In this document: one piece after another, positions 1 through 64,000 of the stretch | How the letters are laid out: each line of letters opens with the position of its first letter | Position numbering within the stretch: position 1 is the stretch's first letter | Assembly (NCBI GenBank): GCA_963666285.1 | Contig: OY762711.1 | DNA: 64,000 nucleotides | Source of the DNA: Sedimentisphaerales bacterium | GTDB taxonomy: Bacteria > Planctomycetota > Phycisphaerae > Sedimentisphaerales > SM23-30 | Strand: one strand, 5' to 3' | The notes under the pieces: generated by a model | Databases searched by the model: none | Seen by the model: the letters and a program-made list of their open reading frames with translations, nothing else | What the model was told of the DNA's origin: nothing | Position numbers and translations under genes: made by a program

Positions 1-2430
1 GTTACTAATGATGGAATAGTCTATTACGGTAAATTTGAATGGCTGTTTAATGAACCAATTTGCTATAACTTTTTCTTGAAAAAAGAAATCTATGATTTGA
101 GTCAAGTGAGCATTCAATGTCAAGTTGATTGTCAGAAAGTCTTATCTGAAAAATCCATATTACTTTTTCGCTTAGACAGAAAGCCGTCGTCAGATAACGT
201 CCGCTATGAAATCGTTAGCGTACTACTATCAATAGGCAATAATGATGTTTTTGAGATTTCCATTGCCGATGGTTTATTACTTGTTGGTAAAGATAAGGGA
301 TATTCAAGTAAGAAATACTCATTATTAACACAATTAAAAACGATAGATCATTCCCTAAAAGACCTTCATTCTACGAACAAACCATTTTGGGGTATGTTAA
401 TTAAGCTTAGCAAAGATTCATACGTAGTACCTATTCTTCCCTGGACGCCAGTTATAACAATTCGTGGCATTATTGATAGAATTGACTACCATCAATACAA
501 TAAAGATATTTTAAACATATTAGAAGACAATCTGTTTGGTAATGAAAAAACTAATTCTTATATAAAAAGTAAAATAGACAATGATGAATGGTTAGTCCTT
601 TTAGATCAAGGGGAATGGGACAAAGTTTCTACAGCACAGTCAGAAATACTACAGATTATCCCACCTCCTAATGATATGACCTGTATTAAATGCGGAGGAA
701 TATTGCAGCAGGTTACTTCATATGGAAAATCAACCGGGGAATGTGTGTGCCTGAATTGTATTACATCCAAAGGTAATTGCCCTATATGCAGTAAACCATT
801 AAGATCAGACCATATGTATGAATGTGAGTTATGTAAAAGTGAATGGCATGAGATCGCTACTGCCCAATCAGATTTGAAGCAGATACCTCCATATATTGAC
901 GAGAAGTTAGTAGCATGTATTCAAGATGTCGCCCTCACATATAATGATAATAATATAAATATGTATATAGGTGACCTGTATATCTGTGAACAATCACTTT
1001 ATCACCTCTCTTTTGAAAGTGTATCTAAGCCATCTGTCTTTGCGGATGCTCTAACGGCTGGTATTTTTTTGGGGCCTATTGGCGCTGTTGCTTATAGCAG
1101 TTACAAACAATTATTCAGACCAGAAATTAAGGATGCCTTGAAAAATACCCCTGAGCATAGACAGAAACATGGTGCTATAACCTCAAAGAGAGATTTAGCG
1201 GCATTGCCATTATACAATAATTGGTGTATTGCTACTGAGATTCGCCTAGATGATATAATAAAAGCTGACTGCAACGAATTAACTTTATCTATAATAATAT
1301 CAGACATTTATGAAAATAAAGAAAAGGTCAACTGTGTATTAACAAAAATGACTTATGGGATTATTCCAAATATTATTTCACGATGGATTGCAACTGGTAC
1401 TTCAAACAATGAAAAGTGCTTGATGGAAGAGGTTGTTTACGGAGAAAAGTTAACCTGCAACGAACAAGCAGTCTTTGAAGCATTTTTAAGAAAAATACGT
1501 CTGTTTAAATGTACAGTAGTATACCCAGGCTTCTCATATGAATATTGTCAAAATATTAAAAAGTATTTTCTTAAAGATGAGGGCCTTTCCAAGAAAATTG
1601 GACACATACTTGGAATATATACAAACCAATCCGGAAAAGGAGGTGTTTTGTTTGCAACCGCTGGTCTCGTTTGGAAAAACTATGGTAAAGCACGCTATAT
1701 ATATTTTTCCAACCTGAATCCTGACAACATTGAATACGATAATACTTTCTTTTCCGATTTTCTTTGCATAGGAGATGACATTAAGATTCATTTTACGTCC
1801 TGCGACCCTGAGGAAATAAAAGCAATTGAGCAATTTATAAAAGATGCTTGTACTATTATTAATCCTGGTTCAGATGATGTTTCAGCCAATCACTCATTAT
1901 CATTAATATATGAAAAAGTAGAATGTGACAATGATGATTCTGCGTGTAAAAGACAAGATGAAAAGCCCAAGAATGATACAAGCAACAAGCAGGAACGACC
2001 ACCTTATATCAACGAGATACTAAAAAAATACAGGAATACTTTTACTAGTACGAACAATTCCATTTATTATGCTCCAGATATTCCTCCTCGTAAGGCAAAC
2101 AATGCTATAAGTTATACTAACGGAATATCTCCTGATGACATCCTAGTGCTAATAGATGACACCGTATTTGGTAGCGCTAAAGATGGTGTGTTAATTACTG
2201 AAAAAAGTATTTATTACCATGGAACTCTAGGAAAAGGGAACTATTGTAATATATCTGACATTGAAAATGTTGATTATAAGAAAGAGTTTTGTGAACATAT
2301 ATATATAATCAATAATAATCTCAAGATTAAAGTAAATTCTTCCACAATACCTAAAGAGAAGTCTGGAATGCTAGTCGATATGCTTTTAGAATTAGCGGCA
2401 AAAAGAAGGACTTCAGGAGAACAAGGTTGA
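1..2430 (+). CDS. Large multidomain hypothetical protein, 5'-truncated by the window edge; Cys-rich zinc-ribbon segment plus repeated PH-like modules
   Basis: Frame is open from base 1 (VTNDGIVYYGKFEW...), so the TTG at 76 is probably internal. Four CxxC pairs (CIKC, CLNC, CPIC, CELC). C-terminal LIDDTVFGSAKDGVLITEKSIYY module. Visibly AT-richer than core genes. Confidence 0.6.
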   Translation, partial: VTNDGIVYYGKFEWLFNEPICYNFFLKKEIYDLSQVSIQCQVDCQKVLSEKSILLFRLDRKPSSDNVRYEIVSVLLSIGNNDVFEISIADGLLLVGKDKGYSSKKYSLLTQLKTIDHSLKDLHSTNKPFWGMLIKLSKDSYVVPILPWTPVITIRGIIDRIDYHQYNKDILNILEDNLFGNEKTNSYIKSKIDNDEWLVLLDQGEWDKVSTAQSEILQIIPPPNDMTCIKCGGILQQVTSYGKSTGECVCLNCITSKGNCPICSKPLRSDHMYECELCKSEWHEIATAQSDLKQIPPYIDEKLVACIQDVALTYNDNNINMYIGDLYICEQSLYHLSFESVSKPSVFADALTAGIFLGPIGAVAYSSYKQLFRPEIKDALKNTPEHRQKHGAITSKRDLAALPLYNNWCIATEIRLDDIIKADCNELTLSIIISDIYENKEKVNCVLTKMTYGIIPNIISRWIATGTSNNEKCLMEEVVYGEKLTCNEQAVFEAFLRKIRLFKCTVVYPGFSYEYCQNIKKYFLKDEGLSKKIGHILGIYTNQSGKGGVLFATAGLVWKNYGKARYIYFSNLNPDNIEYDNTFFSDFLCIGDDIKIHFTSCDPEEIKAIEQFIKDACTIINPGSDDVSANHSLSLIYEKVECDNDDSACKRQDEKPKNDTSNKQERPPYINEILKKYRNTFTSTNNSIYYAPDIPPRKANNAISYTNGISPDDILVLIDDTVFGSAKDGVLITEKSIYYHGTLGKGNYCNISDIENVDYKKEFCEHIYIINNNLKIKVNSSTIPKEKSGMLVDMLLELAAKRRTSGEQG

Positions 2431-2810
2431 AGTTAAGTATAAAATAAAAATGTAAGTAAGATGTCGCTTATATAAGTAAAAGGCAATAGGTAAAGATTAA
2501 GATGTTGCTGACGCGAGTTTTTAAACGGCTAACGCCGAAACGGTTGACCACGAAACGCGAAAAGAAAATACAGGTCCTCAGATACTCGCTGATATTCGCA
2601 AATGATTAGAATACAAATTTCAAAAAGTTTTACCACGAATCCATCTAAGTCGGATAAGTTTGCAAGCTAAAATATAAAAGAGCTGAACCACGAATAAGCT
2701 ATGGTAACCGGAGCCTCCCGGTTAATTCAGGATCGAGTATAATATAATACGACGTCCTATTTTAAACGTGCTCGAAGCACAAACAATAAACCTTATTGGA
2801 GGCCCCAGTT

Positions 2811-3854
2811 ATGATTAAGTATATCGGATTAGATATGGATAGCAAGAAAACAGTTTCAATGGTATATGAAAATGGTACAGAGAAGTACGCGACATTACCT
2901 CCTGACATTGGCAGTTTGCAAGATTTTTTGATAAAGCATAAGTCTAAGAAGAATAAGGTATTTGTGGCGTTTGAGGTTAGCGGTTTGGCCGGTTGGATAT
3001 ATGATCAGATAGTTGACCTGGTGGATGAAGTGAAGGTAGTGAATCCCACCAAAGCTACCTGGATATATCGTACCAATAAGAAAAACGATCGAATAGATGC
3101 GCGTAAGATGGCAATTTTGTACAGTATTGATGAATTGCCAAGTGTTTATATGCCAGATAAGGCGGTAAGGCAATGGCGTCAGATGATATTGCATCGCCAG
3201 AAGACGGTACGTAAAGTTGGTCAGACCAAGAATCAGATAAGAGCGTTGATAAAGAGCAATGGCTATTTAGTGCCAGAGCATAAAGGCACCTGGTGGAGCA
3301 AGAAGAATCGAGTCTGGATGGAGAGCTTAACAAAGTCAAAAGAAGATGTACTGTGGAGTCTTCAGTTGGAAGATTTACTTGAACAGTTAAAATTACTGGA
3401 GAATCAAAGAGATAAGATAACAGCCAGACTGGATGAGAAGATAAAAGATAATCCTGGAGCTGAATTATTGATGAGTATTCCCGGGGTTGGTCCAAGGACA
3501 GCTGAGGCGATGCTTGCTTATACAGATGATATAGACAGGTTTAGTAACTATAAGCAATACAGTGCCTACTTTGGCTTAACGCCAAAGCTGGATGAGAGCG
3601 GTTCGACTCGCAGATTGGGACATATCAGCAAGCATGGTCCGCAGGTAGTGCGATGGGCATTATGTGAGTCAAGCTGGCGTGTTGTGAGGTTTTGCCCGGC
3701 GATAAGGCAGTTTTATGAGCGGGTCATGGCCGGTCAGGACGGCAGGAAAAAGATAGCGATAGTTGCGGTAGCACGTAAGTTAACATCGATAATGAGAGCC
3801 ATGTTGAAGACAGGCGAGATGTTTAACGCAGAAATGATAAATCAGGCTGCATAG
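2811..3854 (+). CDS. IS110-family (DEDD) transposase/recombinase
   Basis: YIGLDMD...AFEVS...KNDRIDA (DEDD RuvC-like), SIPGVGPRTA, GLTPKLDESGS, AIVAVARKL. GGAGG RBS at 2798-2802 precedes ATG 2811. Confidence 0.95.
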   Translation: MIKYIGLDMDSKKTVSMVYENGTEKYATLPPDIGSLQDFLIKHKSKKNKVFVAFEVSGLAGWIYDQIVDLVDEVKVVNPTKATWIYRTNKKNDRIDARKMAILYSIDELPSVYMPDKAVRQWRQMILHRQKTVRKVGQTKNQIRALIKSNGYLVPEHKGTWWSKKNRVWMESLTKSKEDVLWSLQLEDLLEQLKLLENQRDKITARLDEKIKDNPGAELLMSIPGVGPRTAEAMLAYTDDIDRFSNYKQYSAYFGLTPKLDESGSTRRLGHISKHGPQVVRWALCESSWRVVRFCPAIRQFYERVMAGQDGRKKIAIVAVARKLTSIMRAMLKTGEMFNAEMINQAA

Positions 3855-4225
3855 AAGACAATATAATAAAGGCTGAGCGACTATGCCGTAAGATCCCGGT
3901 GAATGTCAATTGAAGTTTAAGTTTACTTAAAACCTCGTCACGAAGAATGGGAGTTACGGTCTGTATAAAGTTTAATGTGCCGCCGAATAAGGTGAGTACG
4001 AATAGGAGGTTAGGTCGTTGAATGCCTGCCAAAAGCAGCTCAGTTAATAAAATATGAGGCCTCTGCCTCAGCTCAAAAGCTAACAGGGTTAGCCCCTGTA
4101 ACTTCTTACGCCATCGGCATCAGCCCATGTTTGGGTGAGAGCTGACGCCGAGGCGACGAAGCTACAGGGGCAAAAACCCAGGAAATTTGATAAAAATGTA
4201 AAAAAGAAGAAAAACAACTTGAAAT
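3855..4225 (+). ncRNA. Candidate bridge/seek RNA region in the right non-coding end of the IS
   Basis: About 370 nt with no credible ORF. Long hairpin at 4092-4171 (GCCCCTGTAACTTC...GAAGCTACAGGGGC) and TGAGGC/GCCTCA hairpin at 4055-4070. IS1111-group elements are known to encode their guide RNA downstream of the transposase. Confidence 0.6.
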
Positions 4226-4479
4226 GCTCCGGTTCATAGGATGGACACGAATTCACACCAATAATATATAAGTGACTCGCTACCGCTCGTGTTTAATTAA
4301 TAATAGTCTAATCTATTTATTAATTTATAAGCAAGTAGAATTCCCTATATTTTCTTATACATAAAATACTCCATATCAAAAAGACATTGTTCGGTTTCGG
4401 CTTTACACTCATATTTCAGTTTGATGAAAAAATAAGTTAACATGCCGACAATTGACCGGTTGAGATGCCAAAGAACTGA

Positions 4480-4800
4480 ACCACGGATCCGCCTGAGGCG
4501 GACAGGTTCACACCGATGCACACTGATAAAGAAAAAAATGGAAAGCGATTGGCAGATGAGCAGTAGAATAGAAAAAGGAAAGTTGCAGGCCAGGGAAATT
4601 TTGTAATAATTTATCTCTCGCAGAGGTCGCAAAGATCGCAAAGTTGAATACTACAAATAGAGAAAGTTTCTGCCGCCCTAAAGGGCTTTGGTTGTTTAAT
4701 TAACTTGTTTCCAGCGTTTGACGTTCCGGGATATATCATACCATCCCTGCGGGTTGCTGCCGAGCTCCGCCTGAGGCGGATTTCATTCAGCTCGGCGTTT
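4480..4800. repeat. Cluster of REP-like palindromes and 9-10-bp tandem repeats
   Basis: TCCGCCTGAGGCGGA at 4488-4502 and 4766-4780, with a degenerate copy TCCATCTAAGTCGGA at 2640-2654. TCGCAGAGG-TCGCAAAGA-TCGCAAAG at ~4618-4643. Confidence 0.6.
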
Positions 4801-4838
4801 CCAGGAATTATAAATTTTGCTGTTGAATAATAAAAAGT

Positions 4839-6779
4839 TTATTTGTCAGGGTTTTGCATGTAATAGAGATAGCCGTCCTCGGCGCCGACGAGCAGGTCGG
4901 GAATGTTGTCTTTGTTCCAATCGACGATAGTCGGGCTTGAGGTATGACCGGCCAGGATCCGGTCGTCCAGCAGTCCCCTGTCATCGAAAAGCCATTGGCC
5001 CGGTTCTGTCGAAATATTTTTATAGAACCTGACATTTTTATCGTTGGCCAAAAGGTCCAGCTTTCCGTCGAGGTCCCAATCGACGATAGTGAATTTACGG
5101 CGACCGCTGCGGCCGGCGTAACCATTTGTTAACTGGAATGGTTTTTCGGTGTCACCTGTTTTCAGTTTGAAGATACGCTGCGGAGCTTTAAGGGTGAGTT
5201 TGCCATTAAGTTGTACTCGCTGGAAATATGCGAGGTAGCCCTGATAGTCGAGCATAACCAGATCGTTGAGTCCGTCGCAGTTGAGGTCGATAATAAACGG
5301 GGTAGTTCGCCATTGGGTGATAAGCTCGTTATCCTGCGGCTTCCACCAGTTCCATTCGGGCGATTGCGGCTGAGACTGCCAGTTGATAGTTACCGGCTGC
5401 ATCGGTGCGAGTTCGGGAGAATGTTTTGACCCGATATTTTTGAACCAGACGATTTTGCCCCAGATAGAGTTGACAACAATATCGTGCAGGCCGTCGTTAT
5501 CGAAATCGGCAACGGTAAGAGTGGTATAGCCCCATTTTTCCTCGCACGGGCCCTGGATAGAGCCGTTCGGCCCGGCCATGATACGTATCTCCTGGCCGGC
5601 GGCGTAAAGTTTCCGGGGAGCGGCCCAAATTGGGTTGGCACCGCCGCCGAGGTTTTCGACGAAAATGATCCTGCCGGCGGTGTTGCCGCAGATGAGGTCT
5701 TCATCTCCGTCGGAGTCCCAGTCGATACTGTAAGGAGTAACTAAAGCTCCGACCTTTACACATTCAGCCTGCTGACGGAAGAAAGTCGGCAGCTGAAATT
5801 GCGGTATGCCGTCAGCGAATGTGCCTGAGTTTTCGATGAGGGCGACTCTGCCGTCTTCCTGGCCGACGACCAGATCGATATCACCGTCTTTGTCCCAATC
5901 GATAGCGACCGGCACGAACATACAAAGATCCATCTTGATGGGCGTGCCATTATGGGTGAGATAGTGACCGGCCGCATATTTCGGTTCGGTGCGTGTGCCG
6001 ATATTTTCGAAATAGGTAAATTTATCGATAAACTCGCCGCAGATGATATCGAGGTCACCATCGCCGTCGAAGTCAGCGAAGTCAGGGGTCGGCATGCCAT
6101 AGACATCAATCGGTTTGCCGTCGGCAATGATCTTGACGGGGTCCTGCCATGCGGGTTCGGAATCGCTACCGATATTTTTTACCAGATAGACATAGCCGTG
6201 CAGCGGGCCCCTGGTCCATTTGCCGTTTTGGTCGAAGGCATTATCCCAGCCGTACTCTGTCCAGTCGCCTAAACCGATTAATATATCGAGGTCGGAGTCG
6301 CCGTCGTAATCGCAGTATTTCCACTGGTTAGCACGGATATTTGTGCCGGTCTGGTAAATCTTAGAAGTAGGATATATCTTTTTGGTTTTGGAGAAGTTGT
6401 TCTCGATAAAATCTACATATTCGTGGTTAGCTGCGAGTATGCGAGCGCGGTTATTGACATACGAAATCTGAATATTGTTTATGCCGCCGGTGAGCCTTTT
6501 GGCAGGAGCGAAGACAGGATATTTTTTGTCAGAGCCGGTATTTTCGAATAGATAAATGCCATTATAAGGTTTATCAGTACAAGAGACAAGCAGGTCAAAG
6601 TCGCCATCGCTGTCATAATCGACCGGCAGCGGCCAACCCCAGAGGCCGACACCAAGATCGACAGTCAGATCGGGATTGTTATATTTGATACGTTCAAGCT
6701 TAGATGCATACAGGCTGGAAATTAGAGTAGATGATAATAAAACAGCTGTAACAATTAAATATTTCTTATAATGATTCAT
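4839..6779 (-). CDS. Secreted FG-GAP/VCBS-repeat beta-propeller protein
   Basis: Signal peptide and many DxDxDGDxDL repeats (DYDSDGDFDLL, DFDGDGDLDII, DWDKDGDIDLV, DWNKDNIPDLL). Confidence 0.85.
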   Translation of the reverse strand: MNHYKKYLIVTAVLLSSTLISSLYASKLERIKYNNPDLTVDLGVGLWGWPLPVDYDSDGDFDLLVSCTDKPYNGIYLFENTGSDKKYPVFAPAKRLTGGINNIQISYVNNRARILAANHEYVDFIENNFSKTKKIYPTSKIYQTGTNIRANQWKYCDYDGDSDLDILIGLGDWTEYGWDNAFDQNGKWTRGPLHGYVYLVKNIGSDSEPAWQDPVKIIADGKPIDVYGMPTPDFADFDGDGDLDIICGEFIDKFTYFENIGTRTEPKYAAGHYLTHNGTPIKMDLCMFVPVAIDWDKDGDIDLVVGQEDGRVALIENSGTFADGIPQFQLPTFFRQQAECVKVGALVTPYSIDWDSDGDEDLICGNTAGRIIFVENLGGGANPIWAAPRKLYAAGQEIRIMAGPNGSIQGPCEEKWGYTTLTVADFDNDGLHDIVVNSIWGKIVWFKNIGSKHSPELAPMQPVTINWQSQPQSPEWNWWKPQDNELITQWRTTPFIIDLNCDGLNDLVMLDYQGYLAYFQRVQLNGKLTLKAPQRIFKLKTGDTEKPFQLTNGYAGRSGRRKFTIVDWDLDGKLDLLANDKNVRFYKNISTEPGQWLFDDRGLLDDRILAGHTSSPTIVDWNKDNIPDLLVGAEDGYLYYMQNPDK

Positions 6780-6855
6780 AAACCTGCTCTTTCATAAAAA
6801 AGACATTCTCATGTCAGTAATGGAGATAGCCCCCGACAAATTAAATATTTAAAAG

Positions 6856-6883
6856 CTCAAAATGACCAATGGTCAGTTTGGAG
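6856..6883. repeat. Palindrome family TCAAACTGACC-N3-GGTCAGTTTGA, copy 1
   Basis: ctcaaaatgacc-aat-ggtcagtttggag; related copies at 10274, 13380, 14977 and 30058. Confidence 0.6.
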
Positions 6884-7000
6884 AAGTATTAATGGACAGA
6901 ATCATCGTATCAAAACAACGGTTAGATATCAATAGAAATTAAGCTTATTGGCAAAAGGGGCAAACAGCGAAAAAACTATAAAGCATTGCAGAATATAGAC

Positions 7001-7528
7001 TTATTCTTCGTATTCTTTTTCGAGCTGTTTGATGCCTCGGCGACAAGCCATTTTTGAGAAGGTAGTAAGCCGGTCGATGAAAAGTATGCCGTCGAGATGG
7101 TCGGTTTCATGCTGAAGAATGATAGCCGGCAGATCTATAGCATCGACGGTGAAAGAGTTTCCTTCGAGGTCCTGTGCGGTAACGGTGCAAGATTCTGCGC
7201 GTCGAACCTTTGCACGTATGCCAGGTACGCTGAGACATCCCTCTTCGCCTTCGCAGTTACCGATAAGGTTTGTAAGTACTGGATTTACAAGAACTTCGGC
7301 ATCTTCTCGGGTACCGGTAGGCGAAATAACTATAAGCCGTAGTGAAACACCTACCTGGGGAGCGGCCAGACCGACACCGTCAGATTCAACCATAAGCTCA
7401 ACCATCTTGTCTGCAAGCCGAACGATCTCTTCGTTGACTTCAGTAATTTCCTTAGCTTCCTGGGCCAAGATCGGGTTGGGATAATGGATAATTTCTAAAC
7501 TGTCAATATCTGGTAGGTTATATTCCAT
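7001..7528 (-). CDS. def: Peptide deformylase
   Basis: GVGLAAPQVG, EGCLS and QHETDHLDG motifs. Confidence 0.97.
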   Translation of the reverse strand: MEYNLPDIDSLEIIHYPNPILAQEAKEITEVNEEIVRLADKMVELMVESDGVGLAAPQVGVSLRLIVISPTGTREDAEVLVNPVLTNLIGNCEGEEGCLSVPGIRAKVRRAESCTVTAQDLEGNSFTVDAIDLPAIILQHETDHLDGILFIDRLTTFSKMACRRGIKQLEKEYEE

Positions 7529-7920
7529 CTATACGCCTCGTGTAAAATCAAATCAGATCGCCCGGAGGAAAGCAGCGGTAATGTAATAATTTACATCGCG
7601 TTTGAACGGTCAATCTCAATTATTCAGGGTAGCCAAGTACCCCCGTCAGGTTTGCATTTCTACTTATATTCCAATAGATTATAGTATAAAAACCTAACCA
7701 AATCCAAATAAAATCACCATTTGAAAATAAGCTTAAGGGCCTGATAATAACTGCATTTTCGATACTGATATTGAAAATGGTCATCAGAAGTCATTTTTTT
7801 TACCGGATAAGATTATTTATTGATATTTTAAGGACGATTAAAGAAAAGCCTATAGATTAATTTGTCATAGACAATTATACATGCGAAAAAGAATTTGTGT
7901 TAGATTAGGAGAAGTGGTAA

Positions 7921-10260
7921 ATGAAAAAGGTAAAGGTAAGTGCATCGTCTAATTATTCAACTATTCTATTTCTGGTAATAATCACTTTATTATTTATGCC
8001 GGCGGTTCGTGCGGAAGATATTGATGAAAGCGAGGTAAGTGATCCTGCGTTAGAAGCACAGGATGAAGACCTGCTGGATCTTGACCTTAACGAACTGATG
8101 GAGATAGAGGTTTATACGGCTGCGAGTATAACCGAGAAAGACCCGTTAAAGATTCCGGCGAGTGTAACGGTGATAACAGCGGAAGATATCGCACGTACTC
8201 CGGCCCGAAATATTCTCGACCTGATGGAGATTTATGTGCCGGGAGCATTGTACCTGAACCATAGTACCGGACCACAGCCTGGGATAAGAGGTTTTATCGC
8301 GGATCGGCCATATAAGTTCCTGGTGACATTGAACGGGATAAATATAAATCTGCAGGCGCATTACGGTGCGCGACTGGAGCTGTTGAACTGGGATCTGAAC
8401 GATATCGAAAAGATCGAGATAATCCGCGGTCCGGGTTCGGTAACATACGGACCGGGCGCTATCGGCGGTGTTATTAATATTTACACAAAAACCGGAGCCA
8501 CAAGTGAGGGGACATCTTACGGCGGCACATTCTGGGATAAATATGACAGTATCGGCAATTATCTGAGCTATGGCAAAAAGACAAACGATGTAGAATTGTA
8601 CAGCTACCTGAGCGTAGTGCATACAACTGGTACCAGACCAGACCTGTACGGGATCGGTTCATCATCATACGGTTATGTAGGAGAACCGGGCGGCAGTTCC
8701 AGCCCGCCAGCAACATATATGGCAGATTTTTTTGACGAGCCAGAAGTAAAGGCGCATTTCGACATGCGATTCAATAAAAACTGGCGGTTCTGGGGCAGGT
8801 ACAGTTCGTCCTCATCAGAATTGGTTCAGGGATCGGCAATAAAATATAACTATGACGGCGGATATAAGGATTTTCGTCAGACAAGATATCGCTATTACCA
8901 GTTTGTCCTGGAAAATGACCATGTTTTCAGTGACGAATTCAGCATGAAATCAAAACTGGCATACAGCTCCAAGGATACACATAATATCGAAAAATTTGAC
9001 ACAGACAATACGATAGAAAATGATAAAAACAATTTGCAGAATATAGGCTGGATGTGGTCGGAGGATCAGTTGTACACCCAGCTGATGTTGAAGTTCAAGC
9101 CGGAAGAAGATTTTAAGGCAGCGATGGGCTTTGAGTTCAGCTATGACACGATCGGTCCGGGCTGGGGTAAAAATGCAGATAACGGTTTGATACTGGGTAA
9201 AGGTATGATAAGCGGTACCAGTTCTGATATGTATGGAACAGGTTACCGCCAGCTAACATCAGACAGTGAAAACTATTATGCAGTTGGAGACGGATGGGAA
9301 ACATACAGCCATGCGATTTTAGGCGAATTGAATTTCAAACCGTTTGAAAGAACAACGACAATACTATCATCCAGGCTGGACAAACACGAATATACCGACT
9401 ATATGCTTTCGCCAAGACTGGCGGTCATCCAGGAATTGAGAGAAAGGGAATATCTGAAGTTTATCGCACAGCGTTCGGTAAGGAGGAACACGGCAGAAGA
9501 GCTGTATATGAACCATGTAAACGGAGAAGACAATGACCCGGAAGAGTTGTCAACATATGAGTTAATTTACACGGGTAAACTTTTTGATAAGGTAACGTGC
9601 CAGGCATCGACATTTTATAATGACGCCGATGTAATCGCATACGATTTTGCACAGTCAAGAAGCAGTAATGTCGGAAGCCTACAGACATGGGGCCTGGAGC
9701 TGGAAGGCAGATACGACACTGAAGATTTCACCTTTGGAATAAACCACTCCTTTGTCAAACAGCTGGACTGGGAACTTGCCAGCGGAGTAGATGTGTCAGG
9801 GATAAGCTATTCGGACTATTATCGTGATGCCGGTGACGGTGTGATAATCACCTCGCAGGGTAACGATCTGAATAACTGGGCGAATCATGCCACGAAACTA
9901 TTTACAAATATTAACCTGCTGGAAGACCGGGTAAGCCTGCACACGGACCTGGTGACATTCTGGGGATTTGAAGGCCGCAAAGACGGACTTGACGCATTGA
10001 CAAATGGCGGTAGTACAAGTGCTGTAATAGATGCAATAAATGATCTTGATGTATATGATCTTGAGATGAAGGCGAATATCTCGTTAACATTCCATTTGAA
10101 TAAGAATGCAGACTTGTCGCTGTTCGGTCAGAATATCCCAGTTATCGGTGATAATAAGAGATATTCATATTCCTCGGGCTTTAAGAAAAGCTATCCGGAC
10201 AAAGTCAGCTGGATCGAAGAGCCGGCGGTCTTTGGTTTAAGGTTCAGGGCAACGTTTTGA
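7921..10260 (+). CDS. TonB-dependent outer-membrane receptor
   Basis: Signal peptide, plug motif IEKIEIIRGPGSVTYGPGAIGGVINIYTK, C-terminal beta-signal ending in Phe (LRFRATF). Confidence 0.9.
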   Translation: MKKVKVSASSNYSTILFLVIITLLFMPAVRAEDIDESEVSDPALEAQDEDLLDLDLNELMEIEVYTAASITEKDPLKIPASVTVITAEDIARTPARNILDLMEIYVPGALYLNHSTGPQPGIRGFIADRPYKFLVTLNGININLQAHYGARLELLNWDLNDIEKIEIIRGPGSVTYGPGAIGGVINIYTKTGATSEGTSYGGTFWDKYDSIGNYLSYGKKTNDVELYSYLSVVHTTGTRPDLYGIGSSSYGYVGEPGGSSSPPATYMADFFDEPEVKAHFDMRFNKNWRFWGRYSSSSSELVQGSAIKYNYDGGYKDFRQTRYRYYQFVLENDHVFSDEFSMKSKLAYSSKDTHNIEKFDTDNTIENDKNNLQNIGWMWSEDQLYTQLMLKFKPEEDFKAAMGFEFSYDTIGPGWGKNADNGLILGKGMISGTSSDMYGTGYRQLTSDSENYYAVGDGWETYSHAILGELNFKPFERTTTILSSRLDKHEYTDYMLSPRLAVIQELREREYLKFIAQRSVRRNTAEELYMNHVNGEDNDPEELSTYELIYTGKLFDKVTCQASTFYNDADVIAYDFAQSRSSNVGSLQTWGLELEGRYDTEDFTFGINHSFVKQLDWELASGVDVSGISYSDYYRDAGDGVIITSQGNDLNNWANHATKLFTNINLLEDRVSLHTDLVTFWGFEGRKDGLDALTNGGSTSAVIDAINDLDVYDLEMKANISLTFHLNKNADLSLFGQNIPVIGDNKRYSYSSGFKKSYPDKVSWIEEPAVFGLRFRATF

Positions 10261-10273
10261 TAAATCTAATAAT

Positions 10274-10298
10274 TCAAACTGACCGATGGCCGGTTTGA
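10274..10298. repeat. Palindrome family TCAAACTGACC, copy 2
   Basis: tcaaactgacc-gat-ggccggtttga, just after the receptor stop codon. Confidence 0.6.
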
Positions 10299-10398
10299 GA
10301 GGTATCAGTTGTAAGATATTGGGTATTAGGCATAGAAGCGAGAAGTTAATACCTGACGCCAGTCAAAGTTGAAACCGAGCAAAACCGGAGAATAAATT

Positions 10399-10593
10399 TT
10401 ACAATTTCCATGCCTTAGCGAAAGCCTGGAAGCTTCGGTCGTAAGTTTTTTCGACATTGCCAGGAAATGCGCATGCCGGGAGCTGTTTGTTACGCAGATG
10501 ATACTGGAGGCAGTCGCAGCATACCCCTTTACGTGAGCAGCCGGGATACGAACAATTACAAGATTCCATATTCTTATCTTTTTTACATTCCAT
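10399..10593 (-). CDS. Small Cys-rich protein (DUF6485-like)
   Basis: CNCSYPGCSRKGVCCDCLQYH...LPACAFP pattern; GGAG RBS upstream. Confidence 0.75.
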   Translation of the reverse strand: MECKKDKNMESCNCSYPGCSRKGVCCDCLQYHLRNKQLPACAFPGNVEKTYDRSFQAFAKAWKL

Positions 10594-10703
10594 ATTAACA
10601 TCTCCGGAAGTTTAACTCTTTTAATATCACACCTTTATAGTGCGGTTTATGCTACGCATCAATATACGGGGAGCTATTTCTCGAAAGTATTTTAATACAA
10701 AGC

Positions 10704-10757
10704 GTTGCAGAAAGTCCCTTTTAGGCGATTTACCGAAAGGCACTTCGTTATTGCAAC
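10704..10757. repeat. ~54-bp dispersed element bounded by GTTGCA...TGCAAC, copy 1
   Basis: Near-identical copies at 26100-26152 and 36570-36622. Confidence 0.8.
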
Positions 10758-10921
10758 TTAAAAACTGCGAAAATTAACTATTGAGCAGCAAAATATTATA
10801 CATATTTTTTGCTTTTGTACAATTGCCAACCATATAATGAGGTGAAAATAAGGTAAGAGTTTATGTATTTAACATAAACAGTAAACAAATAAAAAACTAA
10901 AGATCAAGGAGTACAAAAATT

Positions 10922-11296
10922 ATGGCAAGTGTAAAACTGTATAACAAAACCGGTGATGCAAAAGCTCAGGCAGTTCAGGGTGAATTAGAAAAGGCATTTG
11001 GCGGGCTACCAGAAGTATTTCAGGCGATGGGCCGAAACGGAGATTTCCTGGAAGCCATTCTGGGTCTGGCAGAGAAAGCCGGTGCGGGACTTGACGATAA
11101 GACCAAAGAGCTGATCTGCATCGCGGTAAGTGCGGTTAACGGATGCGGCTATTGCGTAGATGCACATCGAGCGTTAGCATTGAAGGCAGGTGTTACAGAT
11201 GAAGAAGTAACCGCAGCTATCGAAGTTGCTGCAGCAATGAGTGCTTTCAATAAATTTAACGGAGCGATCGGGCTCAATCACGATATAAAAGCGTAA
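10922..11296 (+). CDS. AhpD/carboxymuconolactone decarboxylase family protein
   Basis: KELICIAVSAVNGCGYCVDAH (CxxCxxxH); AGGAG RBS. Confidence 0.9.
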   Translation: MASVKLYNKTGDAKAQAVQGELEKAFGGLPEVFQAMGRNGDFLEAILGLAEKAGAGLDDKTKELICIAVSAVNGCGYCVDAHRALALKAGVTDEEVTAAIEVAAAMSAFNKFNGAIGLNHDIKA

Positions 11297-11480
11297 GAAG
11301 AGTTAGGAGAAAGAAGCGAGAAGTTAGAAGTATTTTGTCGCTGAAGCGGCCTTTATAACTGACGCAGAAATTATTGTTATAAATTTTGGGGTGGGAATTA
11401 TTATATGGGGATGGGCGGCAGGCTTTGATTGAGCTTGTCGCCCATATTTTAATAAACGACATAAAGCAGTTAATTAAAAA

Positions 11481-11542
11481 AAGTGAATAACGAAGAGTTA
11501 AGGTGTCTGCCTAAGGCCGGCCTTGTATTAAATGCTGATACG
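11481..11542 (+). repeat. Heptamer-run + AGTTAAGGTGT + hairpin element
   Basis: aagtgaataacgaagagttaaggtgtctgcctaaggccggccttgtatt; relatives at 26020, 27505, 30091 and 36494. Confidence 0.65.
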
Positions 11543-11587
11543 AAAAGGGATACGGCTGGAGTTGGTTATCCTGAAATTGCGGGATGA

Positions 11588-12436
11588 TTATTTTAACAGG
11601 CCTTCGACGAACTCGCGTGCATCGGCGAGTTTCATTTTATAGGTTTTCCTGGCAAGCTTGGTAGCGGCCATAATATTGCCCCGTTCGGCAAGTTTAATGA
11701 TATTGTCTTCGGCTTTTGCCTTATCCTTTTTGTCACGGCCGGTTGTGTCTATGACTTCTTTTATGGTCGGAGCGACAGTGACATTATATTCACGAAAGGC
11801 ATCGAGTACTTTTTTGATGCCAGGTACAACGATGTCGGTGGGCGAGCGCCATTCGATTCTGACGGTATCTTCATCGACAACGGCGACGGGATAATGGTTA
11901 TTTTTGAAGCTGCCGTGCCTGGTTTTGATCCGCTTTTTACGCTCTTCTTTGATCTGGTCCTTAAGCTGGGTGAGGTCGGGCCTGGCGAAATTTATGTCGA
12001 GGAAGGTGTGGAACGAAGTGCTTGTCGAGTTGCCGGAGCTATAAGCTATTATCCGCTGTTTGGTGATATTGACAGATTTGATTTCGGAGCAGGAGAAGGA
12101 GACAATCTGTTTGTCGTTAGCAGGCAGGTCGGAATTGAGATATGACCTGAACTTGACATAGACGCTGGAAAGCCCGATCGCGAGCAGCCAGTTGGTTTCG
12201 GCGAGAGATTTTCTGAAGTTATTGAAAATGACCCAGATAAAACAAGAAAAGATCAGTATGCAGATCGAAATTATAATCATACCGAATCCGGGTGTGTTTT
12301 TCTGCCAGAGAAACCAGCCCGAACCGATTACTATTGCCAGTATGAGCAGCAGGAATATTAGATTAGCAATTGCTGACTGCTTGAACCTGCGATAGTCGCC
12401 GGTGAGATTGACTTCATTTAAGGAATGCAGAAGCAT
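11588..12436 (-). CDS. Membrane protein with C-terminal L7/L12-CTD-like motif
   Basis: Two N-terminal TM helices; C-terminal GNIMAATKLARKTYKMKLADAREFVE. Confidence 0.6.
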   Translation of the reverse strand: MLLHSLNEVNLTGDYRRFKQSAIANLIFLLLILAIVIGSGWFLWQKNTPGFGMIIISICILIFSCFIWVIFNNFRKSLAETNWLLAIGLSSVYVKFRSYLNSDLPANDKQIVSFSCSEIKSVNITKQRIIAYSSGNSTSTSFHTFLDINFARPDLTQLKDQIKEERKKRIKTRHGSFKNNHYPVAVVDEDTVRIEWRSPTDIVVPGIKKVLDAFREYNVTVAPTIKEVIDTTGRDKKDKAKAEDNIIKLAERGNIMAATKLARKTYKMKLADAREFVEGLLK

Positions 12437-12576
12437 AATATCTTCCTATCAGAGTATATAATAGATTTCGCACTTTTAGGCGGCCTTTAGTTTCGCTGAG
12501 CCGTTCAGTTTGCACAGGGTAAAAAGCAAACTCGCATACCCTATGCAAACCTGACGGTTATATATGATAACAGACT

Positions 12577-13359
12577 TTATTCGCCCATAAGTTTTTTGAT
12601 AGCAGGCTCCATAGCATCGGCCCAGATCTGATAGCCTTTTTCACGCGGATGGAGCAGGTCGGGCATAATCTCCCTGGTGAGGACATTATCCTTATTGAGA
12701 AATGCACTATTTATATCGAGATAGAAAATATTTTTACCGTCAGCTATGGCAGAGGCAAGAGTGCCGGCACTGTTGTTCTTGGCCCATTGCAAGTTAAACG
12801 GAGCGTCGTGTTTTTTGTCTTTACGCTGGTTAGCATCACCACGCGGGAATATGGCGAGGATGAGGATTTTGGTTTCGGGGAGTCTGCCGCGAATCTCGGC
12901 ACAGATAGCCTTGATGCCGTCAGCAATTTCCTGCGAGGTATTGTCTTCGCCATTTGAATTATTAGTGCCAATCATAATGACGGCAAGTTTGGGATTTATG
13001 CCGTCGAGCTCGCCGTTCTGCAACCGCCAGAGAACATGCTGGGTGCGGTCGCCGCTAAAGCCCATATTGACAGCATTACGGGGAGCATAGTATTTGTCCC
13101 AGATAGCCCTGCCGCTATTTTCCCAGCCGTGAGTAATAGAGTCACCAATCATAATCAGGTCTACATTGCCCTCGGCGTTGCGTTTGATGATGTTTTCATG
13201 GCGAGGCATCCACCAGTTCTGGTCCGGGCGTGGAGCCGGGGTAACGGCAGAATGAGTTTTGCCCTCAAGGCCAAATGGATCTTTGGGCTGGGACTCCATA
13301 CATCCGGTAAATGCTACCATCATAATTAGAGCCAGAGAGACAAATGCGTTTTTTTTCAT
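12577..13359 (-). CDS. SGNH/GDSL esterase lipoprotein (PAF-acetylhydrolase IB-like)
   Basis: Lipobox (FTGC), GDSIT, GFSGDRTQ, IGTNN, DLLHP. Confidence 0.9.
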   Translation of the reverse strand: MKKNAFVSLALIMMVAFTGCMESQPKDPFGLEGKTHSAVTPAPRPDQNWWMPRHENIIKRNAEGNVDLIMIGDSITHGWENSGRAIWDKYYAPRNAVNMGFSGDRTQHVLWRLQNGELDGINPKLAVIMIGTNNSNGEDNTSQEIADGIKAICAEIRGRLPETKILILAIFPRGDANQRKDKKHDAPFNLQWAKNNSAGTLASAIADGKNIFYLDINSAFLNKDNVLTREIMPDLLHPREKGYQIWADAMEPAIKKLMGE

Positions 13360-13379
13360 TTTGGTTCCTTTCGTTTGAT

Positions 13380-13407
13380 GTTCAAACTGACTGATATCAG
13401 CTTGAAC
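13380..13407. repeat. Palindrome family TCAAACTGACC, copy 3
   Basis: gttcaaactgac-tgat-atcagcttgaac. Confidence 0.55.
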
Positions 13408-13814
13408 AGGTATATAGGTATTAATAAAAGTGAATAACTAAGAGTGAAAAGTTCTGGTGTTCACATCGTTCACACATAATTTAAAGCTAACGCAAAAATA
13501 TTTACTTTACAATTCATTACAATAAAATAATTTACAGCAAGGCCATTGATATTCTTCGATGAACTCAGGGCAGGCGGAAAACTTATTTAAATTGTTATAT
13601 AATTGACCGTATTAATGTTGCAATTTTGAGATAATTACATTTTTCTATAATTCATTACATTTATATTTTAGCAACTTAAAATATGATTGCCATTGTTTTA
13701 AAATCATGAACTATTAAACTATTCTTTTAGTATAAAAATATGGAAACCTAGAAGAATTCATTTTGAGCAAAAGAAGATTCTTTTGTTTTCCGGTCAATTT
13801 GAGCTAATAAAAAC

Positions 13815-14222
13815 ATGATGAAATCACAAATTAATCGAAATCGTATATGGTATATATTATTGTTTGCAGGAGCGATAGCAGCCGGCCTGCTATCGCGCAG
13901 TAAATATATATCGCTGCCGAAGTTCATTTCTGAATATTCAGGCGATACAATCTGGGCAATGATGGTGTATTTCCTGTTTTGCAGTATATTTACAAAATGG
14001 AAGACGTTACATATATTTATCCTGGCGATAATATTCAGTTATGCGATAGAATTTTCGCAGCTTTATCATGCCGACTGGATAGACCAGATAAGGCGATACC
14101 GGATCGGCGGGCTTATACTGGGGTTTGGCTTTAAGTTCAGTGACCTGGTATGCTATACAGTCGGGATAGGGGCCGGTGCGATAATAGATATTATTTTGAA
14201 TTCGAGCAAGACAAAAAAATAG
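13815..14222 (+). CDS. DUF2809-family membrane protein
   Basis: GDTIWAMMVY, IEFSQLYHADWIDQIR, LILGFGFKFSDLVCY. Confidence 0.85.
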   Translation: MMKSQINRNRIWYILLFAGAIAAGLLSRSKYISLPKFISEYSGDTIWAMMVYFLFCSIFTKWKTLHIFILAIIFSYAIEFSQLYHADWIDQIRRYRIGGLILGFGFKFSDLVCYTVGIGAGAIIDIILNSSKTKK

Positions 14223-14312
14223 TCAGAATAATAACATTTGCATTATTCTAACATAATCTGCTACAATCTATTGTAAATTGGAACAGAGAACTATAAAGAG
14301 AGTGCATGCCTT

Positions 14313-14966
14313 ATGAATAATACGATAGAAGACAAGATATACAGTTATTCTACAGATGAACAGATAGCCAGCGCGATAAGCCACGGAATAGGAGCGATGC
14401 TGGCGATTGCCGGGCTGGTGGTGCTGGTAGTATCGGCAGCATTGCAAGGCAGTGCGATAAAAGTCGTGAGTTTTTCGATATACGGGGCATCGCTGTTTAT
14501 ACTAATGCTCTGTTCGACGCTGTACCATTCGATCCCGCATATCCCGACCCAGCGAATCCTGCGTATTTTTGACCACAGTTCGATATATCTGCTGATTGCA
14601 GGGACGTACACGCCGTTTGCACTAGTGACAATAGACGGCGGCTGGGGCTGGAGTCTATTTGGCGTAATATGGGGCCTGGCGATATTCGGCATTATAATGA
14701 AGATATTCTTCACCGGCCGGTTTGAGAAGCTCAGCCTGCTGACGTATGGATTGATGGGCTGGCTGGTAGTAATAGCAATTAAGCCGTTTATCTCTTCTAT
14801 TTCAACTGTCGGTTTATGTCTAACTGTAGCAGGAGGAGTGGTTTATACCGCCGGGATAGTATTTTACGCGGTCGAGAAAATAAAGTACAACCATGCCATC
14901 TGGCACCTGTTTGTATTAGGCGGCGCAGTGTGTCATTTCTTTGCGATATATCTTTCAGTGCTTTAG
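14313..14966 (+). CDS. Hemolysin III/PAQR family membrane protein
   Basis: SHGIG, STLYHS, DHSSIYLLIAGTYTP, HAIWHLFVLGG...HF. Confidence 0.93.
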   Translation: MNNTIEDKIYSYSTDEQIASAISHGIGAMLAIAGLVVLVVSAALQGSAIKVVSFSIYGASLFILMLCSTLYHSIPHIPTQRILRIFDHSSIYLLIAGTYTPFALVTIDGGWGWSLFGVIWGLAIFGIIMKIFFTGRFEKLSLLTYGLMGWLVVIAIKPFISSISTVGLCLTVAGGVVYTAGIVFYAVEKIKYNHAIWHLFVLGGAVCHFFAIYLSVL

Positions 14967-14976
14967 AATCAGTTAC

Positions 14977-15002
14977 TCGAACTGACTAATTGGCCAGTAT
15001 GT
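14977..15002. repeat. Palindrome family TCAAACTGACC, degenerate copy 4
   Basis: tcgaactgact-aat-tggccagtatgt. Confidence 0.4.
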
Positions 15003-15365
15003 AAGTTATTATTTACCAGGCATTTGGTATTTACAGCTGATATATATCGAACATCTTTGAAATATATGATCCCAACCAATTCACACCCAAGCATATTAAT
15101 AGTTTCTCCTTGCGGTTGTTAAGGCATAAGTCTAAATACACGATAAGGTAAAAGTGCAGCGCGAAATAATAAAGCTGTAATACCCCACTGGGCGGGGGAA
15201 GATTAATAATCGCCATAACTACCTATAAATAATAACCTTGCTGATACAGGTAAAAATTTTTTGGTTAATTAGACCGAAAAATGGTCATTTATTAGTAGAG
15301 AGAATGAGTATTGTCGCTGTAAAGGCAATAGAAAAGTAACTGTAGAGCAGGTAAAGGAACTCGAG

Positions 15366-18300
15366 ATGAAATTCAAACTACTTCTTCTTATGTTAGTATT
15401 TTCGCTTTGCTGTCCGGCGATGGCATGGGAAATGAAACAAGGCCCGCTGATGACTCGCTGGGCCAGCCAAATTGACGTTAATAACCCATTTCCTGACTAC
15501 CCAAAGCCACAGATGGTGCGTGCTGAGTGGCTGAACCTGAACGGCATCTGGCAGTTCCAGTCCGGCTCTGAAGGAGATGCAGCACCAATTGGCCAGAACC
15601 TGTCTGATGAAATTTTGGTGCCATTTGCGATGGAGTCGGCAATATCAGGTGTAATGGAACATCATGAGAGAGCCTGGTATCGCAGGACATTTGAAGTTCC
15701 CGCCGGATGGTCTGATAAAAATATAATTCTACACCTGGACGCCGTGGACTGGGAATCAGAAATTTTTGTAAACGGCAACAGTGCAGCAGTACATCAGGGT
15801 GGTTACGACCCAATAATACTGGACATTACACCGTACCTGACCGCAAGCGGACCACAGGAGTTGATAGTAAGAGTATATGATGCAACAGACTACCTGGGCG
15901 TACCACGCGGCAAACAGACACTTTACCCGGGTGGAATCATGTACACCTCGGTAAGCGGCATCTGGCAGAGCGTGTGGCTGGAACCGGTTGCCCCAGCCGG
16001 AATCGAAAACATCAGGATGGTACCAGACATAGATACAGCAACACTGAACCTTCGAGTAAACAGTTATTCTGATGCCGGTAATCTTACAACAAATATTATA
16101 GTTAAAAGTGAAGGTCAGGAAGTAACAAGTATCTCCGGCAATGCCAACACTGACCTGACGATCTCAATTCCTGACCAGCGATTGTGGTCACCTGATGATC
16201 CGTTCCTTTATGACCTTGAAATTACATTGCTGGAAGACGGTAGTCCAATTGATTATATCGAGAGTTACTTTGGCATGCGTAAATCATCACTGGGAATAGA
16301 TGATGACGGTATAATAAAGATGTTTTTGAATAATGAGTTTGTCTTCCAGATGGGTCCGCTGGACCAGGGCTGGTGGCCGGACGGTTTGTATACCGCTCCA
16401 ACAGAAGAAGCTTTGAAATATGATATTGAGATGACCAAGGCTTACGGTTTTAATATGACACGTAAGCATATCAAGGTTGAGCCGGCGAGATGGTATTACT
16501 GGTGTGATAAGATTGGAATTATGGTATGGCAGGATATGCCGAGCTCGAACTCTTATACGGGAAACCCTCAGCCGATCCAGGAAGCCCAGTTTGAGCTGGA
16601 GCTGGACCGCATGATGGATAATTTATGGAATGTGCCATCGATTATCAGCTGGGTAGTATTTAACGAAAGCCAGGGCCAGCATAATACAGAATACTATGTA
16701 AATAAGGTAAAGGCCAAAGATCCAAGCCGCCTGGTAAACCAGGCCAGCGGCGGCAGTCATTATGGTGTTGGCGACATTCTTGACTACCACAGCTATCCGC
16801 CACCAAACTATCCGGTAAGTGATACCATGGCGCGCGCGTGTGGTGAATACGGTGGAATCGGTTATATAATAGACGGTCATTTATGGAACCCTGACCTGGC
16901 AACGGGAATCTATTCAAACACAAATAACGCCATGGAGCAGATGAACCGTTACGATGAATATATCGATATGCTGCTGAATTTCAAAGTTAACTATGGCCTG
17001 AGCGCGGCGGTATACACAGAGATAACCGACGTAGAAAATGAAGTTAACGGTTTGATGACATATGACCGTACAATAAAACAGAATGTCCAGACAATCGCAA
17101 ATTCGAATACAAAAGCGATCACCGGCGATATCGAAATCAGCGTAATAGTACCAAACTCAAGTGACAATCGTCAGAGATGGTCATACACGACCAATGAGCC
17201 ATCAGGTAACTGGTATGAAACTGATTTTGACGTCAGCAGCTGGAGCAGCGGTTATGCGGGATTCGGCGGAGATAACCCGCCCAATGCGAATATTCGCACC
17301 ACATGGAACACAGCAGATATCTGGCTCCGCAGAGAATTCGAACTTGGCAGCCTGTCCCCTGCGGAGGTAGAACTACTGGTTCTGGATATGTATCATGATG
17401 AAGATTGCGAGGTATATATCAACGGCGTACTCGCGTCAGAGAGAACCGGTTATGTAACCAACTATACCCCGATACAAATATCAAGCGAAGCTAAATCCGC
17501 ATTGATATTAAACGGGACAAATACAATTGCCATCCACTGTCATCAGACAACGGGCGGACAGTATATTGATGCCGGGTTATCGACTGTCAAGGTGCTAGTA
17601 AACGCACCGTTTGTGCCGGAAGACTATATAGGCTGGTGGCAGCTGGAAGAAACGTCAGGTACAACAGCAGCAGATATCGCGGGTAATAATAACGGAACGG
17701 TTAGCGGAGCAAGCTGGTCCAGTTCTGGAAAGATCGGCAGCTGTATCTCATTTGACGGGATAGACGATTATGTCGAGATCGAACGCCAAATAGCAGATAA
17801 TTTCAGTATCTCATTCTGGGCAAAGACAAGTCAGACAGCCGCAGGCAGCGAACAATGGTGGCAAGGAAACGGAATAATAGATGCCGATATACCATTCCAG
17901 GCAGATGATTTCGGGATAACATTGTTTAACAATACATTTGCTTTTGGCGTAGGAAACCAGGATAAGACAATCGTAGGTTCAACAGTAGTAAATGACGGGG
18001 CCTGGCATCATTGTACAGCAACCCGCAATTCAGAGAGCGGATTAATAAGCCTGTATATAGATGGTGTTCTGCAAGCCCAGGATTATGCAAATACCGCAGC
18101 ATTGACATCATCTGCAACAATAAAATTCGGAACTATGAACCCAATCGAACATTTTTATGAAGGTCAGTTGGACGAAGTAAAAATATATGACAGGGAACTG
18201 GGCGATAAGGAAATCATGGCGTTATTTGCTAATACAAATTCCGCTCCAGAAGCTCCGACAGATATCGACGCTTATGATGCCAGTCAGTCGGTAACAATAG

Positions 18301-19646
18301 TATGGGCCGATACATTTGCAGCGTCAAGCTACAATATCAAACGAGCAACAACATCAGGCGGACCGTATACCACAATAGCAAACGTAACAGATAACAGTTA
18401 CATAGATAACAGCCTGGATTTTGATACCAGATATTATTATGTTGTAACCGCGTTGAACCCAGCCGGTGAATCCTCTAACTCAGATGAAGTAAGCACTATT
18501 ACAGTACGGCTGAAAGTCCATTATGATGCAAGCTCTCTTGCTGGAATGACAGATGGGGCAAGGGTAAGCAGCTGGGAAGATCTAACCGGGAATGGTTTTG
18601 ACGCGACCCAGGCGAGTTACCAGCATTGCCCGTATTTTAAACAGACAGCAGCGAACGGACACCCGGCGGTATTCTTTTCAAATTCAGCAGAAACATTTAT
18701 GGAGCTGGCCCGCCCGGTAGCAAATGACTTTTCGATAGTGATAGTATTCCAAAGTAACGGAGGCATAAGTACCAGCACAAACTTTTATGATGGTGCGGGT
18801 CTGATAAACGGCGAGAAATCCGGCGTTACAACCGACTATGGAATGGCGATCAATGCCAACGGCAGAGTAATCGCCGGAACCGGTTCGCCGGATGTTAGTG
18901 CGTATTCCGAGCCGGGATATGCAGATTCTCAGCCGCACATAGCGACATTTATTCGCGAACAGGCTACAGGTCAATTATCATTATACGTTGACGGTGTATA
19001 TGCCGGCGGCGCAACAGGCTCAACCGCCCCACTGACAGCACCATCAAGACTAACTATAGGTTCGCAGCAGACAGAGATCAATTACTTGAATGCAAATATC
19101 TTTGAGATCCTGATCTACAATGTAGCCATTGATAGTACTGAAAGAACTGAACTGGAAGAAAAATTGAAAAGAACGTATATCGATGGGTATCCGGGTCAGG
19201 CAACAATTATCAGCCCGGAACATAACCAGGTAAATGTATCGGTAAATACCGTTCTGCAGTGGAATGCCGGGTCAGGCGCGCAGACGCATAAGGTTCGCCT
19301 GGGATATTCACTGCCAATTTCCGAAGCAGCTGAAATCAGTACAACCGAATTTCAGCCTGACACGCTGGAGTATAACAAAACATATTACTGGACGGTCGAG
19401 GAAGTCAACGGCACAGGCACAACGTTAAACGACTCTTACTGGCGATTTACAACAGCGATAGCGGGCGACCTGGAGCTGGACGGTGATGTCGACATGGCGG
19501 ACTTAGCTTTATTACTATCCGGCTGGCTAGACAGCTGCAGTGAATCGAACAGCTGGTGCGACAACCTCGATATCGACACAAGCACAAGAGTGGATATGGG
19601 CGATATCCAGGCGATTGCCGAAAACTGGATGGTAAAAGCAAATTAG
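15366..19646 (+). CDS. Secreted multimodular GH2 glycoside hydrolase (GH2 + jelly-roll + LamG + FN3 + LamG-like + dockerin-like tail)
   Basis: WLNLNGIWQF, LWSPDDPFLY, RKHIKVEP, WVVFNE, GEYGG. LamG motifs DGAWHH and GQLDEVKIY. FN3 motif YYYVVTALN. C-terminal GDLELDGDVDMADL...VDMGDI. Confidence 0.9.
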   Translation: MKFKLLLLMLVFSLCCPAMAWEMKQGPLMTRWASQIDVNNPFPDYPKPQMVRAEWLNLNGIWQFQSGSEGDAAPIGQNLSDEILVPFAMESAISGVMEHHERAWYRRTFEVPAGWSDKNIILHLDAVDWESEIFVNGNSAAVHQGGYDPIILDITPYLTASGPQELIVRVYDATDYLGVPRGKQTLYPGGIMYTSVSGIWQSVWLEPVAPAGIENIRMVPDIDTATLNLRVNSYSDAGNLTTNIIVKSEGQEVTSISGNANTDLTISIPDQRLWSPDDPFLYDLEITLLEDGSPIDYIESYFGMRKSSLGIDDDGIIKMFLNNEFVFQMGPLDQGWWPDGLYTAPTEEALKYDIEMTKAYGFNMTRKHIKVEPARWYYWCDKIGIMVWQDMPSSNSYTGNPQPIQEAQFELELDRMMDNLWNVPSIISWVVFNESQGQHNTEYYVNKVKAKDPSRLVNQASGGSHYGVGDILDYHSYPPPNYPVSDTMARACGEYGGIGYIIDGHLWNPDLATGIYSNTNNAMEQMNRYDEYIDMLLNFKVNYGLSAAVYTEITDVENEVNGLMTYDRTIKQNVQTIANSNTKAITGDIEISVIVPNSSDNRQRWSYTTNEPSGNWYETDFDVSSWSSGYAGFGGDNPPNANIRTTWNTADIWLRREFELGSLSPAEVELLVLDMYHDEDCEVYINGVLASERTGYVTNYTPIQISSEAKSALILNGTNTIAIHCHQTTGGQYIDAGLSTVKVLVNAPFVPEDYIGWWQLEETSGTTAADIAGNNNGTVSGASWSSSGKIGSCISFDGIDDYVEIERQIADNFSISFWAKTSQTAAGSEQWWQGNGIIDADIPFQADDFGITLFNNTFAFGVGNQDKTIVGSTVVNDGAWHHCTATRNSESGLISLYIDGVLQAQDYANTAALTSSATIKFGTMNPIEHFYEGQLDEVKIYDRELGDKEIMALFANTNSAPEAPTDIDAYDASQSVTIVWADTFAASSYNIKRATTSGGPYTTIANVTDNSYIDNSLDFDTRYYYVVTALNPAGESSNSDEVSTITVRLKVHYDASSLAGMTDGARVSSWEDLTGNGFDATQASYQHCPYFKQTAANGHPAVFFSNSAETFMELARPVANDFSIVIVFQSNGGISTSTNFYDGAGLINGEKSGVTTDYGMAINANGRVIAGTGSPDVSAYSEPGYADSQPHIATFIREQATGQLSLYVDGVYAGGATGSTAPLTAPSRLTIGSQQTEINYLNANIFEILIYNVAIDSTERTELEEKLKRTYIDGYPGQATIISPEHNQVNVSVNTVLQWNAGSGAQTHKVRLGYSLPISEAAEISTTEFQPDTLEYNKTYYWTVEEVNGTGTTLNDSYWRFTTAIAGDLELDGDVDMADLALLLSGWLDSCSESNSWCDNLDIDTSTRVDMGDIQAIAENWMVKAN

Positions 19647-19676
19647 AAATATTCATTCCTACACCTTAAAATCCGA

Positions 19677-19710
19677 AAAGCGGCAGTAAATAACTGCTGC
19701 TTTATTTTGT
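19677..19710 (+). terminator. Probable intrinsic terminator
   Basis: aaagcggcagt-aaata-actgctgcttt followed by a T-rich tail. Confidence 0.6.
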
Positions 19711-19754
19711 TTATAGTCCAGTAACATAAGATATCAAAATAAGCAAAATATATA

Positions 19755-19782
19755 TTGACATTGTGGGAAAAAGTGATAATAT
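19755..19782 (+). promoter_or_regulatory. Sigma70-type promoter of the spe operon
   Basis: TTGACA (19755-19760), 16 bp, TAATAT (19777-19782). Confidence 0.6.
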
Positions 19783-19787
19783 GATGC

Positions 19788-19886
19788 GTCTCGAATGAGA
19801 TAGTCGCGAGTTAACTGGTGTGGTGCCAGCGCGGCGATACCATATTATGGAGAATATGGCTTAATTGCTACGAATCTCATTGAGAC
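19788..19886 (+). ncRNA. Structured 5' leader of speD (candidate cis-regulatory RNA)
   Basis: Closing stem 19788-19801/19874-19886 encloses two hairpins and begins at the predicted TSS. Confidence 0.5.
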
Positions 19887-19996
19887 CTGACTGTAGCTAA
19901 CTAAGTAAACTTTGGGGTATAAAAGTTGACTTAAAAAGGACAGGAAGCTCAAGAATAAGTAGTGTTTACTCTTTTTGCAGTGAGGGTTTATGCGAA

Positions 19997-20401
19997 TTGG
20001 AAGAGACTGTCTCAGCACCTGCTACCCAGTATGTGGGAACCAATGGCTACGTTAGTTATACTGGCGTACATCTCATCATTGACCTCTGGAAAGCAGAGAA
20101 CCTAACCAGCGTAAGCGAAATCGAGCGCATTTTCCGTCAAGCCGTAGAAGATTGTGATGCAACATTGCTGCATATCTATCTACACGAATTTGACGGCGGC
20201 GGCGTAACCGGTGTCGCAGTATTGTCGGAATCTCATATCAGTATCCATACCTGGCCGGAATTTGAATATGCGGCCCTGGACATTTTCCTATGTGGAACGA
20301 AAGACCCATATCGGGCCTTGAATGCCATAAAGGAAGGTTTCCGAGCGGCCAATATGCAGATAACGGAGCATAAGAGAGGAGTACTGAATGACTCAATTTA
20401 A
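19997..20401 (+). CDS. speD: S-adenosylmethionine decarboxylase proenzyme
   Basis: GVHLIIDL, GVTGVAVLSE/SHISIHTWPE (pyruvoyl cleavage site), ALDIFLCG; overlaps speE. Confidence 0.9.
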   Translation: MEETVSAPATQYVGTNGYVSYTGVHLIIDLWKAENLTSVSEIERIFRQAVEDCDATLLHIYLHEFDGGGVTGVAVLSESHISIHTWPEFEYAALDIFLCGTKDPYRALNAIKEGFRAANMQITEHKRGVLNDSI

Positions 20402-21248
20402 CGGAACCTGGGCTCATGAAATATGGGATTGCGGTTTTTCCGGCGGCTATGAGATTATCGACGAACTTCATGGCGAAAAAACCCCATTTCAGAATATGCG
20501 ATTTGTGAACAGCAAGATGTTCGGCAAAATGCTGATTCTGGACGGTTTTGTACAAACAACTGAAAAAGATGAGTTTGTATACCATGAGATGATGACCCAT
20601 ATGCCAATGGTTTGCCATGGCAATGCCAAGAATGTTCTGATAATCGGCGGCGGCGACGGCGGAATCCTCCGCGAAGTACTACGACACAAGTCCGTAGAAA
20701 AAGCTGTTATGGTCGAGATTGACCAGCGTGTAATCGACTTCAGTAAGGAATACCTGCCCAGCATAAGCGACGGAGCGTTTGACGACCCACGCACTGAGCT
20801 GGTAATTGCTGACGGAGCAGAATACGTAAAGAATACCGATCAGAAATTCGATGTCGTAATAGTTGACTCATCCGACCCGATAGGTCCGGCAACAGTATTA
20901 TTCACGGGCGAATTCTACCAGAATATAGCGAACATCCTAACCGAAAATGGTTTTATGTCTCGTCAGTGCGGATCAAGCTGGGGCCAGCCGGAAGAGCTTG
21001 CCGAAGCATGCAAGCTGGTCAGGCCGATCTTTGCTTATTCGACAGCCTATGCATATGCTGTGCCAACTTATATTGGCGGACTATTTACCACGATCTTATG
21101 CTCAAAAGGCACAGACCCACACAGCCTGGACCTGGAAGAGCTAAGATCACGAGCGTCATATCTGGAGGGGATAACCAGATACTATAACCCCGGCATACAC
21201 TTTGGGGCATTGCAACTGCCCGGTTATATAAAAGAGAGGGTCCAATAA
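20388..21248 (+). CDS. speE: Spermidine synthase/polyamine aminopropyltransferase
   Basis: LILDGFVQTTEKDEFVYHEM, IIGGGDGG, VEID, DSSDPIGP. Confidence 0.95.
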   Translation: MTQFNGTWAHEIWDCGFSGGYEIIDELHGEKTPFQNMRFVNSKMFGKMLILDGFVQTTEKDEFVYHEMMTHMPMVCHGNAKNVLIIGGGDGGILREVLRHKSVEKAVMVEIDQRVIDFSKEYLPSISDGAFDDPRTELVIADGAEYVKNTDQKFDVVIVDSSDPIGPATVLFTGEFYQNIANILTENGFMSRQCGSSWGQPEELAEACKLVRPIFAYSTAYAYAVPTYIGGLFTTILCSKGTDPHSLDLEELRSRASYLEGITRYYNPGIHFGALQLPGYIKERVQ

Positions 21249-21250
21249 CA

Positions 21251-21691
21251 ATGGAAACTACAAATACAATCTCAAATTTTGACAACGTCTTGGAAACACA
21301 AACCGAATCTACAGAAGAAGTTCTGGCAAGCAGAGAAGTCACTTTCGGCTGGGAGCTAGTACTTGACCTGTACGACTGCGATCAATTTTCTATCAGCAAT
21401 GAAGAAAAAATCCGCAATTTTGGGCTTGAATTATGTAAAGTAATTGATATGATACCTTATGGTGATCCACTAACACCATACTTTGGAGAAAATTGTGAGC
21501 ATACCAAGGGATACAGCCTGCTCCAGTTTATAGAAACAAGCTCTATAACAGGGCATTTTTCGGAAGGGACAGGCGCGGCGTATCTTAATATTTTCTCATG
21601 CAAGGCTTACGATGCAAAAGCAGCGGAAGAATTTGCGATAAAATATTTTGGTGCAGGCCATTGCGTAGCTCGCCTGACAACCCGCAAATAA
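21251..21691 (+). CDS. Second, divergent AdoMetDC-fold pyruvoyl-dependent decarboxylase
   Basis: GWELVLDLYDC, GYSLLQFIET/SSITGHF, AYLNIFSCK. Confidence 0.8.
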   Translation: METTNTISNFDNVLETQTESTEEVLASREVTFGWELVLDLYDCDQFSISNEEKIRNFGLELCKVIDMIPYGDPLTPYFGENCEHTKGYSLLQFIETSSITGHFSEGTGAAYLNIFSCKAYDAKAAEEFAIKYFGAGHCVARLTTRK

Positions 21692-21783
21692 AAGAATTTT
21701 ATGAGTTTGGAGTAGAAGAGAGAGAATTAAAGAGAAGAATAGAATTTAATTTACCAACCATACCCCATACCATACCCCATTGT

Positions 21784-21853
21784 GCAAAGCCGCGATGCAG
21801 CAGCCATCCCTCCTTCCCCAATCAGGCTGTTACGTTCGGCTTTGCTTTTTTTT
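21784..21853 (+). terminator. Long hairpin + U8 terminator with a C-rich loop
   Basis: gcaaagccg...cggctttgc stem extended to about 20 bp, loop ATCCCTCCTTCCCCAATCA, then T8. Confidence 0.75.
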
Positions 21854-21875
21854 AAAGATTGAGTAAAATAGAGTT

Positions 21876-22010
21876 ATGGCGTCCAGAAGCTATACAATCA
21901 TAGACCTGAATCCAGAAACTATAAAAGAATATGGTATGTACGGATATAAAGATGCCAATAAGTACGTTAAGTCTCGACATTAATATGACTGGTATCGAAA
22001 ATTTTTTTAG
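21876..22010 (+). pseudogene. Possible 5' remnant of a YoaP/GNAT-type acetyltransferase gene
   Basis: Reads MASRSYTIIDLNPETIKEYGMYGYKDANKYVKSRH*YDWYRKFF*; resembles, from memory only, the N-terminus of YoaP-domain GNAT proteins. Confidence 0.35.
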
Positions 22011-22026
22011 TTCAATATCACATTAA

Positions 22027-22647
22027 ATGAAAACAATTACCAACGCATTTAAACGAATTATAGACCTAACAGCTGTGATCCTCAGCTCGCCAATCAGTAT
22101 ACCACTGATAATATTGCTTGCCCTGATAATCCGTCTCAGCAGCGGGCGTGGCGTCTTTTTTTGCCAGGAACGTGCCGGAAAAGACATGGTTCCCTTTACC
22201 CTGTACAAATTTCGCACCATGAAAAATGACTGTGACCCATATGGGAATTCGCCCAAAGATGGCGCAGACCCGCGATTGACCTGGATTGGCAAATGGCTCA
22301 GGATACTATCACTTGACGAACTTCCTCAACTGTTGAACGTACTCAAAGGTGACATGTCGCTGGTTGGGCCCAGGCCCTTATATATGAGCCAGGCAGCCGA
22401 ATGGAACGAGCGGCAAAAGCGTCGTCTTGAGGTAAAGCCAGGGCTTACAGGTCTGGCACAAATATCCGGCCGGGGCAGTTTGACAATTGAAGAAAAACTC
22501 GAGCTGGATGTACAGTATGTAGAGCGAAAGTCGCTGCTTTTTGATCTTAGATTATTGATCTCAACTGCATTAAAAATGTTCGCACCACAGGATATTTACG
22601 AAAAAAGATACTCAAAAAGTGAAAAAACCAGACAAAAAAAACATTAA
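22027..22647 (+). CDS. Monotopic phosphoglycosyl transferase (bacterial sugar transferase, PglC-like)
   Basis: KRIIDL, KFRTM, DPRLT, SLDELPQLLNVLKGDMSLVGPRP, KPGLTGLAQ. Confidence 0.95.
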   Translation: MKTITNAFKRIIDLTAVILSSPISIPLIILLALIIRLSSGRGVFFCQERAGKDMVPFTLYKFRTMKNDCDPYGNSPKDGADPRLTWIGKWLRILSLDELPQLLNVLKGDMSLVGPRPLYMSQAAEWNERQKRRLEVKPGLTGLAQISGRGSLTIEEKLELDVQYVERKSLLFDLRLLISTALKMFAPQDIYEKRYSKSEKTRQKKH

Positions 22648-22937
22648 TCATACACCAAATGTCCTATAATTGTCTTTTTTTTTACCGAGGCTAAAAACCG
22701 TAAGATCTTTATTTGTAAAGCTTTGCACGGATTAAGAGGTGTACTATAGTATATTTTTATTGACTTTTTATAACATCTAAAGATTTTGCTAGATTTTAAT
22801 GCCGAAAAATAGTATATTAAGTTCAAACAATACTTTTTTTCAATGTTGCATGTCGGCTCAGGAATGATCATCTTGAGTCGACCTTTTTTTTGCGCCTATC
22901 AAACAAATCAACACGTATTGTTTCCCTTGTCTTTTGA

Positions 22938-23132
22938 CTAAAAATGTGAAATGTGGTCGTTGGTGTCGAAATCAAAAGTGAAATCAAAATCATCTTCCTG
23001 GATATCATTTGTAACTTTTTCAGAACAAGGTTTATAAAATAACCCGAACACCCATCCAGCCAGATCAATGGCCAGACACAGGACAGCCATACATTTTAAT
23101 TCCAGGTTATTTTGCATTTCGCGGAAAGTCAT
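22938..23132 (-). CDS. Small hypothetical protein
   Basis: 64-aa ORF with a GGGG RBS-like sequence, a hydrophobic middle and an acidic tail. Confidence 0.35.
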   Translation of the reverse strand: MTFREMQNNLELKCMAVLCLAIDLAGWVFGLFYKPCSEKVTNDIQEDDFDFTFDFDTNDHISHF

Positions 23133-23393
23133 ATTTACCCCATTGTATTCTGCGAATATCTTCTGAATGTCACTATGTCAAACATCACCAACAAAATAAA
23201 TGTCGGGCAATGTTACAGTTTGATTAAAAACAATCTCAAAAGAAAACCGGCAGAGTCACACAAAAAGGCATAATACCTTATTTTAACTAGATTTAAATAC
23301 AAAACATAACGCAAATGAAACATTTATTTTCTCCATAACAGCTGATTATAGGACTAAATATTTGTCACAAGTAATAAATATCTGATGGGCGTA

Positions 23394-23942
23394 TCATTCA
23401 ATTGGCGATTCAAGATCAAACTGTTCAATCACATAATTAAGTTGCGCCTGAGCCTGTAGTTTAGCTTTTTTATGAGCCAGTAATATCTTACCGGCTTCAT
23501 TATATTGCTGGCGACAAAGCTGTATTTTATCAGCCAGTTCAGAGTTTTTGATTCTTCTGTCATCTAAAAAATTCTCAAGCAGCAGGTAGCTGTGAACAGT
23601 TTCGCGTAAATCATCCTGTTGATAAGCTTCAATAACCTCTTGAGACAGCTTATTAATTTGATCTTTGTTCTGGTATTCCCAGCTTAGAACATACATCATC
23701 ACCCAGATGCCGATACTGAGAGAAAGGATAATCGTGCCAAAAACAATCCAATGCTGTTTTTCATAGACAGGATGCTGACGGAATTTGTTTTTATTTTTAA
23801 CCCTGACCTCTTCGATAACCGGATTTACCCCGCATGCTTTAACTAACTCTCCACATGACGGACAGACCAGCGGTTTGGCCCGCAGTGACTCAGGGGCCTC
23901 CATCGGCTCGCCGCATAATGGACATTTGAATTTAATCATCAC
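23394..23942 (-). CDS. Membrane-anchored protein with N-terminal zinc ribbon
   Basis: IKFKCPLCG...VCPSCG and one TM helix; an architecture common in planctomycetes. Confidence 0.7.
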   Translation of the reverse strand: MMIKFKCPLCGEPMEAPESLRAKPLVCPSCGELVKACGVNPVIEEVRVKNKNKFRQHPVYEKQHWIVFGTIILSLSIGIWVMMYVLSWEYQNKDQINKLSQEVIEAYQQDDLRETVHSYLLLENFLDDRRIKNSELADKIQLCRQQYNEAGKILLAHKKAKLQAQAQLNYVIEQFDLESPIE

Positions 23943-24376
23943 AAAACCTCAAAATCACATTAATACTACCTGTGATAGTCACTTCAGAACAAACAGGATC
24001 GCTCCTATAAATAAAACACGCATAACATACTTATAGTAAACAACTTAAATCGACAAGGCTCAAGCAGAACATTTATACAAATGCAGATATAATTGCGAAG
24101 GGCAAGAAACAGAGGCCCATACAATAACGAATGCTATTCTAATTAATTATTCCTCCAGAAATCAAAAACGGCAATATAAATTCATGATTTTAATGAAGAT
24201 ATATGGTGAAAAATATAGCAAGGACAGGTAATATCAGAGTGCGTTTAAATCGAAAAATATAAGTCCCCGGTCAGACAGCACTGAGCAATTACCTAACGAA
24301 CAAGTATGAAAGCAACCTCGGTTATGAGGTCACCTAAATAATTGTAAACGAGCATATAGATGTACGAGAGACTCCC

Positions 24377-25993
24377 ATGAAAAGTATTCAATATTCTATA
24401 AATTCAATCTCGAGATTTAGTTTAAGAGCCTTGCTAATTCCAGTAATTATCAGTATTTCTGGGATACCGACTGCCTATTCTCAACCGACCAGAACTGCGA
24501 ACGATGTTTATGAAATCCCGAGCGACTTCAAACCATTCAATAAAATCGATGTCCTGATAAAAAATCAGCTTGATAAGTACGATATCAAGCCAGCCAATTT
24601 GTGCTCGGACGAGGTATTTATCAGGCGGGTATACCTGGATCTGACAGGCACACTTCCGACCGGCAGGCAGGTTCAGGAATTTTTAAAAGACAATAACGGT
24701 AACAAACGAGCCAGACTGATCGGATCACTGTTTAATCGTAAGGAATATGCAGATTACTGGGCGATGAAATGGGGCGATATACTGAGAATCAAATCGGAGT
24801 TTCCAATTAACCTGTGGCCCAATGCGGTACAGGCATATCATCGCTGGGTATATGACGCGATAAAAAGCAATAAGAGCTACGATGAGTTTGCCCGTGAGCT
24901 ACTGACAACATCGGGCAGTAACTTCAGAGAGGCACCGGTAAATTTCTACCGGGCAATCCAGGGAAAAGAACCATCAGCAATAGCAAATGCTACCGCCCTT
25001 ACCCTGATGGGTGTAAGACTGGAAAACTGGCCGGAAGAAAAACGCAAAGGCATGGAGCAGTTTTTCACCAGAGTCGGATTTAAGGGTACCGCAGAATGGA
25101 AAGAAGAGATAGTCTATTTTGACATGAGCTCAACCGAACCGCTGCAGGCAGTTTTTCCAGACGGCAAGAGCGTGACAATTGCAGCAGATCAGGATCCGAG
25201 GATAGTTTTTGCCGACTGGCTGATAACCAAAGATAATCCATGGTTTGCCCGCAATATAGTCAACCGGATATGGTCCTGGACAATGGGCCGAGGGATAATC
25301 AACGAGTCGGATGATATTCGAGATGACAATCCGCCATCGAACCCGGAGCTACTGCAATACCTGGAAGCGGAGTTTGTTCGCAGCGGCTATGATGTCCAAC
25401 GGATCTTTAAGCTAATCCTGAACTCACGTACGTATCAACAGAGTTCGATACCTCAGAGCAGCCATGAAAAGGCAGAAGAATTATTTGCGTTCTATAAAGT
25501 TCGTCAGATGGAAGCAGAAGTTCTGATTGATGCTTTATGTATGATAACGGGCACAACAGAGAAATATCAGAGTCCGATACCGGAGCCTTTTACTTTTATC
25601 CCGGGTGAAATTCGTACAATAGAACTGGCCGACGGCAGCATAACCAGCAGTTTCCTGGAGATGTACGGCAGGCCGTCGCGTGATTCCGGGCTGGAGTCGG
25701 AACGCAATAACAATCCGACAGACTCACAGAGGATGCATATGCTGAACTCCAGCCAAATTCAGGATAAGATAGAAAAAAGCTGGAAACTTAATGCAATGGC
25801 AAGGAATTTGAAAGGTAAACCGGCAAAGCTGATTGATGCCTTGTTCCTTGAGATATTATCACGCAAGCCGACAGAAGAAGAATTACAAGCGGTAACAGAA
25901 TATCTAAGAGAAAAAGGGATGAGTAACGGGCAGAAGTACAATGACCTGGCGTGGGCATTGATAAACACCAAGGAGTTCAGGTATAAACATTGA
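24377..25993 (+). CDS. DUF1549/DUF1553 (planctomycete PSCyt2/PSD1) protein
   Basis: SDEVFIRRVYLDLTGTLP, NPWFARNIVNRIW, NPPSNPELL, LILNSRTYQQSS, WALINTKEF. Confidence 0.92.
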   Translation: MKSIQYSINSISRFSLRALLIPVIISISGIPTAYSQPTRTANDVYEIPSDFKPFNKIDVLIKNQLDKYDIKPANLCSDEVFIRRVYLDLTGTLPTGRQVQEFLKDNNGNKRARLIGSLFNRKEYADYWAMKWGDILRIKSEFPINLWPNAVQAYHRWVYDAIKSNKSYDEFARELLTTSGSNFREAPVNFYRAIQGKEPSAIANATALTLMGVRLENWPEEKRKGMEQFFTRVGFKGTAEWKEEIVYFDMSSTEPLQAVFPDGKSVTIAADQDPRIVFADWLITKDNPWFARNIVNRIWSWTMGRGIINESDDIRDDNPPSNPELLQYLEAEFVRSGYDVQRIFKLILNSRTYQQSSIPQSSHEKAEELFAFYKVRQMEAEVLIDALCMITGTTEKYQSPIPEPFTFIPGEIRTIELADGSITSSFLEMYGRPSRDSGLESERNNNPTDSQRMHMLNSSQIQDKIEKSWKLNAMARNLKGKPAKLIDALFLEILSRKPTEEELQAVTEYLREKGMSNGQKYNDLAWALINTKEFRYKH

Positions 25994-26019
25994 TCTGTGC
26001 CGCAGAAAACTGCAACACA

Positions 26020-26170
26020 GGAGTGAAGTGAAAAACGATTAATGAAGTGAAGAATTAAGGTGTTCGACTATCGTCTCACGTTTTGTTTTAATTTAATGCG
26101 TTGCAGGAAGGCTCTTTTAGGCGATTTACCAAAGGCACTTCGTTATTGCAACAGAAAAACAGTGAAAGTA
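26020..26170 (+). repeat. Composite intergenic repeat (heptamer run + AATTAAGGTGT hairpin + GTTGCA...TGCAAC module)
   Basis: aattaaggtgttcgactatcgtctcacg (26053-26080) is identical to 36523-36550; second module at 26100-26152. Confidence 0.8.
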
Positions 26171-26175
26171 AACCA

Positions 26176-27483
26176 ATGAATAATAGATATATTAACAGGC
26201 GGGAGCTTCTGAAGCTTGGTGCAGTTGGTGTCGGTACCCTGGCACTGGGTGGTATGGGCAGCACAACTTACGGCGAACCGTTGAAGGCTAAAGCCAAGTC
26301 AGTTATCCAGATCTGGATGTGGGGCGGACCGTCGCATCTGGATACTTTTGACCCGAAACCTGATGCGGGACAGGATTATCATGGGCCGCTGGATAAGCCG
26401 ATCGAAACAAATGTAAGCGGGATGCGTATTTGTCAGCTATTGCCGGAACTGGCCAGGCATGCCGACAAATACTCTATTATCCGCAGTATGACCCATGGCG
26501 TAAACGGACATGAAACAGCTTCATACCTGACCCAGACCGGACGCGAGCCGGGCAGGCTTGTATACCCATCAGTAGGTGCGGTAGTTTCAAAGTTTAAAGG
26601 TTACGATGCCGGTTATAAAGGCATTGCCCCGCCATATGTTGTGTTGACCAAACCGCAGGGCCGATTTTCCGAAAGCGGTTTCCTGGGCCAGAAGTACAAG
26701 CCGTTTTCTACCGGCGGTGACCCGAACCAGGAAGTATTTGCCGTGGAAGGACTGGTTGCCAAGGGAATAACAGACAAACGCCAGAAGAAACGTCGCGAAC
26801 TGCTTAACAGCCTTGACACACTTGGCAGCGTAATGGAAGGTAACCAGGAGTTTGCCGGAGCAGACAAGTGTGAAGAGGACGCATACGAGATGATGTTTGG
26901 CGAAGGCAGGCAGTTGTTTGACCTGAAGAACGAGAAAGATGATTTGCGAGATAAATACGGCAGAAACACTTTCGGTCAGTCTTGCCTGATGGCGAGGAGA
27001 CTGGTAGAAGCAGGTGTGCCTTATGTAACGATCAACTATAACGGCTGGGACACACACAAGCAGCATTTTGAGATTATGAATCGCAAGCTGCCGGAGATGG
27101 ACCAGGCAATGGCCGCCCTGCTGGAAGATTTGAGCTCCCGAGGTCTGCTGGACAGTACTATTGTATGGTGGTCAGGCGAGTTTGGCCGAACGCCGAAGAT
27201 ATTATGGAATGCACCATGGAATGGCGGCCGTGGTCATTACGGCAACTGCTTTAATGCACTGGTAGCAGGCGGCGGTTTCAAAGGCGGTCAGGTTGTAGGC
27301 GAATCTGACGACAAGGGGACATTTGTCAAAGACAGGCCGGTATATCCACAAGATCTGATCGCATCGATGTATACTCTGCTGGGTATCGATCCGTATGGGC
27401 AACTACCAAACCCGAAGGGTATGGAAGCATATGTGCTGCCGAAAGATGGAAAAAGCGGCGGTATCTTGAAGGAAATAATTTAG
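26176..27483 (+). CDS. DUF1501 family protein with Tat signal
   Basis: NRRELLKLG, GGPSHLDTFDPKP, FGQSCLMARRLVEAGV, WDTH, GEFGRTP. The ORF-track start at 26101 lies inside a repeat, so ATG 26176 is preferred. Confidence 0.93.
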   Translation: MNNRYINRRELLKLGAVGVGTLALGGMGSTTYGEPLKAKAKSVIQIWMWGGPSHLDTFDPKPDAGQDYHGPLDKPIETNVSGMRICQLLPELARHADKYSIIRSMTHGVNGHETASYLTQTGREPGRLVYPSVGAVVSKFKGYDAGYKGIAPPYVVLTKPQGRFSESGFLGQKYKPFSTGGDPNQEVFAVEGLVAKGITDKRQKKRRELLNSLDTLGSVMEGNQEFAGADKCEEDAYEMMFGEGRQLFDLKNEKDDLRDKYGRNTFGQSCLMARRLVEAGVPYVTINYNGWDTHKQHFEIMNRKLPEMDQAMAALLEDLSSRGLLDSTIVWWSGEFGRTPKILWNAPWNGGRGHYGNCFNALVAGGGFKGGQVVGESDDKGTFVKDRPVYPQDLIASMYTLLGIDPYGQLPNPKGMEAYVLPKDGKSGGILKEII

Positions 27484-27504
27484 CTTGCTGCTAAGCCGCA
27501 AGCC

Positions 27505-27580
27505 AGAGTGAAGAGAAGAACTATAAGTGAAGAGTTAAGGTGTCCCGATGAGCATCGGGACCTTATTTTAAAAGCTGACG
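27505..27580 (+). repeat. Heptamer-run + AGTTAAGGTGT + hairpin element
   Basis: agagttaaggt followed by the palindrome gtcccgatg-ag-catcgggac (27542-27561). Confidence 0.7.
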
Positions 27581-27642
27581 TGAGATGGAAATTTGATTGA
27601 TAATTGAATTATCGGATAAATCCATTTGGAAGGATATACATC

Positions 27643-30057
27643 ATGTTGAAAAAGATAATATTATTAACATTCGTTCTGGTAATTGGCAATTACGCTATGG
27701 CACAGTCAGCCGACAGAAAAGTTAATGTCGGTTATGTCTACCCGGCCGGTGGTCAGCAGGGAACAACTCTTACTGCTATTGCCGGCGGACAGTATCTGCG
27801 AGGGACAAGCGAGGTACTGGTCAGCGGCGAAGGTGTAACAGTAAAGGCAACAATCTTCGGCAAGCCAGTGCGAAGTATCAATGGCGAAAAGCGTCAGCTG
27901 CTTATCAAGAAATTTAACGACCTGCGAAAGAAACGTATTGCTGAGTTTACCGGTAAAGAACCGGAATCAGATAAAAATGATAAAAGATACGAAGCAGTTT
28001 TGAAGAAAATGGAAAAGGAGCTAAGCGAACCAGGGCTTACAGAAAAAGAACGCAAAAAGATCGAAGAATATTATACCGTCCCGGAACATCCTTATTTGGA
28101 AGGGATAGAAGATATGAGTCTGCGCGAGCTGGAGCATATCCGGTCGATAGTGACATTTCCAAGAGAAAAGACCCAGGATAACCGCCAGATCGGCGAGTTC
28201 ATGCAGCTGGAAATACAAATAGATAAAGACGCCAAACCCGGTCCAAGAGAGATGCGATTTGTTACGAGCACAAGTATAAGCGACCCGATAATCTTCCAGG
28301 TTGACACTTTCCAGGAGGTAAAGGAACTGGAGCCAAACAATAAAACCGCGATCCCTGAAAAGATTGGTAAGACTCCCCTGCCGCCAATGGCAGCCGTTAA
28401 ACTACCGGCGGTTTTGAACGGTCAGATTATGCCGGGCGATATCGACAGATTCAGATTCAAAGCGGAGAAAGGTCAGAAGCTGGTAATTGAAGCTTATGCA
28501 CGAACTTTGATACCATACCTGGCAGATGCCGTGCCGGGCTGGTTCCAGGCGACCCTGGCATTATACGATGCAAAAGGGAAAGAGGTAGCATATACCGATG
28601 ACTTTATGTTTAACCCTGACCCGGTGCTGATGTTCGAGGTACCATATAGCGGCGAATATGAGCTGGAGATCCACGACTCAATCTACCGCGGTCGTGAAGA
28701 TTTTGTTTACAGAGTAAAGGTTGGTGAACAGCCGTTCATTACCAGCATATTTCCTTTGGGAGCAGAAGAAGGCAAGCAGGCAGAAGCGGTAGTTCATGGC
28801 TGGAATTTGCCGGTAGAAAAGATTGCACTTGATACAAGTATTGCAGACGGCCAGATCAAACATATATGCTGCAATAGAGAAAATGAGTTTTCAAACTGTA
28901 TGAGCTATTGTGTGAGCGATATGCCGGAAGTGTTTGAAAAAGGATCTAACAACAGCCAGGATAAAGCTGAGCAGGTCAGTATGCCGGTGATAGTAAACGG
29001 CAGAATTGAAGAAAGCGGAGATAGAGATGTGTTCCGGTTTAACGGTAAGGCCGGGGAAAAGATAGCATTCGAAGTTATGGGCAGACGCTTAAACTCGCCG
29101 ATTGATTCGATCATTAAACTAACAGATAAAGAAGGTAAGATTATCGCGGTAAATGATGACTATGTCGAAAAGGATCAGCACCTGTACCTTGATGCAACCG
29201 GACTGACAACACACCATGCTGATTCTATTATGACAGCAGAACTGCCGACTGATGGTCAATATTATATAGAAATCGCTGACAGCCAGAATAAAGGCGGGAT
29301 AGATTACGGCTATCGCCTGCGTATATCAGAGCCGCGACCTGACTTTAGCCTGCGAACGAATATTTCATCGGCCAGGGTAGATGCCGGCGGTATTGCCGCC
29401 TTTACAGTGTATGCGATGCGAAAAGACGGATTCGACGGTGAGATTAATATCGAGCTAAAAAGCCCCAAGCAGGGTTTCCAGCTTACCGGCGGAGTAATCC
29501 CGGCAGGCTGTGACAAAGTATGTGTTACTATGAGTACCCCCCAAATGAGGCCGACACAAATATATAATCCCGAACTTATCGGCTGGGCAAAGGTCGAAGA
29601 CAAAATGGTGATCAGGCAGGTTATGCCAGCGGATGATTCGATGCAGGCATTCTTATATCGCCACCTGGTACCGGCAGAAGATTTTACGTTGCAGGTTATC
29701 AAGAGGAAATGGCCGATACCACCGGTTGAGATACTGGATACGCCAATCGAACTGACGCCAGGCGAAAGTAAAGTTGTGATAGCAAAAACCCAGAAAAGAG
29801 CGGTGCTGGATGAGATCAAACTACAGCTGCGTGAGAACCCGGACGGGTTGACGATAAGCGATGTGAAAGTTGTCAAACAGGGTTTGGCATTTAAGCTGAC
29901 AGCAGATGCGGACGAAATGAAAGACGGTTTTCAGGGCAACCTGCTGATCGAAGGGATACGAGAATATTATCCGAAAGATAAGGATGGTAAAGCTGCCAAA
30001 ACAGCTAAAACATATTCGATGGGTTATCTGCCGGCAGTACCGGTTAGAGTGAAATAA
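27643..30057 (+). CDS. Secreted PPC-domain (pre-peptidase C-terminal) planctomycete protein
   Basis: Signal peptide, VYPAGGQQG, ELEPNN, two NGxI...GDxDxFRF repeats. Confidence 0.85.
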   Translation: MLKKIILLTFVLVIGNYAMAQSADRKVNVGYVYPAGGQQGTTLTAIAGGQYLRGTSEVLVSGEGVTVKATIFGKPVRSINGEKRQLLIKKFNDLRKKRIAEFTGKEPESDKNDKRYEAVLKKMEKELSEPGLTEKERKKIEEYYTVPEHPYLEGIEDMSLRELEHIRSIVTFPREKTQDNRQIGEFMQLEIQIDKDAKPGPREMRFVTSTSISDPIIFQVDTFQEVKELEPNNKTAIPEKIGKTPLPPMAAVKLPAVLNGQIMPGDIDRFRFKAEKGQKLVIEAYARTLIPYLADAVPGWFQATLALYDAKGKEVAYTDDFMFNPDPVLMFEVPYSGEYELEIHDSIYRGREDFVYRVKVGEQPFITSIFPLGAEEGKQAEAVVHGWNLPVEKIALDTSIADGQIKHICCNRENEFSNCMSYCVSDMPEVFEKGSNNSQDKAEQVSMPVIVNGRIEESGDRDVFRFNGKAGEKIAFEVMGRRLNSPIDSIIKLTDKEGKIIAVNDDYVEKDQHLYLDATGLTTHHADSIMTAELPTDGQYYIEIADSQNKGGIDYGYRLRISEPRPDFSLRTNISSARVDAGGIAAFTVYAMRKDGFDGEINIELKSPKQGFQLTGGVIPAGCDKVCVTMSTPQMRPTQIYNPELIGWAKVEDKMVIRQVMPADDSMQAFLYRHLVPAEDFTLQVIKRKWPIPPVEILDTPIELTPGESKVVIAKTQKRAVLDEIKLQLRENPDGLTISDVKVVKQGLAFKLTADADEMKDGFQGNLLIEGIREYYPKDKDGKAAKTAKTYSMGYLPAVPVRVK

Positions 30058-30134
30058 TTCAAACAAACCTACAGTCAGTTTGAATTAAGTTAAGAGTTAA
30101 GGTGTCGCTGCGCGATCTTATTTCGAAGCCGGCA
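30058..30134 (+). repeat. TCAAACTGACC-family palindrome (copy 5) joined to an AGTTAAGGTGT element
   Basis: ttcaaacaaacc-tac-agtcagtttgaa, then aagagttaaggtgtcgctgcgcgatcttattt. Confidence 0.6.
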
Positions 30135-30178
30135 TATGGCGGAACTGTAATTGAATTGTCAGTTCCTTTTGCAAAAAA

Positions 30179-30769
30179 TTATTTTTTTGTTTCAAAAACG
30201 GCTTCGATTTTTTCTTTTATGACTTCCCATATTTCCGGGTGAATATTAGCAATTTTACAGTTTACGTCCAGTACCTGCTCGAGCGGGATATTATGGTGGG
30301 TCCAGGTCTGGTATTTGTCATTGTGCAGGTTTTGCATAACCGGCATGAGCCGATCAACAGCCTTGGCGTAGTTGGCCTCGGCGGTTTCCATGGCTTCGAA
30401 TTCCTGCCAGAGTGCCATATATTCGGAGCCGATAGCATCGGGCAGCATGCCGAAAAGACGCTCGGCAGCCTTTAGCTCGTTTTCGTAATCTTCGTGGCTC
30501 TGGGAATATATCATTTTATCACCGGCATCAACCTCGACGATGTCATGCACAAGCAGCATCTTTACAACCTTGTTGGCATCGATAGGCTGCCTGGAATAAG
30601 GGGCGAGGGTAAGAGCCAGTAAGGCAACCTGCCAGCTGTGCTCGGCGGAGTTTTCCTGGCGGTCGAGATTGACCGGTCGGCTCTGGCGAAAAACATTCTT
30701 TAATTGTTCGATTTCGATCATGAAAGACATGACCTGAAGGAAGTCTGATTTTATATTATTATTTTCCAT
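30179..30769 (-). CDS. HD-domain phosphohydrolase (HD_3/YfbR-like)
   Basis: RQENSAEHSW, LLVHDIVEVDAGD, AKAVDRLMP. Confidence 0.92.
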   Translation of the reverse strand: MENNNIKSDFLQVMSFMIEIEQLKNVFRQSRPVNLDRQENSAEHSWQVALLALTLAPYSRQPIDANKVVKMLLVHDIVEVDAGDKMIYSQSHEDYENELKAAERLFGMLPDAIGSEYMALWQEFEAMETAEANYAKAVDRLMPVMQNLHNDKYQTWTHHNIPLEQVLDVNCKIANIHPEIWEVIKEKIEAVFETKK

Positions 30770-30840
30770 AGTTATATATTTTATATAGCCAGGAAGGGAT
30801 TGTCAAAGAGCTTAAAGTCCTATCGCAACTTGAGAGATGT

Positions 30841-31065
30841 TTACTTTTTTTTCTTTTCACTACCAGCGTTCATAACGCGTTCGATATCTTCGGCGGACAT
30901 GCCCTTGTCAAGCATAGACTGCTTCAGTTCATTATCTGATCTATCTTTAACGGTTTTATGCCAAAAAGTAGCGATAATAGCAACAATCGGAATGATCATG
31001 GCAAAAACCGGAATGCAAAAAGGGGAAGAAAATATTGCATGAATCGCATTTACAAAATCATTCAT
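30841..31065 (-). CDS. Small membrane protein
   Basis: One TM helix then ELKQSMLDKGMSAEDIERV; GGAG RBS. Confidence 0.7.
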   Translation of the reverse strand: MNDFVNAIHAIFSSPFCIPVFAMIIPIVAIIATFWHKTVKDRSDNELKQSMLDKGMSAEDIERVMNAGSEKKKK

Positions 31066-31390
31066 TTTTATAACTCCAAGTATTATAGCCAGTTACATGG
31101 CTACAGCAATAAGTAAGAAGAAACAAGTAATAAGCTAAGGTATCGCCACAGGCGAACTATATTAAAGCTTTGCATACATAGGTTTATACCTAAAAATCAC
31201 ACCTGAGAAAGCTAACAAACTTGTTATTAAACACATATATTAACATAATCGAAAGGGAAGAGAAAATATTTCAAAAAAAGGATAATTCATGACTAAGCTA
31301 ACTAATAAAGATCAATGCAAAGCATAAAACATTAGTAGAAAACCCACTCAATAACACTACAACCATTTTAGTTATTCAATTATACCTCAA

Positions 31391-31591
31391 CTATCCCTTC
31401 TTAATCCACTTATGACGCCAGGAGTTACGGACTTTGTCGTTCATGTGGACACCCATTTTTTTGGTACTGGCAGGAAAATCGAGTTTTTCCATGGTTTCAG
31501 AATCAGCTTTCTGGCGTTTTGAAGTAAAGAATGCCATGAAAGCTGAGACAATTGGTAAAATAATGTGTCTTTTAATCGACATAATAAACAA
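31391..31591 (-). CDS. Small basic hypothetical protein
   Basis: Co-oriented directly downstream of 31613-32200; the true start may be MSIKR at 31582. Confidence 0.5.
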   Translation of the reverse strand: MFIMSIKRHIILPIVSAFMAFFTSKRQKADSETMEKLDFPASTKKMGVHMNDKVRNSWRHKWIKKG

Positions 31592-31612
31592 GCAGCAATA
31601 TGCCGCCTTACA

Positions 31613-32200
31613 TTACATAGCACGCTGAATTTCACAGGTAGTAGTTTTAACCAGTTCGTCGAAAGATCGAGCCGGGATAGCAGAAGCCGGTTTAAGCTGT
31701 ACACTTTCGAGAGCGGAGAAGTCAGAAGCATAGAAGCGTTCAACCTGGCTAATGCCGGCATCAACCGGGCCATTGCCGCGATACCCGCTGGCGATCATCC
31801 AGCAGCCGATCTCATTTTCATATTCGGCGGGATAGACCATCGCGATAATATCCTGTCCTTCTGAGTCCCGGGTAAGCTGGAGTTTGACGTTGCATGGCGG
31901 GTTCTGTTCAGAACCAAAGCTTGCGAGTTTATCGAAATCGGCCTTTGCAGATTCTTCGGTCAGGCAATGGAAAAACATACCAGACTCGAGGCGGAACCGG
32001 TCATTGGTAATGCCCTGCAGTTCAAGTGAACCGTCCGGGGCAGCGCCGGTAATTTTGAAAACCTTTACATCGGCATACTTTTCAGATTCCAGTAATGCGG
32101 CAACTTCGATACCGGTATAGCCGGTTGCGGAATGACCACCAAAATCTATGACATACAGACCAACATATTTATCGCTATTATTTAATTGAGGAAGTTTCAT
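31613..32200 (-). CDS. Conserved hypothetical protein
   Basis: 195-aa ORF with AAGG RBS, co-oriented with tyrS. Confidence 0.75.
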   Translation of the reverse strand: MKLPQLNNSDKYVGLYVIDFGGHSATGYTGIEVAALLESEKYADVKVFKITGAAPDGSLELQGITNDRFRLESGMFFHCLTEESAKADFDKLASFGSEQNPPCNVKLQLTRDSEGQDIIAMVYPAEYENEIGCWMIASGYRGNGPVDAGISQVERFYASDFSALESVQLKPASAIPARSFDELVKTTTCEIQRAM

Positions 32201-32250
32201 ATTTTTACCTTTATCGTTATATCCAATTTTATAATACCCACATACCTCTA

Positions 32251-33558
32251 TTATGAAAACCTAACCAGGTTGTATTTCTTTTTGCCGCTACGAAGAACAA
32301 TAACAGTTTCAGAGGCAAGATGTTCGGTTTTGACAATCATGCCCATATCCGAAACTTTGTTGTTATTAATATAAGCACCACCGTTTTTGATGAGTTTCTT
32401 CGCTTCGCCCTTGGAAGGCAGCAAGCCGGACTCAACAAGCAGGTCAAGTACATTGATACCTTCGGTGAGTCTATCTTTACTCATTGAAGCGCTGGGCACA
32501 TCGGCAAAAATAGATGTCAGTTCGGCATCATTCAGACCTGAAATCTCGCAGCCAAACAGTATATTGGTCGCTTTCTGAACAAGTTCCAGCTGGTCTTTGC
32601 CATGGACAAGTTCAGTAACATATTCGGCGAGCACTTTCTGGGCCTGACGTTTTTCCGGTTCGGTTTCGACCAGTTTCGCCAGCTCAGCAATTTCTTCCAT
32701 CGGCATAAACGTAAACCGCTTGAGCAGGTTAACGACATCGCGGTCATCTACCCGCATCCAGTATTGATAGAAGTCATACGGACGTGTCATCTCTCCGTCA
32801 AGCCAGATGGTACCGGCTTCTGTTTTACCGAATTTCTGACCGCTAGCAGTAGTAAGCAGCGGCGAGGTCATACCAAAAACACCGTCACCGGTAACTTTAC
32901 GGGTAAGATCGATACCAGCGGTAATGTTGCCCCACTGATCGTCGCCCCCTACCTGAAGAATACAGTTTTTGTCACGGTAAAGATGCAGGAAATCGTAGCC
33001 CTGCAAGAGCTGGTAGCTGAACTCGGTATAGCTCATGCCTGCTTCACTGTTAAGGCGTTTGCGAACTGATTCCTTACCCATCATTTCACCAACCCTGAAG
33101 TTTTTACCTACATCGCGTAAAAATTCGATAAAAGAAAATTTACCAATCCAGTCAAAATTATTAACCAGCTCGGCACTATTTGGACCACAATCAAAGTCAA
33201 GGAAATGGGCAAGCTGTTTTCTAATGCCAACCAGATTATCTTCAATAACTTCTTCGGTTAATAACACTCGTTCCTGGCTTTTGCCGGACGGGTCACCAAT
33301 CATAGCAGTAGCGCCACCGACAAGAGCTAACGGTTTGTGGCCAAAACGCTGATATTGAGCGAGCAGCATGATCTGAAGCAGGTTGCCAATATGAAGACTT
33401 TTGGCAGTGGGATCGAATCCTGCGTATAAAGTAACACATGAATCTGTGAGTTTCTTTTCAATTTCCGGAGAAGAAAGCTGGCTGACAAATCCCCTGTCTG
33501 TCAATTCGGTAATTACGTTTTGAATGCTCAAGTCTATGTCCTCTTTGAAGTTATACAC
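32251..33558 (-). CDS. tyrS: Tyrosine--tRNA ligase
   Basis: YAGFDPTAKSLHIGN (HIGH), GGDDQWGNI, KFGKT (KMSKS), C-terminal S4 domain. True start is probably TTG 33531 after GAGGA. Confidence 0.98.
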   Translation of the reverse strand: MYNFKEDIDLSIQNVITELTDRGFVSQLSSPEIEKKLTDSCVTLYAGFDPTAKSLHIGNLLQIMLLAQYQRFGHKPLALVGGATAMIGDPSGKSQERVLLTEEVIEDNLVGIRKQLAHFLDFDCGPNSAELVNNFDWIGKFSFIEFLRDVGKNFRVGEMMGKESVRKRLNSEAGMSYTEFSYQLLQGYDFLHLYRDKNCILQVGGDDQWGNITAGIDLTRKVTGDGVFGMTSPLLTTASGQKFGKTEAGTIWLDGEMTRPYDFYQYWMRVDDRDVVNLLKRFTFMPMEEIAELAKLVETEPEKRQAQKVLAEYVTELVHGKDQLELVQKATNILFGCEISGLNDAELTSIFADVPSASMSKDRLTEGINVLDLLVESGLLPSKGEAKKLIKNGGAYINNNKVSDMGMIVKTEHLASETVIVLRSGKKKYNLVRFS

Positions 33559-34086
33559 AATCTAAGCAAACTAATACTGTTATCGTATTTTCACTTAAGA
33601 TTTTAATACAAAACTAACATATAAGTAATTGTATTCTAACACTTTATATTAATATTAAACGTAAGAATACAGATGCATCATTATACCAAGGAAAATAACA
33701 GATTTCAAGAACGGTTATATGATATACAAATATTTCAACAATCAATAACGATTAGATTACTTACTAAAACAAAGGTACTTATAGCATTTCCATATTCTAA
33801 TAACAGAGTTTAATATATTATTTTGACCATAATATAACAAAGTAATAATAAAAAATTAAAATAGTTATGTGAAAATTTAGAAATAGTAACAGGCATTTCA
33901 GCTATTTAGAGCCGGGTTTTGACACTTTTTTAATTTATACCTCACTGCGTTCTAGTTCCATAAATACGGCATTTTTATTCACTTAAGCTCAAAATATGTC
34001 AAGTTTGGCAAAAATAATAAAATTTTTTTATATTTTTCTCTCGCCATAACCATCATAATATATTATTATTTCTCTTGTTGAAGCAC

Positions 34087-34116
34087 TTGACGCAGATATC
34101 TTTTATAAGATATAAT
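34087..34116 (+). promoter_or_regulatory. Sigma70-type promoter with no downstream ORF
   Basis: TTGACG (34087-34092), 18 bp, TATAAT (34111-34116). Confidence 0.65.
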
Positions 34117-34121
34117 TAAGT

Positions 34122-34306
34122 GAAAGAAACAACAGAGCAAAAGTTCTGATTTCATTGACAACTAAAGAAGACACTCAATTTTGGCTGGTGTGGTTTTGTC
34201 TTTTTTTTTCCCTTCTGAATCCCGACCATAACATCATAAGGGCAGGATCACGCCGGCTTATTTTAAGCTATAAGAAAGCCAGTTCTGAAAAGAGCTGGCT
34301 TTTTTT
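34122..34306 (+). ncRNA. Candidate stand-alone small RNA (~185 nt)
   Basis: Lies between a promoter and an intrinsic terminator; 21-bp stem 34183-34203/34238-34258 with 8 G-U pairs; pyrimidine-rich loop. Confidence 0.65.
34275..34306 (+). terminator. Intrinsic terminator
   Basis: aaagccagttct-gaaa-agagctggcttt plus a T run. Confidence 0.85.
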
Positions 34307-34514
34307 ATTTTAAATACTCCATCTAAAAAGATGGAAGCCCCCCTAAACCATCTCATAAACTCAAGGCAAACAGCCAGGTGTCTCAAGTAAAAAAAACTTT
34401 ACTATTTTGAGAAAAATACGGCGAAAGTTGCTGTCACAATAATGTACTTCACAGAATAAGAATCTAAATTACACAAACAGGTGTAAATATACAACATTTC
34501 TGCTACGTTTTTTG

Positions 34515-34583
34515 AAAAACTGACATATTACAGCCCTAAAATGTCAGTTTTTTCTTTGATGAGATAATAATACATCTTATAAT
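34515..34583 (+). promoter_or_regulatory. 12-bp inverted repeat next to the predicted iorA promoter
   Basis: aaaaactgacat (34515-34526) / atgtcagttttt (34541-34552); TTGATG (34556-34561), 16 bp, TATAAT (34578-34583). Confidence 0.45.
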
Positions 34584-34670
34584 GGAAAGTCTTGGAGTCA
34601 GCTGTATTTTTAATCTAAATACTTAAATAAGCAGAACTTAAACCAGCGACTATATATAGGAGACACTATT

Positions 34671-36416
34671 TTGGCAATATTGATGTCAGGTAATCAGGCA
34701 ATAGCCCGTGGGGCATACGAAGCAGGTATCAGCGTAGCCAGCGGTTATCCAGGTACCCCTTCAACGGAAATACTGGAAAACGTGGTACAATATAAAGATA
34801 CCCTGTATTGCGAATGGGCCCCGAACGAAAAGGTAGCATTCGAGGTAGCAGCTGCGGCGGCTATCAGTGGTGCACGATCAATGGTAACAATGAAACATGT
34901 CGGCCTGAATGTCGCAGCGGACCCGCTAATGACATTGGCATATACCGGCGTCGAAGGCGGCTTTGTAGCTATCGTGGCAGATGACCCCGGTATGCATTCC
35001 TCCCAGAACGAGCAGGACAGCCGTAATTACGCCATATTTGCCAAAATACCATTACTCGAACCATCAGACAGTCAGGAAGCAAAAGACTTTATCAAGCTGG
35101 CTATGGAGCTTTCAGAGGAATTCAAAACCCCAGTAATCCTGCGTACAAACACCCGTATCAGCCATTCAAGGACGCTGGTTGAGACAACCGAGCGGAGCGG
35201 AGAACGCAATGCAGATTTCCAGAAGGACCCGACAAGATGGGTACCAGTCCCATTATGGGCCCGAGAAATGCGTGTAAAGGTAGAAGAGCGTCTGGGAAAA
35301 CTCCGAGAAGCCGCGAATAAATCTAAAGCTAACCGTATCGAATGGCGTGACAAATCACTTGGTATCGTAGTAAGCTCAATTTCATACCAGTATGTGCGTG
35401 AAGTATGGCCGGAAGCATCAGTATTGAAACTTGGATTTTCATATCCATATCCGGACGACCTGATAAAAGAATTTTCAGCCGGAGTAGATAAATTACTGGT
35501 AGTCGAAGAGCTAGACAGTCTCATGGAAGAACACATCCGTTCAATCGGGATAGATTGCATCGGTCGAGATTTTATACCAGGCATAGGTGAACTATCTTCA
35601 GACAAACTACGTCAATGCCGAGCCAATATGGAAGGTCAGAAAGCTCCGGAATACCCAATCGGCGAATATGTATCAGAACTGCCTGCCAGGCCACCGGTCT
35701 TATGTCCGGGCTGCCCACATCGCGGTGTATTTTACGCATTAGGAAAACATGATGTAGTAGTCACCGGCGATATTGGCTGTTACAGCCTGGGCGCATTTAA
35801 ACCGCTGTCACGTCTTGACACTATTCTATGTATGGGCGGCGGAGTATCAATGGCACACGGTATGGACAAAGCCGGTGAAAAACGCAAAGTAGTAGGCATG
35901 GTCGGCGATTCGACCTTTTTCCACTCAGGTATAACCGGACTGCTGAATATCGCTTACAATAAGGGAAATTCAACCATATTTGTTGTGGATAACCGTACAA
36001 CAGCTATGACCGGACACCAGGAACACCCGGGAACAGGGCTAACCCTGCAGGGAGAGCCAACCGTGGAAGCATCGATAGAAGAAATCGGTAAAGCCTGCGG
36101 CATCAAGCGAGTTGTAACAATTGACCCATATGACATACCGACCACCATGGAAAAAATTTCAGCCGAGCTGGAAGCAGAAGAAGCATCACTAATAGTTTCA
36201 AGGGCGGCATGTCCGCTGCGTCATCGACCTGTAGTTGAGAAGGTATTCCAGGTTGACCAGGATGCATGCGTCAATTGCCGAATGTGTACAAAAATCGGAT
36301 GCCCAGCGATTGACGGCGGCAACGACAAACCCCAGATTAATGATGTGCTTTGTATCGCCTGCGGTATCTGCGAACAAATATGCCCGAAAAAATGCATCAA
36401 ACTCAGCGATAAATAA
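34671..36416 (+). CDS. iorA: Indolepyruvate:ferredoxin oxidoreductase alpha subunit
   Basis: GYPGTPSTEI, KHVGLNVAAD, HSSQNEQDSR, RPPVLCPGCPH, GDIGCY, GDSTFFHSG, C-terminal 2x[4Fe-4S] motifs. Confidence 0.96.
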   Translation: MAILMSGNQAIARGAYEAGISVASGYPGTPSTEILENVVQYKDTLYCEWAPNEKVAFEVAAAAAISGARSMVTMKHVGLNVAADPLMTLAYTGVEGGFVAIVADDPGMHSSQNEQDSRNYAIFAKIPLLEPSDSQEAKDFIKLAMELSEEFKTPVILRTNTRISHSRTLVETTERSGERNADFQKDPTRWVPVPLWAREMRVKVEERLGKLREAANKSKANRIEWRDKSLGIVVSSISYQYVREVWPEASVLKLGFSYPYPDDLIKEFSAGVDKLLVVEELDSLMEEHIRSIGIDCIGRDFIPGIGELSSDKLRQCRANMEGQKAPEYPIGEYVSELPARPPVLCPGCPHRGVFYALGKHDVVVTGDIGCYSLGAFKPLSRLDTILCMGGGVSMAHGMDKAGEKRKVVGMVGDSTFFHSGITGLLNIAYNKGNSTIFVVDNRTTAMTGHQEHPGTGLTLQGEPTVEASIEEIGKACGIKRVVTIDPYDIPTTMEKISAELEAEEASLIVSRAACPLRHRPVVEKVFQVDQDACVNCRMCTKIGCPAIDGGNDKPQINDVLCIACGICEQICPKKCIKLSDK

Positions 36417-36493
36417 GAAAATCAATCGTCAAAGTGCGGCATCGCACTTTTGACAGTTCAGCATTATACGCAAAGGCCGTAACAGGCCCAATT

Positions 36494-36645
36494 AAATGAA
36501 AAACGAATAGTGGAAAGTGAAAAATTAAGGTGTTCGACTATCGTCTCACGCTTTGTTTAAAACACAAGTATTGCAGGAAGATCCTTTTAGGCTAATTACC
36601 AAAGGCACTTTGCTTTTGCAACCTAAAAACTATGAAAGTTAACTC
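36494..36645 (+). repeat. Composite intergenic repeat, copy between iorA and iorB
   Basis: Same two modules as 26020-26170. Confidence 0.8.
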
Positions 36646-36664
36646 AAAATAAGGTTTATATATA

Positions 36665-37249
36665 ATGTCAGAAACAAATACAGAAAGTGTTGTACTGGTC
36701 GGAGTAGGCGGCCAGGGAATATTACTAGCCAGCGAAGTAGTAGCATCAGCGGCAATGCATGCCGGTTTTGACGTAAAAACAAACGAAGTTCACGGCATGG
36801 CACAACGCGGCGGGTCAGTAATAGCACAAATCCGATACGGTAAGGAAGTACATTCACCACTGGTATCACTTGGCAGTGCAAAGGTACTGGTGTCACTAGA
36901 AAAAATCGAAGCTCTACGATACAGCAACTACCTGGCAGAAGACGGGCTTGCAGTTGTCAGCAACCAGGTTATTACTCCGGTAACAGTATCCATGGGCGCA
37001 GCGAAATATCCTGACCAGGTCGAAGAAAAACTGGCCAAGACATTTGATCGTCTTATCCTTATGGACGCGGCAAAAATAGCCCAGGATGCCGGAAATATCA
37101 AGGCTGCAAATATCGCACTGTTAGGCGCGATGTCAACCAACCTTGACCTGCCGCAGGAAGCATGGCATGAAGCTATTAAGGGGTGCGTAAAACCTCAGTT
37201 TGTAGAATTGAACCTTCAAGCATTTGAAGCAGGAAAAGCTTTGAGCTGA
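36665..37249 (+). CDS. iorB: Indolepyruvate:ferredoxin oxidoreductase beta subunit
   Basis: GVGGQGILLAS, EVHGMAQRGGSV, NLQAFEAG. Confidence 0.96.
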   Translation: MSETNTESVVLVGVGGQGILLASEVVASAAMHAGFDVKTNEVHGMAQRGGSVIAQIRYGKEVHSPLVSLGSAKVLVSLEKIEALRYSNYLAEDGLAVVSNQVITPVTVSMGAAKYPDQVEEKLAKTFDRLILMDAAKIAQDAGNIKAANIALLGAMSTNLDLPQEAWHEAIKGCVKPQFVELNLQAFEAGKALS

Positions 37250-37292
37250 TAGTATTTATCTATAAAAATAATATAATATGTGAAATAATTCC

Positions 37293-37323
37293 AGACATGG
37301 TTTGAAGCCATGTCTTTTTTTTT
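37293..37323 (+). terminator. Intrinsic terminator after iorB
   Basis: agacatggtt-tga-agccatgtct plus a T run. Confidence 0.85.
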
Positions 37324-37444
37324 GCAGACATAACGTCCTATAATAAAAGCGATCCGTATAACATAAACGCTGGCAATATAAACTATAATTGCTTATTATA
37401 AAGACATTTAAATAGTTTCACATCAAATCAAACCTTAGTATTAC

Positions 37445-37520
37445 TTGACAAAGGCAGTTTTACTTATTAGTATATTTCGTATTAGAAACATTTCTATTGT
37501 AATGTTTCTTATTGTAATAA
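37445..37520 (+). promoter_or_regulatory. Promoter and candidate MarR operator of the abl operon
   Basis: TTGACA (37445-37450), 17 bp, TAGTAT (37468-37473); inverted repeat AGAAACATT-N8-AATGTTTCT (37484-37509) just downstream. Confidence 0.6.
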
Positions 37521-37543
37521 TATTAAGAGGAAATAAATAATAT

Positions 37544-38098
37544 ATGGAAGCAGAGAATTTATCATTTGGAGGCAAAATCGATTCTCCCGATGATTTTTTT
37601 GAGAACTATGGTATTAGAATTTTGAGTTCAATACGCCGGATAATTCGTGCGGTAGACATTCATTCACGCAAACTGAATAATGACTTCAATATTACCGCCC
37701 CCCAAATGATCTGCCTGTACTCACTGGTAAAGGAAGGTCAAATAACTCAATCCGAACTGGCCCAAAAGGTTAGTATGGGAATGAGTACGATAAACGGCGT
37801 AATCGACAGACTGGAAAAAAAAGAGCTCGTAATAAGAGAACGAGACACCAAGGACCGCAGGAAGGTTTTTGTCAGAGTAACTGATACCGGCAGAGAGTTA
37901 ACAAAATCTGCCCCATCATTACTACAGGATAAACTTTCATTTGCTTTAAAGCAACTGCCGGAATTGGAGCAAGCAGCGATAGCTTTGTCTCTTGAGAGAG
38001 TAGTTCAGTTAATGGAAGCCGAACACCTGGAAGCATCACCAAACCTGGTACCAAACAATTCCATAAACGACAGTAAGGAAAATAATGGAAGCAGCTAA
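37544..38098 (+). CDS. MarR-family regulator (CosR/EctR-like)
   Basis: [15 protein letters not shown]...[29 protein letters not shown]. Confidence 0.9.
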
Positions 38099-39413
38099 AC
38101 CCAAAAGAACATTTAACAAGAAACAAAAGCACATATTTGAAACAATAGATTCAGGTCATCCAAGCGATCACTGGTTTGACTGGAAATGGCAAATGGCACA
38201 CTGCATCCACAGCCTTGAAGTATTTGAGGATCTGTTGGGAGTAGAGCTGTCAGAGGAAATGCAAACTGCGTTTAAAAAGACAGTTGAAAAATTTCCAATG
38301 TCAATAACCCCCTATTATTTATCATTAATAAATATAGACGACCTGGAAAACGATCCGATATTTAAGCAATCATTTCCTTCTCCACTGGAACTTTCGATAA
38401 CAAAAAGCGATATGGCCGACCCTCTGCACGAAGACGAAGACAGCCCGGTATCCGGTGTAACCCATCGCTATCCAGACAGAGTACTACTACTAGTCAGTAA
38501 TATGTGTTCTATGTATTGTCGACATTGCACACGCAAACGGCAGGTAGGAGAAATAGATTCAATACCGGACAGGCAGCAAATAAGTAAGGGAATAGAATAT
38601 ATCAGGAACACACCGCAAATACGCGATGTCTTATTGAGCGGAGGCGATCCATTTCTTCTCTCAGACAACATGATCGATTGGATATTATCAGAACTGCGAA
38701 GTATTGAACATGTAGAGGTGGTCCGAATCGGTACCCGCACTCCAGTAGTTATGCCATATAGAATAACAGATAATCTGGTATCAATTCTCAAAAAATATCA
38801 TCCTCTCTGGATTAATACACACTTTAACCATCCACGAGAACTGACCAAATCATCGAGAAATGCCCTGGCAAGACTAGCCGATGCCGGAATCCCACTTGGC
38901 AACCAGTCTGTATTACTTGCAGGAGTGAATGACTGTCCAAGAATTATGAGATCACTAGTACACAAATTAGTCCAGAATCGAGTCAGACCGTACTATCTAT
39001 ACCAATGCGATCTATCAGAAGGTCTATCACATTTCCGCACTCCAGTTGGAAAGGGAATCGAGATACTGGAGAGCCTTATCGGTCATACCAGCGGATTCTG
39101 TGTGCCAACATATGTCATTGATGCCCCGGGCGGCGGCGGTAAGATCCCGGTTATGCCAAACTATCTTATCTCATGGTCAACCAATAAAGTAGTTTTGCGA
39201 AATTATGAAGGTATCATAACTACATATAAGGAACCAGACTCATATGAACCAATATTTTGCGACCGCAATTGCAGCAATTGTGATCTGCAGCTGGCCCTTG
39301 GAGATGCAGACGAACGTAAAGCTCTTGGTGTTGAAAAGCTATTGAGTGATTATGACAAAACAATTTCTCTGGTTCCAGAGTCAAACGAACGTCACGATAG
39401 AAGAGAAGATTAA
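38085..39413 (+). CDS. ablA: Lysine 2,3-aminomutase (radical SAM, PLP)
   Basis: [50 protein letters not shown]; clustered with ablB. Confidence 0.95.
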
Positions 39414-39431
39414 ACCAGACACATTATTTAT

Positions 39432-40334
39432 ATGGATTTCATTGTCGGAAATATACACATAACGTACTACCTGGCTATTGTTGCAGTAATAGCATTGATA
39501 GGCGCTTTTCTTCTCGGCCGCCATTTGGATATAATCGAGAAGAAACGTAAAAAGCGTCTGAGCAACACAGACGACGAAGAGCTGTTAGCCTATCTCATCA
39601 ATGATAATGTTGATGCCGGTAAACTAAAGCAAAAAAGTCTGAACAACCTGGAAAAGCGTTTTTCCATTACCCGCCGTACATTATATCTCTCTCTGATTTT
39701 GGTGACGATCCTGGTGGCAATGGTGCCAGTAGTAGGAAAATATTCACCAACCCTGGTATCAGTATTGATTGCCGGTGTATCTGTTGTAATAGGTATTGCC
39801 GCGAAGCCGTTTATCGAAAATCTGATCTGCGGCCTGGTACTCAGTTACGGCAAACTGGCCCGAATAGGAGATGTTATCCTGGTCGACAGTGAATACGGCA
39901 CAATCGAAGATGTTACCCTGACACATTGCATAGTGCGCAGATGGGACTGGCTGCGTTATGTTATCCCAAATTCCATCATGATGACCAAGGAATTTGTAAA
40001 TTACTCCCTGATAGATAACAACAGGTGGGTTTATGTAGAATTCTGGGTTGACGCAGACTCAGATATGGTCCAGGTCGAAAATATAGCAACCCAGACACCT
40101 AAATCCAGTGAATATTATTCAGACAGTGAAGAGCCAAGATTCTGGATTGTTGAACTAACACCGGCTTCAGCAAAGTGTATGGTCGTAGCCTGGGCAACAA
40201 CAGCACCGGACGGCTGGATGCTGAGTATAGACATAAGAAAAAAACTCATGGAAGAGTTCAGAAAGCACAATATCAGAACACACAAGAATATTGTCAAAGT
40301 GGAAAACGGAAATCATTGCAAAGGTGAATTTTGA
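39432..40334 (+). CDS. MscS-family mechanosensitive channel
   Basis: Three TM segments, then [37 protein letters not shown]. Confidence 0.85.
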
Positions 40335-41761
40335 CTTATATAGACTACATTATTTTCGGCCTTTACCTGTGCGGGGTCCTGACAGTCGGTGTATATCATT
40401 TTCTGAAGAATAAAAGCACAGAAGATTATTATGTCGGCAGCCGTAACATCAAGGCCTCACATGTCGGTTTATCGATCGTAGCAACTGATGTTGGCGGCGG
40501 TTTCTCAATCGGTTTGGGCGGAGTAGGCTTTATGATGGGCCTGGCGGGCAGCTGGCTTCTTTTCACCGGTCTAATCGGAGCCTGGCTGACGGCAGTATTT
40601 ATTATTCCGCGTATAAAAGCTATAGATGCCGACCGGAAGTTTTTTACATATCCAGATTTTTTACGATTCCGCTATAACGAAAACGTTGCACTGGTAGCTG
40701 CATTAATCTCCGGTATAGGATACCTGGGTTTTACCGGCGGGCAAATGTTGGCAGGAGCAAAGCTGGCCTCAGCGACAATACTGCAAACGAACCCATTCGA
40801 TATGGACCCGATCCATTTTTCATTGCTGGTTATTGCAGTTGTCACCATTCTATACACGGTTATCGGCGGGCTGAAAGCTGTGATTTACACAGACACTATC
40901 CAATGGATATTACTATTGTCAGGTTTAATTTTTGTTACAATACCAGTAACATTATACAAAATCGGCGGACTAACAGCCTTGCAAGAAAACCTGCCGGCCG
41001 AGTACTTTTCGCTAACAAATATTAAGCCGGTAATATTTCTCAACTGGATGGTGACAATCATACCAATCTGGCTGATAGGCATGACATTATACCAGAGGAT
41101 GTACGCATGCAAAGATGAGCGACAGGCCAAGAAAGCCTGGTATATTGCCGGTCTTTTTGAGTACCCGGTTATGGCGTTTACAGGTGTATTTCTAGGTATG
41201 TGCGCGAGAGTGGTATTTCCAGAAGCAGAGCCAGAAATGGCACTGCCAATGCTGATTCGTGACATCCTGCCGATAGGTGTAACGGGAATAGTAATCGCCT
41301 CTTACTTTTCGGCAATTATGTCAACAGCCGATAGCTGCCTAATGGCTTCATCGGGTAATTTCGTCAATGACATAATCGAAAGATATTTTATTAAAAACGT
41401 ATCGGCTAAAAAATCCATACATCTTTCCATGGCGGCAACATTAATAATCGGCGTACTGGCAGTATTCCTGGCGGCACAATTTGAAACCGTACTGGATGCA
41501 ATATTACTCGCATATTCCTTTATGATATCCGGACTGTTCATTCCAACCCTGGGCGCATATTTCTGGAAAAGGGCCAGCTCTGCCGGAGCCCTGGCAGGCA
41601 TGTTCAATGGCGGAACAACGACGATTCTATTAGCTACAAAAGTCATAACACTGAATGAAGAACTGGCAAAATACGAACTGGACGACTGTATATATGGAAT
41701 AACCATATCAGCAGTCTCCTTTGTTGTATTTTCTTTACTCTGTCCCGATAAAGAGAAATAA
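40331..41761 (+). CDS. Sodium:solute symporter (SSS family)
   Basis: [36 protein letters not shown]; many TM helices. Confidence 0.93.
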
Positions 41762-41858
41762 ATTTTACTTACACATAATTATTTTGAAGTCAAAATAAAC
41801 GAACATCCAAAACATCAAACGTGTAAAAGCAGATTTGTATAGATTGGAGAAAATACCT

Positions 41859-42704
41859 GTGACACGAAAACAAGATAAAATTGAGATAATGAATAACTCA
41901 ATAATTCAACATGGCTCTTTAAGCGACAGGATATACCTGATGAAGCTAAAAGAGGAAGATCCGGTTGACTTAATAAATAAACTTCGAAAGCTGGCAGAAG
42001 AAAATCATTATTCCAAAATATTTGCCAAAATCCCGCAAAGCTTCGCTGACAATTTTTATAATGTAGGCTATGAAAAAGAGGCGGTTATCCCGAACTTTTA
42101 TAACGGTACTGAAGATGCAGTATTTTTAGGTCTCTATTTCAGCAGTAAGCGTAAATTAGAACAACAGCCGGACGTAATCGAGAAAAACCTGGCATTGGCA
42201 AAAGGGAAAGCCGGTAAAGGCGAATGGCCGGATCTCTTGGAAGGTGTAACAATCCGGCAGTGCGTTCCTGAAGATGCAGAGAGAATGGCGTATGTTTATA
42301 AAGAAGTCTTTCCTTCATATCCATTCCCTATCAGCGACCCTATATACCTGATAAAAACAATGGCGGAAAATATTGTATATTATGCAATTGAAATTGCCGG
42401 AGAGCTTATCTCGCTGGCATCATCTGAAATGGATATAGAATCAGAAAATGTCGAGTTTACCGATTTCGCTACATTGCCCCAACATCGCGGCAACGGTTTT
42501 GCTTTACATCTACTGGATACGATGGAAGATGCCATGAAAGCTCGCGGCATAAAAACAGGCTATACTATTGCAAGAGCAATGTCTGCGGGTATGAATATTA
42601 CTTTTGCCAAAGCCGGATATCAGTATAGCGGCAGACTAATAAATAATACCAATATCTCCGGCCAGATAGAAAGTATGAACGTATGGCATAAAGTCAACCT
42701 CTGA
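41859..42704 (+). CDS. ablB: Beta-lysine N-epsilon-acetyltransferase (GNAT)
   Basis: DRIYLMKL, YSKIFAKIP, VFPSYPFPI, EFTDFATLPQHRGNG, YTIARAMSAGMN, NNTNISGQIESMNVW; GTG 41859 follows GGAG. Confidence 0.92.
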   Translation: MTRKQDKIEIMNNSIIQHGSLSDRIYLMKLKEEDPVDLINKLRKLAEENHYSKIFAKIPQSFADNFYNVGYEKEAVIPNFYNGTEDAVFLGLYFSSKRKLEQQPDVIEKNLALAKGKAGKGEWPDLLEGVTIRQCVPEDAERMAYVYKEVFPSYPFPISDPIYLIKTMAENIVYYAIEIAGELISLASSEMDIESENVEFTDFATLPQHRGNGFALHLLDTMEDAMKARGIKTGYTIARAMSAGMNITFAKAGYQYSGRLINNTNISGQIESMNVWHKVNL

Positions 42705-42853
42705 AAATTCATTATGAGCGACTAGTTTATCTTTTGCCTGCTGACATGCGTCACATAAAACAGTGAATATAGTCCAATATGCACGATTTTATGTTCCTTG
42801 TCAGCAACCAAAATCTTAAACTATCGCATCAGAAGCAATTTCCAGAGGTCACC
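42693..42853. mobile_element. MITE-like palindromic element overlapping the ablB stop codon
   Basis: Terminal IRs ACCTCTGAAAATT / AATTTCCAGAGGT (12/13 match); internal arms tgctgaca...acataaaa / ttttatgt...tgtcagca. Confidence 0.5.
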
Positions 42854-43059
42854 TAAAGAATTATAGACAAAAATGCTAATCTTTACCTAAAGGTCAAATA
42901 ATATTATTTTGACGTGGTTCCAACCCACGTCTTTTTTTATCTAGTTTTAGTCCTATAATATGCAAGAAACTACCATATCAGTACTTATAATCAGAAAAAT
43001 CGTTAAAAAAGTTAAATTTAATTTTGAATGGAATGAGGTTACGTTTATATTATAAATAT

Positions 43060-43320
43060 ATAGGCTAATGATTAGCAATCCCCTTTGGGCAAAGAGCCAA
43101 AGGGTGGTAAACCAGAGACCTGGGATAAGGCATCAGGGAAGATGCCGGTGTACAGATTTTTTTATATCTGCTGTACATAACTGTCATATTTTGCAGGAAA
43201 TACCATGCAGGAAAAGTGCGCCCGAATGACTTTCTGGTCGTTCTACGTTTTAATCCTGTAGTCAGAGGGTGAGAAACAGAGATTCGATACCGACGGCAGG
43301 ATCTGTCCGTCTGTAGAAAA
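43060..43320 (+). ncRNA. Multi-hairpin leader or sRNA upstream of the GH57-GT5 gene
   Basis: Consecutive hairpins at 43081-43104, 43112-43123, 43129-43146, 43149-43177, 43230-43269 and 43292-43311, downstream of a TTGAAT...TATATT/TATTAT promoter-like site. Confidence 0.45.
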
Positions 43321-43406
43321 GCGTTTTAGATGAAGTTGACACTGCCAATAGATGTCTGCTTTGTATGTATTATATTATCGTTTTGCCTAAGAAATGAGTA
43401 AAAATT

Positions 43407-46163
43407 ATGCCCCTGGTAACATTCTATTTTGAGCTGCACCAGCCGTTCCGCCTGAATCCGGATACCAGTCAGTTTCTCTGGAAGGAAAAAGACAATGCGA
43501 TTTTCAATAAAGTTGCACAGAAATGCTATATTCCAGCTACCCAGATGTTTACTGACGCTGTACGGCGCTGCCCCAGCTTCAAAATATGCTTTAGCATGTC
43601 CGGTACTTTCCTGGAGCAGGCTGAAAAATATAACCCACAGGTTATCGAAGAGCTTAAAAAACTGTATGATGCCGGTAGAGACGGTGGTAACAACCAGGTG
43701 GAATTCCTGGAGGAAACCTATTATCATTCTCTGACAGCTTTATTTGAAGATCCGGAAAAGACCGAATTCAAAGAGCAGGTAATGATGCATCGCCAGATAA
43801 TGAAGCGGCTTTTTGACTGCAAGCCCACCTCATTTCGCAATACGGAATTGATGTATAATAACGAGGTTGCCAATACCGTAGCAGATATGGGCTACAAATC
43901 AATTCTCTGCGAGCAAAGAAATGACATGCTCATGGGTGCAGAAGGCAACATTTCTCCACATGCAGTATTCAGATGCAAAGGCAGAAACGGCCGGGCAAGA
44001 AACCTGATTGTCATCCCGCGTCATCGTGATCTGTCGGATGATGTCGCATTCCGGTTCAGGGGTAATACTCTGTCGGCAGAAGACTATGCTTATTATCTAT
44101 CCAGGATCGACGGTGAAGTTGTCATGCTGGGCTATGATTACGAGCATATCGGCGAACATATCTGGGAAGACACCGGCATCTTCAAGTTCTGGAGTGCACT
44201 GCCTGAAGCCATGGAAAAATACAATAACGTTGTACCAACCAACCCGACAGAAGTAGCCGAACAGTTCAAAAATGCCGAATGCCCGATTGCGGATATCCAT
44301 CCGCTGAGCACTTCCAGCTGGGCAGATGTAGAGCGTAATACCAACGGCTGGCTGGGAAGCTCTACCCAACATATGCTGTTCAAGGAAATGCAGGACCTTG
44401 AATATGATGTAAAGAAAACAAATGTTCACCATCTTCGCAGATGGCGATACCTGACGACATCTGACCATCTTTACTACCTGCATGAAGGTGTAGGCCCAGA
44501 CCGCGGCGTACATGACTACTTCAGTCCGTATGGTTCGCTGTCTACCGCCACCTGCCTGCTAACCAGAAACATTGACAATCTGTCATATAGTGTTAAACGG
44601 TTTAATGTGGCGATAAAGAAACAGGTTACACCAGTAATCCTGATCTCTCCTGAAACGGCCCGACTGCCACAGACAGGCATGGGCGATTTCGCCAAATTTA
44701 TCTCCGGTAAATCTGGGGGTATGGGCGATGTAGTTTCAGCCATATGCAAGGGTCTGGTAGATCGAGGTATGCCGGTACACCTGATAACCCTGAACCTGCA
44801 AAAGCGGTTCATGGAAGAAGCCGGTATGTCATCCGGAGAATGGATTGAGCAGCGTCATAAACTTCCTCAGGAATTTATCCACCTGGTAACATCTTCTATT
44901 TTCGGGCATTATTACCATGCCTATGAAGGTAAACCGGTTATGACAGCCGCAGAGTTTCAGCGTCAGATAATAAATAACTACCTAAAGGATATCCGCTCTC
45001 ATTATGACGGTCGTGCGATAATACACAGCCACGACTGGATGGCAGGCGGAGTCGTAACAGCATATGCCAAGCAGAGAAGCATACCTCTGCTTCATACCGT
45101 ACACAATACCCATACAGCCAACATACCGGTGGAAGCTCTTCACGGCGTTGATATGCATGAGATATGGCAAGACCTGTATCTGAAATGGGATAACGGCAGA
45201 GATTGCATTGACGCCCAGGCAACAGCAATCAAAAACGCATCAATAATATCATACGTAGGCAAAACTTTCTTACGTGAGATAGTAAAGGATTTCTTCCTGG
45301 ACAGGCCAATTATACCATGGTCGGTCAGAGAAGAGACCAAGGCAAAGCATTTCACCAGCCAATCTGCAGTAATCATGAACGGCATTTCACCTATGGTATA
45401 CCCGGAGATGCAGCAGGAAGATGCAGATATGGACAAACCGGGCCTGGCAAAAGCCTTTGGCCCTAATGACGAGATCCTGGAAGCCAAGAAACTCAACCTG
45501 GTAAAATTCCAGCATCAAATGGGCCTGAACAAAGACCCGGATGCAATAATGCTTTTCTGGCCAAGCAGACTGGACCAGAATCAGAAAGGTATCGAACTAC
45601 TGGAAGCAATCGCCGGTGAGTTTATTAACCAGAACCCAGACGTACAGATAGCGGTCGTCGGCAACCCGGTCGGCGACGATATGTGCCATAAGGATATAAT
45701 GGGCAGAATAGCATGTGCCTCCGGCGGACGGATCGCATACCATCACTTTACAGAAAACCTGAGTACACTTGGCTATGCCGCGGCATCAGACGTGTTTGGT
45801 GCATCACTCTATGAACCGTTCGGTCAGATTGATGTTATCGGCAATCTTTACGGAGCTACAACAACCAACCGCAATACCGGCGGCTTCAGCGACAAGATTG
45901 AAAGCCTGAGTCTGGCAGCCTGGGGCGCTCCGCAGGACTACGGCAACGGAGTCCTGTTTGACAGTTACGATCCGGGTGGATTGTGGTGGGGTCTTAGCCG
46001 AACAGTCAAGAACCATCGCTATTTCAGGATGAACCCAAGTCAGTGGCAGATACAGTCCAGAAGGATAATGAGAGAAGCCCGTGAGAAATGGTCGCTAGAC
46101 AAAATGATCGCCGGCTATATCAGCCTTTATGAAAAACTAAACGGAGGAAAACCTCTGGCATAA
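43407..46163 (+). CDS. Fusion of a GH57 (alpha-amylase/glucanotransferase-type) domain and a GT5 glycogen-synthase domain
   Basis: N-terminal ELHQPFRL, ETYYHSL, FRNTEL, DYEHIGEH, TSDHLYY. C-terminal KSGGMGDV, HSHDW, SRLDQNQKG, SLYEPFG, TGGFSD. Confidence 0.88.
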   Translation: MPLVTFYFELHQPFRLNPDTSQFLWKEKDNAIFNKVAQKCYIPATQMFTDAVRRCPSFKICFSMSGTFLEQAEKYNPQVIEELKKLYDAGRDGGNNQVEFLEETYYHSLTALFEDPEKTEFKEQVMMHRQIMKRLFDCKPTSFRNTELMYNNEVANTVADMGYKSILCEQRNDMLMGAEGNISPHAVFRCKGRNGRARNLIVIPRHRDLSDDVAFRFRGNTLSAEDYAYYLSRIDGEVVMLGYDYEHIGEHIWEDTGIFKFWSALPEAMEKYNNVVPTNPTEVAEQFKNAECPIADIHPLSTSSWADVERNTNGWLGSSTQHMLFKEMQDLEYDVKKTNVHHLRRWRYLTTSDHLYYLHEGVGPDRGVHDYFSPYGSLSTATCLLTRNIDNLSYSVKRFNVAIKKQVTPVILISPETARLPQTGMGDFAKFISGKSGGMGDVVSAICKGLVDRGMPVHLITLNLQKRFMEEAGMSSGEWIEQRHKLPQEFIHLVTSSIFGHYYHAYEGKPVMTAAEFQRQIINNYLKDIRSHYDGRAIIHSHDWMAGGVVTAYAKQRSIPLLHTVHNTHTANIPVEALHGVDMHEIWQDLYLKWDNGRDCIDAQATAIKNASIISYVGKTFLREIVKDFFLDRPIIPWSVREETKAKHFTSQSAVIMNGISPMVYPEMQQEDADMDKPGLAKAFGPNDEILEAKKLNLVKFQHQMGLNKDPDAIMLFWPSRLDQNQKGIELLEAIAGEFINQNPDVQIAVVGNPVGDDMCHKDIMGRIACASGGRIAYHHFTENLSTLGYAAASDVFGASLYEPFGQIDVIGNLYGATTTNRNTGGFSDKIESLSLAAWGAPQDYGNGVLFDSYDPGGLWWGLSRTVKNHRYFRMNPSQWQIQSRRIMREAREKWSLDKMIAGYISLYEKLNGGKPLA

Positions 46164-46195
46164 TACCGGCCTAAAACTTTTTGTCCTTTAAAAAC

Positions 46196-46248
46196 AAAAA
46201 TACTGTTGAACCCTGACTTAACTAACGGAGTTCAACAGTATTTTTTTT
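46196..46248. terminator. Bidirectional terminator between convergent genes
   Basis: aaaaatactgttgaac...gttcaacagtattttt. Confidence 0.8.
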
Positions 46249-46380
46249 GATACTAATATGGTTTCCCATTCAATTTTGTGTAGATTAGAGTTATGAGACA
46301 GCTGGACAAATCATTTCCGCCCTACCCTCTAAACGGTTAGTCCGCTTACATTTGGAAGTCAGAAAAATCGTCTGGTTTGG

Positions 46381-48336
46381 CTAGAAGAATGTCAGGCGGA
46401 AGAAGCGGATCACTTTACGTGCCACGACAAACCCAAGCGGCTTTTTAACTGTTCTGATCTTGGCGGAGCCTTCCATGCCGTCACGCAAGCCGTGCTGGAT
46501 TTTTTCAAGGGCATCCGGTTCGATATCAATACGAACATCAAAAACGTTTCCATTCTGAGTGATACGAGCAGCATGAGCTATCTGATCGGGACGGTCAATA
46601 GTGGCAGCCAGCTTAACCTGTGGGAACGCCTCAAGAACATAGTCAATCACAACCGGCAGAACCTGGTCCGATGCCTGCCCCTCACCACCGGCAGCAGCCA
46701 GTCGAACCCATTCGATGTCTGCCTGAGGAACTTCTATAACAAGCTGCCAGCTATTTAAATCTGCCAGTTCACAGATAAGATCACCTCGTTTAACGGTAAG
46801 CCCAACCCTGCGGTCCATCTGCGGGGTCAGAATATGCCCGGTAATCGGAGAAATAACTTTACATCGTTTAATAAGATCTTTTTTAAGTTCTATCTCATTA
46901 TTTATCCTGTGTATCTCAAGTTCACTGGTATTTTTTTCAACGGGAGTCAAATTTCCACGATTAAAATTCAGTTTCTCCTGCTCGAGTTTAATTTTCAAGG
47001 TAGCAAGTTCATTTTTCAGATCAAAATCGTCAAGTTGGGCAATTAATTCACCTTCATTAACCCGTCCTTCAGTTTTATAAATTTCTTTGATCTGAATCTG
47101 CTCCAGCTGCGATTCAACAGAGCGCATAACCTGAGGAGTAAGGCTGCAATCTCCCTTAATAGTAATCGTCCACGGCATAAACATACAAAGAACAATAATA
47201 ACGATTACAAGCAGAGTACGGAAAACAAATTTCCGTTTACGCTTAGGATCATCTTTGATCTTTTTCAACCTGGCAAGCGGCCTGACCACAGGAACAGAAG
47301 CCATCTCTAAAGCATTGTGAATTGCAATTGCGCCATGATTAGCAACCGAAGTAACCATTCCCTCCAGATTACCAGATGCTTCTGCGAAACCTTCGGCAAC
47401 AACAACGCCATAATAATTATCATCGAAGTGAATTGGATAAATATATATCTGGTTGAGCTGGCTTACATTAAAGTAATTCTTCAGCATCCCGGTAAGCTCA
47501 TCCTCTTCCGGAAGCTCGACCAGATTGTCGCGACCGGCAATAATGGGCTTTTTCTCACGCAATGCGTAACGGCCAAGTTTTTCAACGGCCTGCATAAGCA
47601 CAGCCCTTTTATCGGGCTTATCAACACCGCTAACAGCCTGCATATTACGTTTAACACGAGGATCTATCCAGATAATCACTCTTTCACACGCAATCACCTC
47701 ACGACCGAAATTTGCCATCTGGTAGCATACTTTTTCCAAGTCAAGCGAATCATGCACTTTTTCGCTATAATTCAACAACCTTGAAAGACTCTTGCGATCA
47801 TCGTCAAGAACAACAGCGCGGCGATGGGCAAGATATGTCTCTGCAGTTTCACCTGCCTGATCCAGAATGGCGACAATTGGCCGAAACTGAGACTGATCCA
47901 GCTGAGGGTCACAGACAAGATGAAGCAGCATAGCAACCTGTCCGCCGGCACGCAAAGGTTTGAACATAAGGCAATGACCACAAACATTGGTCAGCCCGGC
48001 AGCTTCAGAGTCTTCCGCTTTAGGGGGAACAACCATTGTCTTACCTTCTTCAACCGTCTTTTGAATTGCCTGGTTAAGGAGATCCTGCTGAGACGGAATG
48101 TCAAGTTTACACAGTTCGACATTGAGATGGCAATAGCATTGAGGTCCTTTTTCAGGCTGAAGTACCCAGATAGCTCCCCCTCTGCTGCCGGAAGCAGAAA
48201 TAGCAAGCTGCAGGAAATTGGCAAAAAACTGCGGAGGTTCCGGATTAGAACTGGCAAGTTTGGCTATTTTTGATAACAAATCTGCAACCTGGCGGGTATC
48301 TGGTAATGCGGTCACTACTAAGTCCTTTATCTGCAA
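46381..48336 (-). CDS. GAF-domain HlyD/membrane-fusion family protein
   Basis: Two GAF-like N-terminal regions, a TM helix, and lipoyl-like motifs EGRVNEGELIAQLD and SPITG...VKRGDLICEL. Confidence 0.8.
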   Translation of the reverse strand: MQIKDLVVTALPDTRQVADLLSKIAKLASSNPEPPQFFANFLQLAISASGSRGGAIWVLQPEKGPQCYCHLNVELCKLDIPSQQDLLNQAIQKTVEEGKTMVVPPKAEDSEAAGLTNVCGHCLMFKPLRAGGQVAMLLHLVCDPQLDQSQFRPIVAILDQAGETAETYLAHRRAVVLDDDRKSLSRLLNYSEKVHDSLDLEKVCYQMANFGREVIACERVIIWIDPRVKRNMQAVSGVDKPDKRAVLMQAVEKLGRYALREKKPIIAGRDNLVELPEEDELTGMLKNYFNVSQLNQIYIYPIHFDDNYYGVVVAEGFAEASGNLEGMVTSVANHGAIAIHNALEMASVPVVRPLARLKKIKDDPKRKRKFVFRTLLVIVIIVLCMFMPWTITIKGDCSLTPQVMRSVESQLEQIQIKEIYKTEGRVNEGELIAQLDDFDLKNELATLKIKLEQEKLNFNRGNLTPVEKNTSELEIHRINNEIELKKDLIKRCKVISPITGHILTPQMDRRVGLTVKRGDLICELADLNSWQLVIEVPQADIEWVRLAAAGGEGQASDQVLPVVIDYVLEAFPQVKLAATIDRPDQIAHAARITQNGNVFDVRIDIEPDALEKIQHGLRDGMEGSAKIRTVKKPLGFVVARKVIRFFRLTFF

Positions 48337-48709
48337 TGGTTTGTACTAACAACAACAGGTATCGGCTATATGCGGATACCTGCAGTATTTATACCAATCA
48401 ATAATAATATCGGTTATGTAGAACTATATTATAAACGCAATGCCGGAAAAATACACCCTAAAAACACAGCGGATAAATCATTTAGGTTAAACTATCATAC
48501 TATTTTCAAATTCATAACTGTGCAGTATCAAATAAAGCCACCCAGCTATATAACCGATTGAAAATAAACAGATTTTATTATAGATGTGCAAAGCAGCAGA
48601 CAAGCTTCATAGTCCAATAATACCCTGAAGTCTAATGCTGAATTAAGATTTTGCGTTATGTCGAGATTGGCAAAAATATATGCACAAACATAATAGAATG
48701 GGGGCAAAT

Positions 48710-49873
48710 ATGGATAATTCTATAATTAATCTCAGGAAATTCCTGGCACCAGAAATTATTTTCGGTACCGGAGCCCGGAAAATGGTCGGCCAATACTGCA
48801 ATAATTTCATGTTAGAAAAGGTCATAATAGTAACCGACCAGGGACTAATAGACCATGGATGGGTAAAACAGGTCGAAGACAGCCTGGCAGAATCCGGAGT
48901 TGAATATGTTATATTTTCCGAAGTAACCCCGAATCCAAGAGCCGAGGAAGTAATGAAAGGGGCTGAAGTCTTTCGTACGGAAAACTGTTCAGGTATTGTC
49001 TCTATCGGAGGTGGAAGTCCGATGGACTGTGCCAAGGGAATAGGGATTATTATCTCAAACCACGGTCATATCCTGGACTATGAGGGGATCGACCAGATAC
49101 CGGCACCACTGCCGCCTATGATTTTTATACCATCTACAGCGGGTACATCAGCAGATGTATCTCAGTTCAGTATTATCGCAAATACTCAAGAGCAGGTAAA
49201 AATTGCGATCGTAAGCAAAAGTATTATCCCTGATGTATCACTAATAGACCCTGAAATTACTACAACAATGGATGATTATCTGACTGCATGTACCGGTATG
49301 GACGCATTAGTCCATGCGATAGAAGCCTATGTATCAACTGCCAGTTCAAAAATGACAGACCTCCATGCCCTGCATGCAATTACTCTGCTTAAAGATAATC
49401 TACCAATGATAATATCAGACTCAGACAACATTTTACTCCGTGAAAATATCATGCTGGCCAGCATGCACGCAGGCCTGGCATTTTCTAATGCCGTATTAGG
49501 GGCAGTTCATGCGATGTCACACAGCCTGGGCGGTTACCTGGATCTCCCGCATGGTGAATGCAATTCATTACTACTGGAACATGTAATAAACTACAATTTC
49601 GATGCAGCACCGGAAAGATTCAGAATAATTGCAGAAACATTTGGAATTGATACAAGAGGTATATTGAATCCTGACTTAAAAAACAGGCTCTTCGACTATA
49701 TCCGTAATTTAAGAAACAGGTTGGGAATATCAAAGAGATTGGAACTTGTGGGCGTAAACAATAGTGACATTCCAATACTCGCTGAAAAAGCCATAAAAGA
49801 TGCCTGTATTTTCACAAATCCCAAAAAAGCCAGCAAACGAGACATTGAAGTAATATATGAAGAAGCCAGATAA
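48710..49873 (+). CDS. Iron-containing alcohol dehydrogenase, ErcA-like
   Basis: LRKFLAPEIIFG, GGGSPMDCAKG, DALVHAIE, HAMSHSLGG...PHGECN; overlaps the downstream kinase gene. Confidence 0.9.
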   Translation: MDNSIINLRKFLAPEIIFGTGARKMVGQYCNNFMLEKVIIVTDQGLIDHGWVKQVEDSLAESGVEYVIFSEVTPNPRAEEVMKGAEVFRTENCSGIVSIGGGSPMDCAKGIGIIISNHGHILDYEGIDQIPAPLPPMIFIPSTAGTSADVSQFSIIANTQEQVKIAIVSKSIIPDVSLIDPEITTTMDDYLTACTGMDALVHAIEAYVSTASSKMTDLHALHAITLLKDNLPMIISDSDNILLRENIMLASMHAGLAFSNAVLGAVHAMSHSLGGYLDLPHGECNSLLLEHVINYNFDAAPERFRIIAETFGIDTRGILNPDLKNRLFDYIRNLRNRLGISKRLELVGVNNSDIPILAEKAIKDACIFTNPKKASKRDIEVIYEEAR

Positions 49874-52451
49874 TGAAAATTTGAATAACGACAATAATGA
49901 TGTTATCAAGCAATTGATCGGCATGGGGCAGCACTCTGCGCGTAAAAGCTATTACCCAATGCTGCAAGAGAAAATTGTCGAACTAAACAAAGAGAAAGTC
50001 AAATATAAAACCATGTTCGACTGTATGGCTGACGCTATTCTTTTAGTCAGAGATAACGGCATAATCAAAGATGTAAACCTGGAAGCATGTTCTAGATATA
50101 AATACAGCAGATCAGAAATGATTGAAATGCCTATATCGAGACTTGACCCACTGCACAATGATACAGAAGTAATCGAAACAATAAAAAAAATCAAAGAAGA
50201 AAATCCACTTAGATTTGAAACTGTTCATGCGACCAAAGACAATATAAATATTGATACAGAAATCATAGCAAATATGGTGGAATATGAAAACGAGCAGGTA
50301 ATTCTATGTGTATGCAGAAATATCAGTGAGTTAAAGCAAACAGAAATCGAGCTGGCAAGCAGTCAAAATCAACTCCAGAGTATTTTTACCGCAGCACCAT
50401 GCGGTATCGGTGTAATACGCAACCAGCTTCTTACATATATGAATAATTATTTCTGCGAAATGACCGGATACAGCGACGACGAGCTGCTGGGGCAAAATTC
50501 TCAAATTTTATATTTAACAGATGTTGAATTCAGACGAGTGGAAAATGACATATCCAGACAAATATCTGAACAAGGAGTTGGAACGGTAGAGACTCAGTTT
50601 AAGTGCAAAGATAATCGCATTCTTGACATAAAACTAAGTTCATCGCCATTAGACATGTCAGACTGGTCCAAAGGTTTAACCTTTACAGTTATTGACATAA
50701 CAAATGAAAAAGCCACAGAAAAAGCCTTGGAAAAACGAATAATAGCTCTTACAAATCCATTGGAAAATGCCGATGTTTCCTTCGAAGAATTATTTAACCT
50801 GGAAGATATCCAAAACATTCAAGACCTGTTTTCTGCAGCAACCGGAGTAGGTTCTATCATAACCAAACCTGATGGAACATATATTACATCACCAAGCTGT
50901 TTTTGCAGTTATTGTTCTGAATTAGCCTACATCACAAAAAAAGGGCAAAGTTTTTGCAAACAATCCAGTATCAATCTTAGTAAAGTAAACACCAAAGGAC
51001 CTACAATAGAGCTTCACGGAAAATGTGGCATTCTAGGTGCAGGAGCCAGCATTACAATAGGCGGCAAACATATTGCCAACTGGCTGATCGGACATGTTCG
51101 AAGAAATGACCGAACTGATGAACAAATAAAAGAATTTATTTTAGAACTGGGTGGCGACCCCAAAATAGCATTAGAGAAATATCATCAGACTCCAACAATG
51201 GAAGAGAATCAGTTTGTGATAATTGCAAATGCATTATTCGCATTTGCCAACCAGTTATCAAATACGGCATACCAGAATGTTCAGCAAGCAAGCCTCATAA
51301 ATAAAAGCAGAAGAGCAGAAGAAGTCGTAAAGAATTATAACAAAATACTAAGAAGTGAAGTCGAAAAGAGAACAGCAGAATTAGAAAATAAAAACAATCT
51401 CCTTCACAAAGAAATTGAGGAAAGGAACCGAACAGAAAAGGAGCTCCAAACAACACAGACCCAACTAATCCAATCAGAGAAAATGGCATCAATCGGCCAG
51501 CTGGCTTCAAATATTGCTCATGAAATTAACACTCCTCTCGGTGCAATTGGATCTTCAAATACAATTATTAAACAATTTTTTAATGATATTATTGAATTAC
51601 TTGAAGATTACGCCAAAATGTTTCAGAGTGAAAACAAGGATCTCATTAAAAAAGTTGTTAAATACAGTTCTATTCAAAATGCCCCGACTTTATCGACTCG
51701 TGAAATTCGTCAAATGCGAAGTGACCTTACCAAATTACTTGAAGGGCAAGTGTCATGCAGTCCAACGCTCCTGGCAGGATTCCTAGTTAACAGCGGTATG
51801 TCTGACATCTATAAAGAATTTATCCCATTGTTCAAAAGCTCAGATAGTGAGCGTATACTTGATATGCTGGAAAAGATAACTGCAATATACCAGGGAAATG
51901 TAATTATCGAACAGGCAATCCAGCAATCGTCCAGAATAGTCTTTGCCTTAAAAGAATATGCCCGTGCAGGTGACACTAAGAATAAAATCCTGGCAAGTGT
52001 TAGAAAGAGCCTGGAAACAGCAATAACTCTTTATGCCAATAAGCTCAAACACGGCCTGGAACTGGAACTGGAACTGGAAGATGTGCCAGAGATATTCTGT
52101 TATCCAAGTGAACTTAACCAGGTATGGACAAATCTAATCCATAATGCCGTCCAGGCAATGGAAGAACAAGGCAAACTGGAAATATCAATGAAAAAATCAG
52201 GCGATAATATAGAGATAAGAATAAAAGATAACGGCTGTGGAATACCAGATGATAATATCGATAAAATATTTGAACCGCTATTTACAACTAAACCATCCGG
52301 CATGGGCAGCGGTCTGGGGCTGGATATTGTCAAAAGAATAATTGACAGACACAACGGTAGTATCAGAGCTGAAAGTTCATTTGGCAAAGGGGCCATATTT
52401 ATAGTAACGCTGCCGATAATATTAAGACAGGAAATAGCTATAAATAGCTAA
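49857..52451 (+). CDS. Soluble PAS-PAS-PocR histidine kinase, ErcS-like
   Basis: N-terminal LIGMGQHSARKSYYP, two PAS domains, PocR-like segment (IQDLFSAATGV...IGGKHIANWLIGHV), H-box AHEINTPL, DNGCGI, GSGLGL; no TM segment. Confidence 0.9.
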   Translation: MKKPDNENLNNDNNDVIKQLIGMGQHSARKSYYPMLQEKIVELNKEKVKYKTMFDCMADAILLVRDNGIIKDVNLEACSRYKYSRSEMIEMPISRLDPLHNDTEVIETIKKIKEENPLRFETVHATKDNINIDTEIIANMVEYENEQVILCVCRNISELKQTEIELASSQNQLQSIFTAAPCGIGVIRNQLLTYMNNYFCEMTGYSDDELLGQNSQILYLTDVEFRRVENDISRQISEQGVGTVETQFKCKDNRILDIKLSSSPLDMSDWSKGLTFTVIDITNEKATEKALEKRIIALTNPLENADVSFEELFNLEDIQNIQDLFSAATGVGSIITKPDGTYITSPSCFCSYCSELAYITKKGQSFCKQSSINLSKVNTKGPTIELHGKCGILGAGASITIGGKHIANWLIGHVRRNDRTDEQIKEFILELGGDPKIALEKYHQTPTMEENQFVIIANALFAFANQLSNTAYQNVQQASLINKSRRAEEVVKNYNKILRSEVEKRTAELENKNNLLHKEIEERNRTEKELQTTQTQLIQSEKMASIGQLASNIAHEINTPLGAIGSSNTIIKQFFNDIIELLEDYAKMFQSENKDLIKKVVKYSSIQNAPTLSTREIRQMRSDLTKLLEGQVSCSPTLLAGFLVNSGMSDIYKEFIPLFKSSDSERILDMLEKITAIYQGNVIIEQAIQQSSRIVFALKEYARAGDTKNKILASVRKSLETAITLYANKLKHGLELELELEDVPEIFCYPSELNQVWTNLIHNAVQAMEEQGKLEISMKKSGDNIEIRIKDNGCGIPDDNIDKIFEPLFTTKPSGMGSGLGLDIVKRIIDRHNGSIRAESSFGKGAIFIVTLPIILRQEIAINS

Positions 52452-52775
52452 TTTACAATTTTTATCTATGTAATATCCCATGCTGATGATTTGAGATATG
52501 CCCCCCGGAAATAAGGTCCTATAAACAAAATCAGAATGGTAGTACTATAAAGCTTTAGGATTTTTACAGCTTAATGTCAAAAACATCCACAATAATGTTA
52601 TGTACAGTGTTTTTTTCTAAAATCAATGTTTCAAATTGCCGAATAATGTACCTAGACTTATTAATAAAAGAATCAGTCGAAAGCCCAAGAGAAGAACATA
52701 CAAATCTGCTTTAAATTATCAGAATAATAAGCAACGATTTGAGCCTAAAATAAGCAGATAAGGAAACAATGATAA

Positions 52776-53027
52776 ATGAAGACATGTGAGAAATTAGAGA
52801 AATGTCCATTTTTTAATGACATCATGAGTAATATGCCGGCTGAAAGTGAACAAATCAAAATGCAATATTGTTTGGATAATTTTGAATCTTGTGCCCGAAA
52901 GCTAATTGCCGATAAATTCGGGGAAGAACAGGTTCCATATGACATGTTCCCTAACGAAAATTATCGTGCAGTAGAGCTTATCAGCTATATGTCTAACCAG
53001 ATAGAAAATAAGGTTAACGAGAACTAA
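52776..53027 (+). CDS. Small Cys-rich hypothetical protein
   Basis: CEKLEKCPFF...YCLDNFESCAR...VPYDMFPN; AAGGA RBS. Confidence 0.7.
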   Translation: MKTCEKLEKCPFFNDIMSNMPAESEQIKMQYCLDNFESCARKLIADKFGEEQVPYDMFPNENYRAVELISYMSNQIENKVNEN

Positions 53028-53068
53028 CTTTAAGAATTATCAAAACCTGGAATTTAATATACCAGAGA

Positions 53069-53596
53069 TTATTTAAAGAGAATCTTTTTCTCAGCCTCTT
53101 TCAATTCATCATATAATTCCAGCAAGCTTTGGCTAATAGTACGGGTATCCCCTACCGTTGACATAAAATTGGTATCACCATCCCAGCGTGGAACAATATG
53201 CTGGTGAAGATGGCCCGGCAGCCCGGCACCGGCACAACGCCCCAGATTGATTCCAATATTAAATCCATGAGGAGTTATTACTTCTTTTAGAACTAACTGA
53301 TAATACCTGGTTAGTTTGACAACCTCCAGCATCACATGGTCAGCTATATCCTGCAATTCACCGATATGATCTTTTGGTGCGATCAAAAGATGTCCGGCAC
53401 TATAAGGATAACCATTCATCACAACCATCGCATATTCGCCACGGTGCAGCAGAAGGTTTTTCCGGTCATTTTCCGGTTGATCATTCAAATAATCGCAAAG
53501 AAAACACTGCTCACCATCATGACCAGAGCGAACATCTTCTTCCAATCCTTTTAAATATGAAATGCGCCATGGAGCCCATATATTATTACTCATCAT
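53069..53596 (-). CDS. HIT-family hydrolase (Ap4A phosphorylase/FHIT-like)
   Basis: WAPWR, CFLC, YPYSAGHLL, GAGLPGHLHQHIVPRWDGDTNF. Confidence 0.93.
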   Translation of the reverse strand: MMSNNIWAPWRISYLKGLEEDVRSGHDGEQCFLCDYLNDQPENDRKNLLLHRGEYAMVVMNGYPYSAGHLLIAPKDHIGELQDIADHVMLEVVKLTRYYQLVLKEVITPHGFNIGINLGRCAGAGLPGHLHQHIVPRWDGDTNFMSTVGDTRTISQSLLELYDELKEAEKKILFK

Positions 53597-53602
53597 AAAT
53601 AC

Positions 53603-54691
53603 CTATTCGATAGTGTCAGAAGCTGTTTGAGAACCAAATTTTTTCCAGGCAGTAATAACCGTACTCCGAACAAATTCGTCAGAATCTCCAATAACAGCTC
53701 GATCAAGCAACTTTTCACTAAGTTTGGCCGAATACTCCAGCCACCTAAGTTCGTAAATTTCTTCACGAACCAAATCCTGAACCTCCGCAAGCAGCTTGTA
53801 CTGCGGAAGTGTATAACTTACTAACTTTCCTATATAATAATATCCGTCAGATTCTACAATGTCAGTTAATTGACCTGGTTGCAGCTTGATAAGTTTATTA
53901 GCAACTGGTTTTAATTCTTTTTTTATAGAATCCGGTCCTTCAACGGGATCCCAAAGACCTCCATATTTCGCACGCCAATCCTTAGATTCAATTTTAGCAA
54001 GTTCAGCAAAATCTTTCCCGGCTTTGAGTTTTGCCAGTAATCCCTGAGCTTTTTCAGCAGACTCTACCTTAATAAGCCGAAACTCCAAAGATTCTTTAAC
54101 GCTGACATATTTATCAAGATTATTGTTATAATAATCCTGTATTTCGAGACGGGTAATAGTATTATCCTTGGAAATAATAGTATCTTTGAAACTGGAAATA
54201 ACCACTTCCCGCTGAAATTTATCCAGCATCTCCTCCATTGAAGTTCCCATCTCTTCAAGTTTAAGATTTGCAATCGCCTGGTTGCCCGCATAATTACGAA
54301 CAATATCTTTACGACGCCGTTCCCGCATTTCCTTTATCATTTGGCCGCTTGAATCTTTTTTTAATACATCCTCCAGAGCTTTCTGATACATTAACAATTC
54401 TCTAACTTCCATCCTTGTGTATTCAGTTATAATCGGAAGAGCAGCGTTGCAAAAAGCCATAACATCCTTGTCTGCAAATTGGATAAGTTCTTCCCTGGCT
54501 TTTTCGATTACATCATATGAAGAAACGGCATCGCCATTTACAACCAGTACACTACCATATCCAACAAGATCATCAAAATTTATAGATTCATTCTGTTTTT
54601 CCGGAACCGGTCCTATCATCTGCTGGGAAAACGATGCATCAATGAACAAGGATAAGGTCAATAAAACAATAATATATTTAAAATATGCCAT
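53603..54691 (-). CDS. SurA/PrsA-like parvulin peptidyl-prolyl isomerase
   Basis: Signal peptide, VVNGDAV, DFAELAKIESKD, GGLW, VESDGYYYI. Confidence 0.8.
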   Translation of the reverse strand: MAYFKYIIVLLTLSLFIDASFSQQMIGPVPEKQNESINFDDLVGYGSVLVVNGDAVSSYDVIEKAREELIQFADKDVMAFCNAALPIITEYTRMEVRELLMYQKALEDVLKKDSSGQMIKEMRERRRKDIVRNYAGNQAIANLKLEEMGTSMEEMLDKFQREVVISSFKDTIISKDNTITRLEIQDYYNNNLDKYVSVKESLEFRLIKVESAEKAQGLLAKLKAGKDFAELAKIESKDWRAKYGGLWDPVEGPDSIKKELKPVANKLIKLQPGQLTDIVESDGYYYIGKLVSYTLPQYKLLAEVQDLVREEIYELRWLEYSAKLSEKLLDRAVIGDSDEFVRSTVITAWKKFGSQTASDTIE

Positions 54692-54983
54692 TTATCATTC
54701 CTTAAATTACTTATAGCATCAAACAAAATACAAATAAAACATAACGCATTGCTATTATTAAACTAAGCGTATCAATGTTTGGCTAATAATCATACACTAT
54801 ACGGTCCTATAAATCAACATATCGGTAAGAATAGTAAAATAAGAGTAAAAAAAGGAAATATTTGACACACAACAGCTTCAATATCCGCAAATATCAAATG
54901 CATATTGCCATTTTCCTTATATTCTTGTCAACAAGGAATTTACAGACATAAACACTTGGTTTTCCGGGAGTTATAACTGCTGA

Positions 54984-55616
54984 TTATGCTTTAGCTGCTA
55001 ATGCTGTTATCCAGTTTTTCTCAGGGATTGTATCCAGCTTAACAAGCCTGAATCCTGCCGCAGAAAGAAAACCCTCGTATTCCGCAGGAGTATGAATCTG
55101 CATCCGGGCAAGACTGACACAGCGAGAATTTCTCTCTTCAAATGCCGGGTCACTATAGCATTCATTAACGAGCAGCAATCTCCCCCCGGGTTTTAGTGTC
55201 CGGTTGATTTCCTTTAAGTCGTTTACCAGATCAGGCCAGAAATAGTAGGTCTCAAAAGCTGTTGCAAGTTCAAAGGATGCATCATCAAAACATAAATCTG
55301 ATACTTCAGCCTGAACAATAGCAACTCTTCCGCCGTCTATAAGTTCGCAACATGTATTGCAGGCTAACTCAACCATATCTGGCGAATAATCAATGGCAGA
55401 AAGCACAGCATTCGGCGCAAGTTCTGCCATCAATTTAACCGTCATCCCGGAACCACAGCCTATATCTAATATTGACTTTATCCCGGTAAAGTCCAGATGA
55501 GAAAAACCCCACTGCCATAATTCTCTATGGTTTTTGTTCATATTTTCGGCAACTTGCAGCCCAAGTGAACCTGTAGGCTTACGACATTGCTTAACTAATT
55601 CATCTTTTCGGGACAT
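54984..55616 (-). CDS. Class I SAM-dependent methyltransferase
   Basis: QCRKPTG, ILDIGCGSG, IDYSPDMV, FETYYFWP, LKPGG. Confidence 0.92.
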   Translation of the reverse strand: MSRKDELVKQCRKPTGSLGLQVAENMNKNHRELWQWGFSHLDFTGIKSILDIGCGSGMTVKLMAELAPNAVLSAIDYSPDMVELACNTCCELIDGGRVAIVQAEVSDLCFDDASFELATAFETYYFWPDLVNDLKEINRTLKPGGRLLLVNECYSDPAFEERNSRCVSLARMQIHTPAEYEGFLSAAGFRLVKLDTIPEKNWITALAAKA

Positions 55617-55619
55617 AAA

Positions 55620-58600
55620 CTAATTCTCCAAAACTTCTGAAAATAATGGGGCAACATCCACAGGCTGACCAGAATTATACTGTTCAATTTTCCTTTGATA
55701 TCGGCCCTGAATATTAATTAACGACTTCTCCATTACAATACGTCGATTTATTTCCTTTAAACCTCTCTGCCAGTATCTAAATGCTTTCTGCGGATTGCCA
55801 AGCCTGTACAAAGTATCTCCAAGATGGTCCATAAGTTCAGGATCAACAATAATATCGGCGGCAGCGGCATGATAAATATAATCCAGTGCAATCTGAAATT
55901 CACCTTGTTTATAATAAAGCCAGCCCACACTGTCAAGAATGGCGACATTTTCCGGAGCCATATAAATTGCCTCTCGAATAAGCCTACCGGCACGTTCCGG
56001 TTCCCTATTATTAGTTATCATTGTATAAGCCAGATTATTTTTGCTCATCGCGTTATCGCTTTCCAGCTCATATAGTTTTGCCAGCTGCTCAATAGCTTCA
56101 TCGACAAGCCCTGCTTTTTCCAGGGCGAAACTATACAAGCTTCTATAGTAAGCTTCATCCGGAAAGTCTTTAATCAAATCCTGATACATACTTATTGCTT
56201 TGTCAAAATCTCCCGAGAGGTAAAAAATCCGGGCCTGTGCGGCCAGTATAGCGGGCGAGTCAGGATCTGTCGTCATATTAATTATTCTTTCCGAAGCAAT
56301 CTCCGGATTGCCACGGGTAAGATCAAGAATAATTCGATAGTCAAACCATTTAAAAGGGTCAACATTCCTTTTTGCCAGGCCATCCATGATGCCAGAGGCT
56401 TCGTTTAGCGAACGTTCATCGCCCTGATGAATTAGACAGAAAACCAGGTTAACCAGGAGGTCAACATCATCACTCTGGCTACGAAGGCGTTTTCTGGTCA
56501 GATCAATTGCCTGTTGAAATTCATCCGCTCGTTTATAAGTATTAAACAATGCATACTGCCTGTTGGTAGCGTCAGGATTTTCCAGCTGCCAATTTTCGAC
56601 ATATTCAATTGCCAGCTGAGGCTGACCAGCTTCGATCAGAGTATAAGCATATTCAAGAATAATAAATATATTATCAGGAAGAACTTCCATCATTTGTTCA
56701 AGAAATGAAGCACTATCATCATACATCCCCCTGATATTAAGCGACCTGACCAGCATTTGTATCGCATAGATTTTACTTTCAGGGAACTCAGAGTAAAGTT
56801 TTTTCAGCTGCTCAACCGCGATATCAAATCTGCTGTCATATATAAGAAGAAGAGCAAGTTTATATTTTAAGGATTTTGCCAAATCTTCTTTAGATACATC
56901 GCGGCAAATATCAAGCCATTTAGTAATTACATCAATGCCCTCACCATAATTACGCAGAATAAGATAGGTATTATAAGCTTCTCCGGAAATATTTTCTATA
57001 AAGGTAACATCATCAGGAAATAATTCAATACCATTATTAAGCATATTAAGAGATTCAGATGGCATTCCGGCTAACCTCAGAGCCTTCATAGCTGCAAAAA
57101 GAGTATCAGGAGTCTTTTGATGTTTCTCCCAGATAATTTTTCTTGTCGCGGCAGCTAATTCATATTTATCGGCAAAATCAAATATCTCTGCTGACTTTTT
57201 CAGTAATTCATAATCATCACTAAACATATTTATCAGCCGCGAAGCATGAGAGACTGCACTGTCAATTTTTTTTGTTCGGAAATACGAATCACACAATACG
57301 ACTCTTGCCGGTTTACATTTTTTATGCCGGTCAAGTAACTCTTCAAGACTTTCCTGGAGAATAGTCTCTGCTTTATCCTGACCGGATGAAGAACCGGCAT
57401 ATCTATCGGAGTAATTGTCGGCTAGCACAAAAACACGTTGATAGCTATTTTTGATAATATCAGAAGCGTCATTCCCCGGCATAGACCAGATAGAATACAG
57501 CTTAATAAGTTCTACCTGGATACGATCCTGCTCCGGATGCCTTCTTGCAGACCTGAGAAGTAATTTTTCAGCATTGCCGTACTGTCCCAATGAACGATAT
57601 AAATCGGCTAACCTAATTACTGCCTGTTGGTTATATTTATCTTTCAACAGGATTTTTTTGTAACAATCAATAGATTTGTCAAATTTCCCCAGCGACTGAT
57701 ATGCCCTGGCAACATACATAATTATATCCGGGCGATCATATCCTTTTGCCAGAACAAGAAGATTTTGATATTTACCTACACGGGCATAGTAGCGAATGAG
57801 ATATTTTCGAGCTACGATATTATCACGGTCCTTACCCAATGCAGCCTGGTATAAAGCTTCAGCTAGAGAATTCTTTTTGTTATTTTCAGCAATAAGAGCT
57901 TTGATGATAAGAGCTCCAAAAGATTTGTCATCAAATAACTTTATTTTATCAGATAAAGTATCCCTGGCAGCCTGGTCATATAGAAGAATGTTCTCAAACT
58001 CACTTATTACTTCTTCCGGATTTCGAACTCCTGCATCAAGACAATTAATATACTCCTGCAGCATCTCGTTGAATGATTGATTGGCCCGGTCTATTCTAGC
58101 AAATTCCAACCAGACCGCAGCCGTTTCAAAACCGGGCCTGGAATTATTCAAAACCAGCCTAGCTTCAGTATGCCGCCTGGCATATTCGAGCGCTCGAGCG
58201 TAACTATGCCGGGATATCAACTGTGGCAATTCCGGATTTATAACATTAGAACCATACCAGGCCTGGACAACCTTGATATATTCATTATGAAGGGACATTT
58301 TTAGACAATTGTTATAAAACAACCTGAGAACAAAATCAGCATCTTCTCCATCAGCCAACAAATATAAATATAACTGCATAAGCAATTTGAACCTTACTTT
58401 TTGAGATTCAGGAAGGTCGATAACCATTGGAGATATATAAGCCAACAGCTGTTGAAAATTTGGCCCTATCTGTACCTGGCGAAGCGTCTGGATGCAGTCA
58501 TCTATCTTGCCGCATTGCAAAAACATCCGGGCAGCCAAAAGAAGTTGAAATTCAGAGCTTTCCATAATTTTTTGAATTGACTGGTCGTAGTGCTGAAACT

Positions 58601-59330
58601 GCCTGTGATACTTCATAAGCTGCCAGGCACGAAGATATGTTTCTGCTGCTGCATAGGTATAGCCCAGCTCGGCAAACGAGGTTGCCATATGAAGCGTTGC
58701 TATTGCCGTTGAAACATTTTCTGTCCCAGACCTGTTGCTTTGTAAGGCAAGGTTTAAAAATTGCAACGCTTCTTCATATCTTCCCGTCTCATTATACACA
58801 GCGGCTATCGTAATTGCAGTATCCATATCATTAGGATCAATTGAAATAACTTTTTTTGCCTCACGTATCGCTGCAAATTGCTTATTCATCTTTAAATAAT
58901 GATCAACCGCCTTTTTTTGCATTGCTGTAACGTAAGGAAAACGGTCAACATAGGCAAAGAAATCGTCAGATATCTTCTGATACTCCCGTCTTGGCATCCC
59001 TTCTTTGAGAAGAGACTCAGATCTGCGAAATCTAAGATATGATTTGATCATATTCGGATCATTTTCATTAGTGCCAGGTTCAACATCAACCTTCGCGATA
59101 TCTGGCAGGCCCATTTGGACAAGGACTGTTTTTGCCGGCGATAATATCCGGTTAACCCTCTCGGGAGAAATATTGCCATAAATATCTGTCACAGCAACAT
59201 TTTTGACGACTTCCGGCAATATGTTTTTACCTGGAACTCGCTTTTCGTGGCTGTGATCGATGCATCCATTAACAAAAAACAATGCAATAACAATATATAA
59301 TATTTGCAATTTATTTTCTTTTTTATTCAT
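55620..59330 (-). CDS. Large TPR-repeat lipoprotein
   Basis: Lipobox-like VNGC, many helical repeats, C-terminal NNLAY...LDSVGWLYYKQG...DHLGD. Confidence 0.85.
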   Translation of the reverse strand: MNKKENKLQILYIVIALFFVNGCIDHSHEKRVPGKNILPEVVKNVAVTDIYGNISPERVNRILSPAKTVLVQMGLPDIAKVDVEPGTNENDPNMIKSYLRFRRSESLLKEGMPRREYQKISDDFFAYVDRFPYVTAMQKKAVDHYLKMNKQFAAIREAKKVISIDPNDMDTAITIAAVYNETGRYEEALQFLNLALQSNRSGTENVSTAIATLHMATSFAELGYTYAAAETYLRAWQLMKYHRQFQHYDQSIQKIMESSEFQLLLAARMFLQCGKIDDCIQTLRQVQIGPNFQQLLAYISPMVIDLPESQKVRFKLLMQLYLYLLADGEDADFVLRLFYNNCLKMSLHNEYIKVVQAWYGSNVINPELPQLISRHSYARALEYARRHTEARLVLNNSRPGFETAAVWLEFARIDRANQSFNEMLQEYINCLDAGVRNPEEVISEFENILLYDQAARDTLSDKIKLFDDKSFGALIIKALIAENNKKNSLAEALYQAALGKDRDNIVARKYLIRYYARVGKYQNLLVLAKGYDRPDIIMYVARAYQSLGKFDKSIDCYKKILLKDKYNQQAVIRLADLYRSLGQYGNAEKLLLRSARRHPEQDRIQVELIKLYSIWSMPGNDASDIIKNSYQRVFVLADNYSDRYAGSSSGQDKAETILQESLEELLDRHKKCKPARVVLCDSYFRTKKIDSAVSHASRLINMFSDDYELLKKSAEIFDFADKYELAAATRKIIWEKHQKTPDTLFAAMKALRLAGMPSESLNMLNNGIELFPDDVTFIENISGEAYNTYLILRNYGEGIDVITKWLDICRDVSKEDLAKSLKYKLALLLIYDSRFDIAVEQLKKLYSEFPESKIYAIQMLVRSLNIRGMYDDSASFLEQMMEVLPDNIFIILEYAYTLIEAGQPQLAIEYVENWQLENPDATNRQYALFNTYKRADEFQQAIDLTRKRLRSQSDDVDLLVNLVFCLIHQGDERSLNEASGIMDGLAKRNVDPFKWFDYRIILDLTRGNPEIASERIINMTTDPDSPAILAAQARIFYLSGDFDKAISMYQDLIKDFPDEAYYRSLYSFALEKAGLVDEAIEQLAKLYELESDNAMSKNNLAYTMITNNREPERAGRLIREAIYMAPENVAILDSVGWLYYKQGEFQIALDYIYHAAAADIIVDPELMDHLGDTLYRLGNPQKAFRYWQRGLKEINRRIVMEKSLINIQGRYQRKIEQYNSGQPVDVAPLFSEVLEN

Positions 59331-59485
59331 TATGTTTAACAGTGTAATTGATTGTTAGTTTTAAATAAAATATAATCAATTGATCAGTAATATAATAATG
59401 CATATAGTAATAATAGTTAACATTAATATATAATCCAGATTGTTTGGATAAAAACTAAATAAGTATTGTTGAGGGAATAAGAATT

Positions 59486-60484
59486 ATGAAGAAAAAGCGA
59501 ACAATTAAGCGGATTATACTCCTGCTTTTTATAATTGTCGTTATCGGTATATCTGTCACCATGTCATACCTGGGCAGCATAGGTCGAATAGCCGTTGAAA
59601 AAGTTGGAACTGCAGCTTTATCTGTGCCGGTAACATTGGAAAATCTTGATATTTCCGCTTTTCGCGGTAAAGTTTCGTTAGAAGGCTTGAATATTGCCAA
59701 CCCGGAAGGTTTCAAAACTGAAAGACTGTTCAAACTGAGCAGCTGCAGCACAGACGTTGCAATGAAAACACTGCTTGACGATACTATTGTCGTCAATGAT
59801 GTAACAATCTCCGGTCTTGAGGTAACCTTTGAACAGAAAGGTATGACCAGTAACTTACAGGCCCTTTTGGACCTCCTGGCAGAAAATAGTAAATCAACTA
59901 CCGAAGAACAGGAACCAGAGCCAGAAGAACAAACAGGTTCTGGTAAAAATCTGCGGATTGACCGATTTCATATCGAAGAAGCCAAAGTACACTTGAAATT
60001 GCTGCCTCTTCCCGGCCAGAAAAGTGACATTACGATAAAGATGGCTCCAATAACCCTGGAACACGTATCAAGCGATCAGGATAAAGGTGAGTTAGCGGGA
60101 ACAGTTATCCGCAAGGTCTTCGTTGCAATCTCCCAGGCAATAATAAAAACTATTGCCCACGATATACCTGCTGAGCTGCTCAAGGGGCTGGAAGGATCAC
60201 TAAAAGGTGCTGTCGAGATAATTGGCTCTGGTGCCGAAATACTAATTGAAGGTGTAGGTGCTATCGGAGATTTGGGCATTAAAGGAGTCGGTGCAGCCGT
60301 TGAGGGTGCAGGAAAAACCCTGGAAGGAGCTGGAAAAACTCTGGAAGGTGCCGGCAAAGGTGCCGAAGAAATAATTAATAACGCCGGAAAGGGAATCGGT
60401 GACATTGGCAAAGGGATCGGCAACCTGCTCGGCGGCAATAAAAACAAAGAGAAAAAGGAAGAAGAAAAAGCTAAGGAAGAATAG
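59486..60484 (+). CDS. AsmA/DUF748-like protein with Gly-rich C-terminal repeats
   Basis: N-terminal TM helix, GLNIANPEGF, SNLQAL; tandem EGAGKTL repeats. Confidence 0.75.
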   Translation: MKKKRTIKRIILLLFIIVVIGISVTMSYLGSIGRIAVEKVGTAALSVPVTLENLDISAFRGKVSLEGLNIANPEGFKTERLFKLSSCSTDVAMKTLLDDTIVVNDVTISGLEVTFEQKGMTSNLQALLDLLAENSKSTTEEQEPEPEEQTGSGKNLRIDRFHIEEAKVHLKLLPLPGQKSDITIKMAPITLEHVSSDQDKGELAGTVIRKVFVAISQAIIKTIAHDIPAELLKGLEGSLKGAVEIIGSGAEILIEGVGAIGDLGIKGVGAAVEGAGKTLEGAGKTLEGAGKGAEEIINNAGKGIGDIGKGIGNLLGGNKNKEKKEEEKAKEE

Positions 60485-60507
60485 TGATTTATACTTTGAC
60501 CAAACTC

Positions 60508-60541
60508 AAAAGGCGACACTAAAACCGGTGCCGCCTTTTTT
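60508..60541 (+). terminator. Probable intrinsic terminator
   Basis: aaaaggcgacac...gtgccgcctttttt. Confidence 0.65.
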
Positions 60542-60652
60542 ATACACATTGTATATGATTTTGCCCGATCGCTCGGAAGGTAAGAAATGACAATTTAGCC
60601 ATTTATACTACGCTCGAACGGGCATTTTCAACAGTTACAGGTATTATTTATA

Positions 60653-60760
60653 TCAGTTCACCAGTTCTCTTTCAATTTGTTCAAAACTCTTGCCTTCTGT
60701 TTCCGACAATTCTCGTTTAATCTGCCTATAAACCAGGGATAAATAGAATTCCAAATATAC
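60653..60760 (-). pseudogene. 3' remnant of an MFS sugar-porter gene
   Basis: Minus strand reads ...KRELSETEGKSFEQIERELVN*, a degenerate PETKGKSLEQIE signature. Confidence 0.5.
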
Positions 60761-60764
60761 AACA

Positions 60765-61415
60765 CTAAGAAGCAGCAGCCTCTATCTGCTGAGATTTGTC
60801 CTGAGCTGATTTCTCATTTGTGCCCGGCTCGATCTTCTGACCAAAAGTTACTATCTGCCTTACTATCGGCCTGTATATAATGTAACAAAAGACAAAAGAA
60901 ATAACTATTGGTAAGAGCAGCATTAGCCAGACATGCGATGTAGATTTTGTTATATGCTCTGGAAATATATCTTCCACCCTACTATTAAGTTCAATCCACA
61001 TAATTACAGCCAACAACTTTACATATCTATCAATATTGAAAAAACTAGCATCCGTTTTCTTAAATAGGAATTTTGCCATTATTCGACATAAAACAGAGTA
61101 CACTATTGGAAGCAACATCAACATCGTTGTCAAACTCACAAATATGCTTAACCCAACTTTGTCACATCTTTCAGCTAAGCCGGAAAAATAGCCGGACAAC
61201 TTCGAAAAAAGCTCAGAATCAGAAGGCAAATACTCTGAAATATAAGCTAATACTAAAAATACAAACAGACAAGACAAGCCAAATGAAATACTGGATATCG
61301 AAAAAAACTCCCTTTTATTCTGGATTCTCACTAAAGCAAAAAGTATCCAAATAAAAAGCAAAACAACTATTGCAAATATCAAATAAATAGCACTGTCAAA
61401 CATAGTAGACCTCAC
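60765..61415 (-). CDS. Hypothetical multi-pass membrane protein
   Basis: 216 aa with 4-5 hydrophobic segments; AT-rich. Confidence 0.6.
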   Translation of the reverse strand: MRSTMFDSAIYLIFAIVVLLFIWILFALVRIQNKREFFSISSISFGLSCLFVFLVLAYISEYLPSDSELFSKLSGYFSGLAERCDKVGLSIFVSLTTMLMLLPIVYSVLCRIMAKFLFKKTDASFFNIDRYVKLLAVIMWIELNSRVEDIFPEHITKSTSHVWLMLLLPIVISFVFCYIIYRPIVRQIVTFGQKIEPGTNEKSAQDKSQQIEAAAS

Positions 61416-61665
61416 AATTTTATTAAACCATCATCACCCAGCCTGTAAATAAACTATCATATTCGTTAGATTAATTCAATAAAAAAAGGTGCTAGCAACT
61501 AGCACCTTGAATGGTCACAACAGGTAGAAAAGAATAAGACACCAAAATAGCATAAACAACTTTTTTTCGTTTGGCCGCTTCGCAGCCCCCTATTCATGTC
61601 ATCAAAAGAGTCTCGCAATCATATTGACTTATCATTTCTAACCTGTCGAAAATGAAAAAATTGTA

Positions 61666-64000
61666 TTATATTCCTTTTCTGTTTTTATCAATTATTTTAG
61701 CCGAAGAAAAATCAGCTACCGGCTTATAACCCTTTAGCGGGATAATATGCTCGTTAATAATATCAAGGAAGTCAGACGGATACGGGAAGAACGCATCTTC
61801 GATTTCATCCGGCGGTGTAATCCAGTTCTTGGCACCAAGCACAACCGGCGGAGCATCCAGCTCATCAAAAGCGAGCGTACTGATATTAGATGCCATAGTA
61901 TGCAGAAAACTGCCGCGTTCACAGGCATCAGAAGCCAGCAGAATCTTGCGGGTCTTCTTAACAGACTCGATAACCTTTTCGTAGTTAAACGGAACAAGAG
62001 TTCTCGCGTCGATAATTTCACAGCTCAGGCCATATTTTTCTTCCAACTCTTTAGCTGCTTCGATCGCACGGTAAAGGGTAGCACCAACAGTAAGAATAGT
62101 AAGGTCGTTACCTTCTTTACGAACAGCCGGTTCGCCAAATTCGATACTATACGATTCAGACGGTATGCCGCCCGGCTGGAATTCCTCTGCAATGCCATAT
62201 AGACGCTGGCTTTCAAAGAAGATAACGGGGTCTGTCCCGGTTAGAGCATTATACAGCAGTCCTTTTGCATCGTATGGAGTCGCCGGAAATGCTATCTTTA
62301 GACCAGGTATGTGAGCACAAAGAGCGGTCCAGTCCTGACTGTGCTGAGCTCCGTATTTGCTGCCCACCGATACACGCATTGTAACAGGCATCTTAAGCAA
62401 ACCACCACTCATAGACTGCCATTTACATAACTGGTTAAATACTTCGTCACCGGCACGGCCAAGGAAGTCGCAATACATTAGCTCGATAAGAGCACGACCA
62501 CCCTCCAGGGCATAACCAACCGCGGTACCGGCAATGGCTGCCTCTGCAATCGGAGAATTAAACAGGCGATGGTACGGCAGAGCCTCGGTCAGGCCGCGAT
62601 ACACGGCAAAGGCACCGCCCCAGTCACGATTTTCTTCGCCGTAAGCAACCAGAGTCGGGTCGGTATAGAACCGATCAATAATAGCTTCAAACAATGCATC
62701 TTTGTAACCTACACAGCGAGTATCTTTCAGACGCTCGCCATTTTCACCATAAGCAGAACGGCTCTTAGACTCCAGGCTCTTGGTTCGTGGGTTTTCCGCA
62801 ATTGTTTCAATGAGAACATCCGGCTTACGGGTAGTATCCAGCGACTCGATTGTTTCATTAGAAAACATAGTCTGCTCAAGAAGGCAATTTTCTTTTTTCA
62901 GGTCGGCACGAGGTGACACTTCCAGGTCGGCAGCAAGGCCAAGAGCCCTGGTAATCAGTCCGTCGGCATATTCAGCTATCTCTGTCAGCTTCGCTTCGTT
63001 GCAAACCTTGGCCTTAACAAGTTCCTTACCAAAGTTTACGGTCGAATCATGTTCCATCCAGGCTTCGATTTCTTCCTTTTGGCGATAGCTGCTCTGGTCA
63101 GAAGGAGAATGGCCGCTATAACGGTAAGTTACGGTATCCAGCAGAACCGGGCCGGCCCCTTTTTCCAGGATCTGACGTTTACGGTCGATAGCATCGGCAA
63201 CGGCAAGCGGGTTATAACCATCAATACGCTCGGCATGCATCTGCTCAGGATTGAGACCTGCACCAATACGGGCAAGCGAGCCAAAGCCCATTGTCTCACC
63301 TTCAGGCTGGCCGCCCATGCCGTAGAAGTTATTATTGAAGTTCATGATCAGCGGCAGCCCGCCCTTGTGGGCATCATCCCAAAGCTGCTTGAACTGGTCC
63401 ATAGTAGCAAAACATAAGCCTTCCCAAACCGGACCGCAGGCACTGGAGGCGTCACCGATATTACAGATAATAATACCGGTTTTCTGGTTAACTTTTTTGA
63501 ACAGTGCCGCGCCAACTGAAACATCGCCAGAACCGCCAACAATTGCGTTATTCGGATAGACACCAAACGGCGGGAAGAAAGCATGCATCGAGCCGCCCAT
63601 ACCTTTATTCAGACCGGGTTCGCGACCAAATACCTCGGCAAGAGTTCCGTAGATAAGAAAATCAATTGCCAGGTCTTTGACCGAACCGCCATTAGAGTTC
63701 TTTTCAACTATCTTGAGACACCAGCCACCAAAATAGTTCTCCATAATCTCCATAAGTTCTTTTTCATTAAGCTTTTCGATAGCAGAAAGACCTTTGGCAA
63801 GAATTTCGCCATGGCTGCGGTGGCTGCCATAAATATGGTCGTCAATATTCAGATGGTAGGCCTGACCGACAGCGGCAGCTTCCTGGCCAATTGACAAATG
63901 GGCCGGCCCTTTATGCATATATTCTACGCCGTTATATACACCACGCAACTTGATCTCATTCAGCATGTTTTCAAAGGTACGAATTATAACCATATCACGC
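61666..64000 (-). CDS. Fused alpha/beta E1 component of a 2-oxoacid dehydrogenase (5' end outside the window)
   Basis: [18 protein letters not shown]...NN (TPP-binding), RYSGHS; beta part [31 protein letters not shown]. Frame is open to the window edge. Confidence 0.93.

Follow-up and report, generated by a model that had tools for sequence, protein, structure and literature searches.

The window analysed here, a stretch of 64,000 nucleotides from the genome of a Sedimentisphaerales bacterium (6.35 Mb in 4 contigs), carries near its beginning an intact element of approximately 1.5 kb that encodes an IS110-family recombinase (Table 1). Both Pfam domains of the family were found in this protein and its NCBIfam match scored 217 bits against a cut-off of 140. 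The residues D8, E55, D93, D96 and S263, which represent the DEDD/Ser signature of IS110/IS1111 recombinases, were invariant in all 37 aligned proteins. The ATG at 2811, preceded by a GGAGG motif, is most likely the start of the coding sequence, in place of a TTG at 2796. Upstream of the element, positions 1-2430 of the window contain a long AT-rich ORF with Cys-pair motifs (784 aa from the first start, open at the window edge), for which neither Pfam nor NCBIfam gave a match.

Table 1. Positions in the window of the element, its predicted guide RNA and the two halves of its target
Feature	Position	Strand	Remarks
Left target half, first decamer unit to junction	2686..2693	+	ACCACGA at 2687-2693; same in 3/4 copies, ACCACTG in the fourth
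IS1111-group element, 1547 bp	2694..4240	+	Four copies with identical ends; ends conserved in homologs
Left subterminal inverted repeat	2699..2714	+	ATG-type start at 2701, 7 nt from element end
IS110-family recombinase, 347 aa	2811..3854	+	PF01548 and PF02371; NF033542; RBS GGAGG at 2798-2802
Predicted bridge/seekRNA, two internal loops	3872..4036 (limits approximate)	+	Single fold and 34-sequence consensus
Right target guide (predicted)	3903..3910	+	Pairs with top strand right of junction; +1 and +6 mismatched at the window site
Left target guide (predicted)	3937..3945	+	Same sense as left flank; CACGAA exact
Right donor guide (putative)	3969..3974	+	Would pair with element left end, one G:U
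Left donor guide (predicted)	4000..4008	+	ATAGGA at 4002-4007 matches element right end and core A; nearly invariant
-35 hexamer TTGAAA (predicted)	4219..4224	+	In the predicted circle, 17 nt ahead of TAAGCT (2695-2700)
Right subterminal inverted repeat	4226..4239	+	Last base of CAT at 4237; 3-nt extension
Right target half, AT and decamer units 2 and 3	4241..4262	+	Start of a module of ~60 bp

The organization of the element is that of the IS1111 group. Its subterminal inverted repeats, which are imperfect (14 bp pair with a 2-nt gap), leave extensions of 7 nt on the left and 3 nt on the right, the non-coding region is long at the 3' end (386 nt at the right end vs 117 nt at the left end), and all four genomic copies occupy a single type of site in a single orientation without target duplication. 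The arrangement of IS621-like elements (IS110 sensu stricto) was not found, as the predicted RNA lies in the right end and subterminal repeats are present. Joining of the two ends would bring together TTGAAA and TAAGCT at a spacing of 17 nt, which likely represents a junction promoter; among 51 rows, duplicates counted, 48 have a TTG-type hexamer at a distance of 22 nt from the right end and the other 3 have it at 23 nt. The circle junction was absent from four sets of DNA contigs, a form of data that drops rare forms, and a motif search revealed no non-autonomous copies and no orphan guide RNAs of the window element. The hairpin-rich segment behind the guide RNA (4059-4176) has a stand-alone, intergenic copy that is 74% identical and carries no guide loops (contig C4, 42547-42660).

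A two-loop guide RNA was predicted downstream of the recombinase gene. Folding of the single sequence was not significant (z -1.27); an alignment of 34 sequences yielded two hairpins with large internal loops and compensatory changes in 20 of 36 pairs. Both target guides lie within one unpaired loop that is closed by covarying stems, and the second loop corresponds in sequence to the ends of the element itself. The guide for the top strand precedes the guide for the bottom strand, which is the order found in IS1111 elements. No credible Rfam match was obtained.

A preliminary description of this DNA had stated that deletion of 2694-4240 joins three in-phase 10-bp units and that an AT dinucleotide sits at both junctions (2694-2695 and 4241-4242) with nothing longer duplicated; both observations were reproduced. 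A BLAST search of the region against its own genome identified four full copies with identical ends and the same repeat class at their flanks, as that description would predict. These copies are located on contig C1 at 2394583 (plus strand), 5026696 (plus strand; the window copy), 5746179 (plus strand) and 1590951 (minus strand); they encode recombinases that are 100% identical, and at the DNA level the other three show 0, 1 and 10 differences from the window copy. All four copies interrupt a CACnnAT decamer array at its first junction, three in ACCACGA/AT/GGACAC and the fourth in the variant ACCACTG/AT/GGATAC. In the contigs, depth over the element was ~4-5x that of its flanks (100-119 vs 23-27, from two sequencing runs that possibly represent the source sample), which fits four copies.

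The reconstructed 30-mer occurs uninterrupted once in the genome, at C1 4811852, where it is followed by the same ~50-bp module, and a 29-mer and a 14-mer of this target are intact twice and five times, respectively; the ~60-bp module that begins at 4241 recurs at at least 12 other places. An isogenic empty allele of the window locus was not found, the empty-site joint being absent from the contigs of the sequencing runs and an ortholog of the window locus giving no match in three genomes of the same genus. The intergenic DNA around the element (2500-2690 and 4262-4800) is a patchwork of short multicopy modules, in which extra decamer units lie near 2549, 2632, 4480 and 4510. A palindrome found there (4488-4502 and 4766-4780) has dozens of copies in the genome.

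The three copies with near-identical flanks could represent one insertion that was copied together with its repeat module, or recombination between IS copies, in which case fewer than four independent events would have occurred. These copies have ~17-25 bp of left flank and 35-50 bp of right flank in common, and the missing isogenic allele, which neither the contigs nor the three same-genus genomes provided, also leans this way. Nevertheless, we consider such copying unlikely, because the flanks of the three copies diverge outside the module, this module is also present without an insertion, the flanks of the fourth copy are unrelated and one of the copies carries 10 differences. In addition, homologs elsewhere were found in the same repeat class; of 30 distinct loci with both flanks, 17 pass a phased-unit pattern (a count made with no chance control).

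Homologs were collected by a genome search (6 of 61 genomes of the order contained the element clade) and by profile scans built from the alignment. Loci L001-L064, with 46-100% identity, were kept and L065-L112, with 28-37% identity, were left out; when genome contigs were scanned, the profile from the alignment gave loci and a single-protein scan of the same contigs gave none. The loci derived from genomes belong mostly to Planctomycetota, chiefly Phycisphaerae and Sedimentisphaerales, together with one Clostridia and one Dehalococcoidia bin, and viral contigs yielded one remote match. At E<=1e-90, the clade was found in 0 of 400 phylum-wide genomes, among which the top candidates alone were scored; the clade therefore looks confined to relatives near the order Sedimentisphaerales. 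A quick tree was restricted to the window-element clade, from which L018 and L048 (stops) and L030 and L063 (too short) were excluded.

Across these homologs, the guides vary together with the DNA into which the elements are inserted. The left guide matched the left flank with a score of 4.90 vs 4.00+/-0.13 in permutations (n=36), and the right guide matched the right flank with 5.34 vs 3.69+/-0.13 (n=38); 0 of 20,000 permutations reached the observed score in either test, although permutations ignore kinship and short-read assemblies can yield chimeric flanks. The right-guide test used 38 of 45 loci (7 were dropped for want of an anchor or flank) and took the best of 3 registers for matched and permuted pairs alike. 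When the left guide was moved through 140 offsets, the score peaked at the guide itself (z 7.9; next 2.8), and the signal came from positions -5 to -1, with none at -7 and -6. As read by eye, guide and target shifted jointly on about ten separate branches of the quick tree (L004, L015, L019, L022, L040, L049, L052, L054/55, L059 and L060). Other homologs use related units (CATGAAG, CAGGAT and GCGCAAAG), L059 uses an 8-mer array, and L040, L054 and L055 sit in a GAGATTGC site, which we take to be a REP-like repeat. At L047 (positions 95-140), two element copies follow each other, the right end of the first being 8 nt ahead of the left end of the second, as expected either of two insertions at neighbouring junctions in one array or of an assembly path.

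The junction dinucleotides suggest how little sequence is common to both partners. They differ between the left and right ends in 8 of the 32 loci for which both ends are available. An AG at the left junction and a C in the donor guide occur together (5 of 5 such guides); the loci with left AG comprise 6 in one clade plus L049. Although chimeric assemblies could blur this pattern, the second base probably follows the element at the left junction and the target unit at the right junction. Therefore, the shared core is probably 1 nt, the A of AT alone.

The earlier proposal that the element is programmed against this short tandem-repeat family is thus supported, as the guides match the target and covary with the flanks; the match is imperfect. 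For the window element, the right guide matches 4 of 6 positions of the usual site. That site reaches 10 on a simple 13-point pairing score; among 1.9 million sites, 352 score at least this well, of which 98 outscore it and are all empty. The fourth site reaches 7.5 of 13, a value that is equalled or exceeded at 35,256 sites. The pairing score was consequently rejected as a predictor of the sites used. Two empty hairpin sites with an AG core, near C1 913358 and 5650216 (coordinates after excision of the four copies), match the left guide at 9/9 nt and the right guide at 5/6. Among the 68 first junctions of arrays in the IS-excised chromosome, those with AT-GGA were occupied in 4 of 16 cases vs 0 of 52 for the others (Fisher p=0.002, for a grouping that was picked after the sites were known); this occupancy agrees with the guide, since its C at +2 predicts it. 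A seed of the form CACGA-A[TG]-N-GACA occurred 10 times in the IS-excised C1, 8 of these within the repeat, and 75 of 94 loose sites fall inside ORFs. Selection against genic insertions, insertion at half-matched sites or a determinant in the sequence context could contribute to the choice of site.

It is possible, though on the whole we doubt it, that the guide narrows the choice and that a second determinant, such as a flanking DNA structure or a read-out by protein, as is reported for ISPpu10, or strong survivor selection, then picks the sites. This would refine the guide-RNA model and not replace it. Such a determinant would account for the better-pairing sites that stay empty and for the poor pairing of the fourth site, and both a target stem-loop requirement (bioRxiv 10.64898/2026.03.19.712850) and half-match insertion (bioRxiv 10.64898/2026.08.31.748434) are reported in the available parts of these preprints. 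On the other hand, a clear hairpin in the 60 nt upstream was predicted at only one of the four occupied sites (-8.2 kcal/mol, vs -2.4 to -3.2 at the others), and filtering for intergenic positions by itself removes most alternative sites. Moreover, a copy of a second IS1111-type family (family A) was found inside a CRISPR spacer that holds just ~29 nt of the repeat, which indicates that, for family A at least, a short linear site can be enough.

Taken together, these data make it very probable that the predicted two-loop guide RNA directs the recombinase to the first junction of the dispersed CACnnAT decamer tandem repeat. In a cycle modelled on those of ISEc11 and IS621, the element would form a circle, and its joined ends would create the candidate promoter from which recombinase and RNA could be transcribed. 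In the target loop, the 5' guide would pair with the top strand to the right of the junction and the 3' guide with the bottom strand to the left, and the donor loop would pair with the circle junction. Strand exchange would then insert the element in one orientation without duplication. The anatomy, the copies, the uninterrupted target and the covariation of both the guides with their targets and the RNA structure were directly established; we infer expression, circle and catalysis from the related elements. The arrays are intergenic and numerous and hence likely serve as a niche in which insertion costs little; the pattern is probably made sharper by selection against genic insertions.

The target is a direct tandem array without the palindromic stem-loop of REP-type repeats. 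Triple CACnnAT arrays occur 21 times in the genome vs 0 times in one block-shuffled copy of C1, and 38 of 44 triple CRCnnAT arrays are intergenic under a crude ORF mask. Repeat modules that are shuffled around the same ACCACnnAT junction in the genome (seen by eye) might suggest that the element produced the repeats or left them as footprints, and that they did not exist before it. This is highly improbable, because the element ends are unlike the repeat unit and triple arrays were detected in 52 of the 61 genomes searched in the order (reverse-read control near 0), compared to 6 of 61 with the element clade. The arrays, therefore, do not depend on the window element.

The same repeat is used by two further, unrelated IS1111-type families in this genome. 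All 9 copies of family A, whose recombinase is 34% identical to that of the window, lie in the ACCACGA start of the repeat (C1 909158, 915191, 714620, 716664, 3250366, 3961309, 4025431, 4653138 and 6011329), and all 3 copies of family B (23% identical) lie in the same ACCACGA start, inserted from the opposite strand and with a TG core (C1 3804332, 5397443 and 6012128). This convergence of 12/12 copies on the target of the window element was established from the flanks of all copies. The repeat has also been sampled by a type V-A CRISPR-Cas locus (L168; C1 3242372-3250735) in which Cas12a, Cas4 and Cas1 were recognized by NCBIfam. Among the 13 spacers of its array, two are copies of the decamer repeat. 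The first has matches of 18-19 nt in chromosomal arrays, and a 1.57-kb IS110-family element, the family-A copy mentioned above, splits the second. A third spacer of this array matches C1 5307714 at 25/26 nt.

In relatives, the arrays are associated with genes encoding GxxExxY proteins (PF13366). At 30 such loci (L114-L143), a forward array was found upstream in 20, an inverted array downstream in 16 and both in 14, compared to reverse arrays upstream in 0, forward arrays downstream in 5 and a value of 1.6 in shuffles. The upstream and downstream units match by locus, with a sharing of inverted 7-mers of 6.47 vs 1.56; direct sharing was raised too (4.47 vs 1.48). A unit seen beside GxxExxY genes is matched by 34 of 45 left guides when wobble is allowed, a count with no control. 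GxxExxY genes bracketed by locus-matched 9-10-mer arrays look like small mobile cassettes with their ends. PF13366 had no match in the present genome, and the idea that element copies adjoin such cassettes was not supported, as 0 of 89 flanking frames at homologous loci match this family; the elements thus mostly use orphan arrays. Decamer arrays flanked 0 of 9 four-helix-bundle genes of this genome.

We tentatively suggest, while regarding the idea as more doubtful than not, that the CACnnAT/CAnnnAG 9-10-mer arrays form the ends of a mobile cassette system, so far undescribed, around GxxExxY (PD-(D/E)XK-like) genes. IS1111 bridge recombinases may have converged on these ends at least three times in one genome and adjust their guides when the unit drifts, much like IS1111-attC elements on integron cassettes. 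As n units in one array would provide n-1 targets, elements could stack there and may shuffle the modules. A literature search found no paper on arrays that bracket GxxExxY genes. The element by itself would be unsurprising to specialists; the stronger lead is the repeat, which is widespread and linked to GxxExxY genes, serves three unrelated elements as a target and was sampled twice by the host's Cas12a array. The ~45 orthologs, with 46-68% identity and matched guides and targets, constitute a natural reprogramming series with probably a 1-nt effective core, and could be useful for deriving IS1111 pairing rules and as a source of orthologs for bridge editing.

The RNA-guided mechanism has been known since 2024, and the window element represents a new clade of IS1111 seekRNA/bridge elements. 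The sections of Siddiquee et al. 2024 (PMC11187229) available to us describe the same IS1111 features (7/3-nt extensions, long 3' non-coding region and guide order) for ISEc11, ISKpn4, ISPst6 and ISPa11. The likeness to these elements includes a DEDD recombinase of ~340-350 aa, subterminal repeats with those extensions, a top-strand guide 5' of the bottom-strand guide, absence of target duplication and natural reprogramming; their junction promoter has a predicted counterpart in the window element. In the same sections, ISPa11 targets REPs and ISKpn4 and ISPst6 target attC; the window element differs in its target, a non-palindromic 9-10-bp tandem repeat, in its planctomycete host and in its imperfect inverted repeats with a 2-nt gap. 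IS621, which inserts in REPs (Durrant et al. 2024, PMC11208160, as far as this source was available), and IS622 (ISCro4; Perry et al., bioRxiv 10.1101/2025.05.14.653916, likewise available in part) resemble it in the two-loop RNA with target and donor guides and in the catalytic serine. Sequence matches to them are remote (PDB 9t56, E=4e-19; 8wt6, E=5e-17) and, in the parts of these sources at hand, they carry the RNA at the left end, with the guides in reverse order, and have CT as a 2-nt core, compared to probably 1 shared nt in the window element.

The known IS110/IS1111 targets include REPs, attC sites, transposon ends and linear sites, judging from the available portions of PMC11187229 and of Tobes and Pareja 2006 (PMC1525189). 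Neither this repeat nor the use of short tandem arrays by IS110/IS1111 elements was found described in a literature search conducted mostly at the level of abstracts, with ISfinder and key older papers outside its scope; the words 'tandem' and 'heptamer' have 0 occurrences in the available portion of PMC1525189. The target family is, apparently, unreported. The conceptual novelty is modest, since dispersed intergenic repeats such as REP and attC are already a known habit of the family: ISPa11, ISPpu9, ISPpu10 and ISRm19 are similarly specialised on a dispersed multicopy intergenic repeat, but the REP targets described in that portion of PMC1525189 are palindromic, whereas the target of the window element is direct. 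Among described repeats, the closest analogue is the TAACTGA heptamer direct repeat (MacGregor 2015, PMC4679880), which, in the part of that paper available, forms short intergenic arrays of 2-6 units of unknown function; it differs from the decamer repeat in its 7-bp period and its occurrence in other phyla, and this part has 0 occurrences of 'Planctomyc', 'decamer' and 'transposase'. By comparison with these systems, the window element adds short direct tandem arrays to the palindromic repeats and attC sites known as natural targets of RNA-guided IS1111 recombinases.

Follow-up and report, generated by a model that had tools for sequence, protein, structure and literature searches.

The window, the whole 64,000-nt stretch of DNA analysed, carries at positions 2694-4240 an element of the IS1111 group (IS110 family) with an AT core (Table 1). 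Its two ends were set by the flanking sequences, which differ among the four near-identical copies in the genome, and by empty sites. Sub-terminal inverted repeats (2701-2714 and 4226-4237), which stand 7 bp in from the left end and 3 bp in from the right end, as in IS1111 elements with their repeats of about 11-13 bp, enclose the gene for a recombinase, in which the domains PF01548 (45 bits) and PF02371 (86.5 bits) both score above cut-off, the residues D8, E55, D93, D96 and S263 are invariant across 40 aligned proteins, and the IS1111 motif GL-P----S(t)G is present as GLTPKLDESG. Non-coding sequence amounts to 386 nt downstream of the stop codon versus 116 nt upstream of the ATG at 2811. The recombinase has 847 database relatives at E<=1e-40, the named ones being few and mainly from Planctomycetota, to which the host probably also belongs, while its relatives in the PDB are ISCro4 and IS621, with which the C-terminal part alone aligns (E 4e-19 and 5e-17). 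The suggestion in the earlier note of a possibly new reprogrammable recombinase was therefore overstated; what we describe is a member of the known IS1111 group.

Table 1. Features of the element and its flanks (positions are those of the window).
Feature	Position	Strand	Basis or remark
Left half of target repeat (…ACCACGA), host DNA	2684..2693	+	Differing flanks, empty sites
Left terminal extension, 7 bp, ATAAGCT (AT core + right donor)	2694..2700	+	Would supply a -10-like hexamer after circularisation
Left sub-terminal inverted repeat ATGGTAACCGGAGC	2701..2714	+	Conserved in homologues
IS110-family DEDD recombinase, 347 aa from ATG 2811	2811..3854	+	ORF readable from TTG 2796
Predicted bridge (long seek) RNA core, ~175 nt, two arms	3871..4045	+	Fold and covariation
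Top-strand target guide UGUCAAU	3904..3910	+	Covariation; single-stranded in fold
Bottom-strand target guide CACGAA (five left-target bases + first core base)	3939..3944	+	Covariation
Probable top-strand donor guide AGUUUA	3969..3974	+	Position; complementarity to TAAGCT with one G-U pair
Terminal loop of donor arm (CGAATAAG), variable, non-guide	3985..3990	+	Fold and covariation
Bottom-strand donor guide AUAGGA (element right end + first core base)	4002..4007	+	Tracks donor
Putative handshake base (target base just past core)	4009..4009	+	Covariation
Accessory dispersed hairpin repeat, holds stem-loop 4092-4171	4060..4175	.	Dispersed occurrence, fold
-35-like TTGAAA	4219..4224	+	17 nt from TAAGCT in joined ends
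Right sub-terminal inverted repeat GCTCCGGTTCAT + 3-bp terminal AGG	4226..4240	+	Conserved in homologues
Right half of target repeat (ATGGACACGAATTCACACC…), host DNA	4241..4300	+	BLAST of repeat

Three of the four copies are inserted in ACCACGA-AT-GGACACGAAT, with the core set off by hyphens, and the fourth in ACCACTG-AT-GGATACGGAT, its CACTG-AT-GGATA being a poorer match than CACGA-AT-GGACA. The target belongs to an intergenic repeat of ~80 bp, for which none of 18 BLAST hits falls within an ORF of >200 aa, and the empty 14-mer target occurs five times, the expectation being 0.63 for a 12-mer. Farther along the window, in the downstream intergenic region, short palindromic CCGCCTGAGGCGG motifs form an inverted pair (4487-4502 and 4766-4781). 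In two sequencing runs from a single sample, possibly the source sample, reads covered the element about four times as deeply as its left flank. Run X2 contained a loose end that hinted at a further insertion, the flank of which was not found in the assembly. One copy (G000:C1:5746163-5747743) has ten differences inside the gene, its protein and RNA being identical to those of the other copies, which suggests that it recombined with a related copy or was inserted earlier. A scan of the genome contigs with the recombinase as the single query returned one weak locus. From the joined ends, a junction promoter TTGAAA-17 nt-TAAGCT is predicted, and most homologues have a TTG-led hexamer at the same 17-nt spacing across their joined ends; a promoter scan gave no convincing candidate for an internal promoter that would read into the RNA on the plus strand. 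No circle joint occurs in the contigs of four sequencing runs, and such contigs cannot show absence.

Homologous loci were drawn from 401 and 301 genomes and from the best 80 of 459 metagenome matches, which at >=45% identity yielded 76 loci, with repeat fetches set aside. Eleven of these, eight of them partial, were dropped for missing the anchor motif (L025, L049 and L050 hold the RNA and were not re-added), and the removal of duplicates and of the second variant from the same genome left 55 elements, with n=51 for the left flank, n=47 for the right, and mostly one insertion site each. A distant set comprised 10 loci at 35-39% identity, with ends located from the -35-like motif and one locus lacking a right end.

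A consensus fold built on 52 of the 55 elements (two truncated elements and one with a long insertion were excluded) gave a core with two arms, both enclosed by an outer helix that pairs 3871-3878 with 4038-4045. Two-sided changes were found in 22 of the 35 consensus pairs, and 95.5% of cells were paired, versus 31-51% once the partners were slid, controls biased in favour of the structure, since this alignment had also served to derive it. The stretch 3855-4225, which the earlier note had described as a structured non-coding end, does fold as a whole (z -5.55); the single arms, folded alone, are no more stable than shuffles, and these single-arm folds leave 3899-3910, 3938-3947, 3967-3975 and 4001-4008 unpaired. 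No Rfam family came near its gathering score over 2500-4900. Within the genome, a model of the RNA core (R1) matched at the four copies only, besides a weak match on contig C4 (E 7e-5), and no stand-alone copy of the core was found in this genome.

The 80-nt hairpin at 4092-4171 had been noted earlier as part of the structured end, and it is real and very stable (-48.5 kcal/mol, z -8.09, none of 200 shuffles as good), but it lies outside the conserved RNA, 3' of the core. That the guide RNA requires this hairpin, or is processed or terminated by way of it, we consider unlikely. Its stability would fit such a role, as would the shorter hairpin with a similar core motif that stands at the same place in 31 of 47 homologous tails, and the close version (74%) beside the related RNA of an IS110-family element on contig C4. 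Against this, the homologous tails vary in sequence and in length (77-311 nt), in one element the space is too small for a hairpin, the long form recurs in just 1 of 46 other tails (at 82%), and no plus-strand terminator-like site was found. Further, among 300 other genomes the hairpin turned up in five, away from this transposase: most occurrences lie between ordinary genes, and one follows an HTH_Tnp_1 transposon. As an observation on its dispersal, a hairpin of 115-130 nt stands alone as an intergenic repeat twice each in two genomes and also at one transposon end (L130-L134, L136 and L137, in G624, G472, G408, G491 and G505). The hairpin is best read as a dispersed repeat that travels in IS ends as a passenger; it may conceivably also contribute to RNA stability.

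The earlier note had picked out four short matches to target, donor or junction, all of which are present where it placed them, and had rated them as individually weak. That rating was sound: among 2000 dinucleotide shuffles of 3855-4225, 88-96% contained a 6-mer match to target, donor or junction, and 16.5% an 8-mer match to the left junction. Given that matches of this length arise at chance level, only a comparison of homologues can separate real guides from fortuitous ones. In a blind covariation scan, 196 alignment columns were each compared with 25 flank positions, 9800 tests in all; z exceeded 4 in 22 of them, and two diagonals emerged. Along the first, columns 3939-3943 covary by identity with left-target positions -5 to -1; along the second, columns 3908-3904 covary by complementarity with right-target positions +4 to +8, and 3909 also reaches z 4.9 for +3. 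Some off-diagonal hits, at 3914 and 3956, probably reflect common ancestry. Tested as segments, 3939-3943 followed the left target with z 11.4 in 51 elements (4.1-7.6 column by column), and 3904-3910 followed the right target with z 13.5 in 47 elements, values that overstate because the elements are related. Nevertheless, neither result was equalled in 10000 permutations at any of three clustering levels, and with clustering at 78% (17 representatives) z was still 7.2 for 3939-3943 and 8.0 for 3904-3910.

The match of CACGAA to the left target is accordingly confirmed as a target guide. Its top-strand partner UGUCAAU, which precedes it in the RNA, pairs with ATGGACA at six of seven positions, the mismatch being the base after the core; in the window, as in L046, L047 and L116, this guide is one base off the register of the clade, and no site in the genome matches it perfectly. 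Two of the proposed matches did not hold as guides. Specifically, ACGAAT (3998-4003) is near-invariant (53-55 of 55 elements) whatever the target (z -2.0), with its ACG lying in a stem, and CGAATAAG (3984-3991) forms a variable hairpin loop with no covariation with targets (z -0.1). Of the four matches, CACGAA and, from its behaviour toward the donor described below, ATAGGA are retained, and two guides that had been missed are added, 3904-3910 for the target and, likely, 3969-3974 for the donor. Some relatives target other repeats (L010, L034, L040, L042, L067; L044, L047, L071, L118; L046; L119), at sites such as GAG-AT-TGCTTCG, CCGGC-AT-CTGTCG and GGTGG/ATGAGTGG, and have guides changed to match.

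For the second arm, the close clade is less informative. AUAGGA is near-invariant there, where the donor is itself invariant, and 3969-3974 covaries weakly with the donor (z 2.6, 1.9 and 1.5 with increasing clustering), as the donors of this clade barely vary. The distant elements supply the missing variation: in nine of nine, the donor segment, core and handshake base equal the right junction at eight of eight positions, about five of which are informative because the search pattern fixed three. The ATAGGA match to the donor junction is in this way upheld as a donor guide, having followed a changed donor in all nine. Taken together, the covarying helices in 52 homologues and the covariation of guides with targets bear out the central claim of the earlier note, that this region encodes a guide RNA of the bridge/seek type. 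Specifically, we hold with a probability of roughly 0.86 that the right non-coding end of this IS1111-group element encodes a two-loop bridge (long seek) RNA of ~175 nt.

A further signal lies just past the bottom-strand donor guide. In 42 of 47 close elements, base 4009 is identical to the target base that immediately follows the core, a score reached in none of 100000 permutations, and every one of the five mismatches occurs at a non-AT core. Matches other than T arose on at least five separate branches, as counted from a quick tree, and the distant set matches at this position in nine of nine elements (154 of 100000 permutations). The second IS1111 family in the same genome has a mismatch here. 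On the target arm, base 3946 is A in 55 of 55 elements and the donor base is A in 51 of 51, which is compatible and uninformative. A second handshake base at 4010 was considered and rejected, since no signal links it to the target. In both short guides a G faces the second core base (53 of 55 and 55 of 55 elements), although that base is T in most cores (41 of 47 for the target, 43 of 51 for the donor). In the distant elements, the second core base is G and matches the guide; the now unmatched G may have been retained after a shift to an AT core.

With the element flipped, the pairing of 4009 corresponds to the position-7 pairing described for the donor-loop handshake guide of IS621 (PMC11208158, PMC13626964). 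In the passages of the literature consulted, among them those from PMC13604230, 10.1101/2025.05.14.653916 and 10.1101/2025.10.25.684509, neither a handshake signal in the IS1111 group nor this clade is reported, though figures and supplements may contain either. Similarly, we met no description, in the portions of the literature consulted, of core pairing with an unmatched G at the second position. We lean, if only somewhat, towards the view that IS1111-group elements rely on both loops of a bridge RNA together with a handshake base, as opposed to a target-only seekRNA, here in a variant with an unmatched G at the core that might lend itself to an AT-core tool. This leaning arises because one donor-arm base has kept pace with the target in five or more separate changes.

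An alternative that we regard as improbable is that the working RNA is the short processed target arm (~3880-3960), with the ends recognised by the protein via the inverted repeats and the second arm being structural or dispensable. This would accord with ISEc11, for which an 82-nt seekRNA is described as sufficing and as working more efficiently than the 154-nt form (PMC11187229), and with the weak covariation of the donor arm among close elements whose donors barely vary. Yet the second arm follows donor changes in nine of nine distant elements, and the tracking of the target by 4009 through those repeated changes would not be expected of a dispensable arm. That the matches are mere chance in an AT-rich end where the protein chooses the target can practically be dismissed: six-base matches are indeed expected in most shuffles, and two of the four matches first proposed fail to track targets, but covariation position by position, along two diagonals of opposite strand sense and unequalled in 10000 permutations at three clustering levels, refutes chance for both target guides.

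The two-loop reading can be set out as a sequence of events, in which transcription of the RNA, protein binding, the circle and the chemistry are carried over from published work on IS621 and ISEc11. The element would excise as a circle, whose joined ends would create the junction promoter and thereby give rise to transcripts of the recombinase and the guide RNA. The first internal loop would then open the target CACGA-AT-GGACA, with 3904-3910 pairing with the top strand and 3939-3944 with the bottom strand, while the second loop would bind the circle junction ATAGG-AT-AAGCT via 3969-3974 and 4002-4007. After the first strand exchange, 4009 could pair with the incoming target base beside the core, which would favour insertion.

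Other IS110-type elements reside in the same genome. A second IS1111-type family, with nine copies (G000:C1:714620-715630 and eight others) and 34% identity, has 7/3-bp ends and a sibling repeat as its target, ACCACGA-AA-…CACGAAAG; one copy is without the normal right end. A third, IS110-like family has three copies (G000:C1:3804332, 5397443 and 6012128) at 23% identity, and its left flanks end in TTCGTGA, which is the same repeat family on the other strand. A single-copy IS110-family element on contig C4 (G000:C4:42516-43954, or L138:217-1655; 337 aa, 26% identical) has its RNA, the weak R1 match, upstream of the gene, with the long hairpin before it. By the ends we infer for it, its core would be AG and lie within AAGGAG, a sequence resembling a ribosome-binding site; the donor segment, ATAGGAGT, is identical to the right junction. 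Contigs C2, C3 and C4, of ~65-66 kb each, have common blocks at 76-95% identity and may represent related plasmids or phages of one family. C4 also carries a run of short genes for exported proteins, which end in what we take to be a PEP-CTERM-like motif.

Although the class of system has been known since 2024, our results add a well-mapped clade of IS1111 guide RNAs, with loops, guides and targets from ~55 natural elements, so that reprogramming could be designed from them directly. If the two-loop reading with its handshake base is true, this scaffold, retargeted many times, could serve as a compact AT-core tool. The seekRNA and bridge RNA papers differ on whether a donor loop is needed by IS1111 elements, a question to which the handshake signal is relevant.

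Among described systems, ISEc11, ISPa11 and ISKpn4, as presented in PMC11187229, share with our element the sub-terminal inverted repeats with 7/3-bp extensions, the downstream non-coding region, a transposase of 330-350 aa with the GL-P----SG motif, the order of a top-strand match before a bottom-strand match, a junction promoter (predicted here) and a long RNA of 145-170 nt. In that account, an upstream non-coding region is a known exception among IS1111 elements, ISMtsp17 (PMC11187229). Our element differs from these three in its target, the intergenic ACCACGA-AT-GGACAC repeat, in the sequence of its scaffold, and in the donor and handshake covariation of the second arm, which the passages of PMC11187229 consulted do not describe. 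With IS621 and ISCro4 (PMC11208160, PMC11208158, PMC13626964), it has in common internal loops for both target and donor, a dinucleotide core, a handshake base beside the core, a repeat as target and the tolerance of one natural guide-target mismatch, IS621 likewise being reported to bear a mismatch to its own target (PMC11208160). It departs from them in having the RNA downstream of the gene, an orientation of the element that is reversed with respect to the guide order, an AT core in place of CT, long inverted repeats, and short guides that both carry a G unmatched to the second core base. Earlier predictions assign a bridge RNA to 93% of the IS1111 elements catalogued and donor guides to three of them (PMC11208160). 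Of these systems, ISCARN28, ISAzs32 and ISPa11 (PMC11208160 Fig. 6d) resemble ours in a right-end RNA with predicted target and donor guides, whereas many IS1111 elements are described as having multi-loop donor regions (PMC11208160), which, likened by description, contrast with the simple internal loop found here.

Follow-up and report, generated by a model that had tools for sequence, protein, structure and literature searches.

A predicted, uncatalogued small-RNA gene beside tyrS and its genus-restricted family, common to the chromosome and phage-like replicons of a Sedimentisphaerales bacterium

Is the structured stretch between tyrS and iorA a small-RNA gene in its own right, and what would such an RNA do? 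The locus lies in the window, by which we mean the whole 64,000-nt stretch of DNA analyzed. A sequence-only reading had proposed a stand-alone small-RNA gene here, a member of an undescribed class in this lineage that might target ribosome-binding sites or titrate a protein. We compared the locus with the rest of the source genome (G000; 6.35 Mb, 41% G+C, four contigs designated C1–C4) and with three other genomes of the same genus (G001, G002 and G003). Judged from sequence comparison, it is a real, conserved and uncatalogued small-RNA gene, and its family, restricted to the genus, is common to the chromosome and to phage-like replicons. For its function, the reading that we hold to have about an even chance of being right is a predicted small non-coding RNA of ~142 or 185 nt that would act in trans through an invariant UCCC-containing loop.

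Promoter, fold and terminators of the window copy

All parts of the locus lie on the plus strand. A sigma-70-type promoter at 34087–34116 (TTGACG-18-TATAAT) matches the consensus at 11 of 12 positions and predicts a transcription start near 34123. A 6-bp hairpin of the predicted fold, CAGAGC-AAAA-GUUCUG (34133–34148), probably serves as a 5′-end stabilizer and is followed by an A-rich linker that ends in GACAACUAAAGAA (34149–34169) and is unpaired in the predicted fold. The element that turned out to be repeated in the genome occupies 34170–34267 and scores 112 bits against R1, a covariance model built from the repeat. It opens with a single-stranded 5′ motif, GACACUCAAUUUU (34170–34182), which is the hallmark of the family and is invariant at positions 2–13 in 12 of 12 copies. 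The two arms of a 21-bp stem (34183–34203 and 34238–34258), defined by the predicted fold and by covariation, enclose a predicted 34-nt loop, TTTTTTCCCTTCTGAATCCCGACCATAACATCAT (34204–34237), which is G-poor and C/U-rich and contains UCCC twice. The 28-nt core of this loop, CCCUUCUGAAUCCCGACCAUAACAUCAU, is identical in 11 of the 12 copies of the source genome and in all three orthologues, and is presumed to be the functional surface. An interrupted U-run, UAUUUUAAG (UUAUUUU; 34259–34267), forms the 3′ end of the element. Most other copies read UUUUUUUAU at this position, and there the stem itself thus resembles an intrinsic terminator. A second intrinsic terminator, with a 15-bp stem, a GAAA loop and U7, lies outside the repeat at 34272–34307 (stem-loop 34272–34305).

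These parts agree with the sequence-only reading, which had described a near-consensus promoter, a small 5′ hairpin (CAGAGC/GTTCTG), a 21-bp uninterrupted stem with 8 G-U pairs, a 34-nt loop with two UCCC motifs, quoted as we find it, and a GAAA-loop terminator, for which we count 15 pairs and a T-run. The 21 pairs of the long stem comprise 13 Watson-Crick and 8 G-U pairs, with no mismatch. The earlier claim that the stem pairs only as plus-strand RNA is borne out by folding: the predicted energy is −60.6 kcal/mol (z −4.94) for the plus-strand RNA, a value equalled by none of 200 shuffles, as against −39.9 kcal/mol (z −0.43) for the minus strand, which 63 of 200 shuffles equalled. The same reading had regarded some 185 nt as free of open reading frames. 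That is not strictly so, as one ORF is present in the stretch (34155–34313, 52 aa, with a TTG start and no ribosome-binding site), but the locus can still be judged non-coding because the stop codon of this ORF lies past the terminator and because length differences between the copies, not being multiples of three, would break the reading frame.

A weak hint that the element is expressed comes from a sediment RNA library. One 151-nt contig (depth 2) lies inside the predicted transcript, differing from it at one position in 116 nt over 34148–34263, and continues beyond 34263 into sequence like the second terminator. Among the 76 contig pieces in the 20 kb around the locus, it is the sole one at least 99% alike. 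The contig comes from a relative and shows neither transcript ends nor strand, and DNA carry-over is possible; in contig-only data of this kind, the uncovered parts of the gap are uninformative.

Two other hairpins in the window were noted. At 34515–34555, between an A-run and a T-run and immediately upstream of a promoter-like site (34556–34583) ahead of iorA, lies a small hairpin, CTGACAT...ATGTCAG, with GCCCUA in its loop. At 21784–21853, after a gene ending near 21690, a terminator-like hairpin with a C-rich loop, AUCCCUCCUUCCCCAAUCA, is followed by a U-run. The sequence-only reading had taken the latter for kin of the tyrS-linked element; this kinship fails, as the hairpin is single-copy, has no sequence relatives in the genome and is alike in general shape alone.

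Copies in the genome and orthologues in the genus

The genome contains 12 strong copies of the element at 34170–34267, at 81–95% identity. R1 finds two additional divergent copies, for a total of 12–14, and a profile search adds one 3′ fragment (C1:998025–998059). Of the strong copies, seven are chromosomal and the other five are spread over three phage-like contigs of ~65 kb; phage and host copies have an identical loop and are 94–95% identical overall. The repeat begins abruptly at GACACTCAATTTT and ends at the T-run after the stem; it includes neither the promoter nor the 5′ hairpin of the window copy, nor its second terminator.

Selection acts on the RNA. A homologue search with a covariation check, which the sequence-only reading had suggested, found relatives in the genus and four stem pairs with compensatory double changes in the 12-copy alignment, in which 97.5% of the stem cells are paired. 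Neither the observed covariation score nor the observed fraction of paired cells was reached by any of 500 shuffles, and shifting the 3′ partner by 1–3 columns brought pairing down to 42–52%. The loop core is invariant while tyrS is just 73–75% identical between the genomes of the genus, and at G003:2422004 the same loop sits on a wholly different stem.

The copy adjoining tyrS is found in the same place and orientation in all three relatives, where the 5′ hairpin, the stem and the loop are also kept. Scored by consensus alone, the orthologous promoters read TTGACA-18-TATAAT (12/12) in two genomes and TTGATT-18-TATAAT (10/12) in the third. The orthologue alignment shows conservation of both promoter boxes (−35, and −10 together with its TATATAATTAAG context), of the linker (with GACAAYUAAA kept in four of four tyrS-linked loci) and of the element, while the spacer and the early leader vary. 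The long stem of the relatives runs into U6–7, whereas the window copy has UUAUUUU and its separate terminator. The downstream genes differ: iorAB in the source genome, a universal-stress-protein gene in G001 and G002, and a convergent gene in G003. The tyrS-linked unit is therefore not the leader of one operon; a leader of iorAB in particular was rejected, iorA being located elsewhere in G001 and G003. The comparison supports a conserved, stand-alone and non-coding unit that would extend from promoter to terminator.

Promoters are also a feature of other family members. A promoter-like site matching the consensus at 10 or more of 12 positions lies 25–58 nt upstream of 6 of the 12 copies, compared with 4.1% of 5000 randomly drawn positions. 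A 5′ hairpin (−5.1 to −11.7 kcal/mol) is present in each of the eight promoter-bearing copies examined (five from the source genome and three orthologues); its sequence is unrelated from copy to copy, and an A-rich unpaired linker follows it.

The phage-like contigs C2, C3 and C4 (~65.6, 65.6 and 66.6 kb) are 68–75% identical to one another in DNA over their aligned parts and encode an SU10-type portal protein, tyrosine integrases and DnaD/HTH replication proteins. Terminal overlaps, which would point to circularity, were sought on all three and none was found. Each contig has two or three co-oriented copies or variants of the element, at two kinds of site. One is the interval that separates the replication genes from the portal gene; the other, close to an integrase gene, follows a beta-helix (tail-spike-like) gene, together with PEP-CTERM genes on C3. 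Among the chromosomal copies, L010 and L011 are in prophage-like DNA (with excisionase-like HTH, Gp157 and ERF genes), and L009, L012 and L013 follow host-looking genes, which encode two PEP-CTERM proteins and one GH31 enzyme.

Other loops are found on the same scaffold. The motif GACACUCAAUUUU is retained in other-loop variants and also ahead of a short terminator hairpin, and the other-loop variants of the relatives have a TATAAT of their own and lie upstream of homologous beta-helix/PEP-CTERM cassettes. Variants with the same 5′ motif and lower stem were seen at G001:C1:802665, 1287056, 2656178, 3469994 and 3915408 and at G002:C119:4590. The B-type variant has an apical CUCCCA hairpin and the C-type an apical loop reading CCUCCCAU or UCUCCCAU; both are preceded by a conserved promoter-like region, GGGCGA...TATAAT, and followed by TGTCTGGGTAA. 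A further arrangement was observed at C1:997960–998470 (L011 3540–4100, minus strand), where a full element is followed by an ORF for a 97-aa membrane-protein-like product, then by the partial 3′ copy at 998025–998059, and then by a short form, CACACTCAATTTT, with an 8-bp hairpin, a UUCCCCA loop and U7. It has the look of a small cassette that was inserted into the element or recombined there.

As far as searched, the family was found only in the four genomes of the genus. R1 matched all three of the other genus genomes (6, 2 and 3 matches) and had no match in 57 further genomes from the same family and order. A 14-mer of the motif occurs 13, 7, 2 and 1 times in the four genus genomes (13 in the source genome) and once each in 5 of 297 genomes outside the genus, where none of the five matches is followed by the hairpin of the family. 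The reversed control gave single matches in 10 genomes, so the out-of-genus occurrences are at chance level. A 24-mer of the loop had no match in viral contigs or in metagenome contigs; in genome contigs it matched four loci in three Sedimentisphaerales records, which are the relatives. The 16-mer ACACTCAATTTTGGCT matched at least 119 metagenome stretches, and these matches are attributed to chance because none of the 80 for which DNA was scored by R1 exceeded 21.5 bits.

Known RNA classes, loop content and candidate targets

No known RNA class accounts for the locus. A scan of the 64-kb window with Rfam 15, including 6S, T-box and known small RNAs, gave no match at gathering thresholds. Two permissive scans returned nothing but sub-threshold matches to generic shapes of hairpin plus terminator, the best of them the trpB motif (30.3 bits; threshold 59), STnc370 (27.8; 54) and ncr1175 (25.5; 60). 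The trpB motif (RF04312) consists of a hairpin and then a terminator hairpin, as does the window element, but membership was rejected since nothing except generic stems and the U-run aligns and 32 nt at the loop are passed over as an insertion. ARAGORN detected no tRNA or tmRNA over 33500–34700. An integron attC site was also rejected: the copies are dispersed and not arrayed, and paired R″/R′ core sites were not seen by eye against a consensus. Thus, of the proposal of an undescribed small-RNA class, the part that stands is that the family is real and lies beyond Rfam; likeness to the hairpin at 21784–21853 does not define it.

UCCC recurs across the loops of the family, occurring in 8 of 9 loop variants, each with a chance expectation of 1–14%; the ninth has CUCCUU instead. 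One variant loop displays CACCUCCCA and shares CACCUCC with the 16S tail, GAUCACCUCCUUUCU. The ribosome-binding motif of the genome, AGGAG, is an imperfect match to CCCUUCU.

In the reading that we favor, the RNA would be made and stable, with the 5′ hairpin and the long stem protecting its ends, and would work without Hfq, for which no gene was found in the genome. By analogy with the loops of the LhrC and Rsa RNAs, the UCCC loop would base-pair with certain mRNAs at G-rich stretches, and the phage copies may supply or imitate the same regulator. LhrC1–5 of Listeria monocytogenes are multicopy RNAs of ~110 nt with CU-rich UCCC motifs in their loops, including the terminator loop, which dispense with Hfq and pair with the translation start region of the target (PMC4132741). 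The present family is like LhrC in being multicopy, in displaying UCCC in a loop and in its presumed Hfq-independence. It differs in having no sequence relationship, a single 34-nt loop on a 21-bp stem, dispersed copies, many of them on phage-like DNA or in 3′ untranslated regions, and a main loop without general affinity for translation start regions. The Rsa RNAs and RNAIII of Staphylococcus aureus, which are likewise Hfq-independent, expose UCCC in the part that is best conserved and have a 5′ hairpin presumed to be stabilizing in the Rsa RNAs; their Shine-Dalgarno pairing was demonstrated by probing and toeprinting (PMC2790875). The window RNA belongs to a different phylum and has no homology to these RNAs, and the pairing of its loop is a prediction from sequence.

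The copies on phage-like contigs allow a more tentative extension, which we regard as possible and on balance unlikely: that temperate phages captured a host RNA. The three ~65-kb phages would carry promoter-bearing copies with the host loop at their early/late borders and so imitate, top up or hijack the host regulon, and the scaffold of GACACUCAAUUUU, G-U stem and U-run would form a platform for swapped UCCC loops flanking tail-spike/PEP-CTERM cassettes. Prophages of enterohaemorrhagic Escherichia coli are reported to encode small RNAs and anti-sRNAs that touch host RNA networks (PMC4104026). Those RNAs are Hfq-bound and are not known to be near-copies of a chromosomal small-RNA gene of the host, whereas here the phage and host copies share their loop and nearly all of their sequence.

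The search for targets of the main loop yielded no conserved one; particular mRNAs paired through short seeds may still exist. Across the genome, 12-mers complementary to the loop numbered 7, against a mean of 16 for shuffled loops, and the surroundings of start codons showed no excess of loop-complementary words. For the 5′ motif, a count of complementary words by eye, made on a list in which the elements' reverse strands were still present, gave ~10–12 occurrences outside the elements, with a shuffle mean of 19. A duplex scan that included poly-U was swamped by A-rich artefacts, and the 28-nt core was used instead. Binding of the main loop was −6.69 kcal/mol at start regions, which is no better than the −7.67 kcal/mol in internal coding sequence or the −6.86 ± 0.45 of the loop's own shuffles; in the same test, the 16S tail and the B-type loop do prefer translation start regions. 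The iorB site at 36686–36718 (codons 8–18) shows near full-length imperfect complementarity to the loop core (−24.7 kcal/mol), ranks 3 of 4227 ORF starts and lies 2.4 kb downstream of the element in the source genome. Its core, GTTGTACTGGTCGG, is identical in G003 and altered at synonymous sites in G001, and iorB was rejected as a conserved target, as was rplI-dnaB (rank 4), whose site is lost in all three relatives. Neither of these two best candidates checked is thus a conserved target of the main loop. A phage PEP-CTERM gene ranked 29 of 4227 in the scan with the 28-nt core.

A separate observation concerns L010, L011 and L018, where ~210-aa PEP-CTERM paralogues start with MK(I/N)(F/I)MMLLLL behind an identical ribosome-binding site, ACAGGAGAGAAAT. 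An element closes the operon of each, and its loop is complementary at the 3′ end to codons 4–8 of these genes (UUAUGAUGUUAU). As the genes are paralogues, this 10–12-nt match counts as one observation and is not relied on.

The trans-pairing reading is weakened by the invariance of the loop, since 28 unchanged bases exceed what a pairing seed needs. This invariance suits another explanation, in which the RNA binds a protein as a decoy, sponge or scaffold: the loop, and perhaps GACACUCAAUUUU, would dock a host or phage protein, the stem would present it, and the phage copies would titrate or recruit the same partner. The 28 loop bases and 12 motif bases are kept across species and phages, where a seed of 6–10 nt would need fewer, and the lack of enriched complementary sites and of a conserved target points the same way. 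No candidate protein emerged, however. The gene for CsrA is present in the genome, and the protein is an unlikely partner because the loop lacks GGA; a CsrA sponge of the CsrB/RsmZ type, which would carry multiple unpaired GGA motifs, is unlikely on the same ground. In addition, family members swap the loop on a kept scaffold and retain UCCC alone, which suits short pairing motifs better. We consider protein binding unlikely, albeit a serious contender.

Gene borders, attachment sites and the remaining explanations

The positions of the copies other than the one in the window bear on another explanation. All 11 of these copies lie 0–355 nt past an ORF on the same strand, 10 of them within 200 nt, and termination could therefore be their main job. 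Copies without a promoter are 4–100 nt past a same-strand stop codon (C3:41249 is also 355 nt past the nearest long ORF) and occupy the place of a terminator behind PEP-CTERM or tail-spike-like genes. The element might accordingly be mainly a cis-acting terminator or antitermination element at the borders of gene modules, with read-through set by a dedicated factor and the RNA incidental. The U-run at the end of most copies would suit this role, as would the phage copies, which separate the replication genes from the portal gene or follow tail-spike-like/PEP-CTERM genes, and the relatives' promoter-bearing variants, which lie upstream of beta-helix/PEP-CTERM cassettes.

A precedent for such an arrangement is the 6S RNA of phage lambda, a short terminated transcript that runs from pR′ to tR′ between the early/replication and the late genes. 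The copies on C2 and C4 resemble it in having a promoter, a short leader and a terminator between early/replication and late genes. The likeness does not extend to the whole family: the tyrS-linked copy precedes no conserved operon, the same element is also found after the last late genes, and no antiterminator was identified for the window family. The tyrS-linked copy also argues against a cis-acting role more generally, as it follows no gene, the genes downstream of it differ among the four genomes and are convergent in G003, and the window copy combines a weakened U-run with a separate terminator. Moreover, intrinsic termination needs no invariant 34-nt loop. We judge this explanation unlikely as well, though it too is a serious contender.

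Still less probable, and in our view very unlikely, is a phage attachment site, in which attB would be the small-RNA gene of the host, and attP the phage copies next to integrase genes. Some phages integrate into tRNA or tmRNA genes. In favor of this, each of the three phage-like contigs has one copy no more than ~1 kb from a tyrosine integrase gene, the gene order breaks directly after the tyrS-linked copy, and there is one partial 3′ copy, at C1:998025–998059. Against this, each phage-like contig has two or three copies, no prophage is bracketed by direct copies, and in both G001 and G003 the ~10 kb that follow the tyrS-linked copy are free of integrase and phage genes. Phage genes flank L010 and L011 on either side, and identity ends sharply at both ends of the element.

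A selfish DNA repeat (a miniature transposon or REP-like sequence) with no function at the RNA level would fit the 12–14 dispersed, sharp-ended copies, some of them in mobile DNA, but is the least credible explanation of all, given that the arms pair as plus-strand RNA only (the 8 G-U pairs being A-C mismatches on the other strand), that the stem changes are compensatory, that neither a target-site duplication nor a DNA-level terminal inverted repeat was seen at the copy ends, that all copies are co-oriented with the upstream gene, and that the tyrS-linked copy is orthologous in four genomes with a conserved promoter.

We thus return to the small RNA with a trans-acting UCCC loop as the favored reading. 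A limited literature search found no paper title on a small RNA of Planctomycetes, which is not proof of absence. The locus offers a directly testable candidate: its promoter is conserved, its stem covaries, its loop is invariant and its paralogues form a defined set. If the element is merely a specialized terminator, it would still be an annotation marker for the borders of operons and modules in the genus. If host and phage copies are both expressed, they would clearly exemplify a riboregulator that phages have in common with their host, and such sharing, if true, would tie the biology of the phages to the PEP-CTERM surface proteins that are abundant in these sediment bacteria.
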